The position numbers and the translations under genes were made by a program. A DNA stretch of 64,000 nt from Candidatus Neomicrothrix parvicella RN1. GTDB taxonomy: Bacteria; Actinomycetota; Acidimicrobiia; Acidimicrobiales; VFJN01. The notes under the pieces are model-generated. The model made no database searches, was not told the DNA's origin, and was given only the letters and a program-made list of their open reading frames with translations. Every line of letters begins with the position of its first letter. Position 1 is the stretch's first letter. This document shows, piece after piece, positions 1-64,000 of the stretch. The stretch is taken from contig CAMDIH010000003.1 in assembly GCA_945898515.1 (NCBI GenBank), positions 991 through 64,990 on the forward strand, written 5' to 3'.

Positions 1-149
1 ACAAGGCGAGGGCCAAGGGGGTGGAGCGCGAGCCGGGGCACACCACGGCGTGGACCACGCCGTGGCGAGCCCATTCATCCACCAGGGTGGAGCAGAAGGT
101 GGCTTGGAGATCTTCGGTTGAATCGACCATTGCACCCCTATCCGACCAC

Positions 150-926
150 ATGCCGTGTGCCAGCATCCATGCCGTGAAGTTGTACGCCGATCTTGAAGGG
201 GCCGGACCCCGCATCGTGCTGGTGCACGGATTTACCCAGACACGCCGCTGTTGGGGGGCTGAAGTCAACGATCTGGCGGCTGACCACCAGGTCATCCGCG
301 TTGATGCTCCCGGTCACGGGCGCTCCCACGCGGTGGGCGCCAGCCTCGCCATGGGCGCGCAACTCATCGCCCACGAGGGCGGCGAGGCCACCTACCTGGG
401 GTACTCGATGGGCGCTCGTTTCTGCCTGCAGTTGGCGTTGGACCACCCCTCTCTGGTGCGCCGACTGGTGCTGATCAGCGGGACGGCGGGCCTGGAGGAT
501 CCTGCCCAACGGGCGGAGCGGCAGGAACGCGATGGGCGCACCGCTCGTCGCATCGAAGCAGAGGGAGTAGACCAGTTCCTGGAATGGTGGCTGTCCCAGC
601 CGTTATTTGCGGGTCTGCCTCCCGAGCGGGCTTTTCGGGCGGAGCGAATGGAGAACACCGTGGCCGGGCTCGTATCGAGCCTGGAGTGCGCCGGCACCGG
701 GGCCCAGGACCCATCGTGGTCCCGCCTGGCGGGCCTGACCATGCCGGTGCTCGTGCTCGCCGGGGCACTCGACCCCAAGTTTGCCGCCCTCGCCGAGCGC
801 CTGGCCGGCGAGATCGGGACCAATGCCACCGTGACGTTGGTACCAGAGGCGGGCCATGCCGCCCACCTCGAACAACCCGCGGCCTTCCGGTCGATCCTGC
901 GCGCCTGGCTCGCCGAGCACCCCTGA
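150..926 (+). CDS. menH: alpha/beta-fold hydrolase, MenH-like (SHCHC synthase candidate)
   Basis: ORF 21..926. It has LVHGF, a GYSMGA nucleophile elbow and a C-terminal GHAAHLE, and lies next to menA/menE. The ATG at 150 was chosen because the first 43 codons look like a non-conserved extension. Confidence 0.6.
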   Translation: MPCASIHAVKLYADLEGAGPRIVLVHGFTQTRRCWGAEVNDLAADHQVIRVDAPGHGRSHAVGASLAMGAQLIAHEGGEATYLGYSMGARFCLQLALDHPSLVRRLVLISGTAGLEDPAQRAERQERDGRTARRIEAEGVDQFLEWWLSQPLFAGLPPERAFRAERMENTVAGLVSSLECAGTGAQDPSWSRLAGLTMPVLVLAGALDPKFAALAERLAGEIGTNATVTLVPEAGHAAHLEQPAAFRSILRAWLAEHP

Positions 927-959
927 GCACCCGTCGGGTCGCTCGGGTCAGTCCGGGGT

Positions 960-1238
960 GCACGGCGCCCAACGCTCGCCTCACCCACCACGCCCGGACA
1001 TCCTCAGACGCCGCCCGTGAGCCGATACCGTGTCGCTCGGATTCCCCTCCCGAGGACCGCCATCGCCGCCCGCGGCAAGAGGGGTGCCGCCGCCGGGGTG
1101 ATGGACATCTCCACCGGTGGGATCGGTCAGGGGCAACGCCGGGCTCCCGGAGGGGCCGGCACCGCGCTGACGGCCCGAGGTGACTACAACGCCGCCGACC
1201 CTGCATCCAACTCGGCCAGATAGACTCGTAGGCCGTGC
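960..1238 (+). promoter_or_regulatory. candidate structured 5' leader (weak resemblance to the ydaO / c-di-AMP riboswitch class)
   Basis: Lies in a 338-nt gene-free gap. Bracketing helix GCACGGC (960-966) / GCCGUGC (1232-1238) and inner pair GGUGCCG (1083-1089) / CGGCACC (1157-1163). The blocks GGGGUGA (1095-1101), CCGACCC (1195-1201) and CAGAUAGACUCGUAGGC (1217-1233) resemble the consensus as I remember it. Unverified. Confidence 0.2.
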
Positions 1239-1264
1239 TCTGAGTAGCCCCGAAAGCAGCCCCC

Positions 1265-1642
1265 GTGAACCGATTGACCCGCCACCACATGCCCAGGATA
1301 GGGATGACCATCGTAGCCTCCGTGGCGCTCACCGTGTCGGCCTGCGGTGGTACCAACGACGCTGATGGGCCAGAGGCCACCGCACTCCAGGAGGAACTTT
1401 CGGCGCTGTTTCAGCGCAGCGAAAACGCCGGATTGAGCAAGACGGTGGCCGACTGCTACGCGAACATTTTGGTGGAGGAGGCCGGTGTCCCGGCCCTGCA
1501 AGAGATCGACCTCACTAACCCGTCACTATCAGTTCCCCCGGAGATGAAAAAGGCCGTCGATGCCGCCTTCCTCCGCGCCAAGACGGAATGCCCGGGCATC
1601 GTGGCCGAGATCACCGCTAACGCCGACGCCAGCCCCAACTAG
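1265..1642 (+). CDS. small lipoprotein, function unknown
   Basis: ORF 1265..1642. The signal peptide ends in the lipobox LTVSAC followed by GG. The start is uncertain: GTG 1265, or one of the internal ATGs giving MPRIGMTIV.... Confidence 0.6.
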   Translation: MNRLTRHHMPRIGMTIVASVALTVSACGGTNDADGPEATALQEELSALFQRSENAGLSKTVADCYANILVEEAGVPALQEIDLTNPSLSVPPEMKKAVDAAFLRAKTECPGIVAEITANADASPN

Positions 1643-1669
1643 GCCCCCACCCAGCCCCCCGGGGACGTT

Positions 1670-2602
1670 CTAGGGAGCACCGATCCAGAGCCCGGCGGCT
1701 AGCAGCGCGCCGGTGACCAACTGCACTCGCCCGGTGGCCCCCAGCACCGGAATCAGCGCCGCCCCGCTGGCCCCTTCAAGTACTTGCACCACCGGTTGGC
1801 GGGCCAGCACGATGCCCACCAATGCCGCCGCCGCCGGACCGCGCCCGAAACCACCCGCCACCACCGGCACGGTCATGAACGCCAGCGCGAGCAAACTCAC
1901 GTAGAGCACACGGGTACGACGATCACCGAGCCGCACGGCCAGGGTTCTCTTACCCGAGCGGGTGTCGCCGGGGATGTCACGCAGGTTGTTGACCACCAAC
2001 AACGCGGTGGCCAGCAGACCCACCGGCACGGCCGCCACCGCCGAGAGGTCGGTGAGGTAACCCGTCTGCACGTAGGCCGAACCCACGGTGGCCACCAGTC
2101 CGAAAAACACGAACACGAACACTTCCCCGAAGCCGTAGTAGCCGTAAGGGTGCGAACCGCCGGTATAGAACCATCCCGCCGCCACCGACGCGGCGCCGAC
2201 GAGTACCAACTCCGGTCCCACTGCCACCGCGAGCGCCAGGCCGGCCACCATGGCGACCAGAAACGAACCCAGGGCCGCTCGCTTGACGGCCGCGGCCGGT
2301 TGGATCCCCCAGCCCACCAGACGCACCGGACCGACCCGCTGGGCGGGATCGTCGGTGCCCCGCACCCCGTCGCTGTAGTCGTTCGCGAAATTGGTGCCGA
2401 TCTGCAGCCCGAGAGCCACCACCCCGGCGGCGATCGCCCGCCACAGCTGTATCTCCACCACCCCGACGGCGCACGCCGTCCCCACCAGCACGGGCACTAC
2501 TGCGGCGGGCAGGGTGCGGGGTCGGGCCCCGGCCACCCACGCGCGCCAGCCCACCGGTGGGTCGGACGGGGCGGCGGGAGTCATGACGTTGTCGAGTCTC
2601 AC
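1670..2602 (-). CDS. menA: 1,4-dihydroxy-2-naphthoate polyprenyltransferase (UbiA family)
   Basis: Polytopic membrane protein with NDYSDGVRGTDD and NNLRDIPGD motifs typical of MenA. Start is GTG 2602 or ATG 2584. Confidence 0.85.
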   Translation of the reverse strand: MRLDNVMTPAAPSDPPVGWRAWVAGARPRTLPAAVVPVLVGTACAVGVVEIQLWRAIAAGVVALGLQIGTNFANDYSDGVRGTDDPAQRVGPVRLVGWGIQPAAAVKRAALGSFLVAMVAGLALAVAVGPELVLVGAASVAAGWFYTGGSHPYGYYGFGEVFVFVFFGLVATVGSAYVQTGYLTDLSAVAAVPVGLLATALLVVNNLRDIPGDTRSGKRTLAVRLGDRRTRVLYVSLLALAFMTVPVVAGGFGRGPAAAALVGIVLARQPVVQVLEGASGAALIPVLGATGRVQLVTGALLAAGLWIGAP

Positions 2603-2626
2603 CCAGCAGTCCGTAACCTGCCAGCC

Positions 2627-3688
2627 ATGGCCCGCTTGGTGGTGCTCGATACCGATGACCCTGCGTTCCTCGACGGCCTCCGCCGGGCCTGGGACGCTGG
2701 CGATGCGATACTGCCGATCGATCCCCGGTGGCCGCCCCCCGTCCGCGCCGCCATCCTCGACGCCGCTCGCCTCGCCGAACCGTGTCTACCGGGCGACGCG
2801 GTGGCCATCGCCACCAGCGGGACCACCGGCGCGCCTCGCGTGGCGATGCTCACCCATGCCGCCGTGGCCGCCTCGGCCAGTGCCACCAGCCGCCGGTTGG
2901 AGGTAGATCCCGCCGGCGACCAATGGTTGGCCTGTCTTCCTCTGGCTCACATCGGCGGGCTTTCGGTGGTCACCCGGGCCCTGATCACCAACACGCCCCT
3001 CACCCTGCAAACCCGCTTCGATGCCGCGGCGGTGGGGCAAGCCGCCGTCGACGGTTGCACCCTCACCGCGCTGGTTCCCACCACCATGAGCCGCGTGAAT
3101 CCGGGCCTGTTCCGCACCATCCTGGTAGGCGGTCAGGCGGTGCCCGAAGAACGCCCGCCCAACGTCATCGCCACCTACGGGATGACCGAGACCGGCAGTG
3201 GGGTGGTGTACGACGGAGTGCCACTCGAGGGGGTGGAACTACGCATCGGCCCCGACGGCGAGATCCAGATACGGGGGGCCATGCTGCTGCGGGCCTACCG
3301 CGACGGACACGACCCCAAGGATGCCCACGGCTGGTTCCCCACCGGCGACTCGGGCAGCCTCAGCAACGGTCTCCTGAGCGTGCATGGGCGCGGTAGCGAC
3401 CTGATCATCTCCGGCGGCGAAAACGTGTGGCCCGCCGCGGTGGAAGCGGCGTTGCTCCGCCACCCGAAAGTGGCCGAAGTAGCGGTCGTGGGTCGCCCCG
3501 ACCCCGAGTGGGGGGCACGGGTGCACGCGGTGGTGGTGCCCATCGAGGCCACCGATCCCCCCACCCTGGACCAGCTCCGCCAGCACGCGAAGCAGTGGCT
3601 CCCGACCTCTGCCGCTCCCCGCTCGCTGCAGATCGTGACGGCCTTACCCCGCACCCCCACCGGCAAGATCATTCGTACCGACGCTTAG
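2627..3688 (+). CDS. menE: o-succinylbenzoate--CoA ligase (short actinobacterial type)
   Basis: This is the C-terminal 354 codons of ORF 1784..3688, starting at ATG 2627 (MARLVVLD). Adenylation motifs TSGTTGAPR, YGMTET, GD.G and PRTPTGKI are present. The upstream ORF part is antisense to menA. Confidence 0.8.
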   Translation: MARLVVLDTDDPAFLDGLRRAWDAGDAILPIDPRWPPPVRAAILDAARLAEPCLPGDAVAIATSGTTGAPRVAMLTHAAVAASASATSRRLEVDPAGDQWLACLPLAHIGGLSVVTRALITNTPLTLQTRFDAAAVGQAAVDGCTLTALVPTTMSRVNPGLFRTILVGGQAVPEERPPNVIATYGMTETGSGVVYDGVPLEGVELRIGPDGEIQIRGAMLLRAYRDGHDPKDAHGWFPTGDSGSLSNGLLSVHGRGSDLIISGGENVWPAAVEAALLRHPKVAEVAVVGRPDPEWGARVHAVVVPIEATDPPTLDQLRQHAKQWLPTSAAPRSLQIVTALPRTPTGKIIRTDA

Positions 3689-4464
3689 CGGCGGGCCACC
3701 GGACCGAGCAACGCTCCACCGTCGACCACCATGACATGGCCGGTGATCCACGATGCCATGTCACTGGCCAGAAAGAGCGCAGCGTTGGCAATGTCGACCG
3801 GCTCCCCGAGACGACCCAGGGGCATGGATGCCGCCATCCGCGTCTCGTTCGGTTCCCACAGCGCCCGGGCCATGTCGGTCTTCACCAATCCGGGGGCAAT
3901 GGCGTTGACCCGCACGTTCGGGGCCAGTTCGGCGGCCATCGTGCGGGTGAGGTGCAACAGGGCCGCCTTCGTAGCGTTGTAGATGCCAATGGAGGGTTCC
4001 ACCGACAGGCCCCCCACCGAGGCGATGTTGAGCACAGATCCGCCCCGCTGCGCTAAGGACCGTTGGTAGGCCAACTGCGTCCACACTAATGGGCCCCGCA
4101 GGTTCACCTCGAAGGTCTTGTCGTAACGCGACAAGTCGATCTCCATCGTGGGACCGATGTAGGGATTGGTGGCGGCATTGTTCACCAAGATGTCGATGCC
4201 CCCGAAATGCTCCACACAGTGATCCACGGCCGCCGCCGCCTGTTCGGGGTCACCGGCGTTGGCAGCCATCACCTCCACGTTGCCCCCGATATCGGCGGCG
4301 GCGGCCCTGAGGTCGGGCAACTTGCGCGACGTGAGCAGTACCGAGGCGCCCGCATCGGCATAGGCGCGAGCGATGGCTTTACCGATACCGCGTGATGCCC
4401 CGGTGATGAGCGCGACCTGTCCTTCTAAAGAGATTTTCACCCCCGAGACCGTACTGTGCGCCAC
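3685..4464 (-). CDS. SDR-family oxidoreductase (FabG-like)
   Basis: TGASRGIGKAIA Rossmann motif, NNAA, and the catalytic YNATK. Confidence 0.9.
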   Translation of the reverse strand: MAHSTVSGVKISLEGQVALITGASRGIGKAIARAYADAGASVLLTSRKLPDLRAAAADIGGNVEVMAANAGDPEQAAAAVDHCVEHFGGIDILVNNAATNPYIGPTMEIDLSRYDKTFEVNLRGPLVWTQLAYQRSLAQRGGSVLNIASVGGLSVEPSIGIYNATKAALLHLTRTMAAELAPNVRVNAIAPGLVKTDMARALWEPNETRMAASMPLGRLGEPVDIANAALFLASDMASWITGHVMVVDGGALLGPVARR

Positions 4465-4483
4465 GGGTTCCTAGGGTGGGGAT

Positions 4484-6460
4484 GTGAACCGACTAGCCGC
4501 TGAGACCAGCCCCTACCTCCGCCAGCACGCCGACAACCCGGTGGACTGGTACCCCTGGGGGGAGGAAGCCTTCGCGGCGGCGGCCCTGACGGATCGCCCG
4601 ATCCTGCTGTCGGTCGGCTATTCAGCCTGCCACTGGTGCCATGTGATGGCCCATGAAAGTTTCGAGGATCCGGCCGTGGCGGCGGTGATGAACGAGCGAT
4701 TTGTGAACGTGAAAGTGGACCGCGAGGAGCGGCCTGATGTGGACGACATCTACATGGAGGCCACTCAGGCCATGACCGGCCGGGGCGGTTGGCCGATGAC
4801 GGTGATCTGCACCCCCGACGGCCGTCCCTTCTTTGCGGGCACCTATTTTCCCAAGGAGCGACGCGGCGGCATGATCGGCTTCGTCGAGTTATGCGAGAGG
4901 ATCGACGAACTGTGGCAAACCCGGCGACCTGAACTTCTTGCGCAGGCCGATCAACTGACCAGCGCTCTCGGACGCTCCGCTCTTCTCGAACCCACCGGCG
5001 ACCTCCCCACCGTGGCCGACCTCGACGGAGCCATCGACATTCTCCTGACCGCCAGTGATTCCGAATGGGGGGGCCTGGGCCACGCGCCCAAGTTTCCGCA
5101 GCCGATGGCCCAAGAGGTACTCGCCGCCGCCGCCGCCCGCGGCCACACCGCAGCACTCGCCGCCCTCACGACCAGCCTGGATGCCATGGCCGCCGGGGGC
5201 ATCTATGACCACCTCGGCGGCGGCTTCTCCCGGTACGCGGTGGACAACGTGTGGCTCGTGCCCCATTTCGAAAAGATGCTCTACGACAACGCTCTCTTGA
5301 TCCGCCTCTATCTCCACGGCTGGCTCCTCACCGCCGAGCCACGTTTCCGCCAGACCCTCACCGAGACCATCAACTACACCATCACCGAACTGCGCCAACC
5401 CGGGGGCGGCACCAGTTCGGCGGAGGATGCCGACAGCGAAGGCGAGGAGGGCCGGTTCTATGTGTGGACCCCCGAGCAGATACGCGACGTGCTGGGCGCG
5501 GAGGCCGATGCCGCCATTGCCTTCTATGGCGTGGAGGCTCCCGGCAACTTCGAGCACAACACCAGCATCCTGAACCGGATGCACGCCCGTGGCGTGCTGG
5601 CCCGACCCGCCGAGATCGAAGCGGCCCGGCAGGCGTTGTTCGATGCCCGTGCCACCCGGGTGCGCCCCGGCCTCGACGACAAGGTGCTCACCGAGTGGAA
5701 CGCGTACCTGGTGGCGGCGCTGGCTGAGGCCGGGGCCGCCTGCAACGAGCCGTCCTGGGTGGCCGCCGCGGTGGAAACCGCCGAGTTTCTCCTCACCCAC
5801 CTGCGACGGCCCGATGGGCGCTGGCTGCGGTCCTGGCAGGCCGATGCGGGCGCCCGTCACCTGGCCTACGCCACCGATCACGGAGCGCTGATCGACGCCT
5901 TTACGCGTCTGGCTGAGGCCACCGGCGAGGCCCGCTGGATCACCGAGGCACGCCGGGTGGCTGACGCGCTGATCCACCTATTTTGGGATGAGGAGCGAGG
6001 CGGAGTGTTCACCACGGGCCACGATGCCGAAACCCTCATCACCCGCCCAAAGGATCTGATGGACAACGCCACGCCGGGGGCCAACGGCCTGGCGGCGGTG
6101 GGGTTGCTGCGCCTGGCGGCCCTCACCGGCCACGAGCCCTACCGGGCTGGCGGCGAAGCGATCGTGGCCCTACTGGGCCCTCTGGCGGTGGCCCAACCCA
6201 CGGCTTTTGGCCAGGTGCTGGCCGCGGTGGATCTTCTGGTGCGCGGGACCACCGAGATCGTGATCCCCGGCCATCGTCCCGATCTGGTGGCCGCCACCCG
6301 CGCCCGTTACCTCCCCGGGGTGGTACTGGCGTGGGGGGAACGCTACGACTCTCCGCTGTGGGAGGGCCGGGAGGACAACCGCGCCTACCTCTGTCGGCAC
6401 TACACCTGCGCACTGCCCGCCGACGACGCCGCCGCCCTGACGGCCCAACTCATCGCCTGA
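4484..6460 (+). CDS. thioredoxin-domain protein, YyaL/DUF255 type, with a six-hairpin glycosidase-like C-terminal domain
   Basis: 658 aa with N-terminal [20 protein letters not shown] start. Confidence 0.85.
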
Positions 6461-6493
6461 GCTGCTGCGCCGAGGCCGCGGCCCCCAGGCGGA

Positions 6494-7522
6494 TCAGACC
6501 CGGACCACGATCTTGCCGATGTTCTCACCGAGGAACATCGCGTTGAGCGCCCGGGGGGCCGAGGGGAGGCCCTCGAAAATATGGCTGCGGTGCTCAAGAC
6601 GCCCATCAGCCACCCACTCCCCCAGCGTGTCCATGATGTCGGCGTAGCGGCCCCAGGAGTCCCAGGAGATGAAGCCCTCCATGCGGGCCCGCCGGGCGAT
6701 GAGGTTGAGGTAGTTGGCCGGGCCGGGCGGCTTGAACAGATCGTTGTAGGAGGAGATGGCCCCACAGAGAACGACCCGAGCGTGATCGGCCAGTCGGCCG
6801 AGTACGGCATCAAGGATCGGGCCGCCGGTGTTGTCGAAAAACACATCCACCCGCTGCGGACACAGCGCCCGCAGTTGGGCGGGGACATCGTCGGTGCGGT
6901 GGTTGATCACACCGTCGATCCCGAGGCCATCGATCAGCCAGGCGGCCTTCTCATCGGTGCCGGTGATCCCGATCACCCGGCACCCCAGGATCTTGGCGAT
7001 CTGCACGGCGATGGATCCGGTGGCTCCCGCGGCGGCCGACACGACCACCGTCTCGCCCTGGGCGACCCGGCCGATCTCGGTGAGGCCCACATAGGCGGTG
7101 AGACCGTTGGCCCCGAACACTCCGAGGGCGGCGAGGGGATCGATTCCCTCGGCGAGGGGCGTGGTGAGCATCGGGTCGTCGCTCACCACGGCGTACTCCT
7201 GCCATCCGGTGAGCGTGGACACCAAGGCACCTTCGCGTACACGCTCGCTACGCGACGCCACCACACGGCCGATGCCGCTGCTTCGCACCACTTCCCCGAT
7301 CTCGACCGGGGGGATGTAGCCCTCCGCTTTCGATAGCCAGGTGCGGACGGTGGCGTCGATGCCGATGTACTCGGTCTGCACCAGCACCTCGCCGCTGGCC
7401 AGATCGGCCACGTCCACCTCGTCGTGGCCGAAGTCGTCTTCGGTCACCAAGCCTTCGGGACGTTGAGCCAACACGACGCGACGGTTTTTCAGGTCTCCCA
7501 CGGCGGCGACCTTATCGGGCAA
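6494..7522 (-). CDS. NADP-dependent oxidoreductase (medium-chain reductase, YncB/PTGR-like)
   Basis: 342 aa with the AAAGATGS nucleotide-binding motif and the typical C-terminal GKIVVRV. Confidence 0.85.
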   Translation of the reverse strand: MPDKVAAVGDLKNRRVVLAQRPEGLVTEDDFGHDEVDVADLASGEVLVQTEYIGIDATVRTWLSKAEGYIPPVEIGEVVRSSGIGRVVASRSERVREGALVSTLTGWQEYAVVSDDPMLTTPLAEGIDPLAALGVFGANGLTAYVGLTEIGRVAQGETVVVSAAAGATGSIAVQIAKILGCRVIGITGTDEKAAWLIDGLGIDGVINHRTDDVPAQLRALCPQRVDVFFDNTGGPILDAVLGRLADHARVVLCGAISSYNDLFKPPGPANYLNLIARRARMEGFISWDSWGRYADIMDTLGEWVADGRLEHRSHIFEGLPSAPRALNAMFLGENIGKIVVRV

Positions 7523-7561
7523 CCCGACCGGCCCGAGGCAAGGCTGGGTGGGGTGGGAGGG

Positions 7562-8161
7562 CTACCAGGACCCGCGATGAACGATGTCGGCGAGCGGCAG
7601 ACGGCCCCGGCCCTGGGAGCGGCCGGGCCGATCTGGCGCCGGGTGCCCCAGGGCGACGGTGCCCACGCCTCTCCATCCGGCGGGTACCCCCAGAGCGGCC
7701 AAGACGGCCTCCTCGTGGTCGAACAGACCAAAGAAGCAGGCCCCCAAGCCGGCCTCCACCGCGCCCAGCAATAGATGCTCCACCGCCATGCCACCATCCA
7801 CCCACCAGTAGGGCACCGGCCACTCCTGTTCCCTGCCGCCCAAACCCGCCGAGGCCTTGTCGGGCTCGGCGTAGCGGTCGACCCATGTCTCGGGCCGCAC
7901 GAGGGCCACGATCAGCACCGGGGCGGCCACCAGTCCGGGCCAGCGAAAATCGACCCGCCGCTCCGGGGGCAGGGTGACGTCCCAGTAGCGAGCAGTCTGG
8001 CTCGCCCCTTCCAGCACCACGAACGCCCACCCCTGGCTGTTCCCGGCCGATGGGGCGCGCCGGGCTAAGTCGATCAGTCCATCGACCACGCTCGGGTCGA
8101 TGGTCTCGGGGGTAAAGGCCCGCACCATGCGACGCCGCCGGACGGCGTCGCTCAGGTCCAA
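7562..8161 (-). CDS. nitroreductase family protein
   Basis: ORF 7562..8209. TTG 8161 gives the N-terminus (M)DLSDAVRRRRMVRAF, typical of the family, and removes the 41-nt overlap with the upstream gene. Also has PSAGNSQGW. Confidence 0.8.
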   Translation of the reverse strand: MDLSDAVRRRRMVRAFTPETIDPSVVDGLIDLARRAPSAGNSQGWAFVVLEGASQTARYWDVTLPPERRVDFRWPGLVAAPVLIVALVRPETWVDRYAEPDKASAGLGGREQEWPVPYWWVDGGMAVEHLLLGAVEAGLGACFFGLFDHEEAVLAALGVPAGWRGVGTVALGHPAPDRPGRSQGRGRLPLADIVHRGSW

Positions 8162-8168
8162 GAGCGAA

Positions 8169-8837
8169 TCAGCCCAGTTTGGCGAGGTCTTCGGCCATAG
8201 CCCAGCCAAAGGCCACGAGGGAGTCGCCCCGCTTGAAGTTGAACCCCTTGAACAACGCCACCACCCCGGCCGGAATGGCCTCGGGCTTCAGGCTGTCGTG
8301 GTCGAACACCTCCGGGTGCGACCCGGTGCCCTTGGCGGTGAAGGTCCGATCGTCGTAGGACCCAGTATCCACGCCGAACCGCTTGGCCAACCGTCGACCC
8401 CAGGCCCGCTCCTCGCCACTCGCCTTGTGGTCGGGCCGGGGCACCACGTCGTTGAGTGTCCGCAACGCATCGAAGCCTGACGGCACGACGAAACGTGTAC
8501 CCACCAAAACGTCTTCGTCGGGGAAGGCCAGCATGGCTCGGCGCAACTCGTCGTGCATGACCGCACGCAGCACCGTGTCTCGCTTGGCGCCGCGCTTGAC
8601 CGACGCCAACCCCACCAGCACGGCGGGCGTACCGCCGATGCGCTCGAGGGTGGAGAAGGCGAAGCCCTTGAGCTTGCCGTTCTCGCGGGCCTGAGTCACC
8701 AGCACCCAGGCCTCGGCCTGCTTAGAGAGCAGGCCGGCCTCGTAAGGAATCGGGCCATCGGCGCACAGGTCGGCCAACTCAGCGAGCTCGGCATCTCCTA
8801 GTGCGGTGCAATCTTTAGTTTCGACCTGGATCGACAT
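8169..8837 (-). CDS. hypothetical protein
   Basis: ORF 8169..8933, trimmed to ATG 8837 (MSIQVETKD). Third codon positions are G/C-rich as in coding sequence. No family recognised. Confidence 0.55.
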   Translation of the reverse strand: MSIQVETKDCTALGDAELAELADLCADGPIPYEAGLLSKQAEAWVLVTQARENGKLKGFAFSTLERIGGTPAVLVGLASVKRGAKRDTVLRAVMHDELRRAMLAFPDEDVLVGTRFVVPSGFDALRTLNDVVPRPDHKASGEERAWGRRLAKRFGVDTGSYDDRTFTAKGTGSHPEVFDHDSLKPEAIPAGVVALFKGFNFKRGDSLVAFGWAMAEDLAKLG

Positions 8838-8975
8838 TCTCTTGCCTGCCCCCAGAAACCTCGTGGTTCGACCACCACAGTCCAGTAGACGCGGCCGCCG
8901 AACGCAATTCGACGCCGTAACTCCCACCGGCAAACCACCTGCTCAATGGGCGTGACCAGCGGGTCAGGATGCCCC

Positions 8976-11900
8976 TTAGGCCACGATGGCGCTCGCTCCC
9001 AGCATCACCCGTAGCTCGGCTAGGAGCGGGGGCACCACCTCCACCGTCCAGGCCTCCGGGAGTCGCAGGACCTGTCGCTCGCCGAGATGCAAGAGCACCG
9101 GCGACTCCCCCGGATAGGCCGCCAGAACACGCTTGAGTTCCTCGATCAACGTCTCCGACACCGCCGCCGCGGGGATGTTCAGCTGCAGCGGGAACCCCTC
9201 GCCCGACATCGGCTCGAAGATCTCGATATCCATGGCGATCAACTTGGGTTGATCGTCCCGGGCATCGACGCGCGCCTTCACCACGACGATGGCATCCTCG
9301 GTCAACTTGTGGCCGTGCTCCGACATCGACTTGGGGAACACCATGACCTCAACCGAACTCTGCAGATCCTCCAACACAAACACCGCCATCAGATCGCCCT
9401 TCTTCGTCCATTTGCGCTGCAGGGTCGTAAGCACACCGCCGAAACTCATGACGTGTCCGTCGGGTAGCTCGGCCAGGTCGGCCAGCGTCGCATCGGTGCG
9501 ACGACGCAACGATGCCTCGGCCCCCATCAACGGATGGTCGCTGACGTAGAGGCCCAGCATTTCCTTCTCGAAACTCAAGCGTTCCCGTTTGGCAAACTCA
9601 ACCGTGGGGATCGGCGGGCGCTCATCGAACATCTCGCCGGCGTCCTCTACCTCACCGAAGAGCGACATCACCCCCATGTCGCGTTCTCGGCGCCGGGCGA
9701 TGGTGGAGTCGATGATGTGCTCGAAGGATCGCAACAAACCCTGACGGGTGTGCCCCAGGCTGTCGAACCCCCCGGCCTTGATCAGCGACTCGATGGTCTT
9801 CTTATTGAGAACCTGAAAATCCACCCGTTCCACGAAATCGTAAAAATCCTTGAACGGCCCGTTGGCGTCGCGCTCGGCGATGAGCAGACCCACCAGGCCG
9901 CCGCCCACGTTGCGAATCGCCGACAGGCCGAACACGATGGAACGCTCGTCGCGGCCCTCCCCTGTCACCGGCGTGAAATCAGCCACCGACCGATTCACGT
10001 CGGGCACGAGCACCAGGACCTTCATGGTGCGACACTCGGAGAGGTAGATGGCCGCCTTATCGAGGTTGGTCTTCACGCTGGTGAGGAGGGCGGCAAGGTA
10101 CTCGGCGGGGTAGTGCGCCTTGAGGAAGGCCGTCTGATAGGCGATGAAGCCGTACCCGAAACTGTGCGACTTGTTGAAGGCGTAGTCGGCGAACTGCTCG
10201 ATCGTGATGAACAGCGAGGTGCCCAACGCCTCGCCGTAGCCGGTGGCCTCCACGCCCTGCACGAAGGCCGCCTTCTCCTTCGCCATGACCTCACGCGATT
10301 TCTTACCCATGGCCTTACGGAGGTTGTCGGCCTGAGCGAGGGAGTAGCCGGCGAAACGTTGCGCCACCCGCATGATGAGCTCTTGGTAGATCATCAGGCC
10401 GTAGGTGTCGGCGAGCAGTTCCTCGGCATCGGGATGGAAATACTCAATGGGTTTGCGACCGTTCTTACGGTCGGCGTAATCGTTGTGCATGTTGGCCGCC
10501 ATAGGCCCCGGTCGGTAGAGCGCCACGAGCGCCGCCACGTCTTCGAAACTCGATGGGGCCAACGACCGCATCAGCGCCCGCATCGGGCCGCTCTCCAGTT
10601 GGAACACTCCGATGGAATCGCCCCGGCACAGCAGTCCAAGGGTCTCGGGATCGTCTAGCGGGACGCCGTCGATGTCCAGTTGGATGCCACGAGTCTCCTC
10701 GAGAATCACCAGGGTGTCGCTGATCACATCGAGGTTCCGTAAGCCCAGGAAATCCATCTTGAGGAGGCCCAGTTCTTCCACCCCGTGCATCTCGTACTGG
10801 GTGACTACCGGCGTGTTATCCGTAGCCTCGCCCCCCACGGGCTTGCGCTGGATGGGGAGGTAGGTGGTGAGCGGCTCCTTGGTAATCACCACGGCGGCGG
10901 CATGAATGCCGTCCTGGCGTCGCATGCCCTCGAGCCCCTTGGCCACCTCGATGACCTTGGCGGCATCGGGATCTTCGTCGCGCATCTTGCGCAGATCCCC
11001 CGCCATGTTGAAGCCCTCCTCGTACTTCGGATCGAGATCCAGACAGGCCCGCAGCGGCGTGTCGCGGCCCATGATCAGCGGCGGCATGGCCTTGGCCACC
11101 TTGTCGCCCACGATGTAGGGATACCCAAGCACTCGGGCGGCGTCGCGCACCGCCGCCCGGGCCTTGATGGTGGAGAAGGTAACGATCTGCGCCACGTGGT
11201 CGCGCCCGTACATCTCGGCGGCGTACCGGATCATCTCGTCCCGGTAGCGGGAGTCGAAGTCCATATCGATGTCGGGCATCGAGACCCGACTCGGGTTCAG
11301 GAACCGCTCGAAAAGAAGGTCGTAGCGGATCGGATCGAGGTCGGTGATCCACAACGCATAGGCCACGGCGCAACCGGCCGCACTCCCCCGGCCTGGGCCC
11401 ACCCGGATGCCGTTATCGCGGGCGTGTTTGATGAGGTCCCACACGATGAGGAAGTACGACGAGAAGCCCATCGTCTCGATCACCTGAAGTTCGTACACAA
11501 TCCGATCCACGGTGGCATCGCTAAGGCCGTCCCCCCAGCGGCGGCGGGCTCCTTCCATCGTGAGGTGGCGGAGGTACTCGGAGTCGGTGGCGAAGCCCTC
11601 CGGCAGCGGGAACATCGGTAGTTGCGGCTTGCCGAACTCGATCTCCACATGGGCTCGCTCGGCGATCCACAGCGTGTTGTCGCAAGCCTCGGGAATCTCC
11701 TCGAACAGATACCGCATCTCCTGGGACGACTTCAGGTAGTGCTCATCACCGTGGAATTTCAAGCGATCCGGATCGCTCATGAGCGACGACGTCTGGACGC
11801 ACAACAAGGCATCGTGCGCGACGGAGTCCTCGCGCGCCACGTAGTGGCTGTCGTTGGTGGCCAACAGGGGCGCTTGCAGTTGCTTGGCGATCTCGAGCAG

Positions 11901-12548
11901 GGCCGGATTCGTGCGGTGCTGGTCGGGGATGCCGTGATCCTGCATCTCAATGAAGAAGTTGTCGCGTCCGAAGATGTCTTGGAATCGCCCCGCCGCTTTC
12001 AGGGCCCCGTCGTGGTCGTCTCGGAGGAGTTTCTGCAACACGTGCCCGCCGAGACAGCCCGAGGTGACGATCAATCCCTCGCTGTGCTCCTCCAGTAGTT
12101 CCCAATCCACCCGAGCCTTGTAGTAGTAGCCCTCCAGATAGGCCCGAGAGCTCAGCTGGATCAGGTTCTTGTAGCCCTCGTTGGTCTCGGCGAGAGCAGT
12201 GAGGTGGTAATAAAGTTTTCTCCCACCATCCGCTTCGCCACCTCCGTCATCCATGCGGCCGCGTCGGGAGGGGCGCTCGCTGCGGTGCTCGTGGGCCATG
12301 TACAACTCGGAGCCGATAATCGGCTTGATGCCCTGTTGCCGGCACTCTTTGTAGAACTCCAGCACCCCGTACATGTTGCCGTGATCAGTGATCCCGAGCG
12401 CCGGTTGGCCGTCGGAAACAGCTGCCCCCACCACTTCGCTGATCCGGGCCGCGCCATCGAGCATCGAGTATTCGGTGTGCACGTGGAGGTGGGTGAAACT
12501 ATCTGCCACTCCCGACCCCACCTCCTTCGACGGCCACCAGATGCCCAC
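8976..12548 (-). CDS. dnaE: DNA polymerase III alpha subunit
   Basis: 1190 aa. N-terminal PHP domain FTHLHVHTEYSMLDGA, palm/fingers region and C-terminal OB region. Alternative GTG start at 12509. Confidence 0.97.
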   Translation of the reverse strand: MGIWWPSKEVGSGVADSFTHLHVHTEYSMLDGAARISEVVGAAVSDGQPALGITDHGNMYGVLEFYKECRQQGIKPIIGSELYMAHEHRSERPSRRGRMDDGGGEADGGRKLYYHLTALAETNEGYKNLIQLSSRAYLEGYYYKARVDWELLEEHSEGLIVTSGCLGGHVLQKLLRDDHDGALKAAGRFQDIFGRDNFFIEMQDHGIPDQHRTNPALLEIAKQLQAPLLATNDSHYVAREDSVAHDALLCVQTSSLMSDPDRLKFHGDEHYLKSSQEMRYLFEEIPEACDNTLWIAERAHVEIEFGKPQLPMFPLPEGFATDSEYLRHLTMEGARRRWGDGLSDATVDRIVYELQVIETMGFSSYFLIVWDLIKHARDNGIRVGPGRGSAAGCAVAYALWITDLDPIRYDLLFERFLNPSRVSMPDIDMDFDSRYRDEMIRYAAEMYGRDHVAQIVTFSTIKARAAVRDAARVLGYPYIVGDKVAKAMPPLIMGRDTPLRACLDLDPKYEEGFNMAGDLRKMRDEDPDAAKVIEVAKGLEGMRRQDGIHAAAVVITKEPLTTYLPIQRKPVGGEATDNTPVVTQYEMHGVEELGLLKMDFLGLRNLDVISDTLVILEETRGIQLDIDGVPLDDPETLGLLCRGDSIGVFQLESGPMRALMRSLAPSSFEDVAALVALYRPGPMAANMHNDYADRKNGRKPIEYFHPDAEELLADTYGLMIYQELIMRVAQRFAGYSLAQADNLRKAMGKKSREVMAKEKAAFVQGVEATGYGEALGTSLFITIEQFADYAFNKSHSFGYGFIAYQTAFLKAHYPAEYLAALLTSVKTNLDKAAIYLSECRTMKVLVLVPDVNRSVADFTPVTGEGRDERSIVFGLSAIRNVGGGLVGLLIAERDANGPFKDFYDFVERVDFQVLNKKTIESLIKAGGFDSLGHTRQGLLRSFEHIIDSTIARRRERDMGVMSLFGEVEDAGEMFDERPPIPTVEFAKRERLSFEKEMLGLYVSDHPLMGAEASLRRRTDATLADLAELPDGHVMSFGGVLTTLQRKWTKKGDLMAVFVLEDLQSSVEVMVFPKSMSEHGHKLTEDAIVVVKARVDARDDQPKLIAMDIEIFEPMSGEGFPLQLNIPAAAVSETLIEELKRVLAAYPGESPVLLHLGERQVLRLPEAWTVEVVPPLLAELRVMLGASAIVA

Positions 12549-12635
12549 AGGGACATATCCACAACCTGTGGACGAATCACACGGGTGTGATTCGTGACCG
12601 TAGCACCGCCATCCCTGACCGGTCTAGGGGAAACG

Positions 12636-13484
12636 TCAGCGGTGCTGATCGGCGTCGAGTTGGCGGAAGGCGACCCGCAATTCCTCCATCTCGGCTTCGC
12701 CACCGGGGAAGACGATGGCACGCGCCGCCCCGGCGGAATCCAGGGTCACTCCCCGAGCGGTGAAGAAGAGCCGAACCCGCTCATCGAAGCGTTCGCGAAA
12801 CACCTCCGCACCCTCCGGACCCGTCTCGGGAAGGATCGCCACCAGTCGGTGCAGGCGGTGATCGGAGGCGTGCACCACATGGTCCACGGCGCGCACCCCC
12901 TCCGCTAGTTGCCGACCTAGATCACGCAACACAGCCCGGCGTTGGCGGGTGGAGAGCGACTGAAAGGACGTGACGGGCACGTCGAGGGCCACCACGGAGA
13001 ACAAGGTCTGGTACCGGAGGGCGCGCGCCATTTCTAGATCCGTCTGGTGGAGGAGGTAGCGGGCGTTGTGGAGCCCGGTCTCATCATCGATCTCGTCGTA
13101 GAGCGCCAGTTTGTCGAGGGAACCCTCCAACACCTGGGTGGACCAACCCCCCAGCGCGCCAAAAATCAGATAGGCCGCGGCCCGCGCGGCGAGCAGACCG
13201 GTGAACTCGCCGATACCAATGGCCTCGATGGCTGGGGTCCGCAAGGCTGCGTAGATGCCCGTGGCCACCACCGCCGCCGCCACCCCGCCGCGCATCCCGC
13301 CGTACACAAAGGCCAGAAAAATCGGCAGGAACAGCAGGGTGGCGACCACCTCCACGGTGTCGACCCCGCGCACGAAGGACACCAATGCCACCAACCCCAA
13401 CACGGTTAGCCCGGTGATCAGCAACACCCTGCGGGCCTGGGTGTAACTGAGCCGAGTCAGTCGATCTGACAAGGGTGCGGTCAC
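12636..13484 (-). CDS. membrane protein with a degenerate GGDEF-like domain
   Basis: Four N-terminal TM helices followed by DDETGLHNARYL...VVALDV...HRLVAILPETG. The GGDEF signature position reads SDHRL. Confidence 0.6.
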   Translation of the reverse strand: MTAPLSDRLTRLSYTQARRVLLITGLTVLGLVALVSFVRGVDTVEVVATLLFLPIFLAFVYGGMRGGVAAAVVATGIYAALRTPAIEAIGIGEFTGLLAARAAAYLIFGALGGWSTQVLEGSLDKLALYDEIDDETGLHNARYLLHQTDLEMARALRYQTLFSVVALDVPVTSFQSLSTRQRRAVLRDLGRQLAEGVRAVDHVVHASDHRLHRLVAILPETGPEGAEVFRERFDERVRLFFTARGVTLDSAGAARAIVFPGGEAEMEELRVAFRQLDADQHR

Positions 13485-13536
13485 GAGGTGCCAGGCTAGT
13501 CACCCCCTAGTCCTCCGCAGGGTTTATGGTGACCTC

Positions 13537-14031
13537 ATGCCATCAGCACTGCGGGCGCAAGTCGCCCTTGTGGTCCTCCTGGCCATTTTGTTGATCCCCA
13601 TCGGTACGTCCTCGCTACGAGGGTTAACCCATGTGCTCACCTGCAACGAGGAGGCCGCCGCCGACTTCAGCGTGAACTCCGGGGGCGACGCCGCGGTCAC
13701 CTCCTCGGTGACCATCACCCGAGGCGATGCCAACGACGGCACCACCAACGCAGAAGGGGATGTGACGGTCAACGAACTGTGCGGCGGACTGACCCTAGAT
13801 CTGGCCGTAGGCACGGCGCCCCAGGCTGATCGGTTTCCCGTCACCCTCACCATCACCAACAACAGCGCCTACGGGTGGCGGGGTTCGGTACAGATGCAAC
13901 TCGACAACACCGACATCCCGATCACCATCGGCCGCATCGATGCGGGCGGTGTCGCCAAGAACACCTTCGAGCTCCGGGTAGACCCCGACCGGCGCTACGA
14001 GCTCAAGGGCTCGCTGCTCATCGGCCCCTGA
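13537..14031 (+). CDS. secreted or membrane-anchored hypothetical protein
   Basis: N-terminal hydrophobic signal/anchor ALVVLLAILLIPIG and coding-like codon bias. Confidence 0.55.
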   Translation: MPSALRAQVALVVLLAILLIPIGTSSLRGLTHVLTCNEEAAADFSVNSGGDAAVTSSVTITRGDANDGTTNAEGDVTVNELCGGLTLDLAVGTAPQADRFPVTLTITNNSAYGWRGSVQMQLDNTDIPITIGRIDAGGVAKNTFELRVDPDRRYELKGSLLIGP

Positions 14032-14037
14032 GCCGGG

Positions 14038-14529
14038 TTAGAGGTAGGCCCCCGGGGGGGCGCTGGGCGTCCCATCGGCAGGAGGGGCCATGCCGGGGGG
14101 CAACTCGCCTCGCATCTGCTCGAGTTGCTGACGGGCCACCATCTGTTGGGCAAACAGGGTGGCTTGGATCCCGTGAAAGAGCCCCTCGAGCCAGCCCACC
14201 AGTTGCGCCTTAGCGATCTTCAATTCCGCGGCGCTGGGGGTGGCCCCCTCGTCGAAGGGAATGGTGAGGCGAGCCAACTCCTCCTGCAGATCAGGCGACA
14301 GCGAGCCCGCCAACTCCTCGATAGACGTCTCGTAGATTTCACGGAGCCGATCTCGGCTGGGTTCGTCGAGTTCGCTCTGGTGGACCTCATCGAGCAACTG
14401 CTTGATCATCGAGCCGATCCGCATGACCTTGCCGGGCGACTCCACCGCTTCGTGGGGGCCATCGGGGGTTTCGGGCACGACGGCGGGCACGAGTATGTCG
14501 TCTAAAGCAGTGGGAACGGTATCGGACAT
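14038..14529 (-). CDS. bpa: bacterial proteasome activator (Bpa/PafE family)
   Basis: Core KVMRIGSMIKQLLDEV...SRDRLREIYETSIEEL matches my recollection of Rv3780-type proteins. The C-terminus GAYL is an HbYX-type motif. Start is ATG 14529 (alternative TTG 14550). Confidence 0.75.
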   Translation of the reverse strand: MSDTVPTALDDILVPAVVPETPDGPHEAVESPGKVMRIGSMIKQLLDEVHQSELDEPSRDRLREIYETSIEELAGSLSPDLQEELARLTIPFDEGATPSAAELKIAKAQLVGWLEGLFHGIQATLFAQQMVARQQLEQMRGELPPGMAPPADGTPSAPPGAYL

Positions 14530-14556
14530 GACCCGTACCCTACCGACCAAGACGAC

Positions 14557-15660
14557 CTAGTGGGCCACGCCCGCCAGCAAAGGCACGAGCATTTCATCGG
14601 CGGTTAGAGACCCATGGCGACCCACCAGTTGAAAGGGTCCTGTATCGGTGGGGTCCTCGAAGGCCACTGTGCCCTTGGCCGCGAGCAGCACATCACCGAG
14701 TCGACTGGCCGCCGCCTCCGTCACCACAGGGCCATACCACCCCTGCGCGATGGCCTCGGCCCGGGTGCGCACCCAGGCGTGGTCACCTAGCCGAGCCCGA
14801 CACGCCTCTTCGAGATCGGTGCGACGCCCGGCCCGGGCGTGGAGCCACCGAAAGCGACCCTCGCCCGATTGCTGGCCCACATGGGCCAGCACGTCCCCCG
14901 GCAGGGGCAGCACGTTGTCGCCGGTCTCCACCTGCCCGTGGTCGGCGGTAACCACCAAGGCGGTGCCGGACGGAAGTGACTCCAGAAGGGTGGCCACCAG
15001 GTGATCGACCCACCGCAATTCCTCGTCGTACTGGCTGCCGAGGCCGTACTCATGCGACACCTTGTCGAGCCCGTCGTAGTAGGCGTAGAGAAAGCTCTCG
15101 CCGTCCTTGGCCAGTCGGATGATCTCCGCCGCCAGGGTACCTACGGTGCGATAGCCGGTGAAACGCACCTGGTGGAGATGCGCCTGGGTGAAGCCCGTCG
15201 CCGCAAACTCCGCCCGGGTGATCACCGGTGGACGCTGACCTCCAAAACAGGGCTGCGACTGCATCCGGCTCGGGGCAATGGTGCGACGGGCATCACCGGA
15301 TTCCACCGACCAGCGCAGCACATTGAGCACCTCACCCTCTACCGCCATCCGGTACCCCATGATGCCGTGCTCGCCCGGCGGCAAGCCGGTGGTGATGGAG
15401 GTGAGGGCGGTGGCGGTGGTGGAAGGCGCCACGGTGGAGATCGGTCCTCCCTCGAGGCCCGAGAGAGCCGGTGCCAGCTGACGGCGGGCGGCGAGTTGGT
15501 TCCAGCCCAGGCCATCGAGCACCAGCAGCACGACCCGAGGGGCATCGAGCGCCACGGCCGGCATCCACGGCGGGGTCTGGGCCGGGGGCTGGAGCAAGGT
15601 GGGCACCACGTTGGTGATGCAGGCGCCGTCATAGGCAGGGAGGTGGGGGGCATCGGACAT
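14557..15660 (-). CDS. alkaline-phosphatase-superfamily protein (nucleotide pyrophosphatase/phosphodiesterase-like)
   Basis: LVLDGLGWNQL, STTATALTSITTG, YYDGLDKVSHEYG and TADHGQV motifs. Confidence 0.75.
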   Translation of the reverse strand: MSDAPHLPAYDGACITNVVPTLLQPPAQTPPWMPAVALDAPRVVLLVLDGLGWNQLAARRQLAPALSGLEGGPISTVAPSTTATALTSITTGLPPGEHGIMGYRMAVEGEVLNVLRWSVESGDARRTIAPSRMQSQPCFGGQRPPVITRAEFAATGFTQAHLHQVRFTGYRTVGTLAAEIIRLAKDGESFLYAYYDGLDKVSHEYGLGSQYDEELRWVDHLVATLLESLPSGTALVVTADHGQVETGDNVLPLPGDVLAHVGQQSGEGRFRWLHARAGRRTDLEEACRARLGDHAWVRTRAEAIAQGWYGPVVTEAAASRLGDVLLAAKGTVAFEDPTDTGPFQLVGRHGSLTADEMLVPLLAGVAH

Positions 15661-15662
15661 GA

Positions 15663-15680
15663 ACGGTACGACCGTACCGT
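15663..15680. promoter_or_regulatory. 18-bp palindrome, candidate Rrf2 operator
   Basis: ACGGTACG-AC-CGTACCGT, with perfect 8-bp arms. It lies in the 50-bp divergent spacer between the AP-family gene (ATG 15660) and the Rrf2 gene (GTG 15711). Confidence 0.35.
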
Positions 15681-15710
15681 GACCTCACCCCCTGCCCTAG
15701 GGTTGGGCCT

Positions 15711-16160
15711 GTGAAGGTGTCCACCCGGGGTGACTACGCCAGCCGAGCACTTGTCTCCTTGGCCCTGCAACCCGACGACACCGGCCCCACTTCTGTGCGA
15801 GATATCGCGGAGCGCACCGGCCTACCCCAGCCCTACCTCGAACAGATCCTCCTTGCCCTCAAAGGGGCCGGCCTCGTGCATTCCAAACGCGGCGTAGGCG
15901 GCGGCTACACCCTCGCCCGCCAGCCGGAAAAGATCACCCTCGGCGAGATCGTGTCGGCCGTTGATGGTCCGATTGCGCTGGGTGATTTCGGGGAACCCCA
16001 CCAGAACGGTGCCTGTGACCACGAAGGCCAGTGCGTCCTCCTGGCGGTGTGGGCGGGCATCAGCGGTCGCATCCGCACCCACCTCGACAGCTTCACCCTG
16101 GCCGACATCGTGGCCATGTCCCGAGGGCAGGCCGATTGGCCCGACCCTGTCTTGGGCTAA
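15711..16160 (+). CDS. Rrf2-family transcriptional regulator
   Basis: (M)KVSTRGDYASRALVSLA winged-helix N-terminus. Only two Cys (C-x6-C), with nearby His/Glu. Confidence 0.85.
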   Translation: MKVSTRGDYASRALVSLALQPDDTGPTSVRDIAERTGLPQPYLEQILLALKGAGLVHSKRGVGGGYTLARQPEKITLGEIVSAVDGPIALGDFGEPHQNGACDHEGQCVLLAVWAGISGRIRTHLDSFTLADIVAMSRGQADWPDPVLG

Positions 16161-16167
16161 GGAGTCC

Positions 16168-17088
16168 TCAGCGCAAGCGGCCGAGGACCTCGACGAGGTC
16201 GGCGGGAATGGGCGAGGAAAACGACAGGGGGCTCCCCGTAACGGGGTGGGCCAGTTCGAGGAGTTCGGCGTGGAGGAAAGGCCGGCCCATGGGGAGGGAC
16301 TGGCGGGCACCGTCGTAGCGGTTATCGCCCACGACCGGGTGACCGATCGAGCGCAGATGCACCCGGATCTGATGGGTGCGACCCGTCTCCAAGGTGCAGG
16401 CAAGTTCGGTCACCGCCACCGGCTCGGTGAAGGTAGCGAGGACCTCATAGCGGGTGCGGGCCTCCTTACCGCGCGCGTCGATGGCCTGCCGGGTTGGTTC
16501 ACGCATCGATCGAGCGATGGGAGCGTCGATGAGGCCGCGGACAGCATCGAAGGTGCCCCACGCCAGCGCCCGATACCGACGGTGAATCGACCGCGCCGCC
16601 AGCGCTGCCACCAGGGCCTCATAGGCCGCGGGGGTGCGGGCTACCAGCAGCAATCCCGACGTGCCCTTATCGAGACGGTGAACAATGCCCGGCCGGGCTG
16701 CGTCCACTCCCACCGCCACGATCTCGGGATAGCGGGCCAGGAGACCGTGCACGAGGGTGCCCGTGCGCTGACCGGCCCCCGGGTGCACCACCAGACCCGC
16801 GGGCTTGTCGATCACCAACAAATCGTGGTCCTCGTAGACCACCGGCACGACCAAGCCGGGCTCGGGCACCAGACGGGCCGCCTCGGCCCGATCCGGCACA
16901 TCGACCTCCACCACCGCACCGGCGCGGAGCCGCGCCGAACGCGACCCCACCACCGTTCCGTCTACCAACACCACCCCGGCCGACACCAACTCCGCCACCT
17001 CAGACCGACTGATCCCGGTGATCATGGCGACGATGCGATCCACCCGTTCACCCGCCATCGCCTCGGGCACGACGTCGCTCACGATCAT
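16168..17088 (-). CDS. RluA-family 23S rRNA pseudouridine synthase (RluD-like)
   Basis: Contains an S4-like segment, HRLDKGTSGLL and TGRTHQIRVH. ATG 17088 overlaps the lspA stop (ATGA). Confidence 0.9.
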   Translation of the reverse strand: MIVSDVVPEAMAGERVDRIVAMITGISRSEVAELVSAGVVLVDGTVVGSRSARLRAGAVVEVDVPDRAEAARLVPEPGLVVPVVYEDHDLLVIDKPAGLVVHPGAGQRTGTLVHGLLARYPEIVAVGVDAARPGIVHRLDKGTSGLLLVARTPAAYEALVAALAARSIHRRYRALAWGTFDAVRGLIDAPIARSMREPTRQAIDARGKEARTRYEVLATFTEPVAVTELACTLETGRTHQIRVHLRSIGHPVVGDNRYDGARQSLPMGRPFLHAELLELAHPVTGSPLSFSSPIPADLVEVLGRLR

Positions 17089-17618
17089 GTTTGCTCCGCC
17101 ACACCCCGAGAAGACAACACGAGCAAACCAATCCCGATCCATAACGCCGTGTCGGCCAGATTGAACACTGGCCACCACCCCAGGTCCGCAAAGTCCACCA
17201 CCTGCCCACCAAAGAATCCATTACCGGCTCGCAGGGCCCGGTCCAGTTGATTGCCGAGCGCCCCGCCCAGGATGATGCCCAGACCCAGGGCCCGACCGCG
17301 GGTGTCGGCCCGCCAGGCCAGCACCGCCACCAACGCCATAACGGCCAACCCCCCGAGCACGATCACCGGGGTCCACCCGCCGCCGCTCCCGATACCGAAG
17401 GCCACTCCGGGGTTGAATACCAGGCGCAAATCCAGCGGCCCGGCTACGTGGATGGGGCCATCAGCGAGAGCCGAGAGGGCCCAATGCTTGGATAGTTGAT
17501 CCAACACCACTACCGCCGCAGCCGCCCCAAAGGCCAGGCCCCGATAGGAGGCCGGAGCGGTAACGGATTCAGCGACGGGAAAAGCCCGCGCTCTTGCACT
17601 GCACGCACAGGGCAGCAT
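17085..17618 (-). CDS. lspA: lipoprotein signal peptidase II
   Basis: This is the C-terminal part of ORF 17085..17990, with [19 protein letters not shown] and VFNLAD motifs. ATG 17618 is the nearest canonical start but overlaps the upstream gene by 50 nt, so the start is uncertain. Confidence 0.85.
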
Positions 17619-18372
17619 GCGGAAGGGCCCGCAGGCGCTCCTTCGGGATGGTGGCGTGACACTGCTCACACCAGCCGTAGGTCCCGTCCTTGATCTTGGC
17701 CAGGGCCGTATCGATGTCTTCGACGGCGAACAGTGCCTGCGCGCTGAGGGTGAGATCTCGTTCGCGTTCCACCGCAATGGTGTCGCCCTCCCCGGACTCC
17801 TCATCGAACTGGACATCGCCGGGATCTCGCTCGAACACCAACGAGTCGGCCTCGGCCTTGAGGGTGGCGGCCTGATGAACGTAGACGGCTCGCTCTTCCT
17901 TGAGCGCCTCCACCTGCTCAAGGAGGAACTTGTCCAACTGGCCGGTGCGCTTGGCTGGAGCCTTTCGGGCGGAACGAGCGCCGAGGGCATTCACTTCGGC
18001 CAGGCGGGGCGGCGATGCCACCAGACGAGCCACCGGAGCCTTCTTGGCCACGACCTTCTTGACTGGAGCCTTCTTGACTGGAGCCTTCTTGACTGGAGCC
18101 TTCTTGGCCGGAGCCTTCTTCGCTACGGCCTTCTTGGCCACGACCTTCTTGACTGGAGCCTTCTTCGCCACGGCCTTCTTGGCCACGGCCTTCTTCACCG
18201 GAGCCTTCTTCGCCACGGCCTTCTTGACCGGAGCCTTCTTCACCACGGCCTTCTTCACCGGAGCCTTCTTCACCACGGCCTTCTTCACCGGAGCCTTCTT
18301 CGCCGCCGTCTTCTTCGCCACGGCCTTCTTCACCGGAGCTTTACTGGCCTGTGCCTTGGTTGCCACGTTCAC
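17569..18372 (-). CDS. ddbA: DdbA-type protein: N-terminal histone-H1-like Lys/Ala/Pro repeat arm fused to a C-terminal DksA/TraR C4 zinc finger
   Basis: ORF 17569..18615, trimmed to GTG 18372, which is preceded by GGACGGAAG. It has about 21 KKA(P/V/A)V pentapeptides, then a coiled region and [25 protein letters not shown]. Confidence 0.8.
18031..18345. repeat. 21 tandem 15-bp units (NNNNNNRGCCTTCTT) inside ddbA
   Basis: Read directly from the sequence. Three consecutive identical units gactggagccttctt occur at 18061-18105. The array is in frame and encodes the KKAxV repeats. Confidence 0.95.
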
Positions 18373-18496
18373 TTCCGTCCTGTCGAAACCCCGCCGGTGT
18401 CCGGAAAGGGTGGCGCATCTTAGGCACGGACCCTCCGGAGAACAACCTACCGCTCCCCCGCACCGAGCCTGCCCGGCGGCCCGGTAGCCTGCGCGG

Positions 18497-21400
18497 ATGC
18501 CATTCGGCCCCGTCGACCCCAACCTCGACCTCGTCGGCCTTGAGACCGCTGTGCTCGCCCGTTGGCGCGACCAGGACGTGGTGGAGCAGGTTCGCCGTAG
18601 CCGCCAGGGGGCCAAGCCGTGGGTGTTCTACGAGGGCCCACCCACCGCCAACGGCAAGCCCGGCCTGCACCATGTGTGGGCTCGCGCCTTCAAAGACCTC
18701 TACCCCCGCTTCCAAACGATGCGCGGCCATGCCGTCCCCCGCAAGGGGGGGTGGGACTGCCACGGCCTGCCGGTGGAACTGGAGGTGGAGAAGGAACTGG
18801 GGCTGTCCACCAAGCCCGAGATCGAGGCCTTCGGCATCGAGGCCTTCAACCAGCGCTGCCGCGACTCCGTCACGCGTTACGTCGAGGACTGGTCGGCGCT
18901 CACCACCCGATCCGGCACCTGGATCGATACCGATGATGCCTATTGGACCCTCAGCAACGATTACGTCGAGTCGGTCTGGTGGCTGGTGAAACAACTATGG
19001 GACAAGGGCTTGTTGTACGAGGGACACCGGGTCAGTCCGTATTGCGCTCGCTGCGGCACGGCCTTGTCCTCCCACGAGGTGGCCCAGGGCTATCAGGACG
19101 TTGTCGATCCCTCGGTGTACGTGCGGTTCCCCATCACCACTGGCCCGGTGGAGGGTGCTGATCTCCTCGTGTGGACCACCACACCGTGGACACTCGTCTC
19201 CAACGTCGCCGCCGCGGTGGGCCCTGCGTTGCGCTATGTCCGCATCGCCGATCCCGCTGGCGGACGCGACCTACTGCTGGGGGCCGCCGCCGCCGGGCGC
19301 CGCTATCCCGATGCCCCAACGCTCGGGTCGTGGACCGGCACCGAATTGGTGGGCGGGCGCTACGACCGACCCTTCTCCTATCTGGAGGCAACCGATGGCC
19401 AGCCGTGGCGCATTGTGGCCGCCGACTACGTCTCCGACACCGACGGCTCGGGCATCGTCCACCTCGCCCCCGCCTTCGGCGAGGACGACGCCGCTGTGGG
19501 CCGGGCCGAAGGTCTTCCCACGCTGAACCCTGTCGATGAAACTGGCACATTCGACGACCGCATCGGCCCCTGGGCCGGTCGATTCGTGAAGGACAGCGAC
19601 CGAGACATCATCACCGACCTCACCACCCGCGGCCTGCTCGTGGCGGAGGAGGCCTACGAACACTCCTACCCGCACTGCTGGCGTTGCCATACCCCCTTGA
19701 TCTACTGGGCCAAGACTTCGTGGTTCGCCCGCACCTCCGATCGCCGCGGCGAGATGATCGAACAGAACGAGACGATCGGATGGCATCCCGAACACATCAA
19801 GCACGGGCGCTTCGGAAAGTGGCTCGAAGGAAACATCGACTGGGCCCTCTCGCGCGACCGCTACTGGGGAACCCCCCTGCCCATCTGGCGTTGCGACGAC
19901 TGCCACCACGACACCTGTATTGGTTCGGTGGCGGAACTGTCGGACCGATCGGGACGGGACCTCACCGAAGTCGACCTGCACCGGCCGTTCGTGGATGCCA
20001 TCACCTTGCCCTGCACCGAACCGGGCTGCTCGGGTTCGGCCCGTCGCCTCCAGCCGGTGCTCGATGCCTGGTTCGACTCCGGTTCGATGCCCTCGGCCCA
20101 ACACCATCATCCCTTTGCCAGCGATGGCTCCCTGCCGGCCTACCCGGCCGACTTCATCTGTGAGGCCATCGACCAAACGCGCGGCTGGTTCTACTCACTG
20201 CTCGCCGTCAACACGCTGGTGTTCGGTGAGACGCCGTACCGGAACGTCGTGTGTCTCGGCCACATCGTGGATGAGCACGGCGCCAAAATGTCTAAAACCA
20301 AGGGCAATGTCATCGACCCCTGGCACATCTTCTCCACCTACGGTGCCGACGCGCTGCGCTGGTACTTCTTCTCCGCCGGCCAGCCCTGGTCGCCCCGTCG
20401 GGTGTCGGAGGACGGCATCCGCGAGGCCACCCGACAGACCCTCGTGACCCTGTGGAACGTCTTCGCCTTCCATGCCACCTACGCCGATCTCGATGGGTGG
20501 GTACCCGGGCCTGATGCCCCTGCGCCGGCCCACGTGCTCGACCGCTGGGTGCTCTCCGAACTCGACGACACCGTCTCGGCCATGACCATTGCTCTCGACG
20601 ACTTCGATGCCCTCAGTAGTTCCACCCGCCTCGCCACCTTCATCGACGATCTCTCCAACTGGTACGTGCGACGCAGTCGTCCCCGCTTCTGGAAAGCCCC
20701 CGATCCGGCGGCCCACGCCACCTTGCACCATTGTCTCGTCACGGTGGCCGAACTGCTGGCCCCCTTCTGCCCGTTCCTTGCCGACCAACTCCACACCACT
20801 CTCACCGGCAGCCCATCGGTCCACCTCGCCGATTGGCCCAGCCCCGGCGGGTGGCGCGACGAGACTCTGGCCCGCTCCATGGCGTCGGCTCGCCGGTTGG
20901 TCGCTCTCGGGCGAGCCGCTCGTACCGATGCCAAGGTGAAAACCCGCCAACCGCTGTCGCGTGCCCTCCTTCTGCACCCCGGCGCCACCCTCACCGCCGA
21001 CGTGCTCGAGGAGATCGCCGTGGAACTGAACGTCAAGACCCTCGAAGACGTGGACACCCTCTCGGGCCTACTGACCTGGACCGTCGTACCGAACTTCCGG
21101 GCGCTGGGACCGCGATTGGGCCCACGGGTGAACGAAGTCAAAGCCGCCCTCGCCACGGCCGACGGCTCGGCCCTGCAGCGTCACCTCGAGGCCGAGGGCT
21201 GGATCGAGGTGGGGGGCATTCGCCTCGAGGCCGCCGAGGTAGAACTACGCGCCACGCGCCACGACGACTTCGCCCTCGCCGAAGACGGTGGCTGGGCGGT
21301 GGCGTTGGACCTCGAGCTCAATGAATCACTACGCCAGGAAGGCACCGCCCGGGAACTGGTGCGAGCCCTGAACGATCTTCGCAAAGACCTCGGTCTGGAA

Positions 21401-21595
21401 ATCGCCGACCGAGTGCACATCACCCTGGCGGGCCCTCCCATCGCAATGAGCGCCCTACAGTCCCACGGCACGTGGATCGCCGGGGAGGTACTGGCCACCT
21501 CCCTGGATGCCGGAGAGCCCGGACCGGGGGCATCAGAGATCACCATCGACGACCAGGCGGTAATGGTCGCCCTCCGCCGCGACGACAGCTATTAG
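18497..21595 (+). CDS. ileS: isoleucine--tRNA ligase (type 2)
   Basis: 1032 aa with [13 protein letters not shown] (HIGH) and KMSKTKGN (KMSKS) motifs. Confidence 0.97.
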
Positions 21596-22527
21596 CGCTT
21601 ACGACCGAAGCGGGGACGATCTGTCTCCGGGGCTTGGTCAAACAGGCCACCAATCTCGTCGTCTTCACGGGGACCAAGAGGCGACTCGTCGGTCATCGCT
21701 TTGCGAAGTTCCGCCAGGTACGCATCGTCATCACCGAGTGCACCAGTAGATTGCGTGGGTAGATCGGTAGCATCGATGGGGTCGGGGCTATCGGCGTAGG
21801 CCGGCGAGGGCGCTGGTCCGGTGACCGCCTCGGGAGGCGCTACCGACGCCAGCCGAATAGGAGCCGGGGCGGGAGCCAAGGTTGGGGTGCTGGGCGCACT
21901 CTGGCTCAGCACGGGAAGATCTATCTCTCGCAACGAGGCCGGATCATCGAGCAGTCGTTGGAGTTCACGGGTGGTGAGACGCAATCGATCCCGCTGCTCA
22001 GAGAGGTGCCGCTGCAGCATGTCTACGTCTCCGTGCAGCTGATCGCGCGCCAACTCCAGCTCACGCAACTCCGCCACCACTAGGCTCTGGGCGTCTTCTT
22101 GGGCACGGCGGGCTTCGGCATCGGCTTCGGCCCGTACCCGGGCGGTGGCCTCCTGCGCATCGGACAACATCCGACTCGCCTGATCGTTGGCGGCCGCCAG
22201 TGTCTGAGTGGCTTGCTCATCAGCTTCTTTAATGGCGGCATCGGCGGTGCGCTGGGCCAGCACCAGCGTGCGCTTCAAGGTCTCGTCCATGTCGCTGGTT
22301 TCGGTGGCCCGATCATTGGCCTCCGACGCCCGGCGCTCGGCGTCCACGATACGGGCTTCCGCACTCCCGGCGCGCTGGAGGGCCTCGTGTAGAGCGGCGT
22401 CTTGGCGCTCGAGACCCACCGCCAGACGTTCGAGAAACTCGTCCACGTCCTGTGTGTTGTAACCACCTCGCTTCGCCTCGCGGAACTCAACGTCGTTCAG
22501 CAACTGCGGGGTTACGTCCATACCCAT
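21592..22527 (-). CDS. divIVA: DivIVA-domain cell-pole/division protein (Wag31-like)
   Basis: N-terminus TPQLLNDVEFREAKRGGYNTQDVDEFL, a long coiled coil, and a Pro/Ala-rich tail. Confidence 0.9.
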   Translation of the reverse strand: MGMDVTPQLLNDVEFREAKRGGYNTQDVDEFLERLAVGLERQDAALHEALQRAGSAEARIVDAERRASEANDRATETSDMDETLKRTLVLAQRTADAAIKEADEQATQTLAAANDQASRMLSDAQEATARVRAEADAEARRAQEDAQSLVVAELRELELARDQLHGDVDMLQRHLSEQRDRLRLTTRELQRLLDDPASLREIDLPVLSQSAPSTPTLAPAPAPIRLASVAPPEAVTGPAPSPAYADSPDPIDATDLPTQSTGALGDDDAYLAELRKAMTDESPLGPREDDEIGGLFDQAPETDRPRFGRKR

Positions 22528-22569
22528 TTATCGTAGTCAACGATTGAGGTGACCGGGGGACAACTTCGA

Positions 22570-22812
22570 TCAGCCGCAGATCAACAGGATGCCCACGAAG
22601 ACAATGATCGGAGAAAGGTCAATGGCCCCCGCTCCCATCCGCACCGGGGGGATGACCCGGCGCAATGGCCCAAGCACCGGTTCGGTGAGGGTCAGGAGCA
22701 CATTGTTGACGCTCGCCAGCGCGGTGCCGGGGGTGGAGCGGACGTAGGAAAACAGAATTCGCGCCAAAATGATCCAGAGATAGAAGTTCAACAGCTGACA
22801 GATAAAGTCCAT
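22570..22812 (-). CDS. YggT-family membrane protein
   Basis: 80 aa with two TM helices, in the conserved position between sepF and divIVA. Confidence 0.85.
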   Translation of the reverse strand: MDFICQLLNFYLWIILARILFSYVRSTPGTALASVNNVLLTLTEPVLGPLRRVIPPVRMGAGAIDLSPIIVFVGILLICG

Positions 22813-22821
22813 GGCTCGCGA

Positions 22822-23361
22822 TCAGCCGTCGAGGTAATCGTGGTCCCGCAGGCGCATGCGATCTTCGGCAGAGACGTTGGCGGGCGAGAGAAGCAGGACG
22901 TTGGCGCTCACCTTCTCCATGTGACCGCCGATCCCGTAAACCAAACCAGCGGCGAAGTCGATGAGGCGACGACGCAGGGGGCCGTCGACATTCTCCAGAT
23001 TCAAGATGACCGGTTGGTTCTCTTTGAGGCGGTCCGCCACCTCTTGGGTGTCGTTGAACGTGGCGGGAGCGATCACCTCAGGCTTGGCCGAGGCTTCCGC
23101 CGGCAGTGGTCGCACTACCGCAGTCTGAGGCCGACGGGCCGGATCACCGCCGGTGCCCGACGCCTGCGGGCGCACACTGGGAATCGTGCGCACTGAGCCC
23201 TGGACCGCGGCCGACTGACCAGGGTCTTCCCGGCTCGGGGGGTAGCGGCTGGGGGCGGGTGCCGGTCGGTCGCGCTCCGGCGGGCGCTCATCGGCAGGTT
23301 CGTAGTCGTCGTATTCTTCGTCCGGACCGAGACCCAGATAGATCATTGCTTTTCGCCACAT
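22822..23361 (-). CDS. sepF: cell division protein SepF
   Basis: ATG 23361 gives MWRKAMIYLGL. There is a disordered Pro-rich linker and a C-terminal SepF domain (VILNLENVD...RLIDFAAGLVYG). Confidence 0.9.
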   Translation of the reverse strand: MWRKAMIYLGLGPDEEYDDYEPADERPPERDRPAPAPSRYPPSREDPGQSAAVQGSVRTIPSVRPQASGTGGDPARRPQTAVVRPLPAEASAKPEVIAPATFNDTQEVADRLKENQPVILNLENVDGPLRRRLIDFAAGLVYGIGGHMEKVSANVLLLSPANVSAEDRMRLRDHDYLDG

Positions 23362-23392
23362 CGAAGCCCCTCGGTTTCTTGAGATTACGACA

Positions 23393-24046
23393 CTACTGTC
23401 CCACGACCGAGGCGCCGTCACGCGGACCAAACAGGTCGGTCCCGATTCGCACCATCGTGCTCCCCTCGGCCACCGCCGCCGCCAGATCTCCGCTCATGCC
23501 CATCGAGCGTTCCGGCAGCCCTAGTCGATCGGCCAAGGCCCGCACCGAGGCAAACGAGGCTCGTACCAACGTGTCCGGTCCCCGGGGACCGATTGCCATC
23601 AGACCGCGCACCTCGAGCCCTAACTCCATACACCCCTCCACCAGCGCGGCCACTTGCTCCGGGGAGCAACCGGCCTGCTGAGGGAGACCCGTGACATTGA
23701 CCTGCACCAGGACCGCCGCCGAGGGCGCGTGGCGGGCGATCTCCGCCGCCAGCGACAGGCGATCAACCGAGTGCCACAAGTACACAAACGGGGCGATTCG
23801 TCGCACCTTGTTGCTTTGCAATCGACCGATGAAATGCCAGCGCACCCCGACCTGAACGGCCTCGGCTTTCGCAACGAGTTCTTGGGCGTAACTCTCCCCG
23901 AGGTCCATCAAGCCGGCCGCAGTGGCGGCCTGGACCGTGGCCAGGGAATGGCCCTTGGTGACGGCCACCAGCCGCACACCCTCCGGGTCTCCGCCGGCGG
24001 CGGCAATCCGTTCCCGCACTGCTCCGGCAGCGGTGGCGATGCTCAC
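23393..24046 (-). CDS. YggS-family pyridoxal-phosphate homeostasis protein
   Basis: LVAVTKGH (PLP lysine), HFIGRLQSNK and SMGMSGD motifs. GTG 24046 overlaps the pgeF stop (GTGA). Confidence 0.9.
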   Translation of the reverse strand: MSIATAAGAVRERIAAAGGDPEGVRLVAVTKGHSLATVQAATAAGLMDLGESYAQELVAKAEAVQVGVRWHFIGRLQSNKVRRIAPFVYLWHSVDRLSLAAEIARHAPSAAVLVQVNVTGLPQQAGCSPEQVAALVEGCMELGLEVRGLMAIGPRGPDTLVRASFASVRALADRLGLPERSMGMSGDLAAAVAEGSTMVRIGTDLFGPRDGASVVGQ

Positions 24047-24663
24047 GCTTCTTCCAGCCAAGCCATCGTCGCCATGCGCTCGGCGTCGCCGTTTTTGCGG
24101 TGGCTGTACCAACGCGGATCACAGGCCGTGCACCCTGAGGTGTCCTCCACCTGCGCCACGCCCGCCGTGTGCAACGCGGCGATCACCGCGGCGGTCAGAT
24201 CCAACCCGGGGGTACCGGTAGCGGTGCTGCCCAGCACCGCTGATCCGTACAAGGCGGCCATCTCGTGTCGCTCTGGCCCAACAAACTCGTAGCACTCAAC
24301 GCGAATACAAGGACCGATGTGGGCCACTCGCGGCGGATCTCCAAGATCCACCAGCGCCGCCACCGCCTGCTCCACCACTCCACCGCGCAAACCGCGCCAC
24401 CCCGCGTGCACCACCCCCACGCTGCGCTCACCGAGCAGAACCACCGGTGGACAGTCCGCCGTGCGCACCACCAGCGGACAGCCCGCCGTGGCCGTTACGG
24501 CGGCGTCGGCCGCCGCTCCGGCATGGTCACCTGGGGCCGTTACCACTACCACCCGATTCCCGTGCACCTGTCGCAACCAGGTCCAGGTGGGATGGGCGGC
24601 GCGCAGATCACCGGCCTGGTCACCCTCGGCCCGGGTCGTCCAGGCGAATCGCGGAACAAGCAG
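24043..24663 (-). CDS. pgeF: YfiH/PgeF (Cu-oxidase_4) family protein
   Basis: QVHGNRVV, TADCPPV and HAGWRG motifs. The first canonical start is TTG 24576, but family-like sequence (FAWTTRAEGD) continues upstream in frame. A CTG at 24663 lies 2 nt after the ftsZ stop. The 5' end is uncertain. Confidence 0.8.
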   Translation of the reverse strand: MLVPRFAWTTRAEGDQAGDLRAAHPTWTWLRQVHGNRVVVVTAPGDHAGAAADAAVTATAGCPLVVRTADCPPVVLLGERSVGVVHAGWRGLRGGVVEQAVAALVDLGDPPRVAHIGPCIRVECYEFVGPERHEMAALYGSAVLGSTATGTPGLDLTAAVIAALHTAGVAQVEDTSGCTACDPRWYSHRKNGDAERMATMAWLEEA

Positions 24664-24665
24664 GG

Positions 24666-25772
24666 CTATTTGAGGAAGGACGGAACGTCGAAGTCATCGT
24701 CGTCGCCGTCGTCGCCGTCGTCGCCATCGTCATCGGCAAACACGCTGCCGCCTCCGGCTCCCGCACTGGCCGGACGGGTACCGCCGGCCCGGCCATTCTG
24801 CTCGTCCCATCGATCGAAGCCGGCGGCGATCACTGTCACCCGAACCTCATCGCCCATGTCGTCGTCGATGACCGTACCGAAGATGATGTTGGCGTCGGGA
24901 TGGGCCACACCGTGGATCACCTCGGCGGCGTCGTTTACCTCGAACAGGCCCAGATCGCTGCCGCCGGCGATGGTGAGGAGAATGCCGCGTGCCCCTTCAA
25001 TGGAAGCCTCTAGGAGCGGGCTGGAGATGGCGCCGCGGGCGGCGTTCAGTGCCCTACCCTCGCCGCTCCCGTACCCGATGCCCATGAGGGCGGATCCGGC
25101 GTTGGTCATGATCATCTTCACATCGGCGAAGTCGGTGTTGATGAGACCCGGCGTGGTGATGAGGTCGGTGATCCCCTGAACGCCCTGGAGGAGGACCTCG
25201 TCGGCCATCTTGAAGGCGTTGAGCATCGATGTTTTGTCGTTCGAGACGCTGATGAGGCGGTCGTTCGGGATAACGATGAGGGTGTCGACCTTCTCCTTCA
25301 GTCGCTGAATGCCTTGCTCGGCCTGGACCGAGCGGCGGCGTCCTTCGAAGGCGAACGGGCGAGTGACTACGCCGATGGTGAGCGCCCCGAGACTCTTGGC
25401 CATCTCGGCAATAACCGGGGCACCACCGGTCCCGGTGCCGCCGCCCTTGCCAGCCGTGATGAAGACCATGTCGGCGCCCTTGAGCACCTCCTCGATCTCT
25501 TCGCGATGCTCCTCGGCGGCCTGGCGGCCGATCTCCGGATCGGAGCCCGCTCCCAGGCCACGGGTGAGTTCGCGACCAATGTCGAGTTTCACGTCGGCGT
25601 CGCTCATGAGCAACGCCTGCGCATCGGTGTTGATGGCGATGAACTCAACGCCCTTGAGACCGGCGTCGATCATGCGGTTCACGGCATTGACACCGCCACC
25701 GCCGATCCCCACGACCTTGATGACCGCTAGATAATTCTGCGGGTTTCCGACCATCGAACTAGTTACCTCCAT
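24666..25772 (-). CDS. ftsZ: cell division GTPase FtsZ
   Basis: [23 protein letters not shown], an acidic linker and the C-terminal peptide [13 protein letters not shown] 25772 has GGAG 6 nt upstream (alternative ATG 25754). Confidence 0.97.
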
Positions 25773-25881
25773 GTATGACTCCACTTCGGTCCACACTGTC
25801 GCGCAACGCTCGGCCCAACGCTGGAGCCGCACCTAACCGTCGAGGTGAGGTCGAACATGATACCTGCGGAAAGACTCAAGG

Positions 25882-26679
25882 TTACGAGCACCCTTCCACC
25901 CTGGTCAACACCGGACTTCCCGGTAGTCGAACGTCGAGTTCCGCCAAGCAACGGAGATCCACGCGTTCAACCACGGTGCGAAGGGACCGAACCTTTGCTT
26001 CCAGTAGATCGGCCGTGCCGAAACGCACCGTCCCGCCCTGCAGGAGGGTGGCGGTCACCTCATCGCCCATAGTCACCGTCGCCACCAAACCCGGTGCCAC
26101 CGTGCCCAAACGCTCGGCAAGGGCCAACGCATCGCTCGAGCCCGCCCCGATCGTCTCTCCCACCCGGCGCCCCGGCGGTTCCCCCGTGAGCCGCACGAGG
26201 GAACCTGCCAACGCGGCATCGGAGGCCGCCGGGGCCAGAATCCGGCCGTCGCGGTCGACCAGGGAGGCTTCGGCCGCCTCTCCCACCACCGCCACCGCCG
26301 TTCGTTCGCTGATCGACACCTCGATCACGCCGTCGAGGCCCCGGTGCAGGTACACCTCTTTCACCCACGGCAGCAGCGCCACGGCCTCGCCCGCCGAAGA
26401 AAGATCCACATCCATGAGCTGGCTTCCGGTGGTGAGGCCGAGCTTCTCGATGATCGCCTCGCTGCTGGTATGAGCACCCCCGGCCACACGAATGTCGTCC
26501 ACATCGAGCAGCGGGGAGCGCAGGGCCGCCACGAAGCCTGCCACCACCGCCAGTACCAGGCCCACTTCCACGACGCGCTGCAGTCGACGCTGACCCACCC
26601 GACGCTGCACCTCCACCCGACGGGCCCGTAGCCGAGGGTCGATGGCCGGACTTGGGCGCCGAGCCGTAGCAGTGCCCAT
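25882..26679 (-). CDS. ftsQ: cell division protein FtsQ (POTRA domain)
   Basis: Basic N-terminus, a single TM helix, and a POTRA segment LLDVDDIRVAGGAHTS. Confidence 0.85.
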   Translation of the reverse strand: MGTATARRPSPAIDPRLRARRVEVQRRVGQRRLQRVVEVGLVLAVVAGFVAALRSPLLDVDDIRVAGGAHTSSEAIIEKLGLTTGSQLMDVDLSSAGEAVALLPWVKEVYLHRGLDGVIEVSISERTAVAVVGEAAEASLVDRDGRILAPAASDAALAGSLVRLTGEPPGRRVGETIGAGSSDALALAERLGTVAPGLVATVTMGDEVTATLLQGGTVRFGTADLLEAKVRSLRTVVERVDLRCLAELDVRLPGSPVLTRVEGCS

Positions 26680-26681
26680 CC

Positions 26682-27623
26682 CTAACCCTCCACTTTAGAT
26701 GTAGGTTGAGGGATGGGTCCGAAACCGACACAGTGAGTTTCGGGCCGTAGCTCCACTCCCGCGTGCTCCTTCACCAACGTCTGCACCGCCAGCATCAGGG
26801 CATACACATCATCGGCCCGCCCCTTGTCGTCGGCTTGGATGAAGTTGGCGTGCTTCGTCGATACCACGGCGGTACCCCTTCGGAGACCTTTACCGCCCGC
26901 TGCCTCGATCAATCGACCCGCCGAGTCGCCCGGGGGGTTGGTGAACACCGAGCCTGCGTTGGTGCCGCCGGGCTGATGGGCCCGTCGCCAGGTCACGATC
27001 TCCGCCAGCGTGGCCGCACCGCTGCGTTCGTCGTCACGAACCAGGAGCATCTCGGCGTGCACGACGAGATGCTCCTGGGCAATCGAGGACTGCCGATAAT
27101 CCAACAGAAGCGAGGCCGCCGACACCTCCCTATCCTCACCGGTTTGGAGGTCCACGACGCGGATCCCAACCAACGTGGCGGCCATGTCGGAACCGTGCCC
27201 GCCGGCGTTCATCCGCACGGCCCCGCCGATGCTGCCAGGAACACCCACCGCCCATTCGAAGCCGGTGAGCCCCGCCGCCACCGATCGCCGGGCTACCACC
27301 GGCAGCGCCGCCGCCCCACCGGCTCGAACCGTGGTGCCCTCTACCTCTACGCCGGCATAGCCCTCCCCCAGCACCACCACGAGCCCGGCGAAACCCCCGT
27401 CGGCCACCAGCAGGTTGCTCCCGTTCCCCACCACGAGAGTTTCCACTCCGGTAGCCCGCACCGTCTCGGTCACCGACGCCAGATCATCCTCATCGTTGAC
27501 GGTGACCAGCAGCGCCGCCGCCCCACCCACCCGATAGGTGGTGCGCGCTCCGAGCGGCACCTCCGTCTGAGCACGAGAGCCCAGGAGAGCCGCGGCGGCT
27601 TCCAGCGCGTCAGGAGGGCTCAC
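26682..27623 (-). CDS. murB: UDP-N-acetylenolpyruvoylglucosamine reductase
   Basis: FAD-binding TTYRVGGAA...VVGNGSNLLV and C-terminal GSVFTNP. The GTG start overlaps the murC stop (GTGA). Confidence 0.92.
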   Translation of the reverse strand: MSPPDALEAAAALLGSRAQTEVPLGARTTYRVGGAAALLVTVNDEDDLASVTETVRATGVETLVVGNGSNLLVADGGFAGLVVVLGEGYAGVEVEGTTVRAGGAAALPVVARRSVAAGLTGFEWAVGVPGSIGGAVRMNAGGHGSDMAATLVGIRVVDLQTGEDREVSAASLLLDYRQSSIAQEHLVVHAEMLLVRDDERSGAATLAEIVTWRRAHQPGGTNAGSVFTNPPGDSAGRLIEAAGGKGLRRGTAVVSTKHANFIQADDKGRADDVYALMLAVQTLVKEHAGVELRPETHCVGFGPIPQPTSKVEG

Positions 27624-29011
27624 TGGGCACGCTCGTCGAGCAGGGCCAAGAGGCGATCGGGCACGGTGGTGAGATCACCGGCGCCGAGGGTGAGACACAG
27701 ATCACCGTCGCGCAACGTGTCTCCGAGGTACGCCACGACATCATCGAGGGAAGGCTGCCAGATCACTGCCTGATCCGGATGAGCCTGCTGCACCGCCGTC
27801 ACCACGAGTTCACCGGTAACTCCGGGCCGAGGAAGTTCACCCGCCGGGTAAATGTCGGTGACCACGAGTACGTCGGCATCGCCGAAGGCATCGGCGAAGG
27901 CGGGCCACAACGCCTCCGTGCGGCTGAAGCGATGCGGTTGGAAACAACACACGATCCGGCGCCAGTTCCCCGCGCGGGCGGCCGCTAAGGCGGCGAGCAC
28001 CTCGGTGGGCAGATGGTCGTAACTGTCCACGAACACCACCCCAGCCGCTTCCCCCCGCACCTCGAAACGCCGGGCCACTCCGCTAAAGCCCGCCATCGCC
28101 CCGACCGCGTCCGCCAGGCCAAGGCCGAGTTGGTGCGCCATCGCTAGTGTGGCGGCGGCGTTGCGGGCGTTGTGCTCCCCCGGTGCCGCCGGCACCACCA
28201 CGTCATATTCGGCATCGTCATGATGTAAACGGAACCCCACCCCCGTGGCCTGCGGGCGGATGAGGCTGATGCGGTAGTGGCTGGCGGGATCGGTGCCGTA
28301 AGTCACCGGGTGAGAAGCGGCCGCCACCAGCGCCTCAGCACCCGGATCATCAAGGCACAGCACCACCGGACCATCCACCGCCTTCACAAAACTCTCAAAG
28401 CCCGCGCGCAGTTCGACCTCGCCCCCCCAGTGTTCCAAGTGATCGGGTTCCACGTTGGTCACGATGGCCGCATCGGCGCCGAGGCGAAGAAACGTCCCGT
28501 CGCTCTCGTCGGCTTCCACCACCAACGGCCCTGCTCCCCCCCAGGTGGCGCTGGTCCCGAGCGCGGCCACGCGTGCCCCCACCAGCCAGCCCGGCGCCCG
28601 CCCCGCTCCCGCCAGCAGGGTGGCCAACATGGCCGAGGTGGTGGTCTTGCCGTGGGTACCGGCTACCCCGACCGTGAAGCGTCGGGCACAGATCGCCGCC
28701 AGCGCGTCAGAGCGGTGCAGCACCGGGATTCCCGCCAGCGTGGCGGCGAGGACGTCGGGATGATCGGCGGGGGTGGCGGTCGAGGTAATCACCGCGTGAA
28801 CACCCCGCAGGTCAGCACCACTGGCCCCGGTATGGATCGTGACCCCCATGGCCGCCACCGCCGCCAGGAATGGCGTATCCGGCACCGGATCGTGGCCGCT
28901 GACCGAGTGGCCCATCTCCACGAGCAGCGTGGCGAGGCCACTCATCCCGGCTCCGCCCACGTTGGTCACGTGCAATCGCCGGGGCGACCCGAGATCGAGC
29001 CCCTCAACCAC
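27620..29011 (-). CDS. murC: UDP-N-acetylmuramate--L-alanine ligase
   Basis: GAGMSGLA and GTHGKTTTSAML motifs. GTG 29011 overlaps the murG 3' end by 8 nt. The upstream part of ORF 27620..29149 was rejected. Confidence 0.93.
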   Translation of the reverse strand: MVEGLDLGSPRRLHVTNVGGAGMSGLATLLVEMGHSVSGHDPVPDTPFLAAVAAMGVTIHTGASGADLRGVHAVITSTATPADHPDVLAATLAGIPVLHRSDALAAICARRFTVGVAGTHGKTTTSAMLATLLAGAGRAPGWLVGARVAALGTSATWGGAGPLVVEADESDGTFLRLGADAAIVTNVEPDHLEHWGGEVELRAGFESFVKAVDGPVVLCLDDPGAEALVAAASHPVTYGTDPASHYRISLIRPQATGVGFRLHHDDAEYDVVVPAAPGEHNARNAAATLAMAHQLGLGLADAVGAMAGFSGVARRFEVRGEAAGVVFVDSYDHLPTEVLAALAAARAGNWRRIVCCFQPHRFSRTEALWPAFADAFGDADVLVVTDIYPAGELPRPGVTGELVVTAVQQAHPDQAVIWQPSLDDVVAYLGDTLRDGDLCLTLGAGDLTTVPDRLLALLDERAQ

Positions 29012-30119
29012 GGCTGTGCTCCTGCACCAGAGCGGCGATGGCGGCGGCGGCGTGAGGCCGCGCCCGCGTGAGTGCCGCACGTCCCATCGCCATCCGACGT
29101 TCCTCATCGGACAAGAGAGCATCCACCTCGGCCACGAGACGCTCGGCATCGAAGTTACCGTCGGGCACCATCACCGCCGCCCCGACCTCTACGAGGTAGC
29201 GGGCATTGCTCGTCTGCTGGTCGGCGGTGACAAAGGGGGAGGGAACCAGCACGGCAGGCAGGCCAGCGGCCGCCAGCTCAAAACAGGTGCTCGAACCCGA
29301 ACGGCACACCGCCAGATCCGCGGCGGCGAGCGCACTGGGCATGTCCTTCTCGTAGATCACCTGCCGGTACTCCAGCGCGCCCGATGCAGGGGGCGTGGCG
29401 GCACGGATCTTGTCCCAGTCGCGACTGCCCACCACATGGTGCACCGCGAGGTTGGGGCGATCTCGCCAGATCGGCAGGGCTGCCACCACCGCCTCATTCA
29501 AACGGCGAGCACCCAGGGAACCACCAAACACGAGCACCACCTGGCGGTCATCGTCGATTCCGAACGCTCGGCGGGCGGCCGCCCGATCACGTTCGGGAGG
29601 CAGGGCGGTGATGTCCTGGCGCACGGGATTACCGGTTACTACCGCTCGGGGCAGGGGGGTGCCGGGAAAAGCCACCGCTACCACCTTGGCGAAGCGGGCC
29701 AGGAAGCGGTTTGCCGCTCCCGGAGCCAGGTTTTGTTCGGCGACCACCAGAGGAACGCGCCAGAGTACCGCCGCTACTCCCACCGCCACGCTGGCGTAGC
29801 CGCCCACCGCCACCACCACCTGGGGTCGCAGTCGGCCGAGTAGGCGCATAGCCCTGAACCCCGCCACGAGAAGTCCGGCGACGGCTTGCACATTGGCCAC
29901 CGTAAGTCGGCGCTGAATCCCCCGCCCCGGCAACAGCGTCGTGGGGTAGCCCGTGGTGGGCATCAGCGTGGCCTCAATCCCCCGCTCGCTTCCCACGTAA
30001 TGGATGGTCTCGGCCCGGTGACCAGCGGCCACCAGTGCGTCGGCGATCGCCAGAGCCGGATTCATGTGACCGGCGGTGCCCCCTCCGGTGACGACGGCGA
30101 AGGTGGCGGCATCGGTCAC
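29004..30119 (-). CDS. murG: UDP-GlcNAc:lipid I N-acetylglucosamine transferase
   Basis: TGGGTAGHMNPALA, GGSLGA, and C-terminal acceptor/UDP motifs. GTG 30119 overlaps the ftsW stop (GTGA). The 132-codon upstream extension of the ORF was rejected. Confidence 0.93.
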   Translation of the reverse strand: MTDAATFAVVTGGGTAGHMNPALAIADALVAAGHRAETIHYVGSERGIEATLMPTTGYPTTLLPGRGIQRRLTVANVQAVAGLLVAGFRAMRLLGRLRPQVVVAVGGYASVAVGVAAVLWRVPLVVAEQNLAPGAANRFLARFAKVVAVAFPGTPLPRAVVTGNPVRQDITALPPERDRAAARRAFGIDDDRQVVLVFGGSLGARRLNEAVVAALPIWRDRPNLAVHHVVGSRDWDKIRAATPPASGALEYRQVIYEKDMPSALAAADLAVCRSGSSTCFELAAAGLPAVLVPSPFVTADQQTSNARYLVEVGAAVMVPDGNFDAERLVAEVDALLSDEERRMAMGRAALTRARPHAAAAIAALVQEHSRG

Positions 30120-31363
30120 CGGGCGGGCGCCGAGACCCGGCGCCGCGGCGGCTTGACCTGCCCCGATTGGACGGGCGCCTGGGCCTGCCGGGCCACGTTC
30201 AGCAGTATGCCCGCCGAGGCCATGCTCACCACGAGGGCGGTGCCGCCGTAACTCACGAAGGGCAGGGGCAAACCGGTGATGGGCAGCATTCCCAATACCG
30301 CGCCGATATTCACGAACGCCTGGGCCCCGAACCACACGGTGATACCCGCCGCCACCAGGGAACCAAAGCGATCTGGGGCAAGGATGACGATGCGAACCCC
30401 CACGATGCACAGGGCCGCGAACAAGCCCACCACCACCAGCGCACCGATAAGCCCGAACTCCTCGCCGATGACGGCGAAGATGAAGTCGGTGTGCGCCTCG
30501 GGCAGAAACCCCCATTTGGCCCGACTACCGCCGATGCCCGCACCCGTCAGCCCCCCAGAGGCCACGCCAACCAGCGATTGGATGTTTTGGTACCCAGAGG
30601 TCTCATAGGTGGCCCAGGGATCCAGAAAGGCCATCACGCGCGCCATCCGATAGGGGGCGGCGACCGCCAACAGCGAGGCCACTGCGCCTCCGCTGATGGC
30701 CACGATGGCCAAGGGACGCACCGGCGCACCGGCGGCGAACAACATGGCGAGAACCACAATCCCCATCACCAGCGTGGTGCCGAGGTTGGGCTCGAGCATC
30801 AGCAGCACGGCGATGACGCTAAACACCGCCAGGGTCGGTCGCACCGTTACGCGCCAGTCGTCCATACGGCGCACACGGCGATCCAGCAGGTTGGCCAGGA
30901 ACAGCACGAGGGCGATTTTGGCCAACTCGGAAGGCTGCAGATGCAGTGGCCCCAAGGCAAACCAGCGGCGGGCACCGTTCACCTTCACCCCCACCCCGGG
31001 CACCAGCACCAAGACGAGGAGGGAAACGCACACCACCAACATGGGCACCGCTAGCTTCCGCCATCGGCGGTAATCCACACGACTGACGCCGAAACAGATC
31101 ACCGCTCCGGCCATCACCCAGAGGAACTGTAAGCGGGCAATATGCCATGACGATCCGTAGGTGTCGAAGGCCGAAACCGACGACGCTGTGAGCACCATCA
31201 TCAGACCGACCAAGTTGAGCGCGGCGATCAAACCAACGAGCCAGGTGTACAGGTTGGAACGGGCCACGGTAGGTGCGGGGCGCGCCGTGGGGTGCCGACG
31301 GCGGGACACCCAAACATCGTCTTGATCCTTGTTCCGGGAGGGCGAGGTACGGCGGGGCGTCAT
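30116..31363 (-). CDS. ftsW: FtsW (SEDS-family) peptidoglycan glycosyltransferase / lipid II flippase
   Basis: About 10 TM helices, with PEAHTDFIFAVIGEE and LPFVSYGG motifs. The ATG overlaps the murD stop (ATGA). Confidence 0.92.
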   Translation of the reverse strand: MTPRRTSPSRNKDQDDVWVSRRRHPTARPAPTVARSNLYTWLVGLIAALNLVGLMMVLTASSVSAFDTYGSSWHIARLQFLWVMAGAVICFGVSRVDYRRWRKLAVPMLVVCVSLLVLVLVPGVGVKVNGARRWFALGPLHLQPSELAKIALVLFLANLLDRRVRRMDDWRVTVRPTLAVFSVIAVLLMLEPNLGTTLVMGIVVLAMLFAAGAPVRPLAIVAISGGAVASLLAVAAPYRMARVMAFLDPWATYETSGYQNIQSLVGVASGGLTGAGIGGSRAKWGFLPEAHTDFIFAVIGEEFGLIGALVVVGLFAALCIVGVRIVILAPDRFGSLVAAGITVWFGAQAFVNIGAVLGMLPITGLPLPFVSYGGTALVVSMASAGILLNVARQAQAPVQSGQVKPPRRRVSAPAR

Positions 31364-32685
31364 CGGGAGTCCTCCAGCCGCGCCGCGACGGCCCGCACGA
31401 AATCATCGCCCCGTTCCCCGTAGGACTGATACCAGTCAAAGGAGGCGCAACCCGGCGACAACAGCACCACGTCACCTGGCTCGGCAACACCAGCGGCGGC
31501 GGCCACCGCCTCGTCCATCGAGCCCACCGGGTACACCGGTCGCACCGCCTCGAAGGCCGCCACCACCTCCGGGGCAGCCTCCCCGATCGCCACGACGGCA
31601 CGGATGTGCGCGCAATCCGCGGCGAGTTCGTTGAGGTCCAGACCTTTGTTGCGACCCCCAGCGATCAGCACCACCGAAGGGAAACTCCGCACCGCCGCGC
31701 GAGTGGCGTGGGGCGCAGTGGCTTTGGAGTCGTTGTACCAGCGCACCCCACCAGCCTCCCCCACCAGGCACACGCGATGGGGGAGGCCCCGAAACGCGAG
31801 GAGTGCTTGGCGTATCCCAACCGAGGTGCCGCCACCGTGAAAGGCCGTGGCCGCCGCCGCCAACGCGTTGGCGATGTCGTGCGGAAACGCCCGGGCCAAC
31901 TCCCTCACCTCGGCCACCACCTCACCGTTTGCCAGCACCAAATCGTCGCCATCGAGGTGATACTGCGCCGAGGGATCGAGACCGAAGGTGACCTGCTGCC
32001 CCGCCGCCCGGCGCAAGTGCTCCCGTACCGCAGGATCATCGGCGTTCCCGATCGCCACATCACTTGAGGTCTGACGCGCCCAGAGGCGTGCCTTGGCCGC
32101 GGTGTAGGCCTCCAGGGAAGCGTGGTGGTCGAGGTGGTCGGGTGCCATGTTCAACCAGGTGCCGACCCCGGGCGCGAAGTCCTGGGAGTGCAGCAACCGA
32201 AACGACGAGGCTTCCACCACAAACACGTCGATGGCCGGGTCGGCGATGGCGGCCACCAGCGGGACGTCCAGATTGCCTACCGCCACGGCTCGCCGTCCCG
32301 ACGCTTCCAGCATCGATCGAGTGAGTTCGGCCACGGTGGTTTTACCGTTGGTACCGGTGATCGCCACCACCGGACGATCATCCCAGCGCTGGGCGAGGTC
32401 GAACTCCGAGAGCACCGGCACTGTTGCGGCTCGGGCGGCGGCAAAGACGGGGTGGTGATCGGCCACCCCCGGGCTCGGTAGAACCGCTGCCATCCCCGCC
32501 ACCAGTCTCGGCCAGTCGCCCTGGTCCGGCGCCTCCACGAGGCGCACCCCCAAATCCTTCGCCAGGGCCCGACCCTCAAGAGTGGGCTGATCGTCCACCA
32601 CCACTGCACTTTCGCCGTGGGTCAACAGAGCGCGGAGCACGGCCTGGGCCGTGCTCCCGAGTCCCACGACGAGGTAGCCGCTCAA
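31360..32685 (-). CDS. murD: UDP-N-acetylmuramoylalanine--D-glutamate ligase
   Basis: GTNGKTTVAEL motif and the Mur ligase middle and C-terminal domains. TTG 32685 overlaps the mraY stop (TTGA). Confidence 0.92.
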   Translation of the reverse strand: MSGYLVVGLGSTAQAVLRALLTHGESAVVVDDQPTLEGRALAKDLGVRLVEAPDQGDWPRLVAGMAAVLPSPGVADHHPVFAAARAATVPVLSEFDLAQRWDDRPVVAITGTNGKTTVAELTRSMLEASGRRAVAVGNLDVPLVAAIADPAIDVFVVEASSFRLLHSQDFAPGVGTWLNMAPDHLDHHASLEAYTAAKARLWARQTSSDVAIGNADDPAVREHLRRAAGQQVTFGLDPSAQYHLDGDDLVLANGEVVAEVRELARAFPHDIANALAAAATAFHGGGTSVGIRQALLAFRGLPHRVCLVGEAGGVRWYNDSKATAPHATRAAVRSFPSVVLIAGGRNKGLDLNELAADCAHIRAVVAIGEAAPEVVAAFEAVRPVYPVGSMDEAVAAAAGVAEPGDVVLLSPGCASFDWYQSYGERGDDFVRAVAARLEDSR

Positions 32686-33716
32686 TCGAGTCCACCGATG
32701 CTGATGAAGTCGGCATAGAACAACCCGAGCCCAATCGCCGAGCAGGCGCCGGCGATCAGCCAGAAGCGGATGATGACCGTGGTCTCGGGCCATCCCCCCA
32801 ACTCGAAGTGATGATGGATCGGAGCCATCCGGAAAATGCGCCGCTTGAACAGCCGGAAGCTACCCACCTGCAGAATGACCGATAACGACTCGGTGACGTA
32901 GAGAGCACCCACGATGGGGAGGAGAAGTTGGGTGTTCAACATCAGCACCAACCCCGCTAATCCGGCGCCGATCGCCAGGGATCCGGTGTCGCCCATGAAA
33001 ATCTGCGCCGGCGCCGCGTTCCACCAGAGAAAACCGGCACACGCCGCCGCCATAGCGGCGGCCACCACAGCCAGATCGAGCGCGTGACTGACCTGGTACT
33101 GCTCGAAATGACGGAAGGCCCAGAAGCCAATAACCATCAAACAGGCGAAGGCGAAGATGGACGACCCTGCGGCCAAACCGTCGAGGCCATCGGTGAGGTT
33201 CACCGCGTTGGTGGTGGCGTAGATCAACAGGACGGCCCACACACACCAACCAGCGGTACCCAACTCCCAGCCGGGAGAGTCCCAACGGGTAAAGGACAAG
33301 GTGGTCTCCACATCGGTCCAGCGCACCGACAGCACGGCGAAGGAGACGGCGACCACCAGCAGGCCCGTCGTCTTGGCTCGCCTACTGAGCCCGAGGTTTC
33401 GTTCGTTCCGGACCTTGATGAGATCGTCGACTAGGCCCACCAGACCCGCCCCCGTGATGCAGGCCATGACGAGCAATCCCGAGCGGGTGAAGAAGAGACC
33501 GCTGCGCACATGGGCGGCGATGTACCCCACCAGTGCCGCCCCGACGATGGCCACCCCGCCCATCGTGGGGGTACCGGCCTTGATGGTGTGGCCCGCCGGT
33601 ACGTCCTCGTGGATGGGTTGTCCCAGGCTCCGGGCGCGCAAGAGATCGATGAGGAGTTTTGTGCCGATAATGGCGACGCCCGCCGCCAGGCATGCGGTGA
33701 TGAGGAGCGCTACCAC
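32682..33716 (-). CDS. mraY: phospho-N-acetylmuramoyl-pentapeptide transferase
   Basis: KAGTPTMGG, NAVNLTDGLDGLA and APIHHHFE motifs. GTG 33716 overlaps the murE 3' end by 7 nt. Confidence 0.95.
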   Translation of the reverse strand: MVALLITACLAAGVAIIGTKLLIDLLRARSLGQPIHEDVPAGHTIKAGTPTMGGVAIVGAALVGYIAAHVRSGLFFTRSGLLVMACITGAGLVGLVDDLIKVRNERNLGLSRRAKTTGLLVVAVSFAVLSVRWTDVETTLSFTRWDSPGWELGTAGWCVWAVLLIYATTNAVNLTDGLDGLAAGSSIFAFACLMVIGFWAFRHFEQYQVSHALDLAVVAAAMAAACAGFLWWNAAPAQIFMGDTGSLAIGAGLAGLVLMLNTQLLLPIVGALYVTESLSVILQVGSFRLFKRRIFRMAPIHHHFELGGWPETTVIIRFWLIAGACSAIGLGLFYADFISIGGLD

Positions 33717-35131
33717 CGGTGCGCCTCCCGCAGCTCACGAAGCACCTGACGGGCCACCACCCGGTCGTCGAAGGGATACTCCTGATCGCCCACCACCTGA
33801 ACGGTCTCATGACCTTTCCCGGCGATGAGCACCACATCACCCGGCACCGCTTCACTCAAGGCCTCGAAAATGGCGGCCGCTCGATCGGCTTGCACGCGCA
33901 CGTTGGACGAGTCGGTGATCCCGGCCTGAATGTCCCTGATGATGGCATCGGGGTCCTCATTGCGCGGGTTATCGGTCGTGATGACCACCCGGTCAGCCAT
34001 GCGGGCCGCCAGGGCACCCATGAGGGGCCGTTTGGTGGCATCCCGATCGCCGCCCGCGCCGAAGACCAGCAGCACCCTGCCCCCCCTTGCCGCTTCGCGA
34101 GCGGCGTCGAGGGCCCCCGTCAAGGCGCCCGGCTTGTGCGAGTAATCCACCAGCACCGAGAACGGTTGGCCTTCATCAATCGATTCAAAACGCCCGGCCA
34201 CGGGCTGAGCCTGACCCAGCCCGGCCACGATCGCCTCGACCGGCACTCCCAATTGCGCCGCCGTGGCCGCCGCCGCGATGGCATTGCTGACGTTGAAGCG
34301 CCCCCCGAGGGGAAGCTCCACGTCGGCCTGACGCCACCGAAACGAACACCGGTCGGCCGTGACCACGAGAGCATCGACGTCGAGGATCGAATACCCATCG
34401 GTGGGCACCAGGTTCCGCCGCACTAACTCGCGTCCGCGTTCGTCGTCAATGTTCACCACCGCCACATCGCAGTAGTCCCGGGTGAAGAGACGGGCTTTGG
34501 TCTCGAAGTAGTCGTCGAGATCGTGGTGGAAGTCGAGATGGTCTTGGGACAGGTTTGTGAACACGGCCACCGCAAACCGGGTGGCCCGAACCCGCCCCAT
34601 TGCCAGCGCGTGGGAAGACACTTCCATCGTGATGGCCCGGCGACGCCGATCTCGTTCCCCGGCCAGGAAAGCTTGCAACTCAGGTGCTTCCGGCGTCGTG
34701 CGGGTGCCGCTGAGCGTGCCCAATACCGTGGTGCCCCACCCATGCGCCTCGAACACGGCGGCGAGCAGATGGGCCGTGGTGGTCTTGCCACTGGTGCCGG
34801 TGATGCCGATCACCGTCAGGTCTCGCGACGGGTGTCCCCAGAAGGCGGCAGCCACCGGCCCCATGGCGTCGCGCACGGAGGGAACGATCACCTCCGGCAC
34901 CCCCAAGGACAGTGGCCGCTCCGCCAGTACCGCAACGGCTCCCGCCCCTACCGCCGCCGCCGCCAGATCATGTCCGTCGACGTGGGCACCGGGCACACAG
35001 CAAAACAGTGCGCCGGGGCTAGCAACCCGACTGTCGTGGATCACGGTGGAGATCTCTGTGGTACCCCAGCGGGGATCGACCAGGGTGGCGGTGAACAGAT
35101 CAGTGGCAGCGAGGAGCGCGTCGAGTCGCAC
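33710..35131 (-). CDS. murE: UDP-MurNAc-L-Ala-D-Glu--2,6-diaminopimelate ligase
   Basis: GTSGKTTTAHLL plus the MurE-specific DNPR motif (VVITTDNPRNEDP). GTG start 3 nt after the ftsI stop. Confidence 0.9.
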   Translation of the reverse strand: MRLDALLAATDLFTATLVDPRWGTTEISTVIHDSRVASPGALFCCVPGAHVDGHDLAAAAVGAGAVAVLAERPLSLGVPEVIVPSVRDAMGPVAAAFWGHPSRDLTVIGITGTSGKTTTAHLLAAVFEAHGWGTTVLGTLSGTRTTPEAPELQAFLAGERDRRRRAITMEVSSHALAMGRVRATRFAVAVFTNLSQDHLDFHHDLDDYFETKARLFTRDYCDVAVVNIDDERGRELVRRNLVPTDGYSILDVDALVVTADRCSFRWRQADVELPLGGRFNVSNAIAAAATAAQLGVPVEAIVAGLGQAQPVAGRFESIDEGQPFSVLVDYSHKPGALTGALDAAREAARGGRVLLVFGAGGDRDATKRPLMGALAARMADRVVITTDNPRNEDPDAIIRDIQAGITDSSNVRVQADRAAAIFEALSEAVPGDVVLIAGKGHETVQVVGDQEYPFDDRVVARQVLRELREAHRW

Positions 35132-35134
35132 CGC

Positions 35135-36970
35135 TCAACCACCAGCAGCGATGGTGGTTGAGGTGGCGGCGGTTGCCCGCACCCGTTCCTGCTCCACCAC
35201 CGCAACAATCTCTTGAGCCGACCCGTCAACCGCACCGGCCGTGGTTACCCTCGGCGGCGGGATTCGCAGCAGGCGCATGCCGTACTGAGCCAGATCGGCG
35301 AACACCGGAGCCGCCACGGTGCCGCCAAAGATGTCGGCCCTGGGCTCATCGATGACCACGATGATCGATAGTTCCGGATTGTCGGCCGGCAAGAAGCCCA
35401 CGAAGTTAGCCACATAGTGGTAATTGCCGGCCCCATCCAGGTAGCCGCCCTGGGGCAATGGCTTGCGGGCGGTACCCGTCTTACCGGCCACGGCGTATCC
35501 CGTGATGCCCCCGCGCTTCCCCGTACCTTCGGCTACCACGTTGGCGAGCATCGCACGCAGTTGACGGGCTGTCGTCGCCGACACCACCCGGCGGGGCTTG
35601 CCCGAGGGAGCCTCATGGCGCTGCCCGGCCGAATCCACGGTGGCCATCACGAGTTGTGGAGGCATGTACAGGCCATCGTTGGCCAGCACGTTGTAGGCCT
35701 CGAGCATCTGCATGGCGGTGACCGCGATGCCTTGACCTATCGGGATCGCCCCGATCGATGTGCCGCTGTAGTCGTCAGGATCGAGGAGGATTCCCGATGC
35801 CTCATGGGGAAAATCCAGGTCGGTGGCCGTCCCGAAGCCGAAGCGCCTCAGGTACGAGTCCAGCCGATCACCACCGAGCATCTGGGCCAACTTGATCGTG
35901 CCGATATTGGAAGACTCCGTCAGGATCCGGGTAACGGAGTAGTCCTCGGTGGGGTGGGGATGGGAGTCGCTGAAGAGATGGTCGCTTACCTGGAGTGAGT
36001 CGGGCACATTGATGAGCGTCTCGGGGACAACGAGACCCTCCTCGAGGGCCGCCGCCACGGTGATCACCTTGTTCACCGATCCGGGCTCGTAGACGGTGGT
36101 GACCGCCATGTTGTTTCCGGTGGCCACTAGTTCGCCGCTCTCGGCATCGCGCTGAAAGTTGGCCAGAGCAAGGATCTCGCCCGTGGCGGGACGTGACACC
36201 ACGACCATGCCGCCCTGGGCGTCCTTGGCCTCGATTTGGGCGCGGAGGGCCCGCTCAGTCTCGTACTGCATCGAACGGTCGATGGTGAGCACGAGATCCT
36301 CGCCGCGCTGCGCCGCTTTGAGTTCGTGCTCGCCACCGGGCAGGGCCCGGCGTTGGACATCGGTCTCGATGATGAGTTGACCCTCAGTACCGCTCAATGC
36401 CTCGTTGTACTGCCGCTCAAGACCGGACTGACCCAGGTTGTCAATCCCCACGCCGCCGAGCACCGAGTGGGCGAGCGAATCCGCCGGGGTAAAGCGCTTC
36501 GATTCTTCAAGGAACGCGATGCCAGGGAGTTTGAGTTTGGCCACGCTGTCGGCCACGGAGTCATCAACCTGACGCGCCACATAGGCGAACTGGGTACCGG
36601 AGTTCCGGCCATCGAGGCGTCCGGCTAGGGCGGTGGTGGCGACGGGGTCGAGGCGCAGCGGTCCGGCGAGTGCCGCCGCTACCTCCACCGGGTGGGCGAT
36701 CAAGGTCGGGTTGGCCCAGATCGTGCGCTGCGCCAGACTCACCGCCAAGTCGTTGCCGTTGCGGTCAAAAATCGACCCCCGCACACCGGGCAGGACGATT
36801 GTCTGCATCCGCTGCGAGGTGCCGAAGTCGGTGTAGCGATCTCCGCCGAGGGCCTGGACATGCACGAGCCGCAACGAGATCCCGCCAAAGCCCAGGAGGA
36901 GAGCAACCAAAATCATGCCGATCCGCCGACGGGGCCGAGGCGCGGCGGCGGTGGAGCGCAGTGACGTCAT
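35135..36970 (-). CDS. ftsI: division-specific class B penicillin-binding protein (FtsI/PBP3-type transpeptidase)
   Basis: TM anchor, dimerisation domain, and transpeptidase motifs including AGKTGTA (KTG). ATG 36970 overlaps the ftsL stop (ATGA). Confidence 0.9.
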   Translation of the reverse strand: MTSLRSTAAAPRPRRRIGMILVALLLGFGGISLRLVHVQALGGDRYTDFGTSQRMQTIVLPGVRGSIFDRNGNDLAVSLAQRTIWANPTLIAHPVEVAAALAGPLRLDPVATTALAGRLDGRNSGTQFAYVARQVDDSVADSVAKLKLPGIAFLEESKRFTPADSLAHSVLGGVGIDNLGQSGLERQYNEALSGTEGQLIIETDVQRRALPGGEHELKAAQRGEDLVLTIDRSMQYETERALRAQIEAKDAQGGMVVVSRPATGEILALANFQRDAESGELVATGNNMAVTTVYEPGSVNKVITVAAALEEGLVVPETLINVPDSLQVSDHLFSDSHPHPTEDYSVTRILTESSNIGTIKLAQMLGGDRLDSYLRRFGFGTATDLDFPHEASGILLDPDDYSGTSIGAIPIGQGIAVTAMQMLEAYNVLANDGLYMPPQLVMATVDSAGQRHEAPSGKPRRVVSATTARQLRAMLANVVAEGTGKRGGITGYAVAGKTGTARKPLPQGGYLDGAGNYHYVANFVGFLPADNPELSIIVVIDEPRADIFGGTVAAPVFADLAQYGMRLLRIPPPRVTTAGAVDGSAQEIVAVVEQERVRATAATSTTIAAGG

Positions 36971-37449
36971 GGAGCGGGTGCCGCCAGCAACGGCTTCACC
37001 GTGGACCAAGCAGTGTCCGCTTCGACCCCTCCGGTCGGCGAGGCCCCCTTGACCTCCGGGGTGGAGGGTTGGAGGTAGACCACGTCTTCAGGAACCACCA
37101 TGCCTTGTTTTTCGGCGGCGGCCACGACGCGACTGGGCGACTCAAGTTCCGCCACATCCTTGCGAAGGGCCTGATAGCGATCCTGTTCGAGGCTGAGTTC
37201 CTCTTCCATCCGGTCAAGGCGCACCTGGCCCTGGGCAACGAAGACCTGGGCGATGGCTACGCCGAAGGTCACCACAACCACCATCAACAGCGACACCACC
37301 ACCAAACCCGGGCTGACGCGAAGGTGGGGGCGCTTGGCAGGGACCACCACGCGCAGGTGTCCGGGGCGAGACGACGGCTTGGGTCGCGCGCTCGGGGAAC
37401 GCGACGGTGCGGCCGAGGACACATGGGCACGAGCGCTGAGCGGACTCAT
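36967..37449 (-). CDS. ftsL: FtsL-like septum formation initiator
   Basis: Basic, Ser/Pro-rich N-terminus, a single TM helix, and the coiled segment LDRMEEELSLEQDRYQALRKDVAEL. The ATG overlaps the rsmH stop (ATGA). Confidence 0.8.
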   Translation of the reverse strand: MSPLSARAHVSSAAPSRSPSARPKPSSRPGHLRVVVPAKRPHLRVSPGLVVVSLLMVVVVTFGVAIAQVFVAQGQVRLDRMEEELSLEQDRYQALRKDVAELESPSRVVAAAEKQGMVVPEDVVYLQPSTPEVKGASPTGGVEADTAWSTVKPLLAAPAP

Positions 37450-38435
37450 GCGACCGGCGTCGAATCGTGATCGGCGGTGGTGGGGGCAAGCTTTTCGACG
37501 GCCCGTAGGCGGGCACTGGCGGCGCGGCGGTTGGCGGCGATTTCATCGTCGGCCGGTGTCCAGGCCCCTGCCTTCAGCAGCCGAACCGTGGGGTGGATGT
37601 CGCTCGGTGGCGGAAGGTGGGCCGGACCTTTCCACCCCCCGGTGACACCGTGACGGAAGCGTGCCTTCACGATGCGGTCTTCGCCCGAGTGGTATGCCAG
37701 CACCGCACAGCGCCCGCCGGGCTGGAGGACCGCCAGACCGGCGTCTATCGCCTGCGGCAGCACATCGAGTTCGGCATTCACGGCGATACGGATGGCCTGG
37801 AAGGTGCGCTTGGCGGGATGGCCCCCGGTCCGACGAGCCGGGGCCGGGATGGCGTCCCGCACGATCTCCGCCAGCTGCCCGGTGGTTTCCACGGGCCGTT
37901 CTCGGACGATGGCTTTGGCAATCCGATTGGCGAAGCGTTCGTCGCCATAGGCGCGCAGGAGGCCGGCCAACTCGCGCTCACCGGTGTGGTTCACAATGTC
38001 GTCGGCCGATCGCTGCTGGCGCTGATCCATCCGCATGTCGAGCGGCGCGTCGTGCTGGTAGCTGAAGCCGCGGTCGGCGCGGTCGAGTTGGGGGCTGCTC
38101 ACCCCCAAGTCGAAGAGCACACCGCTCACTGGAGTTGTTCCAAGCTCTTTCACAATGTCGTCCAAGGCGTCGAACCGGCTGCGGTGAAGGAGCGCCCGGT
38201 CCCCGAAAGGACGAAGCCGCTCTGCTGCCGCCGTGAGGGCGTCGCCGTCCTGGTCCAGCCCCAGCACCTTGAGGTGCGGGTGCTGCTCCAGCAGCGCCGT
38301 CGCATGCCCCGCACCGCCAACCGTGGCATCTACCAACCAACCAGGGGGTACCGGGGTGAAGAGCGCCACGATCCGCTCCAACAGGACCGGCTGGTGCCGG
38401 AACCCGTGGGGGGAGTCGTGGTTGGTATCGCTCAC
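37446..38435 (-). CDS. rsmH: 16S rRNA (cytosine1402-N4)-methyltransferase
   Basis: HQPVLLERIV, DATVGGAGH, DLGVSSPQLD and the C-terminal SARLRAVEK. GTG 38435 is preceded by GGGGAA. An alternative TTG at 38633 would add 66 low-complexity codons. Confidence 0.9.
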   Translation of the reverse strand: MSDTNHDSPHGFRHQPVLLERIVALFTPVPPGWLVDATVGGAGHATALLEQHPHLKVLGLDQDGDALTAAAERLRPFGDRALLHRSRFDALDDIVKELGTTPVSGVLFDLGVSSPQLDRADRGFSYQHDAPLDMRMDQRQQRSADDIVNHTGERELAGLLRAYGDERFANRIAKAIVRERPVETTGQLAEIVRDAIPAPARRTGGHPAKRTFQAIRIAVNAELDVLPQAIDAGLAVLQPGGRCAVLAYHSGEDRIVKARFRHGVTGGWKGPAHLPPPSDIHPTVRLLKAGAWTPADDEIAANRRAASARLRAVEKLAPTTADHDSTPVA

Positions 38436-38613
38436 CTGCAGTTCCCCGGACAGCGGTTGTCCGCCGAGGTAGTTCCCCGGGACGGACTCGATGGGAAGCG
38501 GGTGGAGAGGGGGCCTTCCATCCCGCTGCCCGAGGGACTGCAGGGGAGCGATACCGCTCCTCGCACGTTTTCGGTTGTCGTCTTTCTCCTCTCGGTCGCT
38601 TGGTCGGTCCAGA
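38436..38613 (-). promoter_or_regulatory. structured mraZ-rsmH spacer (candidate mraW-type RNA motif / translational leader)
   Basis: Hairpins GGAGCG-GUAU-CGCUCC (38545-38560) and CGGACA-ACCGC-UGUCCG (38447-38463), plus the direct repeat GTCC(C)GGGGAACT at 38440-38451 and 38471-38483. Family membership not verified. Confidence 0.3.
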
Positions 38614-39069
38614 TCAAAGGCGTAGGGCGGCAAACGCGTCGCTCACGGTGGAACGCTCGGAGGAGATGTCGGTCAGCGACCCGACCAGCTCATACCAACG
38701 AGCCTTGGCCCAAATTTCGGCTCGATCGCGCCGACCGTTCACCACGACGTCGGTTCCGAGACTGGCGTAGTCGCGCAGGACTTGGGGGATGACCACCCGT
38801 CCCTGCTGGTCGGGGGTTACCTCCGCGGCGTGGGCCATGAAGGTTCGCAACACAGAGCTCGGGGTGGTGCCTTCATCCACCGCTTGCGCCAGGAGTTCGG
38901 CGAGGTCGTCGAAGCCGTCGACGGTCCAGAGACCGAGACAGCCATCGGCCATCCCCACCATGCCACTTTCCCCCAATTGGGCTCGGATCTTGGCAGGCAG
39001 GACCATGCGGCCTTTGTCGTCCAGTCCGTGCTCGTGGGTCCCAACAAATCGGGGCCTCGTCTTAGCCAT
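38614..39069 (-). CDS. mraZ: division/cell-wall cluster transcriptional regulator MraZ
   Basis: ATG 39069 gives MAKTRPRFVGTHEHGLDDKGRMVLPAKIR, followed by the second SpoVT/AbrB-like repeat (QQGRVVIPQVLR). Confidence 0.92.
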   Translation of the reverse strand: MAKTRPRFVGTHEHGLDDKGRMVLPAKIRAQLGESGMVGMADGCLGLWTVDGFDDLAELLAQAVDEGTTPSSVLRTFMAHAAEVTPDQQGRVVIPQVLRDYASLGTDVVVNGRRDRAEIWAKARWYELVGSLTDISSERSTVSDAFAALRL

Positions 39070-39132
39070 GGGGGTTACTGCCTCGCTAGGTAGCGGAACC
39101 CACAAGAGCCCTCTCCCGTGCCGCTACAAGCC

Positions 39133-39161
39133 ATCGTATGCCACTTTTCTACCATGGTCAA
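39133..39161 (-). promoter_or_regulatory. candidate dcw-cluster promoter (Pmra)
   Basis: On the minus strand: TTGACC (39161-39156), a 17-nt spacer, then TACGAT (39138-39133), about 60 nt upstream of the mraZ ATG. It is embedded in phased (A/G)TGG boxes. Confidence 0.45.
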
Positions 39162-39270
39162 CCACTATCCCCCACCAAGGCACACCACGAGGAGCGCGTG
39201 CCATCCCACGAAACGCGTTGAAGCGAGGGTCAGGCGGTCGACCTCCCCCAACCACAACCCGTTGATCGGC

Positions 39271-39969
39271 TTAGGGCAGGGTCGCCAGAAAACTGGCCAA
39301 CAGCCGGTCCAGGGGTACGCCCACCCCGGCGGCCACCGACCGCAGATCATCAGCGGCCGGGGCCGGCAACGCCAACAACCCCGCCACCGTCTCCGGATCC
39401 CAGCGGGCCAGTGCCGCGCACTGCAGTCGGGCCACTGACCGAGTGCGGCGCTGGGCCATACCCACCACCTTCTGGCCGGCGGCGTTCACTACTTCCCCCG
39501 GCCCGAGGCCCGCGAAACACACCGAATCACCCCACGGTGATCGGCGCGATGCACCCCGGTGGACCGTCGTGGCCACCCCGAGTTGGGCCAGGGCCGCCGA
39601 CCACAGTTCGCCCAGCCATCCAAAGGCCCGACCCACATCATCGTCCCAGAGGGGATCACCGGCCGGCACCAACACGTCCACCCACAGCACCTCACCGGGA
39701 ACCACCAGCACCGCACCCCCGCCGCTCCGCCGATGCACCACCTCATGGTCGCCCTCGGCCACCTCCGCCTGCTGGGTGCTCCCGAGCACCAATGCGGCCA
39801 CGGTGGGCTCAAACACCCACACCGCTCGGCGGGGCACGACCGGGAGTGGCCGGGCGTGGGAGACCGACGGAGGCTCCTGGAATCGTTCGATGGACCAGGT
39901 CAAGCCGACCCCGCCGCCGACGCGATCCGACGAGCCACGCCGACCCCATGACGAGCCATCGCACCACAC
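39271..39969 (-). CDS. biotin/lipoate A/B protein ligase family protein (LplA catalytic-domain-like)
   Basis: HRRSGGGAVLV and GQKVVGMAQRR (lysine motif). Start uncertain: ATG 39969 or TTG 39903. Confidence 0.65.
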   Translation of the reverse strand: MWCDGSSWGRRGSSDRVGGGVGLTWSIERFQEPPSVSHARPLPVVPRRAVWVFEPTVAALVLGSTQQAEVAEGDHEVVHRRSGGGAVLVVPGEVLWVDVLVPAGDPLWDDDVGRAFGWLGELWSAALAQLGVATTVHRGASRRSPWGDSVCFAGLGPGEVVNAAGQKVVGMAQRRTRSVARLQCAALARWDPETVAGLLALPAPAADDLRSVAAGVGVPLDRLLASFLATLP

Positions 39970-40154
39970 CGCCGGCAGGAGGCATTGAGCACCACGGCCC
40001 CAGACATCTCTGTCAACCTACCTCTCGCCGCCGTCGCCAGGCCCGCTTCACCACCGGCACGTTGTCTCAATGAGGCTTCCGGCGTCGATTTGGGCGAGAC
40101 TAGAAGACCGGGCGGCCGGGGATAGCCGCTACGTCGAGCAACCAGGAGCGCCTC

Positions 40155-40694
40155 ATGTCCGTGTGCCCGCAGTGTCAGACCGATGTGAATCTGCGCCTGC
40201 AGCGGCGCGATGGGGAGCCTGGCTACCAATGCTCGAAGTGCGATACCTGGTTGCAGTTCGGTGCCCTGCCGCCCAAGGCCCCCACGAAGGGCCGGGCCTC
40301 CGCCCACAAGGCCAGCGCTGGTCGTTGGCCCGACGATTTCCCCCTCGATGCCGACGGCAAGATCGCCGAGGGCATCGTCGTCACCTCCAAGTCTGGCGAC
40401 ATCGAAGGCCGCACCACCGGCGCCCGCCTGCGCTGCACCTCCATTGGTTGCCCGGGCTGGTTTATCGCCGTCACCTGGGAATCCGGTCAGGCCCTCCGGC
40501 CGTGCTCGGAAGGGTGGCACTACGACGCCGACACCAACACGATTCGCATCACCGGTGGCGGCGAGATCTCCGGACGCTTCATTGCCCCCGCGCCCCTCGG
40601 CGTGGAGCCGCTGCCGCGGGAGGATTGGCCCGAGCGAGGCTCGCTCTCCAAGCGCAAGGGCTGGCGTATCAGCCACGCCGCCCCCCGCGCCTGA
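40155..40694 (+). CDS. zinc-ribbon hypothetical protein
   Basis: AGGAG lies 6 nt upstream of the ATG. N-terminal CPQC-x17-CSKC, and a second Cys/Trp-rich domain (CTSIGCPGW...PCSEGWH). G/C third-position bias is strong relative to the overlapping frames. Confidence 0.6.
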   Translation: MSVCPQCQTDVNLRLQRRDGEPGYQCSKCDTWLQFGALPPKAPTKGRASAHKASAGRWPDDFPLDADGKIAEGIVVTSKSGDIEGRTTGARLRCTSIGCPGWFIAVTWESGQALRPCSEGWHYDADTNTIRITGGGEISGRFIAPAPLGVEPLPREDWPERGSLSKRKGWRISHAAPRA

Positions 40695-40697
40695 CCC

Positions 40698-40922
40698 CTA
40701 CCCCTTCGACGCTCGACACCAGCGCAGGTACGTCACGAGGTGGCCCGGTTCGGGGACCTGGTCCCCCGCGCCCCCGTAGGCGGTTTCCATGCGAAAGCGC
40801 AGGTAGTCCTCGTCGGGGACCGGCAGGAACGGCGCCCGTCGCCACCACCCCGGGCGGGCCATCCGATATCCCTGCCGGAGGGCCGTGCCCCACAGACTCG
40901 GATGCGCCAGCACCTCCCCCAC
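40698..40922 (-). CDS. small Trp/Arg-rich hypothetical protein downstream of the acyl-CoA dehydrogenase
   Basis: 74 codons with a GTG start, beginning 23 nt after the ACAD stop. Contains GWWRRAPFLPVPDEDYLRFRMETAYG. Coding-like codon bias. Confidence 0.5.
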   Translation of the reverse strand: MGEVLAHPSLWGTALRQGYRMARPGWWRRAPFLPVPDEDYLRFRMETAYGGAGDQVPEPGHLVTYLRWCRASKG

Positions 40923-40945
40923 CGCCCGACCGATCCCCCTTCGTG

Positions 40946-42205
40946 TCAGGACCGCACCGCCTGCTCATCTCGCCAGGTGGGAGGCGTGGCGCCACGGGGT
41001 TCCTTCGGGAGTCCGAGCACCAACTCCCCCAGGATGTTCCGTTGAATCTGACTGGAGCCGGCGTAGATCGTGCCCGCACGAGCGTTGAAAAAGGTACCCA
41101 CCCAACTGGCGCTGTCGTTCGGAGCGCCGGGATCATCGGTTTGGAACGACGACGCCGGCCACCGGCCATCCGGGGTCATCGCATCGGGCCCAAGGATGTC
41201 GATGGCTAGTTCGCTCACCACCTTGTGGTACTCGCTCCAGAAGAGTTTGAAGGTGCTGCCCTCCGGGCCGGGCTGATGCCCCTGCACGAACTGGGTGAGG
41301 GTGCGCAACCCGAGGAAGCGCATGACCTCCACCTGGGTGTGGCACCACGCCAGACGCTGGCGAATGACCGGATCGGAGGTGGCGCCTCGCTCCTGGGCCA
41401 GGGCGATGAGACGGTTGAGTTCGGTGCGGAACATCAGCGGGAAAGTGGCAGCGGCCTCGCCCCGCTCGTAGCCCAGCAGCGTCATGGCGACACCCCATCC
41501 GCCGTTGACTTCGCCAATCACGTTCTCCTTGGCGCACTTGGCGTCGGTGAAGAACACCTCATTGAACTCAGACTCCCCTGAGATCATCTTGATGGGCCGC
41601 ACCTCGATGCCGGGTTGGTCGAGTGGCACCAGTAGGAAGGTGATGCCCTTGTGCTTCGGCACATCGGGGTCAGTGCGGGTGAGCACGAAGATCCAGTTGG
41701 CGAGGTGCCCCGCCGAGGTCCAGATTTTCTGACCGTTGATCACCCATTCGTCACCGTCGAGGACCGCCCGGCAACCGATGTTGCCTAGATCGGATCCGGC
41801 ATTCGGTTCGGAGTAGCCCTGGCACCAGATGTCCTCGCCGGAGAGGATCCGGGGGATGAAGTGGCGCTTCTGGTCTTCCCGACCCCAATCGAGGATCGTA
41901 TTGCCGACCATCTGGACGGAAAAGACGTCGTTGGTTCCTCCCAGTGGCACACCGGCGCGCTGAAACTCCTCCGCCAGGATCACCTGTTCCAGCGCGGTAA
42001 GACCGGGACCACCGAACTCCTTGGGCCAGGATGTCGCAAGGTAGCCGTGTTCATGGAGAGTGGCTCGCCATGCCTTGGTGAATAGCTCAACTTCATGGCG
42101 CGGTAGGGAGCCGATCCCCGGCCAGGCCGCCGGGAGGTGCTCGGCAAGAAACGCTTGCACCTTCTCGCGGTAAGCAGTGGCCTCAGGCGGATAACTGGGA
42201 TCCAT
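40946..42205 (-). CDS. acyl-CoA dehydrogenase family protein
   Basis: ATG 42205 gives MDPSYPPEATAYREKV. Contains CQGYSEPNAGSDL and the C-terminal IYAGSSQIQRNILG. Confidence 0.9.
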   Translation of the reverse strand: MDPSYPPEATAYREKVQAFLAEHLPAAWPGIGSLPRHEVELFTKAWRATLHEHGYLATSWPKEFGGPGLTALEQVILAEEFQRAGVPLGGTNDVFSVQMVGNTILDWGREDQKRHFIPRILSGEDIWCQGYSEPNAGSDLGNIGCRAVLDGDEWVINGQKIWTSAGHLANWIFVLTRTDPDVPKHKGITFLLVPLDQPGIEVRPIKMISGESEFNEVFFTDAKCAKENVIGEVNGGWGVAMTLLGYERGEAAATFPLMFRTELNRLIALAQERGATSDPVIRQRLAWCHTQVEVMRFLGLRTLTQFVQGHQPGPEGSTFKLFWSEYHKVVSELAIDILGPDAMTPDGRWPASSFQTDDPGAPNDSASWVGTFFNARAGTIYAGSSQIQRNILGELVLGLPKEPRGATPPTWRDEQAVRS

Positions 42206-42225
42206 GCTTCGGGACACTAGCGATG

Positions 42226-43101
42226 TCAGCGAGCAATACCCACCGGATGACCCAGAGCCCGCCACGCCAAGCCCCCCGCGCCTATCAGCGGCCCCGCATC
42301 ACCGAGACGGGCGGGAAGGATGCGTACGCCGTGGGTGAAACCAATCCGCGCCGAACGGTCGAGTTCAGCCTGCGCAGCCTCGAAAAACACCGTGCCAAAA
42401 CCGAGGGCCACCGAACCCGCCACCACCGCCAGTCGCAGATCCAGCAACGCCGCCACCGACGCCACCGCTTGCCCTACCAATCGACCGGTCCGAGATCGCT
42501 CGGCCGCATCAGCCTCGGCGGCCGGACGAGCCGTACGGGCCTGTATGGCCGTCCCCGACACCTCCGCTTCCAGACACCCCCGGCCACCGCACGCACAGCG
42601 CGCCCCGCGGGGTTCAACGATGACGTGACCGATGTGCCCAGCGTTGCCCGACGCGCCGTCGAGCAGTCGGCCCTCGAGCACGATGCCCCCACCAACGCCG
42701 GTGGATACCACCACGGCAATGAAGTTTCGTTCTCCCTGTGCCTCCCCCACCCAGGCCTCTGCCACCGCCAACGCCTTGGCGTCGTTATCCACATGCACAT
42801 CAACCCCCAAGCTCTGCTGGAGCCGTGCCCGCAGGGGGAACTCGCGCCAGCCGGGGATGTTGATCGGCGACACCATCTCGCCCCCGAAAGTCATCGGACC
42901 ACCGCTGCCCACCCCCGCCGCCACCTCGTCGCCGTGGCGCACCGCCGCCGCCGCCGCCAGGAGCGCCGCAAACACTTCCTCTCCGGTGCCCTCCGGAGGC
43001 GTCGGCCGGCTGGCCCGCGCCAGCAATCGACCGGCGGAATCAACCAGGCCCGCCGCCACCTTCGTGCCCCCGACATCAAGTGCCAACACGGTCCCTTGCA
43101 T
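42226..43101 (-). CDS. ROK-family sugar kinase/regulator-type protein
   Basis: LALDVGGTKVAAG and the zinc motif CACGGRGCLE. Confidence 0.85.
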   Translation of the reverse strand: MQGTVLALDVGGTKVAAGLVDSAGRLLARASRPTPPEGTGEEVFAALLAAAAAVRHGDEVAAGVGSGGPMTFGGEMVSPINIPGWREFPLRARLQQSLGVDVHVDNDAKALAVAEAWVGEAQGERNFIAVVVSTGVGGGIVLEGRLLDGASGNAGHIGHVIVEPRGARCACGGRGCLEAEVSGTAIQARTARPAAEADAAERSRTGRLVGQAVASVAALLDLRLAVVAGSVALGFGTVFFEAAQAELDRSARIGFTHGVRILPARLGDAGPLIGAGGLAWRALGHPVGIAR

Positions 43102-43242
43102 CGCCCTGAAGTTACTGGGGCTGGCGCACCGGCGCCGCCGTCAGCGGCGCAGGGGTTGGTGGGATACCAACCCGAGGTTCCCGACGGCCCGTCGGCGACT
43201 CCCCGCGTGGGTACTCAGAGGTGAGGATCTCACGAGGGCGCT

Positions 43243-43620
43243 CTACTCGTCGGCTTGACGGAAACGGTCGCGCACACGACCTCGCGCACCGTCGATGGCA
43301 TCGCGGAGATGGGTGGCCTTCATGGATCGGGAGACCTCGTCGAGCCCAGCCTTGCCAAGTTTGCGCAGGTTGCGCTCGAAGAAAAGGGCGCAGGCCAACA
43401 TCACCAAGAATCCGCCAAAGGCCAACAGGTAGCCCGTAGACAGCGAGGCCACCAAGAAAATTACCCCGAGCACGAAACCAAAACCCGACCACTTCATACG
43501 GCGCAGCGTGTGGGTGTAGAGCGTGGTTTCGCCTACGCGACCGGCGAAGTCGGGGTCATCGGCGTAGAACTGCTGCGCGATGTCGTGGAGGATGCGTTCT
43601 TCGTCTTCTGATAGCGGCAC
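43243..43620 (-). CDS. DUF3040-like membrane protein
   Basis: (M)PLSEDEERILHDIAQQFYADDPDF followed by two TM helices. GTG start with GAGGGGG upstream. Confidence 0.75.
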   Translation of the reverse strand: MPLSEDEERILHDIAQQFYADDPDFAGRVGETTLYTHTLRRMKWSGFGFVLGVIFLVASLSTGYLLAFGGFLVMLACALFFERNLRKLGKAGLDEVSRSMKATHLRDAIDGARGRVRDRFRQADE

Positions 43621-43713
43621 CCTGACCCCCTCGACCGTTGCTGAATCGGATCTTTCGGTTCTGTTGAATCATTCCACAACGTCCTCGGGGAGACAACGCG
43701 AGCCCCTATCTGG

Positions 43714-44976
43714 TCACGTCCCTGGCTGATCCGTTGGCCCCCATTGCTGGTCGCCACGGCGCTTTACCCGGATCCCGCTGGCATCCACCAGGGAAGCCGG
43801 ACCGATAGCAGCGGCGCCGTAGCGAGCCCGTATCGCGTCGATAGCCCCGGTGGCGTCGTCCCAGGACGGGGCCTCGACATCGTCGAGGGTCAGTTGGCGA
43901 GCGCGGTCGTCCAACAGATGACTGACATGAACGCCCAGCAGACGCACCCCCGGGGCTGGGTCGATCTGCGCTAACAGGCCCCCTGCCGCCCTCACCACAT
44001 CGGGCCCGGTGTCTACCGCGGAGGGCAACGTGACCGCCCGGGTAATGGTGCTGAAATCATGGAAGCGCACCTTGAGGGTGACCGTGCGTCCCGCCATTCC
44101 TGCGTGGCGCAGCCGGGCGGCCACGGCATCGCCAAGGCGCACCAATTCACGCTGGAGTGAGGCCAGCTCGTAGTGATCGCGGGCGAAGGTCTCCTCATGA
44201 CCAACGGACTTAGCGCGCCCCACGGGCACGACCTCCCGCTCGTCGTGGCCGGTGGCCAAGCGCAGCAGATGGGTGCCGGCCGCCACCCCCACGGCGGTGG
44301 TGGCGGCGCGACGGTCAAGGGTGGCGAGGTCCGCCACGGTGACCACGCCCATTCGTTGCAACTTCTCCAACGTCTTGGGCCCCACACCCCAAAGCGCCTG
44401 CACCGGCAGCGGCAGAAGAAACGACAACACCGCCGATTGCTCCACCACCTTTACCCCCAGACCCGGCTCGGGACCGCGGCGCCCTATCGTTGGCTTCGCC
44501 GCTTCCGATGCCAGTTTGGCGATGAACTTCGACGGGGCCACGCCCACTGAGCAGGTCAGGCCCTCTTGCGCGAACACGGCGGCACGAATGGCGGCACCGA
44601 TCGTGGGTCCATCACCGTGGAGGCGCAGCGACCCACTCACATCGAGGAACGCTTCATCAAGAGAGATCGGTTCCACCAGAGGAGTGAATGATTGGAAGAT
44701 CGCCATCAGGTGGCGACTGATCTCGGCATAGTGGTCGTGGTCACCGGGCACGAAGACGGCGTGCGGACAACGTCGTTGGGCCTGAGCGGAAGACATCGCC
44801 GAGTGGATCCCGAACACGCGCGCTTCGTAACTAGCCGCCGCCACCACTCCTCGCGCCCCCGGCGCCCCCACGATCACCGGTTGACCGCGCAATTCCGGGT
44901 GACGTTGCTGCTCTACGGAGGCATAGAACGCGTCCATGTCCACATGCAGGATCGTGCGGATCACCGGGGGTGTCAT
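43714..44976 (-). CDS. dinB: DNA polymerase IV (Y-family)
   Basis: ILHVDMDAFYASVE and SLDEAFLDV motifs, with the little-finger region. The ATG overlaps the NUDIX stop (ATGA). Confidence 0.93.
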   Translation of the reverse strand: MTPPVIRTILHVDMDAFYASVEQQRHPELRGQPVIVGAPGARGVVAAASYEARVFGIHSAMSSAQAQRRCPHAVFVPGDHDHYAEISRHLMAIFQSFTPLVEPISLDEAFLDVSGSLRLHGDGPTIGAAIRAAVFAQEGLTCSVGVAPSKFIAKLASEAAKPTIGRRGPEPGLGVKVVEQSAVLSFLLPLPVQALWGVGPKTLEKLQRMGVVTVADLATLDRRAATTAVGVAAGTHLLRLATGHDEREVVPVGRAKSVGHEETFARDHYELASLQRELVRLGDAVAARLRHAGMAGRTVTLKVRFHDFSTITRAVTLPSAVDTGPDVVRAAGGLLAQIDPAPGVRLLGVHVSHLLDDRARQLTLDDVEAPSWDDATGAIDAIRARYGAAAIGPASLVDASGIRVKRRGDQQWGPTDQPGT

Positions 44977-45470
44977 GGATCCACTCGGGCAACGACCACG
45001 TCGTTGGGTGGTGCGCCGGTTACCCGATAGCGGTAGGACCGCCTCTCAGGGTAGTCCCACCGCTCGCTTAGCCAGTCCGTGAGGGGCTCGAGCACCCAGG
45101 GATGGTTGCCCGCCAACAGCGCCGTGAGGTCGTCGTCGGCCACGAACCGTGCCTCGACCACGATGCCATCGGGGTCTTCCACCTGCACTTCACCCTCGTA
45201 GGAAACAGCGAGATAGACCTCCACCCGGAGCGTCCAACCCATCTCCTGCGCCTCGCAGTGAACCTCATAGACCGGCCCTCGCCACTCGGCCACCGCCAGG
45301 CCCGTCTCTTCGAGCACCTCGCGGGTAAGCCCCCCGAGGAGAGGTTCCCCGGCTTCAATCACCCCGCCCGGTGGTGTCCAGTCCTCCCGGTTGTTGCGCC
45401 GGAGATTGCGCACGAGGAGAAGGCCCTCCGCCCCCACGATCAGGCCTGCGCCCACCGTCCAGTCCTGCAT
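44973..45470 (-). CDS. NUDIX hydrolase
   Basis: ATG 45470. Nudix box GGVIEAGEPLLGGLTREVLEETG. Confidence 0.85.
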   Translation of the reverse strand: MQDWTVGAGLIVGAEGLLLVRNLRRNNREDWTPPGGVIEAGEPLLGGLTREVLEETGLAVAEWRGPVYEVHCEAQEMGWTLRVEVYLAVSYEGEVQVEDPDGIVVEARFVADDDLTALLAGNHPWVLEPLTDWLSERWDYPERRSYRYRVTGAPPNDVVVARVDP

Positions 45471-45553
45471 TGCTCCATCCTCGCGCGAACCTGAGCCGAT
45501 CCCGCCGAACCCCAACAAGGCCGCCGCTGGCGATAACCGAAGGTCCGGAGGTA

Positions 45554-46510
<957 letters not shown>

Positions 46511-46519
46511 GCCAGCACG

Positions 46520-46837
46520 GTGCGCGACAAGCCCGGCTCCTTCCCTACGCTAGAGGTCATGCAAACTCCACCGGACAACCCCGAGTACGCGCCGTCATCG
46601 CTCCCGCCCCGCCGTGCTCGCGTGTTGGCGTTCCTCTCCATCGTGGTGGGTGGGGTCTGTGGTGGTCTCATTGGCTACGGGTTTGCCGACCTCACCTGCA
46701 CCACCAACTGCGCCATCCTCGCCGGCGCTGCCGGGGTGCTCGGGGCGGTGGTGGGCGCGGTGGGCGTGGGCGTAGTGGCCATCCTCGCCCTACGGGCCAT
46801 GGGCGAATGGAACACCCGCTCCGACTCGTCGCCGTGA
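46520..46837 (+). CDS. small two-TM membrane protein
   Basis: Gly/Val/Ala-rich TM pair. Start is GTG 46520 or ATG 46559. Confidence 0.5.
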
Positions 46838-46844
46838 GGGGTGT

Positions 46845-47555
46845 TTAGGTAGAGAAGCGAAGCCCACGGAAGGCTTCGGCATACTCCAAGCCGCTGCGCT
46901 GTCCCTCCTCGGCGGCGCGATGCGCCAAAAGTTCCCGCACCAAATCGGGATCACCGCCCAGACGACTCTCGTGGCACACCACCGCCTCCACTTTGGTGGC
47001 CAACACCGCCTCGATGTCTACCCAGGTGTCGGCCTCCAGCGTGCCCGAGAGCAACACAAGCCCTACTTGATGGGCGGTGCCGGCGGCGGGTTCGTAGAGC
47101 GGGCTCGCGGCAGGCACGAGCGAGTCGACCACGGCCCACCCGAGTTGCCGGTGGTCCCGATGGTTCACGTAACTATCGCCGAAGAACACCGCGGTGGGAT
47201 CAGGTGCGATCAGAGCATCGGGCCGCAGTCGGCGGATGATCTCCAACAGGACCAGCCGCAGGGGGGCGTCGTTGCCGATCTCCCCGTCGGGGTACCCGAG
47301 GTACTCCACGCCCGCAAGGCCAAGCACCGCGGCCGCCCGGCGCACCTCCTCGGCCCGGTGGTCGGCGAGCGCATCAGGGTCCGTGGACGGGTCGAAGCTC
47401 CCTTTGTCACCCCGGTTGGCGATCACCAGATGCACCTCGGTGCCGAGCGAAGCCCAGCGAGCGAGGGTGCCACCGCAGCCCACCTCAGGATCATCGGGGT
47501 GGGCGAACACGGCGAGGGCGCGCCGGGGAATGGTGCCCTCAATCACGGCTCCCAT
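46845..47555 (-). CDS. PIG-L/LmbE-family deacetylase (MshB/Mca-like)
   Basis: ATG 47555. AHPDDPEVGCGGTLA and a downstream HRDH. The N-terminal half of ORF 46845..48041 is antisense to the IMPase gene and was rejected. Confidence 0.8.
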   Translation of the reverse strand: MGAVIEGTIPRRALAVFAHPDDPEVGCGGTLARWASLGTEVHLVIANRGDKGSFDPSTDPDALADHRAEEVRRAAAVLGLAGVEYLGYPDGEIGNDAPLRLVLLEIIRRLRPDALIAPDPTAVFFGDSYVNHRDHRQLGWAVVDSLVPAASPLYEPAAGTAHQVGLVLLSGTLEADTWVDIEAVLATKVEAVVCHESRLGGDPDLVRELLAHRAAEEGQRSGLEYAEAFRGLRFST

Positions 47556-47696
47556 CTCCGGACGGCATCGCAAACAACGGGGTGCTTCACACACCTCACC
47601 GTACTGCCCGGCCAGGCCGGGCCGGGGCCCCTGGTATCCCGGTGCTGATCGCCCCGCTCCCGCCCGTCGATCCGCCACAGAACCTATCGTCGTGCC

Positions 47697-48500
47697 ATGA
47701 CCGCTGAGCCCGACCTGGCCATCCTCCGCTCCCTCTGCGAACGGGTAGCCCGGGAGGCCGGTCGCCTGCTGCGCAACGGCATGACACGAACCGACATCCA
47801 GGTGGAGGCAAAGCGAACCGAGACCGACCTGGTAACCGAGATGGACCGAGCCTCCGAAGCACTGATCACTCAGCGGCTCATCGAGTGGCGGCCCGACGAC
47901 GGCATCCTCGGGGAGGAAGGGGCCTACCGAGACGGCACCAGCGGTGTGCGCTGGATCGTGGACCCCCTCGACGGCACCACCAATTATCTCTACGGCCTTT
48001 CGGGATTCAACGTGTCTATCGGTGTTGAGGTGAACGAACAACCAGCGGCCGGAGCGGTGTACGACATCGTGCGCGATGAACTCTTCAGCGCATCACGCGG
48101 CGGCGGGGCCACCCGCAACGGTGAGACCATCCAGACCACCTCGGCCCGCCATCTCCCTCACGCCCTCGTGGGGACCGGGTTCTCCTACGAGCCCCGCCAG
48201 CGCCGCCATCAGGCCGAGGTTCTCGTCACGCTGTTACCGAAGGTTCGCGACATCCGCCGCCAGGGCGCCGCCGCCCTGGATCTGTGCTCGGTGGCCTGCG
48301 GACGCCTCGATGCCTACTACGAACAGGGGTTGTCGCCGTGGGACGTCGCCGCCGGCGGCCTGATCGCCATCGAGGCCGGGGCGGCGGTTACCAACCTGGC
48401 TGGCGATGCGGTTACCGCCGGCACGGTCGTGGCTGCTGCCCCGGGCATCGCGCCCGCGCTGCGAAGCCTGCTGCAGAGCGCCGGCGCCACCGACGCCTAA
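47697..48500 (+). CDS. inositol monophosphatase family protein (SuhB/ImpA-like)
   Basis: GEEG, WIVDPLDGTTNYLYG and WDVAAG motifs. Confidence 0.9.
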   Translation: MTAEPDLAILRSLCERVAREAGRLLRNGMTRTDIQVEAKRTETDLVTEMDRASEALITQRLIEWRPDDGILGEEGAYRDGTSGVRWIVDPLDGTTNYLYGLSGFNVSIGVEVNEQPAAGAVYDIVRDELFSASRGGGATRNGETIQTTSARHLPHALVGTGFSYEPRQRRHQAEVLVTLLPKVRDIRRQGAAALDLCSVACGRLDAYYEQGLSPWDVAAGGLIAIEAGAAVTNLAGDAVTAGTVVAAAPGIAPALRSLLQSAGATDA

Positions 48501-48599
48501 CGCCCCGAGCGATTGCGGCCATCGCTGACAGAGGGGCCAATCCGGCTGTAACCCGATCGCAACACGAACGCCACCAAACCGGCAACCCGGGCGGGCAAG

Positions 48600-48914
48600 G
48601 TGGCTCCCATGTCTTCTTCACCCGGGCAACGAGAGCCAGTCACGATGCGGACCAATGGTGCTGGCGTGGTGATCGAGTTGACCGATCTTCTCGACGCGCA
48701 GACGGGGGCTGCGCTGGTGACGGCGACCAACCTGGCGGTGGAGATGTCCCCCGACCGCGTCGACATCGACCTACGCTGCTTGCAGTCCTGGACCCAGGAT
48801 GGGGCTTCCTCTCTGGTGCGCTGTCGGGAAATCTGCAGTGACCTGCCTGATGGCCTCCACTACCGCACGGGCCGTGGGCCAGGTCGAGCTGCGCTGCTCG
48901 CCGCCTACACCTGA
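48600..48914 (+). CDS. hypothetical protein, possibly STAS-like
   Basis: 104 codons immediately upstream of mtrA. The VVIELTDLLDAQTGAAL...VDIDLRCL pattern is reminiscent of anti-sigma antagonists. Weak call. Confidence 0.4.
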   Translation: MAPMSSSPGQREPVTMRTNGAGVVIELTDLLDAQTGAALVTATNLAVEMSPDRVDIDLRCLQSWTQDGASSLVRCREICSDLPDGLHYRTGRGPGRAALLAAYT

Positions 48915-48917
48915 GCC

Positions 48918-49643
48918 ATGCCGTCGCCCTTCGGCGACGATCTCATCACTAGGATGCGTTCTGTGTCCACGCACATCCTGGCAGTCGAAGACGACGAGCG
49001 GATCCGCACCGCGGTCAAACTCGCCCTCGAAGATGAGGGATGGGTGGTGGCCGAGGCGGCCACCGGCGAAGATGCCCTCACCGCCTTTCAGCAGCAGCCT
49101 GCCGATGTGGTGCTCATCGACATCATGCTCCCGGGAATCGACGGCTTCGAAGTGTGTCGCTCCATCCGCCGCCTTTCTGACGTACCCATTGTGATGGTCA
49201 CCGCTCGGGCGGACACCCACGACGTGGTGGCCGGCCTTGAAGCCGGGGCCGACGACTACCTCACCAAACCCTTCGCCCCCAAGGAATTGTCGGCTCGTAT
49301 CCGGGCCCTATTGCGCCGGGCCCGGACCTCCGAGGTCGCTTCACCGCATCTTCGCTTCGGCGACCTCGAGATCGTGGCCGAGGAGGGCGTAGTGCGTCGC
49401 AGCGGTCACGATGTCCACCTCACCAAGACCGAGTTCCGGGTGCTGGTGGAGCTCGCCCAAAGCCCCGGGCGGGTGTTCAGCCGTGAGGTGCTGCTCGAAC
49501 GAATCTGGGGCTACGGCTACTTCGGCGATGGGCGCTTAGTTGATGTGCACGTGCGGCGGCTCCGCACCAAGGTTGAAGCCGATCCCGCGCATCCCCGGCA
49601 CGTCGTCACGGTGCGCGGGCTCGGCTACAAGCTCCAGGTCTGA
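48918..49643 (+). CDS. mtrA: OmpR-family response regulator (MtrA-like)
   Basis: ILAVEDDERI, D in VLIDIMLPGIDG, KPF, and a winged-helix C-terminus (VVTVRGLGYKL). Alternative ATG at 48954. Confidence 0.88.
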   Translation: MPSPFGDDLITRMRSVSTHILAVEDDERIRTAVKLALEDEGWVVAEAATGEDALTAFQQQPADVVLIDIMLPGIDGFEVCRSIRRLSDVPIVMVTARADTHDVVAGLEAGADDYLTKPFAPKELSARIRALLRRARTSEVASPHLRFGDLEIVAEEGVVRRSGHDVHLTKTEFRVLVELAQSPGRVFSREVLLERIWGYGYFGDGRLVDVHVRRLRTKVEADPAHPRHVVTVRGLGYKLQV

Positions 49644-49668
49644 CATCGCCGCTCTCCGCCGTTTCCTG

Positions 49669-51045
49669 ATGACCCAGCACCTCGGGTTGCGAGCCAGAAT
49701 CACCCTGGCGTTCGCCATCGGCACCCTCGTGCTCTCCGCCCTGCTTTCGGCGACGGCGTGGGGCCTCACGCGCCAAAACCTGCTCGATCAACGAGAGGAC
49801 TCCTCCGGCGTGGTCTTCTACCGGAACGCTGAGATCGTGCAACAACGCCTTCCCACCGAAACCGACGCGCTGACCCTGGTGGGAAGTCTTGCCACCCCCC
49901 TCGGGGCGCACCCCATCGTGTACTCCGACGGCGCCTATACGCCTCTCACCCCCGAGTTCGGGCGAGAGGCGTTGCCAGCGGCTGTTCGAGACGCCGTGCT
50001 GAGCGGTGAACCTGTTCGCATGCGCTTCCGACTGCGCGGGGACATGCAACTGGCGATCGGCATCCCCATCCCCTCCGCTAACGCGGCCTACTTCGAGATC
50101 ATCCCGCTGGAGGACATCGACGCCACCCTTGCCGCGTTGGGCATGTCCCTGCTGGCTGCCTCGCTGGTGACCGCCCTCGCGGGCGCCACGCTGGGATGGT
50201 GGGCCTCCCGCCGCGCCCTTCGGCCGCTATCTGATGTGTCCACCGCCGCCATGGCCCTGGCGGCGGGGCGCCTCGACACCCGTCTCAGCCCCAGTCGAGA
50301 CCCGGACCTGCGTCCGATCTCGGCCTCCTTCAACGACATGGCGCAAGCGCTCCAAGATCGGATCGAACGAGACGCCCAGTTTGCTTCGGACGTAAGCCAT
50401 GAACTGCGCTCCCCCCTGATGACCCTGGCGGCGTCGATTGAGGTGATGGACAACCAACGCGATGACCTCACCGAACGTGCCCAGGCGGCGCTCGACCTGA
50501 TGACGGGTGACATCGCTCGCTTTCAACAGTTGGTCGAGGACCTCCTGGAGATCTCGCGATTCGATGCCGGCGTGGTCCGGCTTGAGTTGGAGGAAGTCCA
50601 TCTGGCCGAACTCGTGATGCAGGCGGTGAGGCACTCCACCGATCGCGATATTCCCGTGGAACTCGATGCCGAGTTGGCGGGCGTCGTGGTGCGGGCCGAC
50701 AAGCGCCGGATCGTTCGGGTCATCGCTAACCTGCTGGACAACGCTGCCAAATACGGCGGGGGGGCCACTAGCGTGTCGCTGCGTGGGGTCGACAACGGTG
50801 TCCAGATCGCCATCGAGGATCGTGGCGAGGGTGTGCCTGAGGAAGACCGAGCGCAGATCTTCGGCCGGTTCAACCGGGGGGGATTGGCCGGTCGGCGAAG
50901 CGCCAGCGATGGGGTCGGGCTCGGGCTGGCGCTGGTGAGCGAACACGTGGGCCTGCACGGCGGCCGGATATGGGTGGAAGACCGAACCGACGGCCTCAGC
51001 GGTGCCCGATTCGTCATTGAGTTACCGGTGGAGGAGCCAGGATGA
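49669..51045 (+). CDS. mtrB: sensor histidine kinase (MtrB-like)
   Basis: Two TM helices flanking a periplasmic segment, a HAMP domain, the H-box SHELRSPL, and the N and G boxes (NLLDNAAKYG, GVGLGLALV). ATG 49669. Confidence 0.88.
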   Translation: MTQHLGLRARITLAFAIGTLVLSALLSATAWGLTRQNLLDQREDSSGVVFYRNAEIVQQRLPTETDALTLVGSLATPLGAHPIVYSDGAYTPLTPEFGREALPAAVRDAVLSGEPVRMRFRLRGDMQLAIGIPIPSANAAYFEIIPLEDIDATLAALGMSLLAASLVTALAGATLGWWASRRALRPLSDVSTAAMALAAGRLDTRLSPSRDPDLRPISASFNDMAQALQDRIERDAQFASDVSHELRSPLMTLAASIEVMDNQRDDLTERAQAALDLMTGDIARFQQLVEDLLEISRFDAGVVRLELEEVHLAELVMQAVRHSTDRDIPVELDAELAGVVVRADKRRIVRVIANLLDNAAKYGGGATSVSLRGVDNGVQIAIEDRGEGVPEEDRAQIFGRFNRGGLAGRRSASDGVGLGLALVSEHVGLHGGRIWVEDRTDGLSGARFVIELPVEEPG

Positions 51046-51641
51046 TCCGGGGCGGCCGTCTCCTGGTGCTGGCCGTGTTGCTCGCCACGGGCTGCGGCGT
51101 GTCCGCCGACGGCCAGCCACAGGCTATCGAGCCAGCGAACCTGCCCCCGGGCCTGCTCGATGCCAATCCAACTTCCAGCACCACGCTCCCCGAATCCCTC
51201 TCCACCACTACGGTCGAGGTGTATTTCTTGCAACGCCAGGGCGATACCAGCGTGCTTGTTTCGGTGTCCCGAGAAGTAAGGAAGAGCGAGGCCACCCTGC
51301 CGGGGACCCGCATCGCCCCGCTACTGGCGGCCCCCACTCTTGGGGAACAGCAGCAAGGACTCACCACGGCGATTCCTCCCGCCACCAAGCTTTTGCGAGC
51401 GCCGGCACCCGCCGGCTCCGACGATCTGCTCATCGACCTCTCCAGTGAGCTCTTTGATGCCCAGGGTCAAGATTTGGCCAACGCCTTTGGCCAGATCGTT
51501 TGGACGGTGACCGAAATTCCCGGGATCACCGGCGTGCGCTTCCTGCGCGATGGGGTGGCCATCAACGCCGTTGATGACCAGGGCGTTGAGCAGCAAGGAG
51601 CGGTGAGCAAAGCCAACTACCAATCTCTGGCGCCAGGGTAG
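51042..51641 (+). CDS. GerMN-domain lipoprotein in the LpqB position
   Basis: The ATG overlaps the mtrB stop (ATGA). Lipobox LLATGC. GerMN-like pattern VEVYFL...GLTTAIPPATKLL...DLSSEF...QIVWTVTEIPGITGVRF. Only 199 aa. Confidence 0.7.
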   Translation: MIRGGRLLVLAVLLATGCGVSADGQPQAIEPANLPPGLLDANPTSSTTLPESLSTTTVEVYFLQRQGDTSVLVSVSREVRKSEATLPGTRIAPLLAAPTLGEQQQGLTTAIPPATKLLRAPAPAGSDDLLIDLSSELFDAQGQDLANAFGQIVWTVTEIPGITGVRFLRDGVAINAVDDQGVEQQGAVSKANYQSLAPG

Positions 51642-51686
51642 GCACGTTCCCGCCTGATGTCCGAGAGCGTCTAGCGTGAGCGTTGG

Positions 51687-53168
51687 ATGTCTGTCATCGT
51701 CGCCATTGACGCCGGTACCACCGGTGTACGGGCCTTTGCCCTGCGCGACGACGGCACCGCCGCCGGCATCTCCTACACCGAGTTCACCCAACACTTCCCA
51801 CGACCCGGCTGGGTCGAACACGACGCGCTGGAGATTTGGCGGGCCGTCCAGCACACGCTGAGCGACCTGACCAGTCGGCTCACTGAACCCATCGCGGCGG
51901 TGGGCATCACCGACCAGCGAGAGACCGTGGTCGCATGGGATCGTCGTACGGGCCAGCCTCTGCACCGGGCCATCGTGTGGCAGGACCGCCGCACTGCCGA
52001 GCGCTGCGATGCCCTGAGCGAGAGCGGCTTCGGGCCGCTCGTGCGCCGCACCACCGGCCTCGTAGTCGACCCCTACTTCTCCGCCACCAAGTTCGAGTGG
52101 CTCCTCACCGAGGGCGGAGTGGTAACCGGCCCCGATCTCGCCCTGGGCACCATCGACAGTTGGATCCTCTGGAACCTGACCGGCGGACCAAACGGCGGTG
52201 TGCACGCCACGGAACCTTCCAACGCCAGCCGCACCATGCTCTTGGATATCCGCACCCTTACCTGGTCGGCGGAGCTGAGCGATCATTTCAGTGTGCCGAC
52301 GGCGGCACTACCTGAAGTCCGGCCCTCCTCCGGCCGCTTCGGTGTCACGGCGGCGGGCACCGGGCTGCCAACGGGCCTCCCCGTATCGGGCATGGCGGGC
52401 GACCAACAGGCCGCCCTGTTCGGGCAGGCCTGCTTAGAACCGGGGATGACGAAGAACACCTATGGCACCGGCAGTTTTGTCCTCATGAACGTGGGCACAA
52501 CGTGTCCGGAGCCCGCCGAGGGCCTGCTCACAACGGTGGCTTGGACACTGGCCGATGGCACCTCGGCCTACGCGCTCGAGGGCGCCATCTTTTCCGCCGG
52601 CAGCGCCGTGCAATGGCTCCGCGACGCCCTTGGCATCATCGATAAACCCCAAGACATCGAGGCCCTGGCTGCCTCCGTGCCCGACTCGGGGGGGTGCTAC
52701 ATCGTTCCCGCATTCACCGGACTCGGCAGCCCCTGGTGGGATCCGCACGCCCGGGGCACCATCATGGGCATCACTCGCGGCACCAACCGGGCCCACCTCG
52801 CTCGAGCGGTGCTGCAGGCCATCAGCCTCCAGACTCGCGACGTGGTCCGGGCCATGAGCGAGGCATCGGGCTATCCCATCACTGCGCTCAAGGCCGACGG
52901 CGGGGCGGCGGCCAACAACCTGTTACTTCAACTGCAGGCCGATGATCTCCAGGTAGCAGTGTCACGACCGGTGATCCAGGAGACCACCGCCATGGGCAGT
53001 GCCTACCTTGCGGGGCTGGCCGAGGGAGTCTGGGACTCCCCCGCCGACATCAGCGCCAACTGGAAACTTGACGCCACGTTTACGCCCACGGTTCCCGCCC
53101 GGCCCAACACCGAGGCCACGGCTGCCTGGCAACGGGCCATCGACCGCTCCCGCGGCGGCAACTTCTAA
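51687..53168 (+). CDS. glpK: glycerol kinase
   Basis: AIDAGTTGVRAF, GITDQRETVVAWD, GDQQAALFGQ, and C-terminal FGGY motifs. Confidence 0.95.
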   Translation: MSVIVAIDAGTTGVRAFALRDDGTAAGISYTEFTQHFPRPGWVEHDALEIWRAVQHTLSDLTSRLTEPIAAVGITDQRETVVAWDRRTGQPLHRAIVWQDRRTAERCDALSESGFGPLVRRTTGLVVDPYFSATKFEWLLTEGGVVTGPDLALGTIDSWILWNLTGGPNGGVHATEPSNASRTMLLDIRTLTWSAELSDHFSVPTAALPEVRPSSGRFGVTAAGTGLPTGLPVSGMAGDQQAALFGQACLEPGMTKNTYGTGSFVLMNVGTTCPEPAEGLLTTVAWTLADGTSAYALEGAIFSAGSAVQWLRDALGIIDKPQDIEALAASVPDSGGCYIVPAFTGLGSPWWDPHARGTIMGITRGTNRAHLARAVLQAISLQTRDVVRAMSEASGYPITALKADGGAAANNLLLQLQADDLQVAVSRPVIQETTAMGSAYLAGLAEGVWDSPADISANWKLDATFTPTVPARPNTEATAAWQRAIDRSRGGNF

Positions 53169-53178
53169 CCCCTCACAC

Positions 53179-53859
53179 TCAGCACGACACGGAGGGGTGG
53201 GCGCGCTGGGCCGCTCCCCTCAGGATCTCCCCCAAACGAGTGTCCACGATCTGGGCCAGGGCCGCCACCTGTCGTCGCTCCCGCGCCCGGTAGGCCGTAC
53301 CAACCCTGCCGACCACCAAGGCCAGGCCCGCCGTCGGAAGCGGCGACCACACCACATCATCGGGTCCGGTGTCGCCGGCGAGCACCCGAGCCGAAGACTG
53401 ACTCCCCCGCACGAACGCCTCCAGCCAGGGGGCAGCAGGCGCGTTCCCCTCCTGCGTGACCACCGACCCGTCCTCGATGGATAGCACCGCCGCCCAGTGC
53501 GCACCCACGGCGCGCCGGGCGTGGAGCACCACGCCGGCTAGGAGTTCATCCCGATCCGTAAGGCCCACCAGGATGGCCACCGTCTCCAGAGCATCCAGGC
53601 GCGGATCGTGTATGACCTCCACCACCCGCCGAATCTCCTCCACATCAACCCCATCTACCTGTTGGATCTCCTGCACCAGCAGTCCTTGCAGCGCACCGTC
53701 GGGCAGGTCCACCACCAACTCGTCAATGGCCCGACCCGCCCCACGCTCGAGGATCTCGATCCCCACAATCTCGCCCCGTACCGCCCCAATCCGGCTCGCT
53801 ACCTGACCCAGCGCGCCCGGTCGGTCGGGCAACCAAACCCGCACGATGAATGTCTCCAT
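53179..53859 (-). CDS. ACT-domain protein with a GAF-like C-terminal half
   Basis: ATG 53859. VRVWLPDRPGALGQVASRIGAVRGEIVGIEIL is an ACT fold signature. Divergent from the TetR gene. Confidence 0.6.
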   Translation of the reverse strand: METFIVRVWLPDRPGALGQVASRIGAVRGEIVGIEILERGAGRAIDELVVDLPDGALQGLLVQEIQQVDGVDVEEIRRVVEVIHDPRLDALETVAILVGLTDRDELLAGVVLHARRAVGAHWAAVLSIEDGSVVTQEGNAPAAPWLEAFVRGSQSSARVLAGDTGPDDVVWSPLPTAGLALVVGRVGTAYRARERRQVAALAQIVDTRLGEILRGAAQRAHPSVSC

Positions 53860-53975
53860 GATCGGAAAGATATCTACCGCAGGTGAACGACGTGTTTCCG
53901 GATGACGACGCCGCCAACAACACCTCGACTCGAACGTTGGGGTCCAAATAGTCAAGCGGACTACCGTTCCCATCC

Positions 53976-54563
53976 ATGACACGGCGGCTCACCCAACGAG
54001 GGCTCCAGCGGCGTGAAGAACTCATGACCTTCGCCACTGCTCGCTTCGCCGAACAGGGCTACCACCCCACCTCGGTGAGCGAAATCGTCGCGGGTCTCGG
54101 GGTGGGTAAGGGCGTCTTCTATTGGTACTTCGACTCGAAGGAACAGTTGTTCCTGGAGATTCTCAAGGATGCCCAGATGGATTTACGCCGCCGGCAACAG
54201 CAAGCCATCGGCGATGAGGCCGACCCCTTGCAACGAATCCGGCTCGGGCTACACGCGTCGTTGGCGTGGGCCGAGGCTCACCGCGACCACAACAAGTTGA
54301 TCCAATTCGCGTCCACCGAGAGCACGTTCGTCGACGCGCTTCGGCGAGGCCAGGACATTGCGGTGGCCGACGTAGTGCAACACGTGAAGGAGGCCATCGC
54401 GGGCGGCCACATTCGCGATGCCGACCCCGATGTGCTGGCCCACGCCATGGTGGGGGTCGCGGCACACCTCACGCGGGTGTTTATCTACGAACGAGGCGAG
54501 TCGGCCGAGGTCATTGCGGAGGCGACGGTGGCGTTCTGCCTGGATGGCCTCAGCCCAGCTTGA
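53976..54563 (+). CDS. TetR/AcrR-family transcriptional regulator
   Basis: HTH segment FAEQGYHPTSVSEIVAGLGVGKGVFYWYF. Confidence 0.88.
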   Translation: MTRRLTQRGLQRREELMTFATARFAEQGYHPTSVSEIVAGLGVGKGVFYWYFDSKEQLFLEILKDAQMDLRRRQQQAIGDEADPLQRIRLGLHASLAWAEAHRDHNKLIQFASTESTFVDALRRGQDIAVADVVQHVKEAIAGGHIRDADPDVLAHAMVGVAAHLTRVFIYERGESAEVIAEATVAFCLDGLSPA

Positions 54564-55737
54564 TCAGAACCTTCTTGAGGCTCCGCATAGCCTGATTGAT
54601 TCGTTGCTCGTTCTCGATCAGAGCGAAGCGCACGAAGCCATCACCGCCGGGTCCGAATCCGACCCCCGGCGAGGTCGCCACTTGAGCCTCGCGCACCAGC
54701 ATGGAGGAGAACTCGATGGAACCCATCTCACGATAGGGCTCCGGAATGGGAGCCCAGGCGAACATGGTGCCCTTGGGCCGAGCCATATCCCATCCCATGC
54801 GATCGAGACCATCACAAAGCGCATCGCGACGAGCCTGATAGATAGCGCCAACCTCCTTGGGGAAGTCGACCGCTTCGTTGAGGGTAACCGTGGCGGCAAT
54901 CTGGATCGGCTGGAAGGCGCCGTAATCGAGATATGACTTGAGCTTCGCCAACGCCTGAACCACCTCGCGATTTCCCGCCAGGAAGGCCATCCGCCAACCG
55001 GCCATCGAGAACGACTTGGTCATCGAGTACAACTCGACGGCACATTCCTTGGCGCCTTCCGCCTGCAGAATCGACGGCGGCTCCCACCCGTCGAACCCCA
55101 ACTCGGCGTAGGCGTTGTCGTGCACCACGATCACGTTGTTGGCCCGAGCAAAGTCCACCAGGTCCTGAAAGAACCCGAGATCGACACACGCGGTGGTGGG
55201 GTTGTGCGGAAACGAGCACACAATCACCTTCGGGCGCGGCCACGAGTACTCGAACACCGTCCGGATCCGTTCCAAAAACTGGCCGTCGTCGTTGACATCG
55301 GTGGTCATAGGGATCTCGCGCACCACCGCACCGGCAAAAAGCGGGCCCCAAATGTGGATCGGGTACGACGGCGACGGCACGATGGCTGCGTCGCCGGGGC
55401 CTAGCAGCACCCACATCAGGTGACTGAAGCCCTCCTTGGCTCCGATGGTGGAAATAACCTCGGTATCGGGGTCGAGGTCAACATCGAAGCGCCGCTTGTA
55501 CAGGCTGGCCACCGCCTGCCGCAGTTTCGGGATGCCCCGACTGGCCGAGTAGCGGTGGTTCCTCGTGTTCTGGGCGGCCTCGCAGAGTTTTTCCACGGCA
55601 ATCTCCGGGCTGGGGATGTCGGGGTTTCCGAAGCCGAGATCCACCACATCGTGTCCGGCTCGCCGGGCCTCCACCTTCAATCCGTCGATGATGGTGAACA
55701 CGTACGGGGGCATCTCGTTGATCCGACGGAACTCCAT
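54550..55737 (-). CDS. class I/II PLP aminotransferase (AlaC-like)
   Basis: INEMPPYVF, VDLGFGNPD, and SMTKSFSMAGWR (PLP lysine). Confidence 0.88.
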   Translation of the reverse strand: MEFRRINEMPPYVFTIIDGLKVEARRAGHDVVDLGFGNPDIPSPEIAVEKLCEAAQNTRNHRYSASRGIPKLRQAVASLYKRRFDVDLDPDTEVISTIGAKEGFSHLMWVLLGPGDAAIVPSPSYPIHIWGPLFAGAVVREIPMTTDVNDDGQFLERIRTVFEYSWPRPKVIVCSFPHNPTTACVDLGFFQDLVDFARANNVIVVHDNAYAELGFDGWEPPSILQAEGAKECAVELYSMTKSFSMAGWRMAFLAGNREVVQALAKLKSYLDYGAFQPIQIAATVTLNEAVDFPKEVGAIYQARRDALCDGLDRMGWDMARPKGTMFAWAPIPEPYREMGSIEFSSMLVREAQVATSPGVGFGPGGDGFVRFALIENEQRINQAMRSLKKVLIKLG

Positions 55738-55797
55738 CTCGTCAGGCTACCCCTGGCTCCTCCACTGCCCCGAGTTCTTTGGTGGCAAGATCTCTTG

Positions 55798-56295
55798 GTG
55801 GACAACAAGATCGAAGTCATCATCGAAATACCCCGCGGTAGCCGCAATAAGTACGAGTACGACCACGATCACCACATCATGCGCTTGGACCGTCGGCTCT
55901 TCACGGCCACGGGTTACCCGGCTGATTATGGATTCATCCCCAACACCTTGTCCGAGGACACCGATCCGCTCGACGCCCTCGTACTCCTCGACGACCCCAC
56001 CTTTCCGGGGTGCTGGGTGTCCTCCCGCCCGATCGCTGTGTTCTGGATGACCGATGACGCTGGCCCCGACGCCAAGATCATTTGCGTCCCCGCCGACGAC
56101 CCCCGCTGGGCGCACATCACCGACCTGGACACCCTGCCCGACCATCTGGGGCAGGAGATCAGCCACTTCTTCGAGGTCTACAAGGCGCTCGAGCCCGCTA
56201 AATACTCCACGGTGGAGGGATGGGAAGGGGCGGCGGCAGCCTGGCAGGAGATTCGAGATTGCCAGGAACGCTTCACCCAACAAGCGTTGCCATAG
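55798..56295 (+). CDS. ppa: family I inorganic pyrophosphatase
   Basis: EIPRGSRNKYEYD and YPADYGFIPNTLSEDTDPLDALVL motifs. GTG 55798 (or TTG 55795). The upstream 126 codons of ORF 55420..56295 are antisense to the aminotransferase gene. Confidence 0.9.
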   Translation: MDNKIEVIIEIPRGSRNKYEYDHDHHIMRLDRRLFTATGYPADYGFIPNTLSEDTDPLDALVLLDDPTFPGCWVSSRPIAVFWMTDDAGPDAKIICVPADDPRWAHITDLDTLPDHLGQEISHFFEVYKALEPAKYSTVEGWEGAAAAWQEIRDCQERFTQQALP

Positions 56296-56303
56296 CGGGC
56301 ACC

Positions 56304-57251
56304 TCAGCCCCCTTCGGCGGCGAGGAGGGCCGCACCGATGGCGCCCGCCCGATCCCCTAGTGCGGCGGCCACGATGGGCACCGCCGGTCGTCGGTCACCT
56401 GCCATCACGAGATCCGAGAAGCGCATCTGCACCTCCGGCAGGAGGAGGTCAGCCGCCTCCACCAGACCGCCACCGATCACAATGACAGCGGGATCGAGCA
56501 CATTGACGAGGTTGGCCAAGCCGAGGGCGATCCAGTGCGCCAATTGCCCCACCACCGTCAACGCCTCTGCGTCCCCGGCCCGGGCCGCCGCGGTGACGTG
56601 TTCACCTCGTAGGGCTTCGGGGTCCCCGCCGGCTCGCTCGACGGCTCCATCAAGACGCCCTCCATAGGCTGCGTCACGTCCGAGCCGAGCAAAGCCCGTA
56701 CCCGACGCGAACCGCTCCCAGCAGCCGCGCTTCCCACACGGACACGGAGGGCCGTTGGGGTCCACCACCATGTGCCCGGGCTCGCCGGCGAACCCGTTCG
56801 CCCCGCGCAGAAGCCGTCCGCCGGTGATGATCCCCGCCCCGATCCCCGTGCCGAGTGTCACCACGAGCGCCTCGTCGTACCCGCGGGCGGATCCGGCGGC
56901 CTGCTCGGCCACCGCGTGACAGTTGGCGTCGTTGTCCACCACCGTGAGCCGGCCTGACCGTTGGGTGAGAACCTCGGCGAGGGGTACATCGTGCAAGCGC
57001 CGGAGGTGCGGACCCATCCGCAAGGTGCCCTGACGATCGACCAAACCGGGCACCCCCACCCCAACCCGGGCGGCGGGGGCCGACAAGCCAACCACCAGCG
57101 CTAGGAGGGTATCGACGAGGCCATCGCCACCCTCGGGCGTGGGCACTCGCTGCTCGGCTCGGACCACATCGGGGCAGGACGGGTCAAGAGCCACGCCCAA
57201 CACCTTGGTGCCGCCCACATCAATCCCGATGGTCTCCACGACCAACAGCAT
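56304..57251 (-). CDS. ROK-family glucokinase
   Basis: ATG 57251. GIDVGGTKVLG, the zinc motif CPCGKRGCWE, and the C-terminal IGGG. Confidence 0.88.
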   Translation of the reverse strand: MLLVVETIGIDVGGTKVLGVALDPSCPDVVRAEQRVPTPEGGDGLVDTLLALVVGLSAPAARVGVGVPGLVDRQGTLRMGPHLRRLHDVPLAEVLTQRSGRLTVVDNDANCHAVAEQAAGSARGYDEALVVTLGTGIGAGIITGGRLLRGANGFAGEPGHMVVDPNGPPCPCGKRGCWERFASGTGFARLGRDAAYGGRLDGAVERAGGDPEALRGEHVTAAARAGDAEALTVVGQLAHWIALGLANLVNVLDPAVIVIGGGLVEAADLLLPEVQMRFSDLVMAGDRRPAVPIVAAALGDRAGAIGAALLAAEGG

Positions 57252-57292
57252 GCCCGCCGGGGGCCAGCGGCGAGGCCACCCAACGCCCGGCC

Positions 57293-58408
57293 CTAGTAAC
57301 GCAGCAGTGCCCCGATCCGTCCCAACACGTCGAGATCGGCGTTGCCCACGCAAATCGTCACCGGGACGCTCCGCGTCAGAGCCGCCTCGAGGCAGCCTTC
57401 GACCACATCGTCCACCCGCAGCATCGCCACTCCGTTGGCGGGGTTGGTGGGCCCCACCAACCGGAGGGCGTCGGTGGCGGGACAACGCCATCCCGCTTGG
57501 GCAAAGCCACGTGAAATGAGCAGTCGCTCGACGCGATGTTCATTGAGCGCCTGCAGTGTTGGCCCTAGTCCAGCCACCCCCTTGCCGCCCCCAGCCACCG
57601 CCTGGCGCAGCCGCGCTACTAGGGCCGTCTCCTGTCCTCGCTCCACGCTTAGTTCCACCTCTTCCGCGGCGCGCTGGACGTCGACGGGGGCAGCCCCCAC
57701 ACCCAAGGGGACCCGACCGCAATAACGCTCGCGAAGATACGGGTGCAGATTCTGTACGAGCTCGCTCACGATGGCATCGGGGCCACCGATCACGAGGTGA
57801 TGGAATCCTCGGTCCTGCCAGAGGTCGAACGCGGCCTGCGCGGCGTGACGGAGATGGCGTTGGGCCAACTCCTTGCGGTGCGGTGCAGGGGTATCCCGCT
57901 CGCGCTCCCCCCGAGTGGTGAAACCACGCCGCGGTGCATCCAACCATTCGCAGTGTTCGATCAACTCGCCCATAGCGAAGACGTACAACTGCACGCGCTG
58001 CTTGTCGGCCAAGAGCACCCCGACGGGTTCGTGCTCCTGCAACATCAACTCAAGTTGGCCCACCGCCGGCGCATGGTTGATCACAAGTTGGGATTGCACC
58101 GGCTTTGGTAGTTCGATGACCTTCCACAAGCCACAAGCCGAGCCGGCGAACATCGCCAGCCCACGAGCATGATGTCGGTCGATGCCAGCCCGGACGAACG
58201 CCTCGATCCGGTTGAGGTCTTCGTGCACCGACGGGTACCCGTTGGCCCGTAGTCGAGCGCCCCGGAGCAACCCATCCAACTCGTGCTCAACATCGGAGCG
58301 CCGCAGCAGCCGACGGCCGTCCACGTTGAGGTAACAGGAAGTGACCGGAACGGTGTGTCCCCTGAGCCCAGCTAGTTCCCGAATGGCGGCTTCGGTGATG
58401 ACGACCAC
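57293..58408 (-). CDS. eRF1/Pelota-like protein (bacterial archaeo-eukaryotic release-factor, baeRF-type)
   Basis: 371 aa. N-terminal VTSCYLNVDG, a central host-attachment-like region (HRKELAQRHLRHAAQAAFDL...HHLVIGGP), and a C-terminal eRF1-domain-3-like region (GVAGLGPTLQALNEHRVERLLIS...GRIGALLRY). No GGQ motif. Confidence 0.5.
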   Translation of the reverse strand: MVVITEAAIRELAGLRGHTVPVTSCYLNVDGRRLLRRSDVEHELDGLLRGARLRANGYPSVHEDLNRIEAFVRAGIDRHHARGLAMFAGSACGLWKVIELPKPVQSQLVINHAPAVGQLELMLQEHEPVGVLLADKQRVQLYVFAMGELIEHCEWLDAPRRGFTTRGERERDTPAPHRKELAQRHLRHAAQAAFDLWQDRGFHHLVIGGPDAIVSELVQNLHPYLRERYCGRVPLGVGAAPVDVQRAAEEVELSVERGQETALVARLRQAVAGGGKGVAGLGPTLQALNEHRVERLLISRGFAQAGWRCPATDALRLVGPTNPANGVAMLRVDDVVEGCLEAALTRSVPVTICVGNADLDVLGRIGALLRY

Positions 58409-58631
58409 TGCACCTCCGTGTCAAAAAGGACGCCCTGATCGTAGGTCACCCGGCAGGCCCGTGCGCTGAGCACGGTGCATGACATGCATGGCCGGCGTTT
58501 GGTTCGGGGAGCACGATCGCGAGGGCCCGTGCGGGGGACACGATCACCCGCCTTGGAATCCCGGGGATTGTCGGGCGAGTGCCCTCGGGGGATGGCCGTA
58601 CCCGGCCCCGCAGCGACTGTTGTTTCGACCC

Positions 58632-58778
58632 GCTACCGCCATCGCCACCGGCGACCTCGATTGGTGGGCGTTGTTGGGCGACGGAGCCATCAAATGCTGG
58701 GGCAACAACAGCAACGGGCCGTTGGGGAACGGCACCACCCTCAACTCGACGGTTCCGTTGACGGTGACCGGGTACTGA
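58632..58778 (+). pseudogene. remnant of an RCC1-repeat (beta-propeller) gene
   Basis: The tail of ORF 58479..58778 reads AIATGDLDWWALLGDGAIKCWGNNSNGPLGNGTTLNSTVPLTVTGY, about 1.3 RCC1 repeats. It is followed by a stop and frame-shifted repeat-like sequence. Confidence 0.35.
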
Positions 58779-58888
58779 GTTGCCGGTGGGTTGACGGGCG
58801 GTTGAGTCGCCGGTCGGCGGCCTCGGCACCCGGCGACCAGCAGGAACCGGGCCCCCTGTCGCCCCCGCCATAGACCACCGCGTCGTCA

Positions 58889-59461
58889 CTACCCGGTGGC
58901 GTGCACGATCTTGGCTTGTTCGGCTCCCGCCAGTAGGACCCACTCCAACACGTCGGAAACGTCACTCACGATGATCACCTGCACATCCTCCGCCATGGTC
59001 CTCAACCGATCAAGCACATGGTGGCAGGCCGACCCATCGAGGTCATGGAATACGTCGTCGAGGAGAAGGGGCATCGCACCAGCCAACGAGGCGGCCCGAT
59101 GAGACCCCAGGCGTCTCAGTAGGTGCCACTCGATCTCCTCGGCGACGGTGGTCTCGTCGTCGCGCCTATTCGCCCCCCGGGTTGGCCGAGAGCCGTTGGA
59201 AGGCAGATCGCCCGCGTGCACCACTGGCCGTATCTCGCCCAGTCCCAGATCGATGAGGGCCAGCATCTCCTCCGAGAGGTCGAAGAGCACCCCGTGGGCT
59301 TCGACCAGCCCCGGCCCAACCGGGGCGGCCCCTTGGGCCATGCCCATCAGGGCGGCGACGAGGCGCAGGCGCTGATGCTGATCCATTCCTGCCACCACCG
59401 TGATATTCGGATGGAAGGCCACCTCCAGGCCAGGGGAGATGGTCAGCTTCACCAACCTCAT
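58889..59461 (-). CDS. degenerate ABC/SMC-head-like protein lacking Walker A
   Basis: N-terminus MRLVKLTISPGLEVAFHPNITVVAG, followed by MDQHQR where GxxGxGK(S/T) is expected. Signature-like LGSHR and Walker-B/D-loop-like MPLLLDDVFHDLD. The ATG lies 2 nt after the upstream stop. Confidence 0.55.
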   Translation of the reverse strand: MRLVKLTISPGLEVAFHPNITVVAGMDQHQRLRLVAALMGMAQGAAPVGPGLVEAHGVLFDLSEEMLALIDLGLGEIRPVVHAGDLPSNGSRPTRGANRRDDETTVAEEIEWHLLRRLGSHRAASLAGAMPLLLDDVFHDLDGSACHHVLDRLRTMAEDVQVIIVSDVSDVLEWVLLAGAEQAKIVHATG

Positions 59462-59463
59462 CC

Positions 59464-59736
59464 TTAGGACACCCGAATCCGCTGCACACCTTCGTCGCCG
59501 TCATCCTCGGCACCATCACCGGCCTGGGGGGTTACCGTCGAGCGCAGCCGATCGGCGGCGGCCGTCGCCACGGTGGCCACGGTAGCCACGATGTCCTGCA
59601 CCACCGTGGGGTCATCCAGAAGATCCTCGGCCGCATCCAAGAAAGCGCGCGATGCCTGAATCACCTCACGAGCAGCAGCCTGGAGATGCTCAAGAACCCT
59701 CTGGTCGGCGTTGTTTTGGTACTTAGGAGTGTCCAC
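59464..59736 (-). CDS. small acidic helical protein
   Basis: GTG 59736 with AAGGAG 6 nt upstream (59748-59743), both inside the 3' end of the ArsA-like gene. 90 aa with an Asp/Glu-rich tail. The ORF track lists TTG 59751 as the start. Confidence 0.55.
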   Translation of the reverse strand: MDTPKYQNNADQRVLEHLQAAAREVIQASRAFLDAAEDLLDDPTVVQDIVATVATVATAAADRLRSTVTPQAGDGAEDDGDEGVQRIRVS

Positions 59737-60907
59737 CAACGTCTCCTTCAAAGATCACCTTCAGACGGCCAGCCAACATCTTAGCGTCGAGGACTGCCCG
59801 ATTCCGGAGAGAATCGGGCAGGGTCACCGCCCGCCGGTAGGCCCCCACCTTGAGGAGCAACTCGTCGCCTTTACGGCCCAGCTCCACATCGTCGCGGTCG
59901 GCGAAAGGCAACTCGATCACCAGAGTGGTCCGTCCATTGCGGCGGGTCATCTTGAGCGGCTGTCCCTGGAACAAGATGGCCGCCGCATCGAGGTCGCCAT
60001 ACAGCCGCTGGGCGAACCCCCGGAGCGCGTCGACACCGATGAGTTCCTCCGGGGCGAGTTCCACCTTGAGCACCGGCAAGGGGGCAAACCCCTCCTCGAT
60101 GGTCTTCAGATGTTCGAGGTGAAGTTCCTTCCAGCGATCGAACCACGGATCGCAGACCCCCTCGGGGAGAAGCCGATTGACCACCACAGCATCCACCCGG
60201 TAACCGAACAGCGAGAGGTAGGTATAGGTGCGTCGGGCCTCGGCGATGACCATGCGCTCCGGATTCACGACCAGTCGCACACTGGAGCGGGCCGGGTCCA
60301 TGAGGATCTCTTTTACCCCCTCGAGTCGATCGTAAAAGGCGCTGGTGGCTTCGAACACCCCGTCGCCGGCCACCGGCAGGGACGTGAGACGCTGGAGCAC
60401 CGGCCCCACCACCCGATTCACCCGGCGACCGGCCGGAAAGAGGCGCTCCATGTAGCGGGAGAGGACGTCGGGAAGGGAGAGGAGGCGGATCGTCTCGGCG
60501 GTGGGAGCACAGTCGACCACCACGACATCCCATGCACCGCTGTCGGCATGCACCTTGATGTCGGAGAGCGCAAAGATTTCGTCGAGGCCCGGCACAACCG
60601 ACAGTTCCTCGGCCTCAAGGCCTTCCACACCCGCCCAGGAAAACACTTCTCGCAGGTACTGCTGAATCTCGTGCCAGGACTCCTCCATCCGCTCTTGAGC
60701 ATCGAGTTGCTGGCCCCATAACGATTGACTGATCACCACCGGCAGGGGACCCAAGGGCAGGTCGAAGGCGTCGGCGAGGGAATGAGCCGGATCGGTGGAT
60801 AGCACGAGCGTGCGCAGGCCGACATCGGCACAGGCCAGCGCAGTGGCCGCCGCCGTGGTGGTCTTACCCACACCACCCTTGCCGGTGAACAGCAGGACGC
60901 GAGTCAC
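59723..60907 (-). CDS. ArsA/Get3-family ATPase with a C-terminal HSP20-like domain
   Basis: Deviant Walker A FTGKGGVGKTT, STDPAHSL and DCAPT. The last ~85 aa are beta-rich (TLVIELPFADRDDVELGRKGDELLLKVGAYRRAVTLP), resembling an ArsA_HSP20-type domain. Confidence 0.85.
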   Translation of the reverse strand: MTRVLLFTGKGGVGKTTTAAATALACADVGLRTLVLSTDPAHSLADAFDLPLGPLPVVISQSLWGQQLDAQERMEESWHEIQQYLREVFSWAGVEGLEAEELSVVPGLDEIFALSDIKVHADSGAWDVVVVDCAPTAETIRLLSLPDVLSRYMERLFPAGRRVNRVVGPVLQRLTSLPVAGDGVFEATSAFYDRLEGVKEILMDPARSSVRLVVNPERMVIAEARRTYTYLSLFGYRVDAVVVNRLLPEGVCDPWFDRWKELHLEHLKTIEEGFAPLPVLKVELAPEELIGVDALRGFAQRLYGDLDAAAILFQGQPLKMTRRNGRTTLVIELPFADRDDVELGRKGDELLLKVGAYRRAVTLPDSLRNRAVLDAKMLAGRLKVIFEGDVGGHS

Positions 60908-60934
60908 CGATGACCCAACAAACCTGCTGTCACC

Positions 60935-61378
60935 TCAGGACTCAATGTGGGCCCGCAACTCGCGGAGCGCCGTATGAATGATTTTTATTTCCGCCCGCCG
61001 CTTCACGAAACCGGGGATGGGAATAAGTAACTCCACTGCCAAATGGTAGGTGACCTGGGTGCCACCAGGGAGGTCGACGGCGGGCTCGAGCAGGTACGAA
61101 CCATCGAGTCGGCGCATGATGTCGCCGCTCACCAACTCCCAACTGATCCGACACGGGTCGTCGTGGTAGGTGTAGCGGAGGGTGTACTTGGTGCTCCGGC
61201 CCATGGCGGCCGCCCGATAACTGACCTCTTGGCCCCGACCGCGGGCATCACGGGAATCCACGGTGACCCCTTTGATATCCAACGCCCAGGAGGGATAGCG
61301 CTCGAAATCCACGAGACGCTCCATGATGCGCTCCGGCGAAGCGGCAATGTCCATCGTCTCAGTTGCTTGCTCGGACAT
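60935..61378 (-). CDS. SRPBCC-family (START/polyketide-cyclase-like) protein
   Basis: 147 aa with IAASPERIMERLVDFERYPSW...YTLRYTY...LDGSYLLEP, typical of the family. Confidence 0.75.
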   Translation of the reverse strand: MSEQATETMDIAASPERIMERLVDFERYPSWALDIKGVTVDSRDARGRGQEVSYRAAAMGRSTKYTLRYTYHDDPCRISWELVSGDIMRRLDGSYLLEPAVDLPGGTQVTYHLAVELLIPIPGFVKRRAEIKIIHTALRELRAHIES

Positions 61379-61426
61379 TCCTACATTGTGGCCGAACGAC
61401 GCGAGGTGGTCGATTCCCCCACTGGG

Positions 61427-61879
61427 TCACGCCACCTGCGGGTCAGGACGATCCTCGAAGTGGGCATACCGACCACCCCACAGGGCCATGCATCCAAGAC
61501 CGAACAATGGCGCCAACACCCCGAAGGCCACCTCCGTAAAGGGGTGTAGCGCGGCCGCCGCCACCACCACCACGATCTCGAGCACCACTGCCCTCCGGAA
61601 CCCCCGTCGCACCGCGGGCGGGGCTGCCGGCGGCGACAGCAAGAACAGGCCAGGGATGCTCACGTCCTCGAGGCGACTACGCGAGATCCCCAAGGCGTAC
61701 GCCCACAGCAGCGCCACGGTGCCGATAAGAAAAAACAGACCGGCGATCGCCACATAGGCAGGGCCGAACCGGTCGGGAGCCACCGCCACCACACCGCTGC
61801 TCACCACCAACACACCGGTACCCACCCCGGTCACTCGCCAGAGGGCTCCGCCCTCGGGCCCTTCGAGCGCGTCAGCCAT
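61427..61879 (-). CDS. four-TM membrane protein
   Basis: ATG 61879 overlaps the GT4 gene 3' end by 8 nt. The upstream part of ORF 61427..62023 was rejected. Confidence 0.6.
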   Translation of the reverse strand: MADALEGPEGGALWRVTGVGTGVLVVSSGVVAVAPDRFGPAYVAIAGLFFLIGTVALLWAYALGISRSRLEDVSIPGLFLLSPPAAPPAVRRGFRRAVVLEIVVVVAAAALHPFTEVAFGVLAPLFGLGCMALWGGRYAHFEDRPDPQVA

Positions 61880-63008
61880 GCGCGGTGGCCTCCCATGCCG
61901 TGATGGCGGCTCCGAGACGCTCCGCCAGATCGTCATAGGCGAAGGAAGCCGCGGCCCGAGCCCGACCAGCGGCGCCGAAGCGCATCCGTTCAGCGGGGTT
62001 ATCCAGCAACCGGGCCAATGCATCGGCCACGGCGCGAGGGTCGTGCGGATCCGTGACGACCAAACCCGTTTCGTTGTGGACCACGGCCTCGGCGGCTCCC
62101 CCGCTGTCGCCGGCTACTTGGGCCACTCCCGTGGCGGCGGCCTCCAGGAACACAATCCCGAAGCCCTCCTGTTCCAACCCGGCCCATCGGTTCCGACAGG
62201 CCATGGCGTACACGTCGGCGCACCCGTACAAGCCCGGAAGATCCTCCTGCGACACTCGGCCCAGCAACCGCACTGGCGCGGCAGTTGCGGCGATCAGTCG
62301 GGCCAATCGGCGCCGATCACGTCCGTCGCCGCCAATGGCTACAACGAGATCGGGCCGGCTCGGGGCCAGGAGGGCCGCAGCCCGGATGAGTACATCCATT
62401 CCCTTACGGGGCACCAACCGACTCAGGCTCACCACCACCCGGCCTTCCACCGGAAGGCCCAGACGGACCCGGGCGGCGCACCGATCATCGTGACTCAGCG
62501 GCACGAACCGCTCGGTATCCACCCCGGGCGGCACGACCACGCTCGGCAGCGAGCGGCCGGCGGCGCGTTCCGCCTCGGCGAGGGGGTACCCCCCCGCCGC
62601 GATCACCAGAGAGGCACCCTGCAGTACGCCGCGCAAGGCCGAGCGGGATCCCGGCAGACGACCGGGCACGGTGATTTCGGCACCGTGGAGCACCACCCCG
62701 TAGGGACGTGAGAGGCGCGGGCCCACCAGCCCCACGGGTAACGCAGGGTCGAGTATCACCACCGACGCGCCCACGGCATCGGCGAGAACACCGATGCGGC
62801 GCACCAGGGCGGGGGTGGGCAGGAGCACCCGCTCACGGGTGCGCACCACGCGAAACGACTGGGTGGCATCCCAAGCCGCGGCACCGGGCGAGGGGGTGGT
62901 CAACACCACGAACGATGAGGGATCCAAACGGCGCCACAACTCCCAGAGCATGCTCTGGATCCCGCCGATTTTAGGTGGGAAATCGTTGGTGACAAAAAGA
63001 TGAGTCAT
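61872..63008 (-). CDS. GT4 glycosyltransferase, PimB'-like mannosyltransferase
   Basis: The N-terminus MTHLFVTNDFPPKIGGIQS is characteristic of actinobacterial PimB'-type enzymes. C-terminal EGFGIVFLEAAATG. Confidence 0.8.
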   Translation of the reverse strand: MTHLFVTNDFPPKIGGIQSMLWELWRRLDPSSFVVLTTPSPGAAAWDATQSFRVVRTRERVLLPTPALVRRIGVLADAVGASVVILDPALPVGLVGPRLSRPYGVVLHGAEITVPGRLPGSRSALRGVLQGASLVIAAGGYPLAEAERAAGRSLPSVVVPPGVDTERFVPLSHDDRCAARVRLGLPVEGRVVVSLSRLVPRKGMDVLIRAAALLAPSRPDLVVAIGGDGRDRRRLARLIAATAAPVRLLGRVSQEDLPGLYGCADVYAMACRNRWAGLEQEGFGIVFLEAAATGVAQVAGDSGGAAEAVVHNETGLVVTDPHDPRAVADALARLLDNPAERMRFGAAGRARAAASFAYDDLAERLGAAITAWEATAHG

Positions 63009-64000
63009 CAGGGAAGTCGACCGAGCTCGGCCTGCACGAGGGGGTCGGGGTCCTGGTCGAGTCCCATCAGTAGATCCTCGCGTCCCAACCGCCCGGCGGC
63101 CCAGACAGCGTGGGCGCGTAGCAAGCCATCGGGATGGGCAAGGTACCGAGCGAGCACCGCCGCCACCTCGGGGTCGTCGCCCATGCCCACATTGCCGAGT
63201 ACCACCAGGGCGTTGCGGCGCACGTAGCGCACCTCCCGGCGCCAGATGTACCAGCGGTGCGCATGCGCAAGAACCACCGCGTCATCGGCGTCGAGCAGGC
63301 TCAGTAACGGGGCCCAGGGCATCTCCTGGCCGCCGGGGCCCCGGATGGGAGCTCGAAGGTTCGGGGGGCACACCTCCTGGCACTCGTCGCAGCCGTAGAT
63401 GCGATCACCCAGGGCCACGCGGTAGTCGAAGGGGAAAACACCGTCGGCCTGGAGGAGCCAGGACAAACACCGGCGAGCATCAACCACTCCTGGAGCGGTG
63501 ATGGCGCCGGTCGGACACCCATCGCTGCAGCGAGTGCACGAACCACAGCGGTCGGCCACGGGCTCGTTGCTGGCCGAGATCACCGCGTTGGTGACCACAC
63601 TGCCCAGCACATACCAACTCCCGAGGCCCGGGAGGAGAAGATTGGCGTTCTTCCCCCACCAACCAAGGCCGGCCCGGTGGGCCGCGGCGCGATCCACCAG
63701 GGCGTTGTCGTCTACCAGAACCCGCGTGCGCCATCCGCAGGCGCGCAAGGCAGCGGCGACAGCATTCAGGCCCTGGGTAAGCGCGGCGTAGTGATCGTCC
63801 CAGGCGTAGCGGGCGATACGCCCTTGGGGGCCGTCGGGAGGCGCCTCCGCTGGATCCTCCACGAGATAACTGCGGGCCCCCACCACGATCGAGCGGGCCC
63901 CGGGGAGAGCCAAGGCAGGGGTGGTGGAGCGTTCGGGGCGACGATAGGTGAAGGCCATGCCGCCGTGGAGGCCCTCGGCCTTGCGGCGCTCAAGGGTGGT
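63008..64000 (-). CDS. queG: tRNA epoxyqueuosine(34) reductase (5' end outside the window)
   Basis: CGSCTRCSDGCPTGAI and CDECQEVCPPN ferredoxin motifs, with C-terminal HEAT-like repeats. The frame stays open to the window edge (…LERRKAEGLHGGMAF…). Confidence 0.85.
   Translation of the reverse strand, partial: TTLERRKAEGLHGGMAFTYRRPERSTTPALALPGARSIVVGARSYLVEDPAEAPPDGPQGRIARYAWDDHYAALTQGLNAVAAALRACGWRTRVLVDDNALVDRAAAHRAGLGWWGKNANLLLPGLGSWYVLGSVVTNAVISASNEPVADRCGSCTRCSDGCPTGAITAPGVVDARRCLSWLLQADGVFPFDYRVALGDRIYGCDECQEVCPPNLRAPIRGPGGQEMPWAPLLSLLDADDAVVLAHAHRWYIWRREVRYVRRNALVVLGNVGMGDDPEVAAVLARYLAHPDGLLRAHAVWAAGRLGREDLLMGLDQDPDPLVQAELGRLP

Follow-up and report, generated by a model that had tools for sequence, protein, structure and literature searches.

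A probable Balon-type aeRF1-like protein of baeRF family 10, encoded beside a ROK glucokinase in Candidatus Neomicrothrix parvicella

The minus-strand gene at 57293..58408 of the 64,000-nucleotide stretch of DNA analysed here (the window) encodes a 371-aa, Balon-type aeRF1-like protein of the family baeRF_family10, as judged from the open reading frame, Pfam, the PDB, an AF2 model, and Foldseek. We consider it probable that this protein is a ribosome hibernation factor of the Balon type, occupying the A site without recognizing stop codons or hydrolyzing peptidyl-tRNA, because it has an aeRF1 fold, is closest to Msmeg1130, lacks NIKS, GGQ, and a glutamine in the PTC-facing loop, and carries an insertion at the EF-Tu site. 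The first-pass annotation had proposed a factor for ribosome rescue, quality control, or hibernation; our results are consistent with its ribosome-associated reading and narrow it in the direction of hibernation-type, non-catalytic A-site occupancy. As an eRF1 look-alike without catalytic motifs that is closest to Balon, the protein is therefore best regarded as an unannotated new member of a known family.

The coding sequence is a real and strongly conserved gene. It runs from a GTG start codon (58408-58406) to a TAG stop codon (57295-57293), with a Shine-Dalgarno sequence, GGAGG (58413..58417, minus strand), 4 nt 5' of the start. This 5-nt core is embedded in a conserved TGGAGGTG context, which reads CGGAGGTG in the window itself. 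All of the peptides previously quoted from the gene (VTSCYLNVDG, TPAPHRKELAQRHLRHAAQAAF...HHLVIGGPDAIVSEL, GKGVAGLGPTLQALNEHRVERLLIS, and the C-terminal GRIGALLRY) are present in the 371-aa translation. Among 8000 candidates scored, 1826 were homologues of the window protein, and 2328 cluster representatives (50% identity) matched the window family at E<=1e-3. Orthologues in GTDB number ~226. The clade has a mean column identity of 76% in an alignment of 30 sequences. A search of the window with the family HMM for paralogues found the gene at 57293-58408 alone.

The window protein matches Pfam PF18854 (baeRF_family10) with 69.7 bits against a GA threshold of 27.1 (E 4e-19), over aa 114-251 and model positions 1-141 of 143; PF18854 was found in 120 of 120 homologues among the matches listed. 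A resemblance to host-attachment domains had been noted earlier, and a Host_attach match does exist, but at 20.8 bits it lies below the GA threshold of 26.7, and it is baeRF_family10 that is significant. Msmeg1130 falls in the same Pfam family (124.8 bits) and was the top phmmer match in the PDB (E 3.3e-9, residues 16-358). A family profile likewise retrieved Msmeg1130 from the PDB (2e-37), followed by aRF1 (4af1, 9.4e-24), Rv2629 (1.2e-19), and Psychrobacter urativorans Balon (1.8e-9). The length of 371 aa and the full-length similarity in the phmmer and profile matches also agree with the homology criterion of the Balon paper, namely iterative HMMER and a length of at least 300 aa.

The three top NCBIfam matches are all models of ribosome hibernation factors (RHF), and all three score far under their equivalog cut-offs: NF052288 (MSMEG_1130 family RHF) with 55.5 bits against 480, NF052289 (Rv2629 family RHF) with 30.2 against 320, and NF052287 (AOC03_06830 family RHF) with 22.1 against 330. 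The aRF1/eRF1 model TIGR03676 scored 18.9 bits (cut-off 234.7). The scores under all three RHF cut-offs therefore indicate a separate subfamily that currently has no RHF name, and sequence comparison places the window protein in a distinct subfamily of the Acidimicrobiia, which stands out by its fixed chromosomal block, its conserved upstream -10-like element, and its variably retained zinc ribbon. Its homologues are named "baeRF10 domain-containing", "hypothetical", or "eRF1" in the databases.

The AF2 model of the window protein has a pLDDT of 90.7 and a pTM of 0.79. Foldseek returned 48 PDB matches at E<=1e-3, essentially all to Balon, aRF1, eRF1, or Pelota. The top match was Msmeg1130 Balon (8v9l_z, TM 0.76, E 2.9e-25), followed by Rv2629 (TM 0.66), P. 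urativorans Balon (0.64-0.66), aRF1/eRF1 (~0.5), and Pelota (0.3-0.4). The N-terminal, RNase-H-like middle, and Pelota-like C-terminal domains of the aeRF1 superfamily were all recognized in the model, by Foldseek, and in an end-to-end profile alignment to 4af1. Pfam, the profile-to-PDB search, and Foldseek are thus concordant with the three-domain, eRF1/Pelota-like baeRF protein without GGQ described at first pass, and the profile and Foldseek comparison suggested there as a check found the expected eRF1/Pelota-fold similarity.

The N-terminal domain (aa 1-116, 58061..58408, minus strand), delimited from the secondary structure of the model and from alignments, is basic (pI 9.3) and lacks NIKS. 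A motif search found no GGQ, NIKS, NIK, or CxxC anywhere in the 371 aa. In place of the NIKS loop there is a short RANG(H/Y) turn, and in the profile alignment the YxCxxxF decoding motif of aRF1 4af1 aligns to aa 107-115 (QLVINHAPA), with N111-H112-x-P114 at its position. The clade alignment contains an invariant YL(D/N)VDGRR loop (aa 26-33, nt 58310-58333). Relative to aRF1 4af1 there is a 7-residue insertion at this loop, which is a candidate for the HP motif of Balon, a motif that the Balon publications define only in qualitative terms. The supplement of Helena-Bueno et al. (Supplementary Fig. 5 legend) gives three traits of Balon homologues, including the absence of GGQ and an insertion in the C-domain; the N-loop part of the first trait plausibly fits the window protein, in which NIKS is absent. 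A PDB search with a profile of the N-domain only retrieved Msmeg1130 alone and not P. urativorans Balon. Because of the ranking of matches in the Foldseek and profile searches, we infer an N-domain of the aeRF1/Balon type rather than the Sm-like N-domain of Pelota.

The protein could instead be a non-catalytic factor for rescue or quality control, like Pelota/Dom34, that enters the A site of stalled ribosomes and serves subunit dissociation or recycling rather than storage, with EF-Tu or a different translational GTPase as its possible carrier. The superfamily and the three-domain layout are shared with Pelota, a catalytic Gln is absent as in Dom34, and Foldseek matches to Pelota reach E values of 6e-10 to 1e-6. 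Burroughs & Aravind (PMC6514570) suggested such a role for baeRF-1 proteins, a preprint on RTOF (bioRxiv 10.1101/2024.11.25.625233) leaves a rescue role possible for Balon itself, and the constitutive-looking context of the gene suits housekeeping surveillance no less than a role in stress. However, Pelota is neither the top fold match nor the source of the N-domain type: the TM of 0.3-0.4 is far below the 0.64-0.76 of the Balons, and the match of the family profile to Pelota is confined to the M and C domains. Moreover, an ABCE1-like splitting partner is not evident in the conserved neighborhood, and Msmeg1130 and Rv2629, the closest characterized relatives, are translation inhibitors that stay stably bound in the A site. 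We therefore regard a Pelota-type role as unlikely, and hibernation-type A-site occupancy as the better account.

The middle (RNase-H-like, "GGQ") domain spans aa 117-240 (57689..58060, minus strand) according to the Pfam match, the model, and the profile alignment. The absence of GGQ from the middle domain, one of the Balon traits, extends from the window protein to the clade alignment. The earlier observation that GxxQ is also absent here holds: the protein's sole GxxQ, GFAQ at residue 301, belongs to the C-domain. Where eRF1 has its GGQ loop, the model and the clade and aRF1 alignments place a loop of aa 157-177 (DAPRRGFTTRGERERDTPAPH, 57878..57940, minus strand), to which the GGQS of aRF1 aligns in the family profile. 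The loop is Arg-rich, with the clade consensus PRDYDxRGERERGTPxxH and invariant R161, R166, G167, E170, R171, T173, and H177, and it has the lowest pLDDT of the model (52-73). The middle domain of Balon has a lasso loop around A2602 and a bL27 trap; the Arg-rich loop resembles that lasso in position and length and is a candidate for a "lasso-like" loop facing the PTC. A residue-level placement of GGQ on R166-G167-E168 by column counting was not robust and was dropped because the MAFFT and HMM alignments of the loop differ by a few residues. The argument on catalysis rests instead on a fact that is independent of alignment: the motif search found no Gln in loop 157-177 of the window protein.

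That fact weighs heavily on the possibility of an active, specialized class-I release factor with peptidyl-tRNA hydrolase activity. Burroughs & Aravind (PMC6514570) singled out baeRF family 10 as possibly active release factors, because in many members the catalytic loop has retained a conserved Gln. Indeed, distant relatives of the window protein carry DQGGW(S/A)Q, many orthologues with a zinc ribbon have DQG in the loop, and the family profile can be aligned to the whole of aRF1, GGQS included. Against this, the window protein has no GGQ, no NIKS, and no Gln in the loop; the candidate position is Q or R among syntenic orthologues (DQG, ERG, DRG) and is therefore without catalytic constraint; and Msmeg1130, which does have a GQ in its loop, is nevertheless excluded from the catalytic center in cryo-EM structures. 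With the loop Gln absent and its position variable among orthologues, we reject the catalytic reading as exceedingly improbable.

The C-terminal Pelota/eRF1-domain-3-like domain (aa 241-371, 57296..57688, minus strand) ends in GRIGALLRY and aligns end-to-end with Msmeg1130, Rv2629, and aRF1, including the ...G(A/I)LLRY terminus. Within it, the alignments and the model reveal a degenerate zinc ribbon or β-insertion at aa 306-333 (GWRCPATDALRLVGPTNPANGVAMLRV, 57410..57493, minus strand). In the profile alignment, aa ~306-333 coincide with the zinc ribbon of aRF1 and with the insertion of Msmeg1130, and the model has short strands at 306-332, as befits the Balon-type insertion in the EF-Tu-binding C-terminal domain. 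The consensus of a broad alignment at the ribbon is CxxC...CPxC, of which the window protein keeps C309 only, the first of the four ancestral Cys residues. A four-Cys zinc ribbon is found in 40 of 68 syntenic orthologues and is degenerate in the other 28, among them all five representatives of the immediate subclade of the window protein. In the alignments, the ribbon has been lost where Balon and Msmeg1130 carry their EF-Tu-binding insertion.

A ROK-family glucokinase (56304..57251, minus strand; Pfam ROK 3.9e-71) lies 41 nt downstream on the same strand, between the stop at 57293 and its ATG at 57251, exactly as annotated at first pass. Its top NCBIfam match, ROK_glcA_fam, scores 216.6 bits, below the curated cut-off of 260.35. 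In a survey of gene neighborhoods at 80 loci, 66 were testable, and 63 of these have the glucokinase downstream, on the same strand and with a median gap of 43 nt. No terminator-like site was found in the 41-nt gap, and the two genes are probably co-transcribed. The conserved block comprises a glycosyltransferase, an SRPBCC protein, a Get3/ArsA-like ATPase, the ROK glucokinase, a pyrophosphatase, and an aminotransferase, with no stress or ribosome genes among them. It looks like a housekeeping block, unlike the setting of Balon genes, which typically adjoin raiA or stress genes; neither adjacency occurs at the window locus, and this difference counts against the hibernation reading. Balon is also reported, in the paper that described it, to co-occur with RaiA. 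This context suggests a vertically inherited core gene of the Acidimicrobiia rather than a gene of a mobile stress island.

The tight linkage to ROK and the lack of stress or ribosome genes in the block might also be taken to mean that the protein acts mainly off the ribosome, for example as a partner or regulator of the glucokinase or of sugar metabolism, with the eRF1 fold merely retained. Yet all three aeRF1 domains, the basic N-domain, and the Arg-rich loop are kept; the downstream helix HLR and the ...GALLRY terminus are common to ribosome-binding relatives; we found no precedent in the literature on Balon and baeRF proteins; and synteny alone does not imply physical interaction. An off-ribosome role is very improbable, and a hibernation factor remains our preferred reading of the gene.

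The gene was also said to have its own 480-nt upstream region. The spacer (58409-58888) is indeed 480 nt long, but most of it is a lineage-specific insertion of ~400 nt (58480..58885) that is absent from the closest relative, with which only the proximal ~75 nt are shared. Nothing in the 80 loci or in the rest of the window matched the insertion, and comparative alignment places it outside the conserved unit. Descent from a repeat, mobile element, or decayed neighboring gene was considered and set aside for want of matches, the only one being a marginal RCC1-repeat match on the opposite strand. A scan of 56200-59000 gave a sole terminator-like match, inside this insertion and not between genes. 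The window as a whole yielded no Rfam or tRNA matches, and no riboswitch or leader RNA accounts for the spacer.

Comparative alignment identified a promoter-like element, CCTACGATC (58437..58445, minus strand), which is present in 20 of 20 close relatives aligned and occurs once in the window. Its TACGAT fits the TAnnnT form of a -10 element and ends 29 nt before the start codon. The 80 loci contain 47 exact matches, and 45 of these are found 9-98 nt (mostly ~30-40 nt) 5' of an orthologue start, counting matches on the same strand as the orthologue and starts defined by tblastn. A sigma-70 scan of 56200-59000, which uses an E. coli-type model, found no promoters. Conservation points to a spacer of ~40 nt with this -10-like element as the conserved regulatory part.

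Taken together, these features suggest how the protein may work. Transcription would start from the gene's own conserved -10-like element, near window position ~58431, with a leader of ~22 nt, probably together with the ROK glucokinase. The product, a three-domain bacterial descendant of archaeal aRF1, would occupy the 70S ribosome at its A site. By homology, its basic N-domain would sit at the decoding center, with the invariant YLDVDGRR loop and the NHxP segment as possible contacts, and the degenerate zinc-ribbon hairpin would touch domain III of EF-Tu(GDP). Blocking of the A site would hold ribosomes that are idle or paused in an inert, protected state in starvation or stress. Binding to the A site and EF-Tu(GDP) and inhibition of translation are thus predicted from homology to Msmeg1130 and Rv2629.

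Bacterial hibernation factors include Balon-type proteins as a third family, recognized only recently, and to our knowledge only three have been studied so far. The present findings do not overturn the current understanding of these factors. The clade includes thousands of Acidimicrobiia sequences, among them wastewater and soil Microthrixaceae, to which annotation pipelines give no hibernation-factor name, and its recognition extends the Balon-type family to an abundant environmental lineage. Syntenic orthologues with or without the zinc ribbon and the loop Gln are natural variants with which PTC contacts and the binding of EF-Tu can be studied. The invariable proximity to glucokinase is a hint of a metabolic setting outside stress islands. 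As a speculation that we rate as decidedly improbable, the gene could be a core Balon orthologue of the Acidimicrobiia with its own promoter and glucokinase, linking A-site blockade to sugar or energy status, while, inside one syntenic orthologous lineage, the aRF1 ribbon repeatedly decays to the kind of Cys-free hairpin by which Balon holds EF-Tu. If so, the A site would be blocked under sugar or energy control instead of a classical stress regulon, the clade would provide a natural series for testing how bacteria turned an archaeal release factor to hibernation, and the behavior on the ribosome of forms that have both the zinc ribbon and a loop Gln could be compared with that of degenerate forms.

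Among known systems, Pelota/Dom34 shares with the window protein the superfamily and the property of a non-catalytic A-site binder, but has the lowest TM of Balon, aRF1/eRF1, and Pelota. The likeness to aRF1/eRF1 (4af1, 1dt9) covers full-length homology, the same three domains, the domain-3 zinc-ribbon site, and the C-terminal ...LRY, and the CxxC...CxxC of the aRF1 ribbon is still present in orthologues of the window protein; nevertheless, the window protein lacks NIKS, YxCxxxF, GGQ, and the loop Gln, its ribbon is degenerate, and the global TM is only ~0.5. RF1/RF2-type termination in bacteria co-exists with the aeRF1-like protein.

The first-pass premise that bacterial proteins of this kind have essentially no experimental characterization is out of date, since Balon, a baeRF-type protein, was characterized in 2024 by cryo-EM, genetics, and biochemistry (Helena-Bueno et al., Nature 2024, PMC10901736). 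Identity of the window protein to the solved Balons is only 15-22%, which, with the low scores on the RHF models, speaks against the hibernation reading. P. urativorans Balon (AOC03_06830; 8rd8/8rdv/8rdw) and Rv2629 of M. tuberculosis (8v9k) have the same aeRF1-like three-domain fold (Foldseek E 1e-18 to 1e-14), without NIKS and GGQ and with the C-domain insertion, but are only 15-17% identical to it. The nearest counterpart is Msmeg1130 (MSMEG_1130, M. smegmatis; 8v9j/8v9l; NF052288), which binds the A site in cryo-EM structures. It differs in its low identity (~22%), in its loop (FGQAPQERAGQMRE versus RGERERDTP in the window protein), and in being hypoxia-induced, mycobacterial Balon paralogues lying near stress genes, whereas the window gene sits in a fixed housekeeping-type block beside glucokinase. 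Both are Actinomycetota proteins of baeRF_family10 of similar length (371 aa in the window, 375 aa in Msmeg1130) that align end-to-end, lack NIKS and GGQ, and have, where the C-domain zinc ribbon would be, an insertion that is Cys-free or Cys-poor.

The open reading frame at 57293..58408 on the minus strand encodes a 371-aa protein. It begins with GTG, carries the Shine-Dalgarno sequence GGAGG 4 nt 5' of this start and terminates at 57295-57293 (minus strand). The first-pass annotation had placed the ORF exactly, and each peptide it quoted is present in the translation. A full-length motif search detected no GGQ, NIKS or CxxC; decoding and catalytic motifs are missing. The sole GxxQ, GFAQ at residue 301, lies in the C-domain, and the loop at the site of the eRF1 GGQ loop (residues 157-177) is Arg-rich and contains no Gln, confirming that the middle domain lacks GGQ and GxxQ. 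The N-domain is basic, with a computed pI of 9.3.

The window protein matched Pfam baeRF_family10 with 69.7 bits (GA 27.1); the mycobacterial factor Msmeg1130 scored 124.8 bits on the same model. The 'host-attachment' resemblance noted earlier does appear as a Pfam match, but one below threshold, the significant match being baeRF_family10. The top NCBIfam matches were three 'ribosome hibernation factor' equivalogs, all with scores far short of their cut-offs (55.5 versus 480, 30.2 versus 320 and 22.1 versus 330 bits). A phmmer search of the PDB gave one real match, 'Ribosome hibernation factor Balon (MSMEG_1130)', with E 3.3e-9 over residues 16-358. Searched against the PDB, a profile of 89 diverse relatives recovered Msmeg1130 Balon at 2e-37, archaeal aRF1 end-to-end at 9.4e-24, Rv2629 Balon at 1.2e-19 and P. 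urativorans Balon at 1.8e-9, with eukaryotic eRF1s and Pelota also among the matches. An AlphaFold2 model built from the 89-sequence alignment had a pLDDT of 90.7 and a pTM of 0.79 and was soft only at residues ~160-175. In Foldseek the top match was Msmeg1130 Balon in its ribosome-bound form (E 2.9e-25, TM 0.76); next came Rv2629 together with the Balon of P. urativorans (TM 0.64-0.66), ahead of aRF1/eRF1 (TM ~0.5) and Pelota/Dom34 (TM 0.3-0.4). The proposed eRF1/Pelota fold similarity was thus found, with Balon ahead of both. Sequence, family models and structure agree that the protein is of the Balon/baeRF10 type; it is a currently unannotated subfamily member of a kind that is itself already known.

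The fold and general function proposed at first pass stand, but the view of the baeRF families as essentially uncharacterised is outdated, Balon having been identified in P. urativorans and studied by cryo-EM (Helena-Bueno et al., Nature 2024, PMC10901736). Balon lacks both NIKS and GGQ and occupies, with EF-Tu(GDP), the A site in vacant as well as translating ribosomes; the same binding mode is seen for Msmeg1130 and Rv2629, and both inhibit translation (PMC10901736). Balon homologues are distinguished by (i) absence of NIKS together with an extended loop at the decoding centre, on the N-globule's other side (the 'HP motif'), (ii) absence of GGQ and (iii) an insertion within the EF-Tu-binding C-domain (PMC10901736 supplement). 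In the window protein NIKS and GGQ are likewise absent and the C-domain carries the insertion. The extended loop is only plausible: in the profile alignment the family has a 7-residue insertion relative to aRF1 at the invariant YLDVDGRR loop, and a nearly invariant N111-H112-x-P114 aligns where aRF1 has YxCxxxF. The protein is probably a Balon-type, non-catalytic plug of the A site that would reversibly silence and protect ribosomes. A Pelota-like role in rescue or splitting would suit the housekeeping context, and rescue is still a possibility for Balon itself (bioRxiv 10.1101/2024.11.25.625233); the likeness to Pelota is, however, the lowest structurally, and such a role is unlikely.

Proteins of ~371 aa from Acidimicrobiales and Microthrixaceae MAGs form a large clade, which includes the window protein. 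Among 8000 candidates scored, 1826 were homologues, the best 120 of which were 64-99% identical to the window protein; an exhaustive search returned 2328 cluster representatives (50% identity) at E<=1e-3. The homologues listed were labelled 'hypothetical', 'baeRF10 domain-containing' or 'eRF1' at source, and none as a hibernation factor.

A survey of 80 loci from GTDB species representatives, with orthologues 46-87% identical to the window protein, found the neighbourhood conserved. Almost all are labelled Acidimicrobiia or unclassified Actinomycetota, and one Bifidobacterium. The order is glycosyltransferase, SRPBCC, Get3/ArsA-like ATPase, a variable position, baeRF10, ROK (glucokinase-type), pyrophosphatase (opposite strand), aminotransferase and TetR. 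Where enough sequence was available (66 loci), ROK follows baeRF10 on the same strand in 63, with a median gap of 43 nt. In the window the gap is 41 nt, as first annotated (57293 to the ATG at 57251; ROK by Pfam, 3.9e-71), and a terminator scan found no terminator-like site in it. The best NCBIfam match of the ROK protein, ROK_glcA_fam, falls below the curated cut-off (216.6 versus 260.35 bits). Synteny is the one basis for a non-ribosomal, glucokinase-linked role, which we regard as highly improbable. No Rfam family at gathering score, tRNA or tmRNA gene was found in the 64-kb window (1-64000).

Just upstream of the baeRF10 gene, a 190-aa ORF (58889-59461, minus strand) matches residues 1-89 and 780-865 of an SMC-like coiled-coil protein of ~866 aa (BLASTP 9e-22 and 7e-21 against L003 3331-5931, plus strand; SMC_N match faint), which in most Acidimicrobiia relatives is encoded 70-90 nt upstream of baeRF10. 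The window and its closest relative, L001, lack ~690 aa of this coiled coil through deletion; what is left is a 'heads-only' protein with an apparently degenerate Walker-A position (HPNITVVAGMDQ). A conserved 95-aa ORF without family assignment (59464-59751, minus) overlaps by 29 nt the 3' end of the Get3/ArsA-family ATPase gene (59723-60907, minus). The ATPase (ArsA_ATPase 1.4e-87; TIGR00345 262 bits) has a C-terminal HSP20-like domain (ArsA_HSP20 3e-19); its likeness to mycobacterial BagA/BagB is weak, far below cut-off.

The 480-nt spacer reported upstream of baeRF10 exists, but only its proximal ~75 nt are ancestral by comparison with L001, the rest being window-specific. An insertion of ~400 nt (58480-58885), which separates the 190-aa ORF from the conserved spacer, is found in the window only; neither the 80 loci nor the rest of the window holds a matching sequence. 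It contains a plus-strand ORF (58479-58778) with a marginal RCC1-repeat match (22.5 bits, GA 21.7) and the region's only terminator-like hairpin (58724-58712, minus). The ancestral part holds the element CCTA(C/G)(G/C)ATC (58437-58445, minus; L001 5963-5971, L003 5961-5969), present in 20/20 close relatives aligned. It includes the hexamer TACGAT, of the TAnnnT (-10) form, which in the window ends 29 nt before the GTG. Across the 80 loci, 45 of 47 exact occurrences lie 9-98 nt (typically ~30-40) upstream of an orthologue start defined by tblastn, on the same strand, against a chance expectation of about one per 64 kb; these 45 loci reach down to ~49% protein identity. No -35-like conservation was evident. 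The element may serve as a -10 box or as a regulator site, and its fixed position makes it probable that baeRF10 is expressed from a promoter of its own with a ~22-nt leader. Context thus suggests transcription from this -10-like element and co-transcription with glucokinase.

Family 10 was singled out by Burroughs & Aravind for a conserved, possibly catalytic Gln (PMC6514570), and distant relatives have DQGGW(S/A)Q in the loop. The window clade has PRDYDxRGERERGTPxxH, in which Arg, Gly, Glu, Thr and His positions are invariant and no Gln is conserved, and the candidate position in syntenic orthologues is Q or R (DQG, ERG, DRG). The loop alignment is inexact to the residue; the absence of Gln from the window protein is independent of it. 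This absence and the Q/R variation make a hydrolase role very unlikely, and an active release factor, contradicted by the loop, is scarcely credible.

In the broad family consensus, the C-domain bears a CxxC...CPxC ribbon where aRF1 has its own. The four Cys persist in 40 of the 68 orthologues with glucokinase downstream and are lost from the other 28; every member of the window subclade (at least 59% identity) has 0-1 Cys. Several further losses outside this subclade appear independent. Many syntenic orthologues at 46-57% identity keep an intact CxxC...CxxC and loop DQG (e.g. L020, L019, L029 and L021), and at similar identity the cysteines are gone, apparently independently, in L040, L028, L068, L080, L073, L056 and L033. 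The orthologue of L030 (6001-6939, a Microthrixaceae MAG; ROK 203 nt away) seems frameshifted in the C-domain: past GWRAP its translation is out of frame and rich in Arg and Gly. It is possibly a pseudogene or an assembly error.

What makes this subfamily worth noting is its fixed place in the core genome, linked to glucokinase, together with the conservation of the promoter-like element, the intra-lineage passage from ribbon to hairpin and the Q-to-R series. In Balon, the ribbon site of the family is occupied by the EF-Tu-binding hairpin, a two-strand insert earlier suggested to be a degenerate zinc ribbon (PMC6514570); ribbon loss within one orthologous lineage lends direct support to that origin. 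Balon genes are sporadic, often multi-copy and typically neighboured by raiA or stress genes (PMC10901736), whereas the baeRF10 locus sits in a fixed glucokinase-linked block.

Follow-up and report, generated by a model that had tools for sequence, protein, structure and literature searches.

What do four tightly packed genes for a SRPBCC protein, a Get3/ArsA-family ATPase, a small acidic protein and a fourth protein of 190 amino acids do together, and do all four belong to one unit? The genes lie at positions 58889–61378 of the window, the 64,000-nt stretch of DNA from the Acidimicrobiia bacterium Candidatus Neomicrothrix parvicella RN1 that was analysed, and all features described below are on its minus strand. 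The four-gene cluster of the first-pass annotation is confirmed by the open reading frame listing and the sequence, as are its spacings: the SRPBCC and ATPase genes are 27 nt apart, the ATPase and small genes overlap by 14 nt, and 2 nt separate the small gene from the fourth.

The ATPase gene (59723–60907, GTG start) encodes 394 amino acids, consisting of a single Get3/ArsA-family domain and a C-terminal alpha-crystallin-like domain. It matches Pfam ArsA_ATPase (E 1.4e-87) and reaches 262 bits against NCBIfam TIGR00345 GET3_arsA_TRC40 (cut-off 135), and its best PDB sequence matches are archaeal Get3 structures (3ug6/3zq6, E 2e-49). The deviant Walker A and the HSP20-like extension that had been read from the sequence both hold up in the translation and the Pfam matches. 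Specifically, the deviant (intradimeric) Walker A GKGGVGKTT (residues 9–17; 60857–60883) is invariant in two ATPase-family alignments, and the ArsA_HSP20 domain (PF17886; residues 324–386; 59750–59938) scores 68.8 bits against a cut-off of 22.5 (E 3e-19). This domain is the sole moderately confident part (pLDDT about 70) of an AF2 model with an overall pLDDT of 39.9, in which residues 318–387 contain seven beta-strands. C26, C133 and C252 are the only cysteines, and the redox-switch CxxC of Get3 is absent.

The SRPBCC/START-like protein of 147 amino acids is encoded upstream of the ATPase (60935–61378), in a TB16.3/Rv2185c-type position. The earlier domain call is supported by Pfam Polyketide_cyc2 (50.6 bits, cut-off 27.4, E 3.3e-13); Polyketide_cyc also exceeds its cut-off (E 4.8e-9), and the PDB entry 5z8o, a "cyclase/dehydrase", is matched with an E-value of 1.4e-9.

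The gene order recurs in about 80 other Acidimicrobiales species, more than chance would give. The SRPBCC gene is found directly upstream of the ATPase gene in 80 of 82 Acidimicrobiales-type loci and in all eight Actinomycetes-type loci, at a gap of about 25–60 nt, so the pairing extends beyond this genome, as the first-pass annotation had expected. The genes for SRPBCC, ArsA_HSP20 ATPase and the small protein make up a three-gene core that is conserved in two classes of Actinobacteria, and this triad is unbroken except in one metagenome contig (L108). ATPase identity is 65–93% across Acidimicrobiales. Between the two classes the ATPases are orthologous over their full length (E 1e-88 to 1e-121) with an identity of only about 48%, which indicates that the arrangement is old; the SRPBCC proteins are likewise full-length orthologues (E 1e-21 to 1e-27). 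The dN/dS values of 0.12 for the ATPase and 0.17 for the small gene point to strong purifying selection.

In the eight Actinomycetes loci examined, the block reads PimB'...FadD...SRPBCC-ArsA-small-ROK. A MAG labelled Mycobacteriales has NlpC/P60, DUF3071, GT4, ..., AMP-binding (opposite strand), and then SRPBCC, ArsA_HSP20, small, ROK, ..., acyltransferase. The M. tuberculosis synteny that the first-pass annotation had put forward for Rv2188c–Rv2183c fits the Actinomycetes MAG loci, including this one (Rv2190c–Rv2182c order), and the SRPBCC/ATPase/small order proposed for Rv2185c (TB16.3), Rv2184c and Rv2183c is present in Mycobacteriales- and Frankiales-labelled MAGs. Rv2185c/TB16.3 is listed as START-like, and Rv2183c (131 aa, "Trx-like") as being in an operon with Rv2184c. 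For S. coelicolor, we take the order to be SCO2129, SCO2128, SCO2127 and glkA. The equivalence of the M. tuberculosis and S. coelicolor genes to the window triad is a putative one, by position and annotation. Unlike these loci, the Acidimicrobiales place a fourth-gene homologue and a Balon-like gene before the ROK gene.

The small gene (59464–59736) has a GTG start preceded by GAAGGAG and encodes a 90-residue protein with a pI of 4.23 (17 D+E, 8 K+R). Its first 14 nt are shared with the end of the ATPase gene; an alternative TTG start at 59751 is possible and would extend the overlap to 29 nt. The gene was detected by phmmer in 78 of the 82 Acidimicrobiales-type loci; of the remaining four, two proved on visual inspection to carry it as well. 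Judged by profile comparison, it is probably the counterpart of Pfam DUF5304, as a remote, cysteine-less relative. The alignment of the small family with DUF5304 is marginal (hhalign E 0.0012, probability 20%), 4 of 27 family members match PF17230 (best E 0.012), and the family HMM matches a DUF5304 ORF with an E-value of 0.009; the window's protein has no counterpart of the DUF5304 motif CxLCPVC. In Actinomycetes the ATPase and small genes overlap by 4 or 16 nt at stop and start, and one of these loci carries a DUF5304 gene of 131 amino acids. The small gene had initially been considered a lineage-specific add-on. This view does not stand, as the gene occurs in essentially every locus covering the position and has its DUF5304 counterpart in Actinomycetes.

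The best-conserved feature of the small family is its C-terminal tail, VQRIRVS in the window (59467–59487), which places an I-x-V motif at the extreme C-terminus. Of 77 Acidimicrobiales sequences, 67 have V at -7, 73 have I at -4, 65 have V at -2 and 62 have S at -1; P at -3 is present in 27, "IPV" being the commonest variant. Seven of eight Actinomycetes DUF5304 tails read V-[EQ]-[RH]-[IV]-D-[IV]-[GE], giving a cross-class consensus of V-[QE]-[RH]-I-x-[IV]-[SG]. The tail is thus kept in both classes, and the remainder of the protein has diverged almost beyond detection. [quoted passage not shown] The small-protein tail looks like such a docking motif: its I-x-[IV] ends a flexible acidic tail, and its gene adjoins that of an ATPase with an alpha-crystallin fold, a resemblance drawn from sequence.

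The fourth gene (58889–59461) has a different history. Its residues 1–~95 align with the N-terminus, and ~104–190 with the C-terminus, of ORFs of 670–980 aa, here termed g4L, which occupy the same position in relatives. By this comparison, the gene is an in-frame deletion derivative that has lost the arms and hinge of g4L and kept a 190-residue head. Over 78 loci, g4L is full-length in 34, mini in 4 (the window, L001, L002 and L070), absent in 26, partial owing to a contig end or frameshift in 11, and uninformative in 3. A dN/dS of 0.385 indicates relaxed selection, yet is below 1, and a word-index search of 5.8 billion proteins returned just two matches. A metagenome search with g4L as the query gave 29 informative loci, and in 28 of these g4L is the next gene after the small one. 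It is confined to Acidimicrobiia-type loci and found almost only in this cluster. The fourth gene is outside the ancestral core.

The fourth gene had been described as a P-loop-less ABC head. The missing Walker A and marginal ABC/SMC matches agree with this label, which is best supported by the layout of full-length g4L: an N-lobe, two poorly conserved helical arms of ~250 aa on either side of a conserved centre, and a C-lobe. Neither the label nor the parallel view of a lineage-specific add-on anticipated a remnant of a 670–980 aa protein; the restriction to Acidimicrobiia-type loci agrees with the latter, the idea of a small add-on does not. No Pfam family was found for the fourth gene or g4L in the Pfam search; SMC_N reaches an E-value of 0.031 across the Walker-B region of the fourth gene. 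The family profile gives marginal and consistent PDB matches to Rad50, UvrA, SMC, RecF and ABC NBD C-lobes (E 0.045–2), all at profile positions 100–168 (Walker B/D-loop region). The AF2 model of the window protein is mediocre (pLDDT 61.8), and its ABC-type Foldseek matches are non-significant. ABC/SMC heads carry GxxGxGK[ST] at Walker A. At this position the window protein has GMDQHQRL (residues 25–32; 59366–59389), modelled between a strand (20–24) and a helix (28–42), and no aligned g4L-family member has GK[ST], HPxxTVVxGL... occurring instead. A Walker-B-like PLLLDD (residues 131–136; 59054–59071), in which P131 and D135 are invariant in the family, is followed by a D-loop-like DLD. The family lacks the LSGGQ/E signature, and Asp replaces both the catalytic Glu and the H-loop His. 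Like the ABC ATPases Rad50, SMC and RecN, g4L combines two lobes and helical arms with hhhhDD and xLD motifs; unlike them, it lacks Walker A and LSGGQ/E, the window copy is armless, and all statistics are marginal. On matches of E 0.03–0.05, g4L would be a catalytically dead, Rad50/SMC-like coiled-coil protein, an assignment that is itself marginal.

The gap-poor series described upstream of the cluster, consisting of queG, a pimB'-like GT4 and a membrane protein, is reproduced by domain matches and junctions (1-nt overlap, 8-nt overlap and 48 nt). QueG narrowly passes TIGR00276 (208 bits, cut-off 200). The GT4 mannosyltransferase (61872–63008) matches Pfam Glycos_transf_1 (E 7e-35), and its top PDB match is full-length C. 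glutamicum PimB' (3oka/3okc, E 8.5e-62; second-best 3e-20); orthologues are present in Actinomycetes loci (E 1e-50 to 1e-64). The multi-pass membrane protein (150 aa; 61427–61879) begins the series 48 nt upstream of the SRPBCC gene. Its start was set by comparison with a 150-aa gene called in a relative locus (L001), the Pfam search assigned it no family, and it is found in 74 of 82 Acidimicrobiales-type loci and missing from Actinomycetes loci, where a zinc-ribbon and a Metallophos gene flank the triad instead. Downstream, 480 nt beyond the fourth gene, lies a Balon-like protein of baeRF family 10 (57293–58408; Pfam baeRF_family10 E 4e-19), which matches the "ribosome hibernation factor Balon (MSMEG_1130)" over its full length (PDB 8v9j_z, E 3.3e-9); like g4L, it is inserted in Acidimicrobiales. 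It is followed by a ROK-family, glucokinase-type kinase (56304–57251; Pfam ROK E 8.6e-71), whose length of 315 aa is borrowed from L001 and whose start at 57251 is presumed accordingly.

The closest characterised relatives of the ATPase are the Get3d proteins, considered here as Nostoc All4481 (3IGF/8EGK) and Arabidopsis Get3d (8ELF), "group 6" of Farkas et al. 2019. They share with the window ATPase a single Get3/ArsA domain plus C-terminal alpha-crystallin domain (aCD; PF02374 + PF17886), the deviant Walker A and the lack of the CxxC zinc motif. The similarity is only modest (3igf E 5e-23, 8elf E 3e-14, versus 2e-49 for archaeal Get3), the NosAFP equivalog cut-off is missed (150 versus 325 bits), and the host, unlike those of Get3d, is non-photosynthetic. 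Get3d has ATPase activity, its hydrophobic chamber is closed and contains lipid-like density, and it captures a tail-anchored protein without need of its aCD (PMC10248533). The aCD occupies the Get4-binding surface, so that new partners would be needed according to the authors (PMC10248533). A survey noted aCD-Get3 homologues with a hydrophobic-groove insert in Actinobacteria and assigned no function (PMC6593721). Fixed SRPBCC and small-protein neighbours go unmentioned for Get3d homologues in both papers (PMC6593721, PMC10248533). As in Get3/TRC40, the window ATPase is of the SIMIBI class, passes the TIGR00345 cut-off and aligns over its full length to Get3 of M. jannaschii and M. thermautotrophicus; it differs in the absence of CxxC and the additional aCD, and a targeting activity is putative. 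To our knowledge, bacteria have no Get1/2/4/5 or Sgt2 homologues. BagA/BagB (Rv3679/Rv3680) belong to the same superfamily (NCBIfam BagB E 1e-15, BagA E 9e-12; PDB 6bs3_B E 4e-13). At 58 and 45 bits versus cut-offs of 521 and 400, the paralogy is distant, and only the N-terminal ~150 residues align; BagAB, in which the products of two ATPase genes pair as a heterodimer, lacks an aCD and SRPBCC or DUF5304 neighbours.

The reading we favour, at a probability of about 0.4, is that of a Get3-like chaperone, gated by ATP, which would handle hydrophobic cargo together with two cofactors of its own, and several other explanations have to be weighed against it. The triad could instead be a cytosolic proteostasis holdase for starvation or hibernation, having no membrane or lipid cargo and co-regulated stress genes as neighbours. 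Oxidised yeast Get3 and small heat-shock proteins would be the types for comparison. The aCD of the ATPase, the Balon-like hibernation factor in the same co-directional block of 51 of 82 Acidimicrobiales loci, the holdase mode documented for Get3 (PMC3613179), and the protection that the paralogous BagAB ATPases give M. tuberculosis against stress by glycerol and nitric oxide (PMC10597346) speak for such a role. It is nevertheless unlikely, given that the redox-switch CxxC is missing, the Get3d aCD is dispensable for client capture and forms no oligomers (PMC10248533), the Balon-like gene is found in none of the eight Actinomycetes loci, and the constancy of the SRPBCC partner would be left unexplained. 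Somewhat less probable still is an action of the triad, or at least of the small protein, on the folding, activation or membrane association of the ROK glucokinase rather than in envelope or lipid biology. The ROK gene is the one next downstream of the small gene in seven of eight Actinomycetes loci, lies in one co-directional block with the triad in 59 of 82 Acidimicrobiales loci, and is orthologous across the classes (E about 1e-55). SCO2127, which presumably adjoins glkA (SCO2126) in S. coelicolor, is by gene order likely the DUF5304 gene; as far as reference titles go, it is tied to glucose kinase activity, glucose uptake and catabolite repression. Furthermore, SCO2129 is an ARO/CYC (SRPBCC) protein (PMC3784963). 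However, one Actinomycetes locus (L119) has no ROK gene behind the small gene, an acyltransferase takes its place in the M. tuberculosis order, one or two unrelated genes intervene in Acidimicrobiales, and Get3/SRPBCC biochemistry offers no hint that the client could be a soluble sugar kinase.

Long-range synteny of the actinobacterial core genome can also persist without functional coupling, which counts against a chaperone reading. That the genes are independent housekeeping genes held together by stable gene order fits the synteny of the PimB'-to-ROK block across classes, which includes the functionally unrelated QueG and ROK, and promoter and terminator signals at the locus that are not above background. 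This is rather improbable, ranking below the glucokinase link, since the ATPase–small stop/start overlap is kept in both classes, the SRPBCC–ATPase gap stays short, the flanks are swapped around an intact triad, and g4L hardly occurs elsewhere. An arsenite-efflux ATPase, as suggested by the Pfam ArsA_ATPase match and by JGI and NCBI names of homologues ("arsenite-transporting ATPase"), was rejected as having next to no likelihood: the protein has one ATPase domain in 394 aa instead of the tandem ~580-aa ArsA, and scores 103 bits against the arsen_driv_ArsA cut-off of 650, and neither its nine co-directional neighbours nor the L001 locus with its 21 genes includes a member of the ArsB/Acr3/ArsC/ArsD/ArsR families. 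Farkas et al. also grouped the aCD homologues apart from ArsA (PMC6593721).

For the favoured chaperone, we infer a physical interaction of the triad, a cargo and partner roles along the following lines. The core component would be the Get3-like dimeric ATPase with its aCD, in which ATP binding and hydrolysis would control the opening and closing of a hydrophobic chamber for clients; the cargo held or delivered would be a lipid/glycolipid or a segment of a membrane protein. The translationally coupled small protein may dock its C-terminal I-x-V/I tail onto the aCD and thereby regulate the ATPase or recruit clients in a Get4-like role. As the Get3d aCD is reported to be without the oligomerisation features typical of sHSPs, and no groove ligand was reported for it (PMC10248533), this docking is an analogy and not an observation; the few or no groove methionines that Farkas et al. 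note in actinobacterial homologues (PMC6593721) also count against the chaperone reading. The SRPBCC protein, finally, would bind or hand over the hydrophobic ligand. An envelope/lipid chaperone function is a plausible hypothesis for this three-gene core of two actinobacterial classes.

The locus at 58889-61378 is a well-founded but unremarkable-looking conserved predicted operon with no assigned function, and it comes with a concrete, testable partner hypothesis for bacterial Get3 homologues. The positions and spacings that the first-pass annotation had given for its four genes were confirmed from the ORF listing and the sequence. The SRPBCC gene (60935-61378, minus strand) stops 27 nt ahead of the start of the ATPase gene (59723-60907, minus strand), which opens with GTG and encodes 394 aa. 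The small gene (59464-59736, minus strand) most plausibly starts at the GTG at 59736, behind a GAAGGAG Shine-Dalgarno sequence, giving a 14-nt overlap with the ATPase stop. The fourth gene (58889-59461, minus strand) begins 2 nt past the small gene and encodes 190 aa. Upstream lies a series of QueG, a GT4 protein and a 150-aa membrane protein, with junctions of a 1-nt overlap, an 8-nt overlap and 48 nt. On the 3' side of the fourth gene, a 480-nt spacer is followed by a same-strand baeRF-family-10 gene and a ROK kinase gene. A scan for consensus promoters and terminators gave signals at or below shuffled expectation, the Rfam and tRNA scans of the window were empty, and the repeat scan of the window returned chance-level short matches only.

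The closest solved relative of the flanking GT4 protein is PimB' (3oka), with an E-value of 8.5e-62 over residues 4-366 (full length), 40 orders of magnitude better than that of the next GT4. The protein can thus be called PimB'-like by its closest solved relative, a putative member of the GT4 alpha-1,6 PIM mannosyltransferase family. The baeRF-family-10 protein (57293-58408, minus strand) resembles the Mycobacterium smegmatis ribosome hibernation factor Balon, matching PDB 8v9j_z over its full length with an E-value of 3.3e-9, and its score for the NCBIfam MSMEG_1130 family is below the cut-off. About 200 nt of the ROK ORF as mechanically called (56304-57491, minus strand, 395 aa) lie within the Balon-like gene. 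The true ROK start is probably near 57251, 41 nt past the Balon-like stop, because the ROK protein of the close relative L001 has 315 aa and because of where the Pfam match starts. Compared with its counterparts in L001 and L002, the closest relatives, the spacer (58409-58888) has about 418 extra nt, and only its last 60 nt or so are common to them. A 99-aa ORF on its plus strand (58479-58778) contains one RCC1 repeat (Pfam RCC1, 22.5 bits, cut-off 21.7) and looks like a gene fragment from an insertion or rearrangement.

That this co-occurrence is conserved beyond one genome, as the first-pass annotation had claimed, held up: the SRPBCC-ATPase-small order recurs across 82 Acidimicrobiales-type loci and in all eight Actinomycetes loci examined. 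An Acidimicrobiia MAG encodes a protein with 97% identity to the ATPase. When one genome was scanned for each GTDB species, 487 relatives emerged, and the loci of the best 80 of these were analysed by searching their six-frame ORFs with the window proteins. These best 80 of 487 share 65-93% identity and are nearly all labelled Acidimicrobiia/Acidimicrobiales or plain Actinomycetota, the labels including Microthrixaceae, Iamiaceae, Aquihabitans and Ilumatobacteraceae. The recurring order is QueG, PimB'-like GT4, membrane protein, SRPBCC, ATPase, small gene, in some loci the fourth gene, Balon-like gene and ROK. Among the 82 loci the SRPBCC gene is present in 80, the small gene in 78, the fourth gene in 49, the Balon-like gene in 51 and ROK in 59, many of the absences being contig ends; inspection by eye recovered a small gene, with a tail identical in type, in two of the four loci that seemed to lack it. 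Between the window and L001, the nearest relative with a long contig, dN/dS is 0.09-0.12 for the GT4, SRPBCC and ATPase genes, 0.17 for the small gene and 0.385 for the fourth gene. The anatomy and conservation described here are very probably sound.

A HMMER search with the ATPase, run exhaustively over 1.84 billion cluster representatives, returned one 72%-identical cluster, all other full-length relatives being at most 50% identical. Some of the high-GC representatives were named Pseudonocardia, Thalassiella, Egibacteraceae and Cryptosporangiaceae, and a profile built from such representatives retrieved Actinomycetes proteins whose MAG labels include Frankiales, Mycobacteriales and others. 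All eight Actinomycetes loci examined contain the SRPBCC gene (143-149 aa), an ATPase with a C-terminal ArsA_HSP20 domain (395-401 aa) and the small gene (101-154 aa), and in each the overlap between the small gene and the ATPase stop is 4 or 16 nt. Farther out, these loci have a gene for a PimB'-like GT4 protein, one for an AMP-binding (FadD-like) protein on the opposite strand, and an acyltransferase gene. The GT4, SRPBCC, ATPase and ROK genes show clear cross-class orthology between Acidimicrobiales and Actinomycetes. Just before the SRPBCC gene, all Actinomycetes loci but L086 and L120 have a Metallophos phosphoesterase gene (six of eight; in L084 a short fragment), and three of these six also have a gene for a double-zinc-ribbon (DZR) protein. 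The corresponding position in Acidimicrobiales is taken by the 150-aa protein, which has four membrane helices and no Pfam family.

One locus of a Mycobacteriales-labelled MAG reads NlpC/P60, DUF3071 and GT4, then, with genes between, AMP-binding (opposite strand), again with genes between, SRPBCC, ATPase and small gene, and farther on the acyltransferase. This fits what we take to be the order of M. tuberculosis Rv2190c-Rv2182c. By position, the triad of SRPBCC protein, ATPase and small protein is probably present in M. tuberculosis (Rv2183c-Rv2185c) and in Streptomyces (SCO2127-SCO2129). Rv2185c/TB16.3 and Rv2186c appear in a 2026 review among START-like proteins with no known function, and a 2013 paper places Rv2183c (131 aa, "Trx-like") in an operon with Rv2184c. 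In S. coelicolor, SCO2129 is described as an ARO/CYC-family protein (PMC3784963).

The ATPase belongs to the Get3/ArsA/TRC40 subfamily, scoring 262.2 bits against TIGR00345 (cut-off 135) and 294 bits against PF02374 (cut-off 24.3, E 1.4e-87), the latter match spanning residues 2-303 of a model with 305 positions. Its deviant (intradimeric) Walker A of the GKGGhGKT type, GKGGVGKTT at residues 9-17, is invariant in both ATPase family alignments (A1 and A4). The C-terminal residues 324-386 match ArsA_HSP20 (PF17886) with 68.8 bits (cut-off 22.5, E 3e-19), and seven strands are predicted at residues 318-387 by an AlphaFold2 model. This model was built from 12 close homologues and, with a whole-protein pLDDT of 39.9, is unusable for groove inspection. 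A hydrophobic-groove insert is described in the literature for the group of homologues bearing an alpha-crystallin domain, actinobacterial ones included (PMC6593721). With C26, C133 and C252 as its only cysteines, the ATPase is without the CxxC zinc-coordinating dimerisation motif, an absence likewise reported for homologues carrying an alpha-crystallin domain (PMC6593721, PMC10248533). By sequence, its best solved relatives are archaeal Get3 proteins (E 2e-49). The solved Get3d proteins that contain the alpha-crystallin domain are more distant (3igf, E 5e-23; 8elf, E 3e-14), and the score for the Get3d/NosAFP equivalog NF050088 is 149.7 bits, below the cut-off of 325. The ATPase has the Get3d architecture but belongs to a clade other than the cyanobacterial and plant Get3d. 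The mycobacterial BagA and BagB are far-off paralogues. No Get1/2, Get4/5 or Sgt2 partners were recognised among the annotated neighbours in the window and L001.

Almost every homologue is entered at JGI and NCBI as "arsenite-transporting ATPase" or "arsenite/tail-anchored protein-transporting ATPase". A role as an arsenic pump was rejected: the ATPase scores 103.4 bits against a TIGR04291 cut-off of 650, and it is a single domain of 394 aa, whereas the pump has tandem ATPase domains of about 580 aa. The arsB/acr3, arsD, arsR and arsC families were found neither in nine scanned neighbours nor among the genes of L001 and of five Actinomycetes loci (L082-L086). For the clade with the alpha-crystallin domain, "arsenite-transporting ATPase" is an unsupported name and should be regarded as wrong. 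A positioning ATPase of the ParA/MinD type was also dismissed, the weak AAA_31, CbiA and ParA matches being confined to the P-loop region and below their cut-offs.

The SRPBCC protein matches Polyketide_cyc2 (PF10604) with 50.6 bits (cut-off 27.4) over residues 4-146 of 147, and on this profile match its assignment as SRPBCC/START-like is secure. An Rv0910-type toxin is not a suitable description, the score being 17.5 bits against a cut-off of 100.

The small protein of the window is acidic (pI 4.23), contains no cysteine, matches no Pfam family and gives no match to DUF5304 (PF17230) at E<=10. Four of 27 Acidimicrobiales homologues reach PF17230, at an E-value of 0.012 at best, and comparison of the Acidimicrobiales small proteins with DUF5304 gives E 0.0012 at a probability of 20% by hhalign and E 0.009 by HMM. 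Two Actinomycetes small proteins scanned directly pass the PF17230 gathering score (41.6 and 30.8 bits against 26.8), and precomputed domain listings give a DUF5304 match in five of eight. In the Acidimicrobiales proteins a common helical core, G[VL]EHLQAAAREhIxAxRxLLDxAEELVxDP, is joined through a variable acidic linker to a C-terminus that hardly varies, [PRG]-V-[QE]-[RH]-I-x-V-S. In this tail, Ile occupies position -4 in 73 and Val position -2 in 65 of 77 Acidimicrobiales sequences, with IPV and IRV as the commonest variants. Seven of eight Actinomycetes proteins end in V-[EQ]-[RH]-[IV]-D-[IV]-[GE], and seven of eight contain a central CxLCP[VI]C motif, the exception, L086, having CRYCPWC; the motif is absent from the window protein and was not seen in 60 Acidimicrobiales sequences viewed. 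The "Trx-like" description of Rv2183c fits such a CxxC-type motif. The window protein combines the position, the ATPase overlap and a C-terminal V-[EQ]-[RH]-I-x-[IV]-[SG], which is an operational definition of our own and not that of Pfam. Because position and coupling are identical and the C-terminal heptapeptide is common, the economical reading is that the Acidimicrobiales small protein is equivalent to DUF5304, direct homology being marginal.

Only two relatives of the fourth-gene protein came out of a word-index search across 5.8 billion proteins. Its residues 1 to about 95 and about 104 to 190 match both ends of one ORF of 670-980 aa at the same position in related loci, a long coiled-coil-like protein here termed g4L, and by this correspondence the fourth gene is a deletion remnant of g4L. 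The deletion is recent, since the nearest relative with the long form (L003) has 87% ATPase identity. Scored in the 78 loci with a small gene, the long form occurs in 34 and the short form in four (the window, L001, L002 and a separate 278-aa case in L070). The gene is absent in 26, in 24 of which the next gene follows within 400 nt of the small gene; it is partial, through a contig end or frameshift, in 11, and three loci are uninformative. g4L is frequently lost. An orphan or spurious ORF was rejected, as homologues exist and dN/dS is below 1, and a relationship to RNA 3'-phosphate cyclase (PDB 4o89, E 0.89) is noise.

In g4L a conserved N-lobe and C-lobe enclose two A/E/R-rich arms, each about 250 aa long and poorly conserved, on either side of a conserved central block. 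This resembles the Rad50/SMC layout, whose long antiparallel coiled coil with hinge or hook is absent from the 190-aa window copy, whereas the layout is present in the 34 full-length relatives. The description of the fourth gene as P-loop-less proved right for the window copy and the family: no GK[ST] of the Walker A motif GxxGxGK[ST] occurs in any of 24 aligned members, which read HPxxTVVxGL at this position (GMDQHQRL in the window). The C-lobe has a Walker-B-like PLhLDD (PLLLDD in the window) and an xLD D-loop, with the catalytic Glu changed to Asp and the H-loop His to Asp. The ABC signature LSGGQ/E was not found in the family, the matching stretch being EWxLLxRL with no SGG. The fourth gene matches SMC_N weakly (E 0.031), and the family profile matches the C-lobes of Rad50, UvrA, SMC, RecF and ABC transporters weakly in one profile region (E 0.045 upward, with 0.045-0.3 for the Rad50, UvrA, SMC and RecF C-lobes). 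ABC-type heads also dominate the Foldseek list for its AlphaFold2 model (pLDDT 61.8), which contains no significant match. An ABC-type fold is therefore a marginal assignment, but profile and model point one way. Designed armadillo-repeat proteins at the top of the profile-against-PDB list were discarded as repeat-summed artefacts with no single significant stretch.

No Pfam model matches the g4L family, including its central block (for example residues about 375-520 in L013, 7909-10512), which reads RFGGxR ... LR..E..LL..LGFxSYxxYMM ... DP. The block appears hinge-like and, lacking cysteines, is not a Rad50 zinc hook. In a metagenome contig scan queried with the g4L heads (alignment A7, narrower than A3), g4L directly follows the small gene in 28 of 29 informative loci, and on this count it appears confined to the triad cluster. 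The exception, L108 (JAABUQ010012283.1, about 3066-6276), is also the only broken triad seen: the SRPBCC gene is followed after about 240 nt by a full-length g4L, the ATPase and small genes being missing with no Ns in the sequence. In L053 (9201-12323) two g4L-like ORFs, each of about 520 aa, stand in tandem, possibly a duplication or split, and in L038 (9408-12875) g4L and the Balon-like gene share one stop-to-stop ORF, possibly a fusion or an assembly error.

Get3d has been described as an active ATPase whose closed hydrophobic chamber shows lipid-like density, and as capturing a tail-anchored protein independently of the alpha-crystallin domain; this domain packs on the surface used by Get4 in yeast, and the authors state that partners are missing and new ones must exist (PMC10248533). 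The window ATPase would be a carrier or holdase that handles hydrophobic cargo and is gated by ATP. The tails of small heat shock proteins and the IPV motifs of BAG3 dock on alpha-crystallin domains. The small protein may act as a regulator or adaptor of the ATPase, docking its I-x-V/I tail on this domain, and the SRPBCC protein may bind or pass on the hydrophobic ligand. A link to membrane lipids or glycolipids, suggested by the PimB'/FadD/acyltransferase neighbourhood, is attractive but proves nothing. As a whole, this specific mechanism is tentative and on balance doubtful. Less likely still is the broader proposal of a previously unrecognised bacterial GET-pathway-like machine, in which the three proteins would handle hydrophobic cargo at the cytoplasmic face of the membrane (tail-anchored proteins or else PIM-type glycolipids), the small protein would be a Get4-like regulator acting through its tail on the alpha-crystallin domain, and Acidimicrobiia would have recruited an ATPase-dead SMC/Rad50-like scaffold.

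A rival explanation places the role of the cluster around the adjacent ROK glucokinase. ROK directly follows the small gene in seven of eight Actinomycetes loci. SCO2127, presumably adjoining glkA in S. coelicolor, is by position probably the DUF5304 gene, which is a lead, and titles of cited papers connect it with glucose kinase activity, glucose uptake, catabolite repression and BldKB binding. In 51 of 82 Acidimicrobiales loci, the Balon-like gene lies between the small gene or g4L and ROK; it is absent from all eight Actinomycetes loci. Another rival takes the ATPase as a general stress holdase, a view to be weighed with its ArsA_HSP20 domain on one side and, on the other, the SRPBCC gene fixed beside it. 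Mere synteny would read the whole order as neighbourhood and nothing else. The triad is ancient and under strong purifying selection, and the ATPase-small pair is translationally coupled. Functional coupling of the triad, the reading preferred here, is given a probability of about 0.6.

The ATPase architecture is already known as "group 6" of Farkas et al. 2019 (PMC6593721) and as Get3d (PMC10248533), and all three core families are already in databases as proteins of unknown function. In the literature searched, no description was found of the fixed triad, of the common tail motif and its possible docking on the alpha-crystallin domain, or of the P-loop-less SMC-like family. This unannotated family, seen only in the triad cluster, is brought to light by the fourth gene of the window, a degenerate relic that is less interesting as a gene, yet reveals its parent. 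There is also a possible tie to the old, unexplained glucose-repression phenotypes of SCO2127. Bacterial Get3 homologues bearing an alpha-crystallin domain are widespread and have no assigned partner or function. The window locus and its approximately 120 relatives nominate two partners for the ATPase whose genes are fixed beside its own in two actinobacterial classes: the SRPBCC protein and the small, DUF5304-like one. The conserved tail of the latter offers a concrete, mutable candidate interaction motif.
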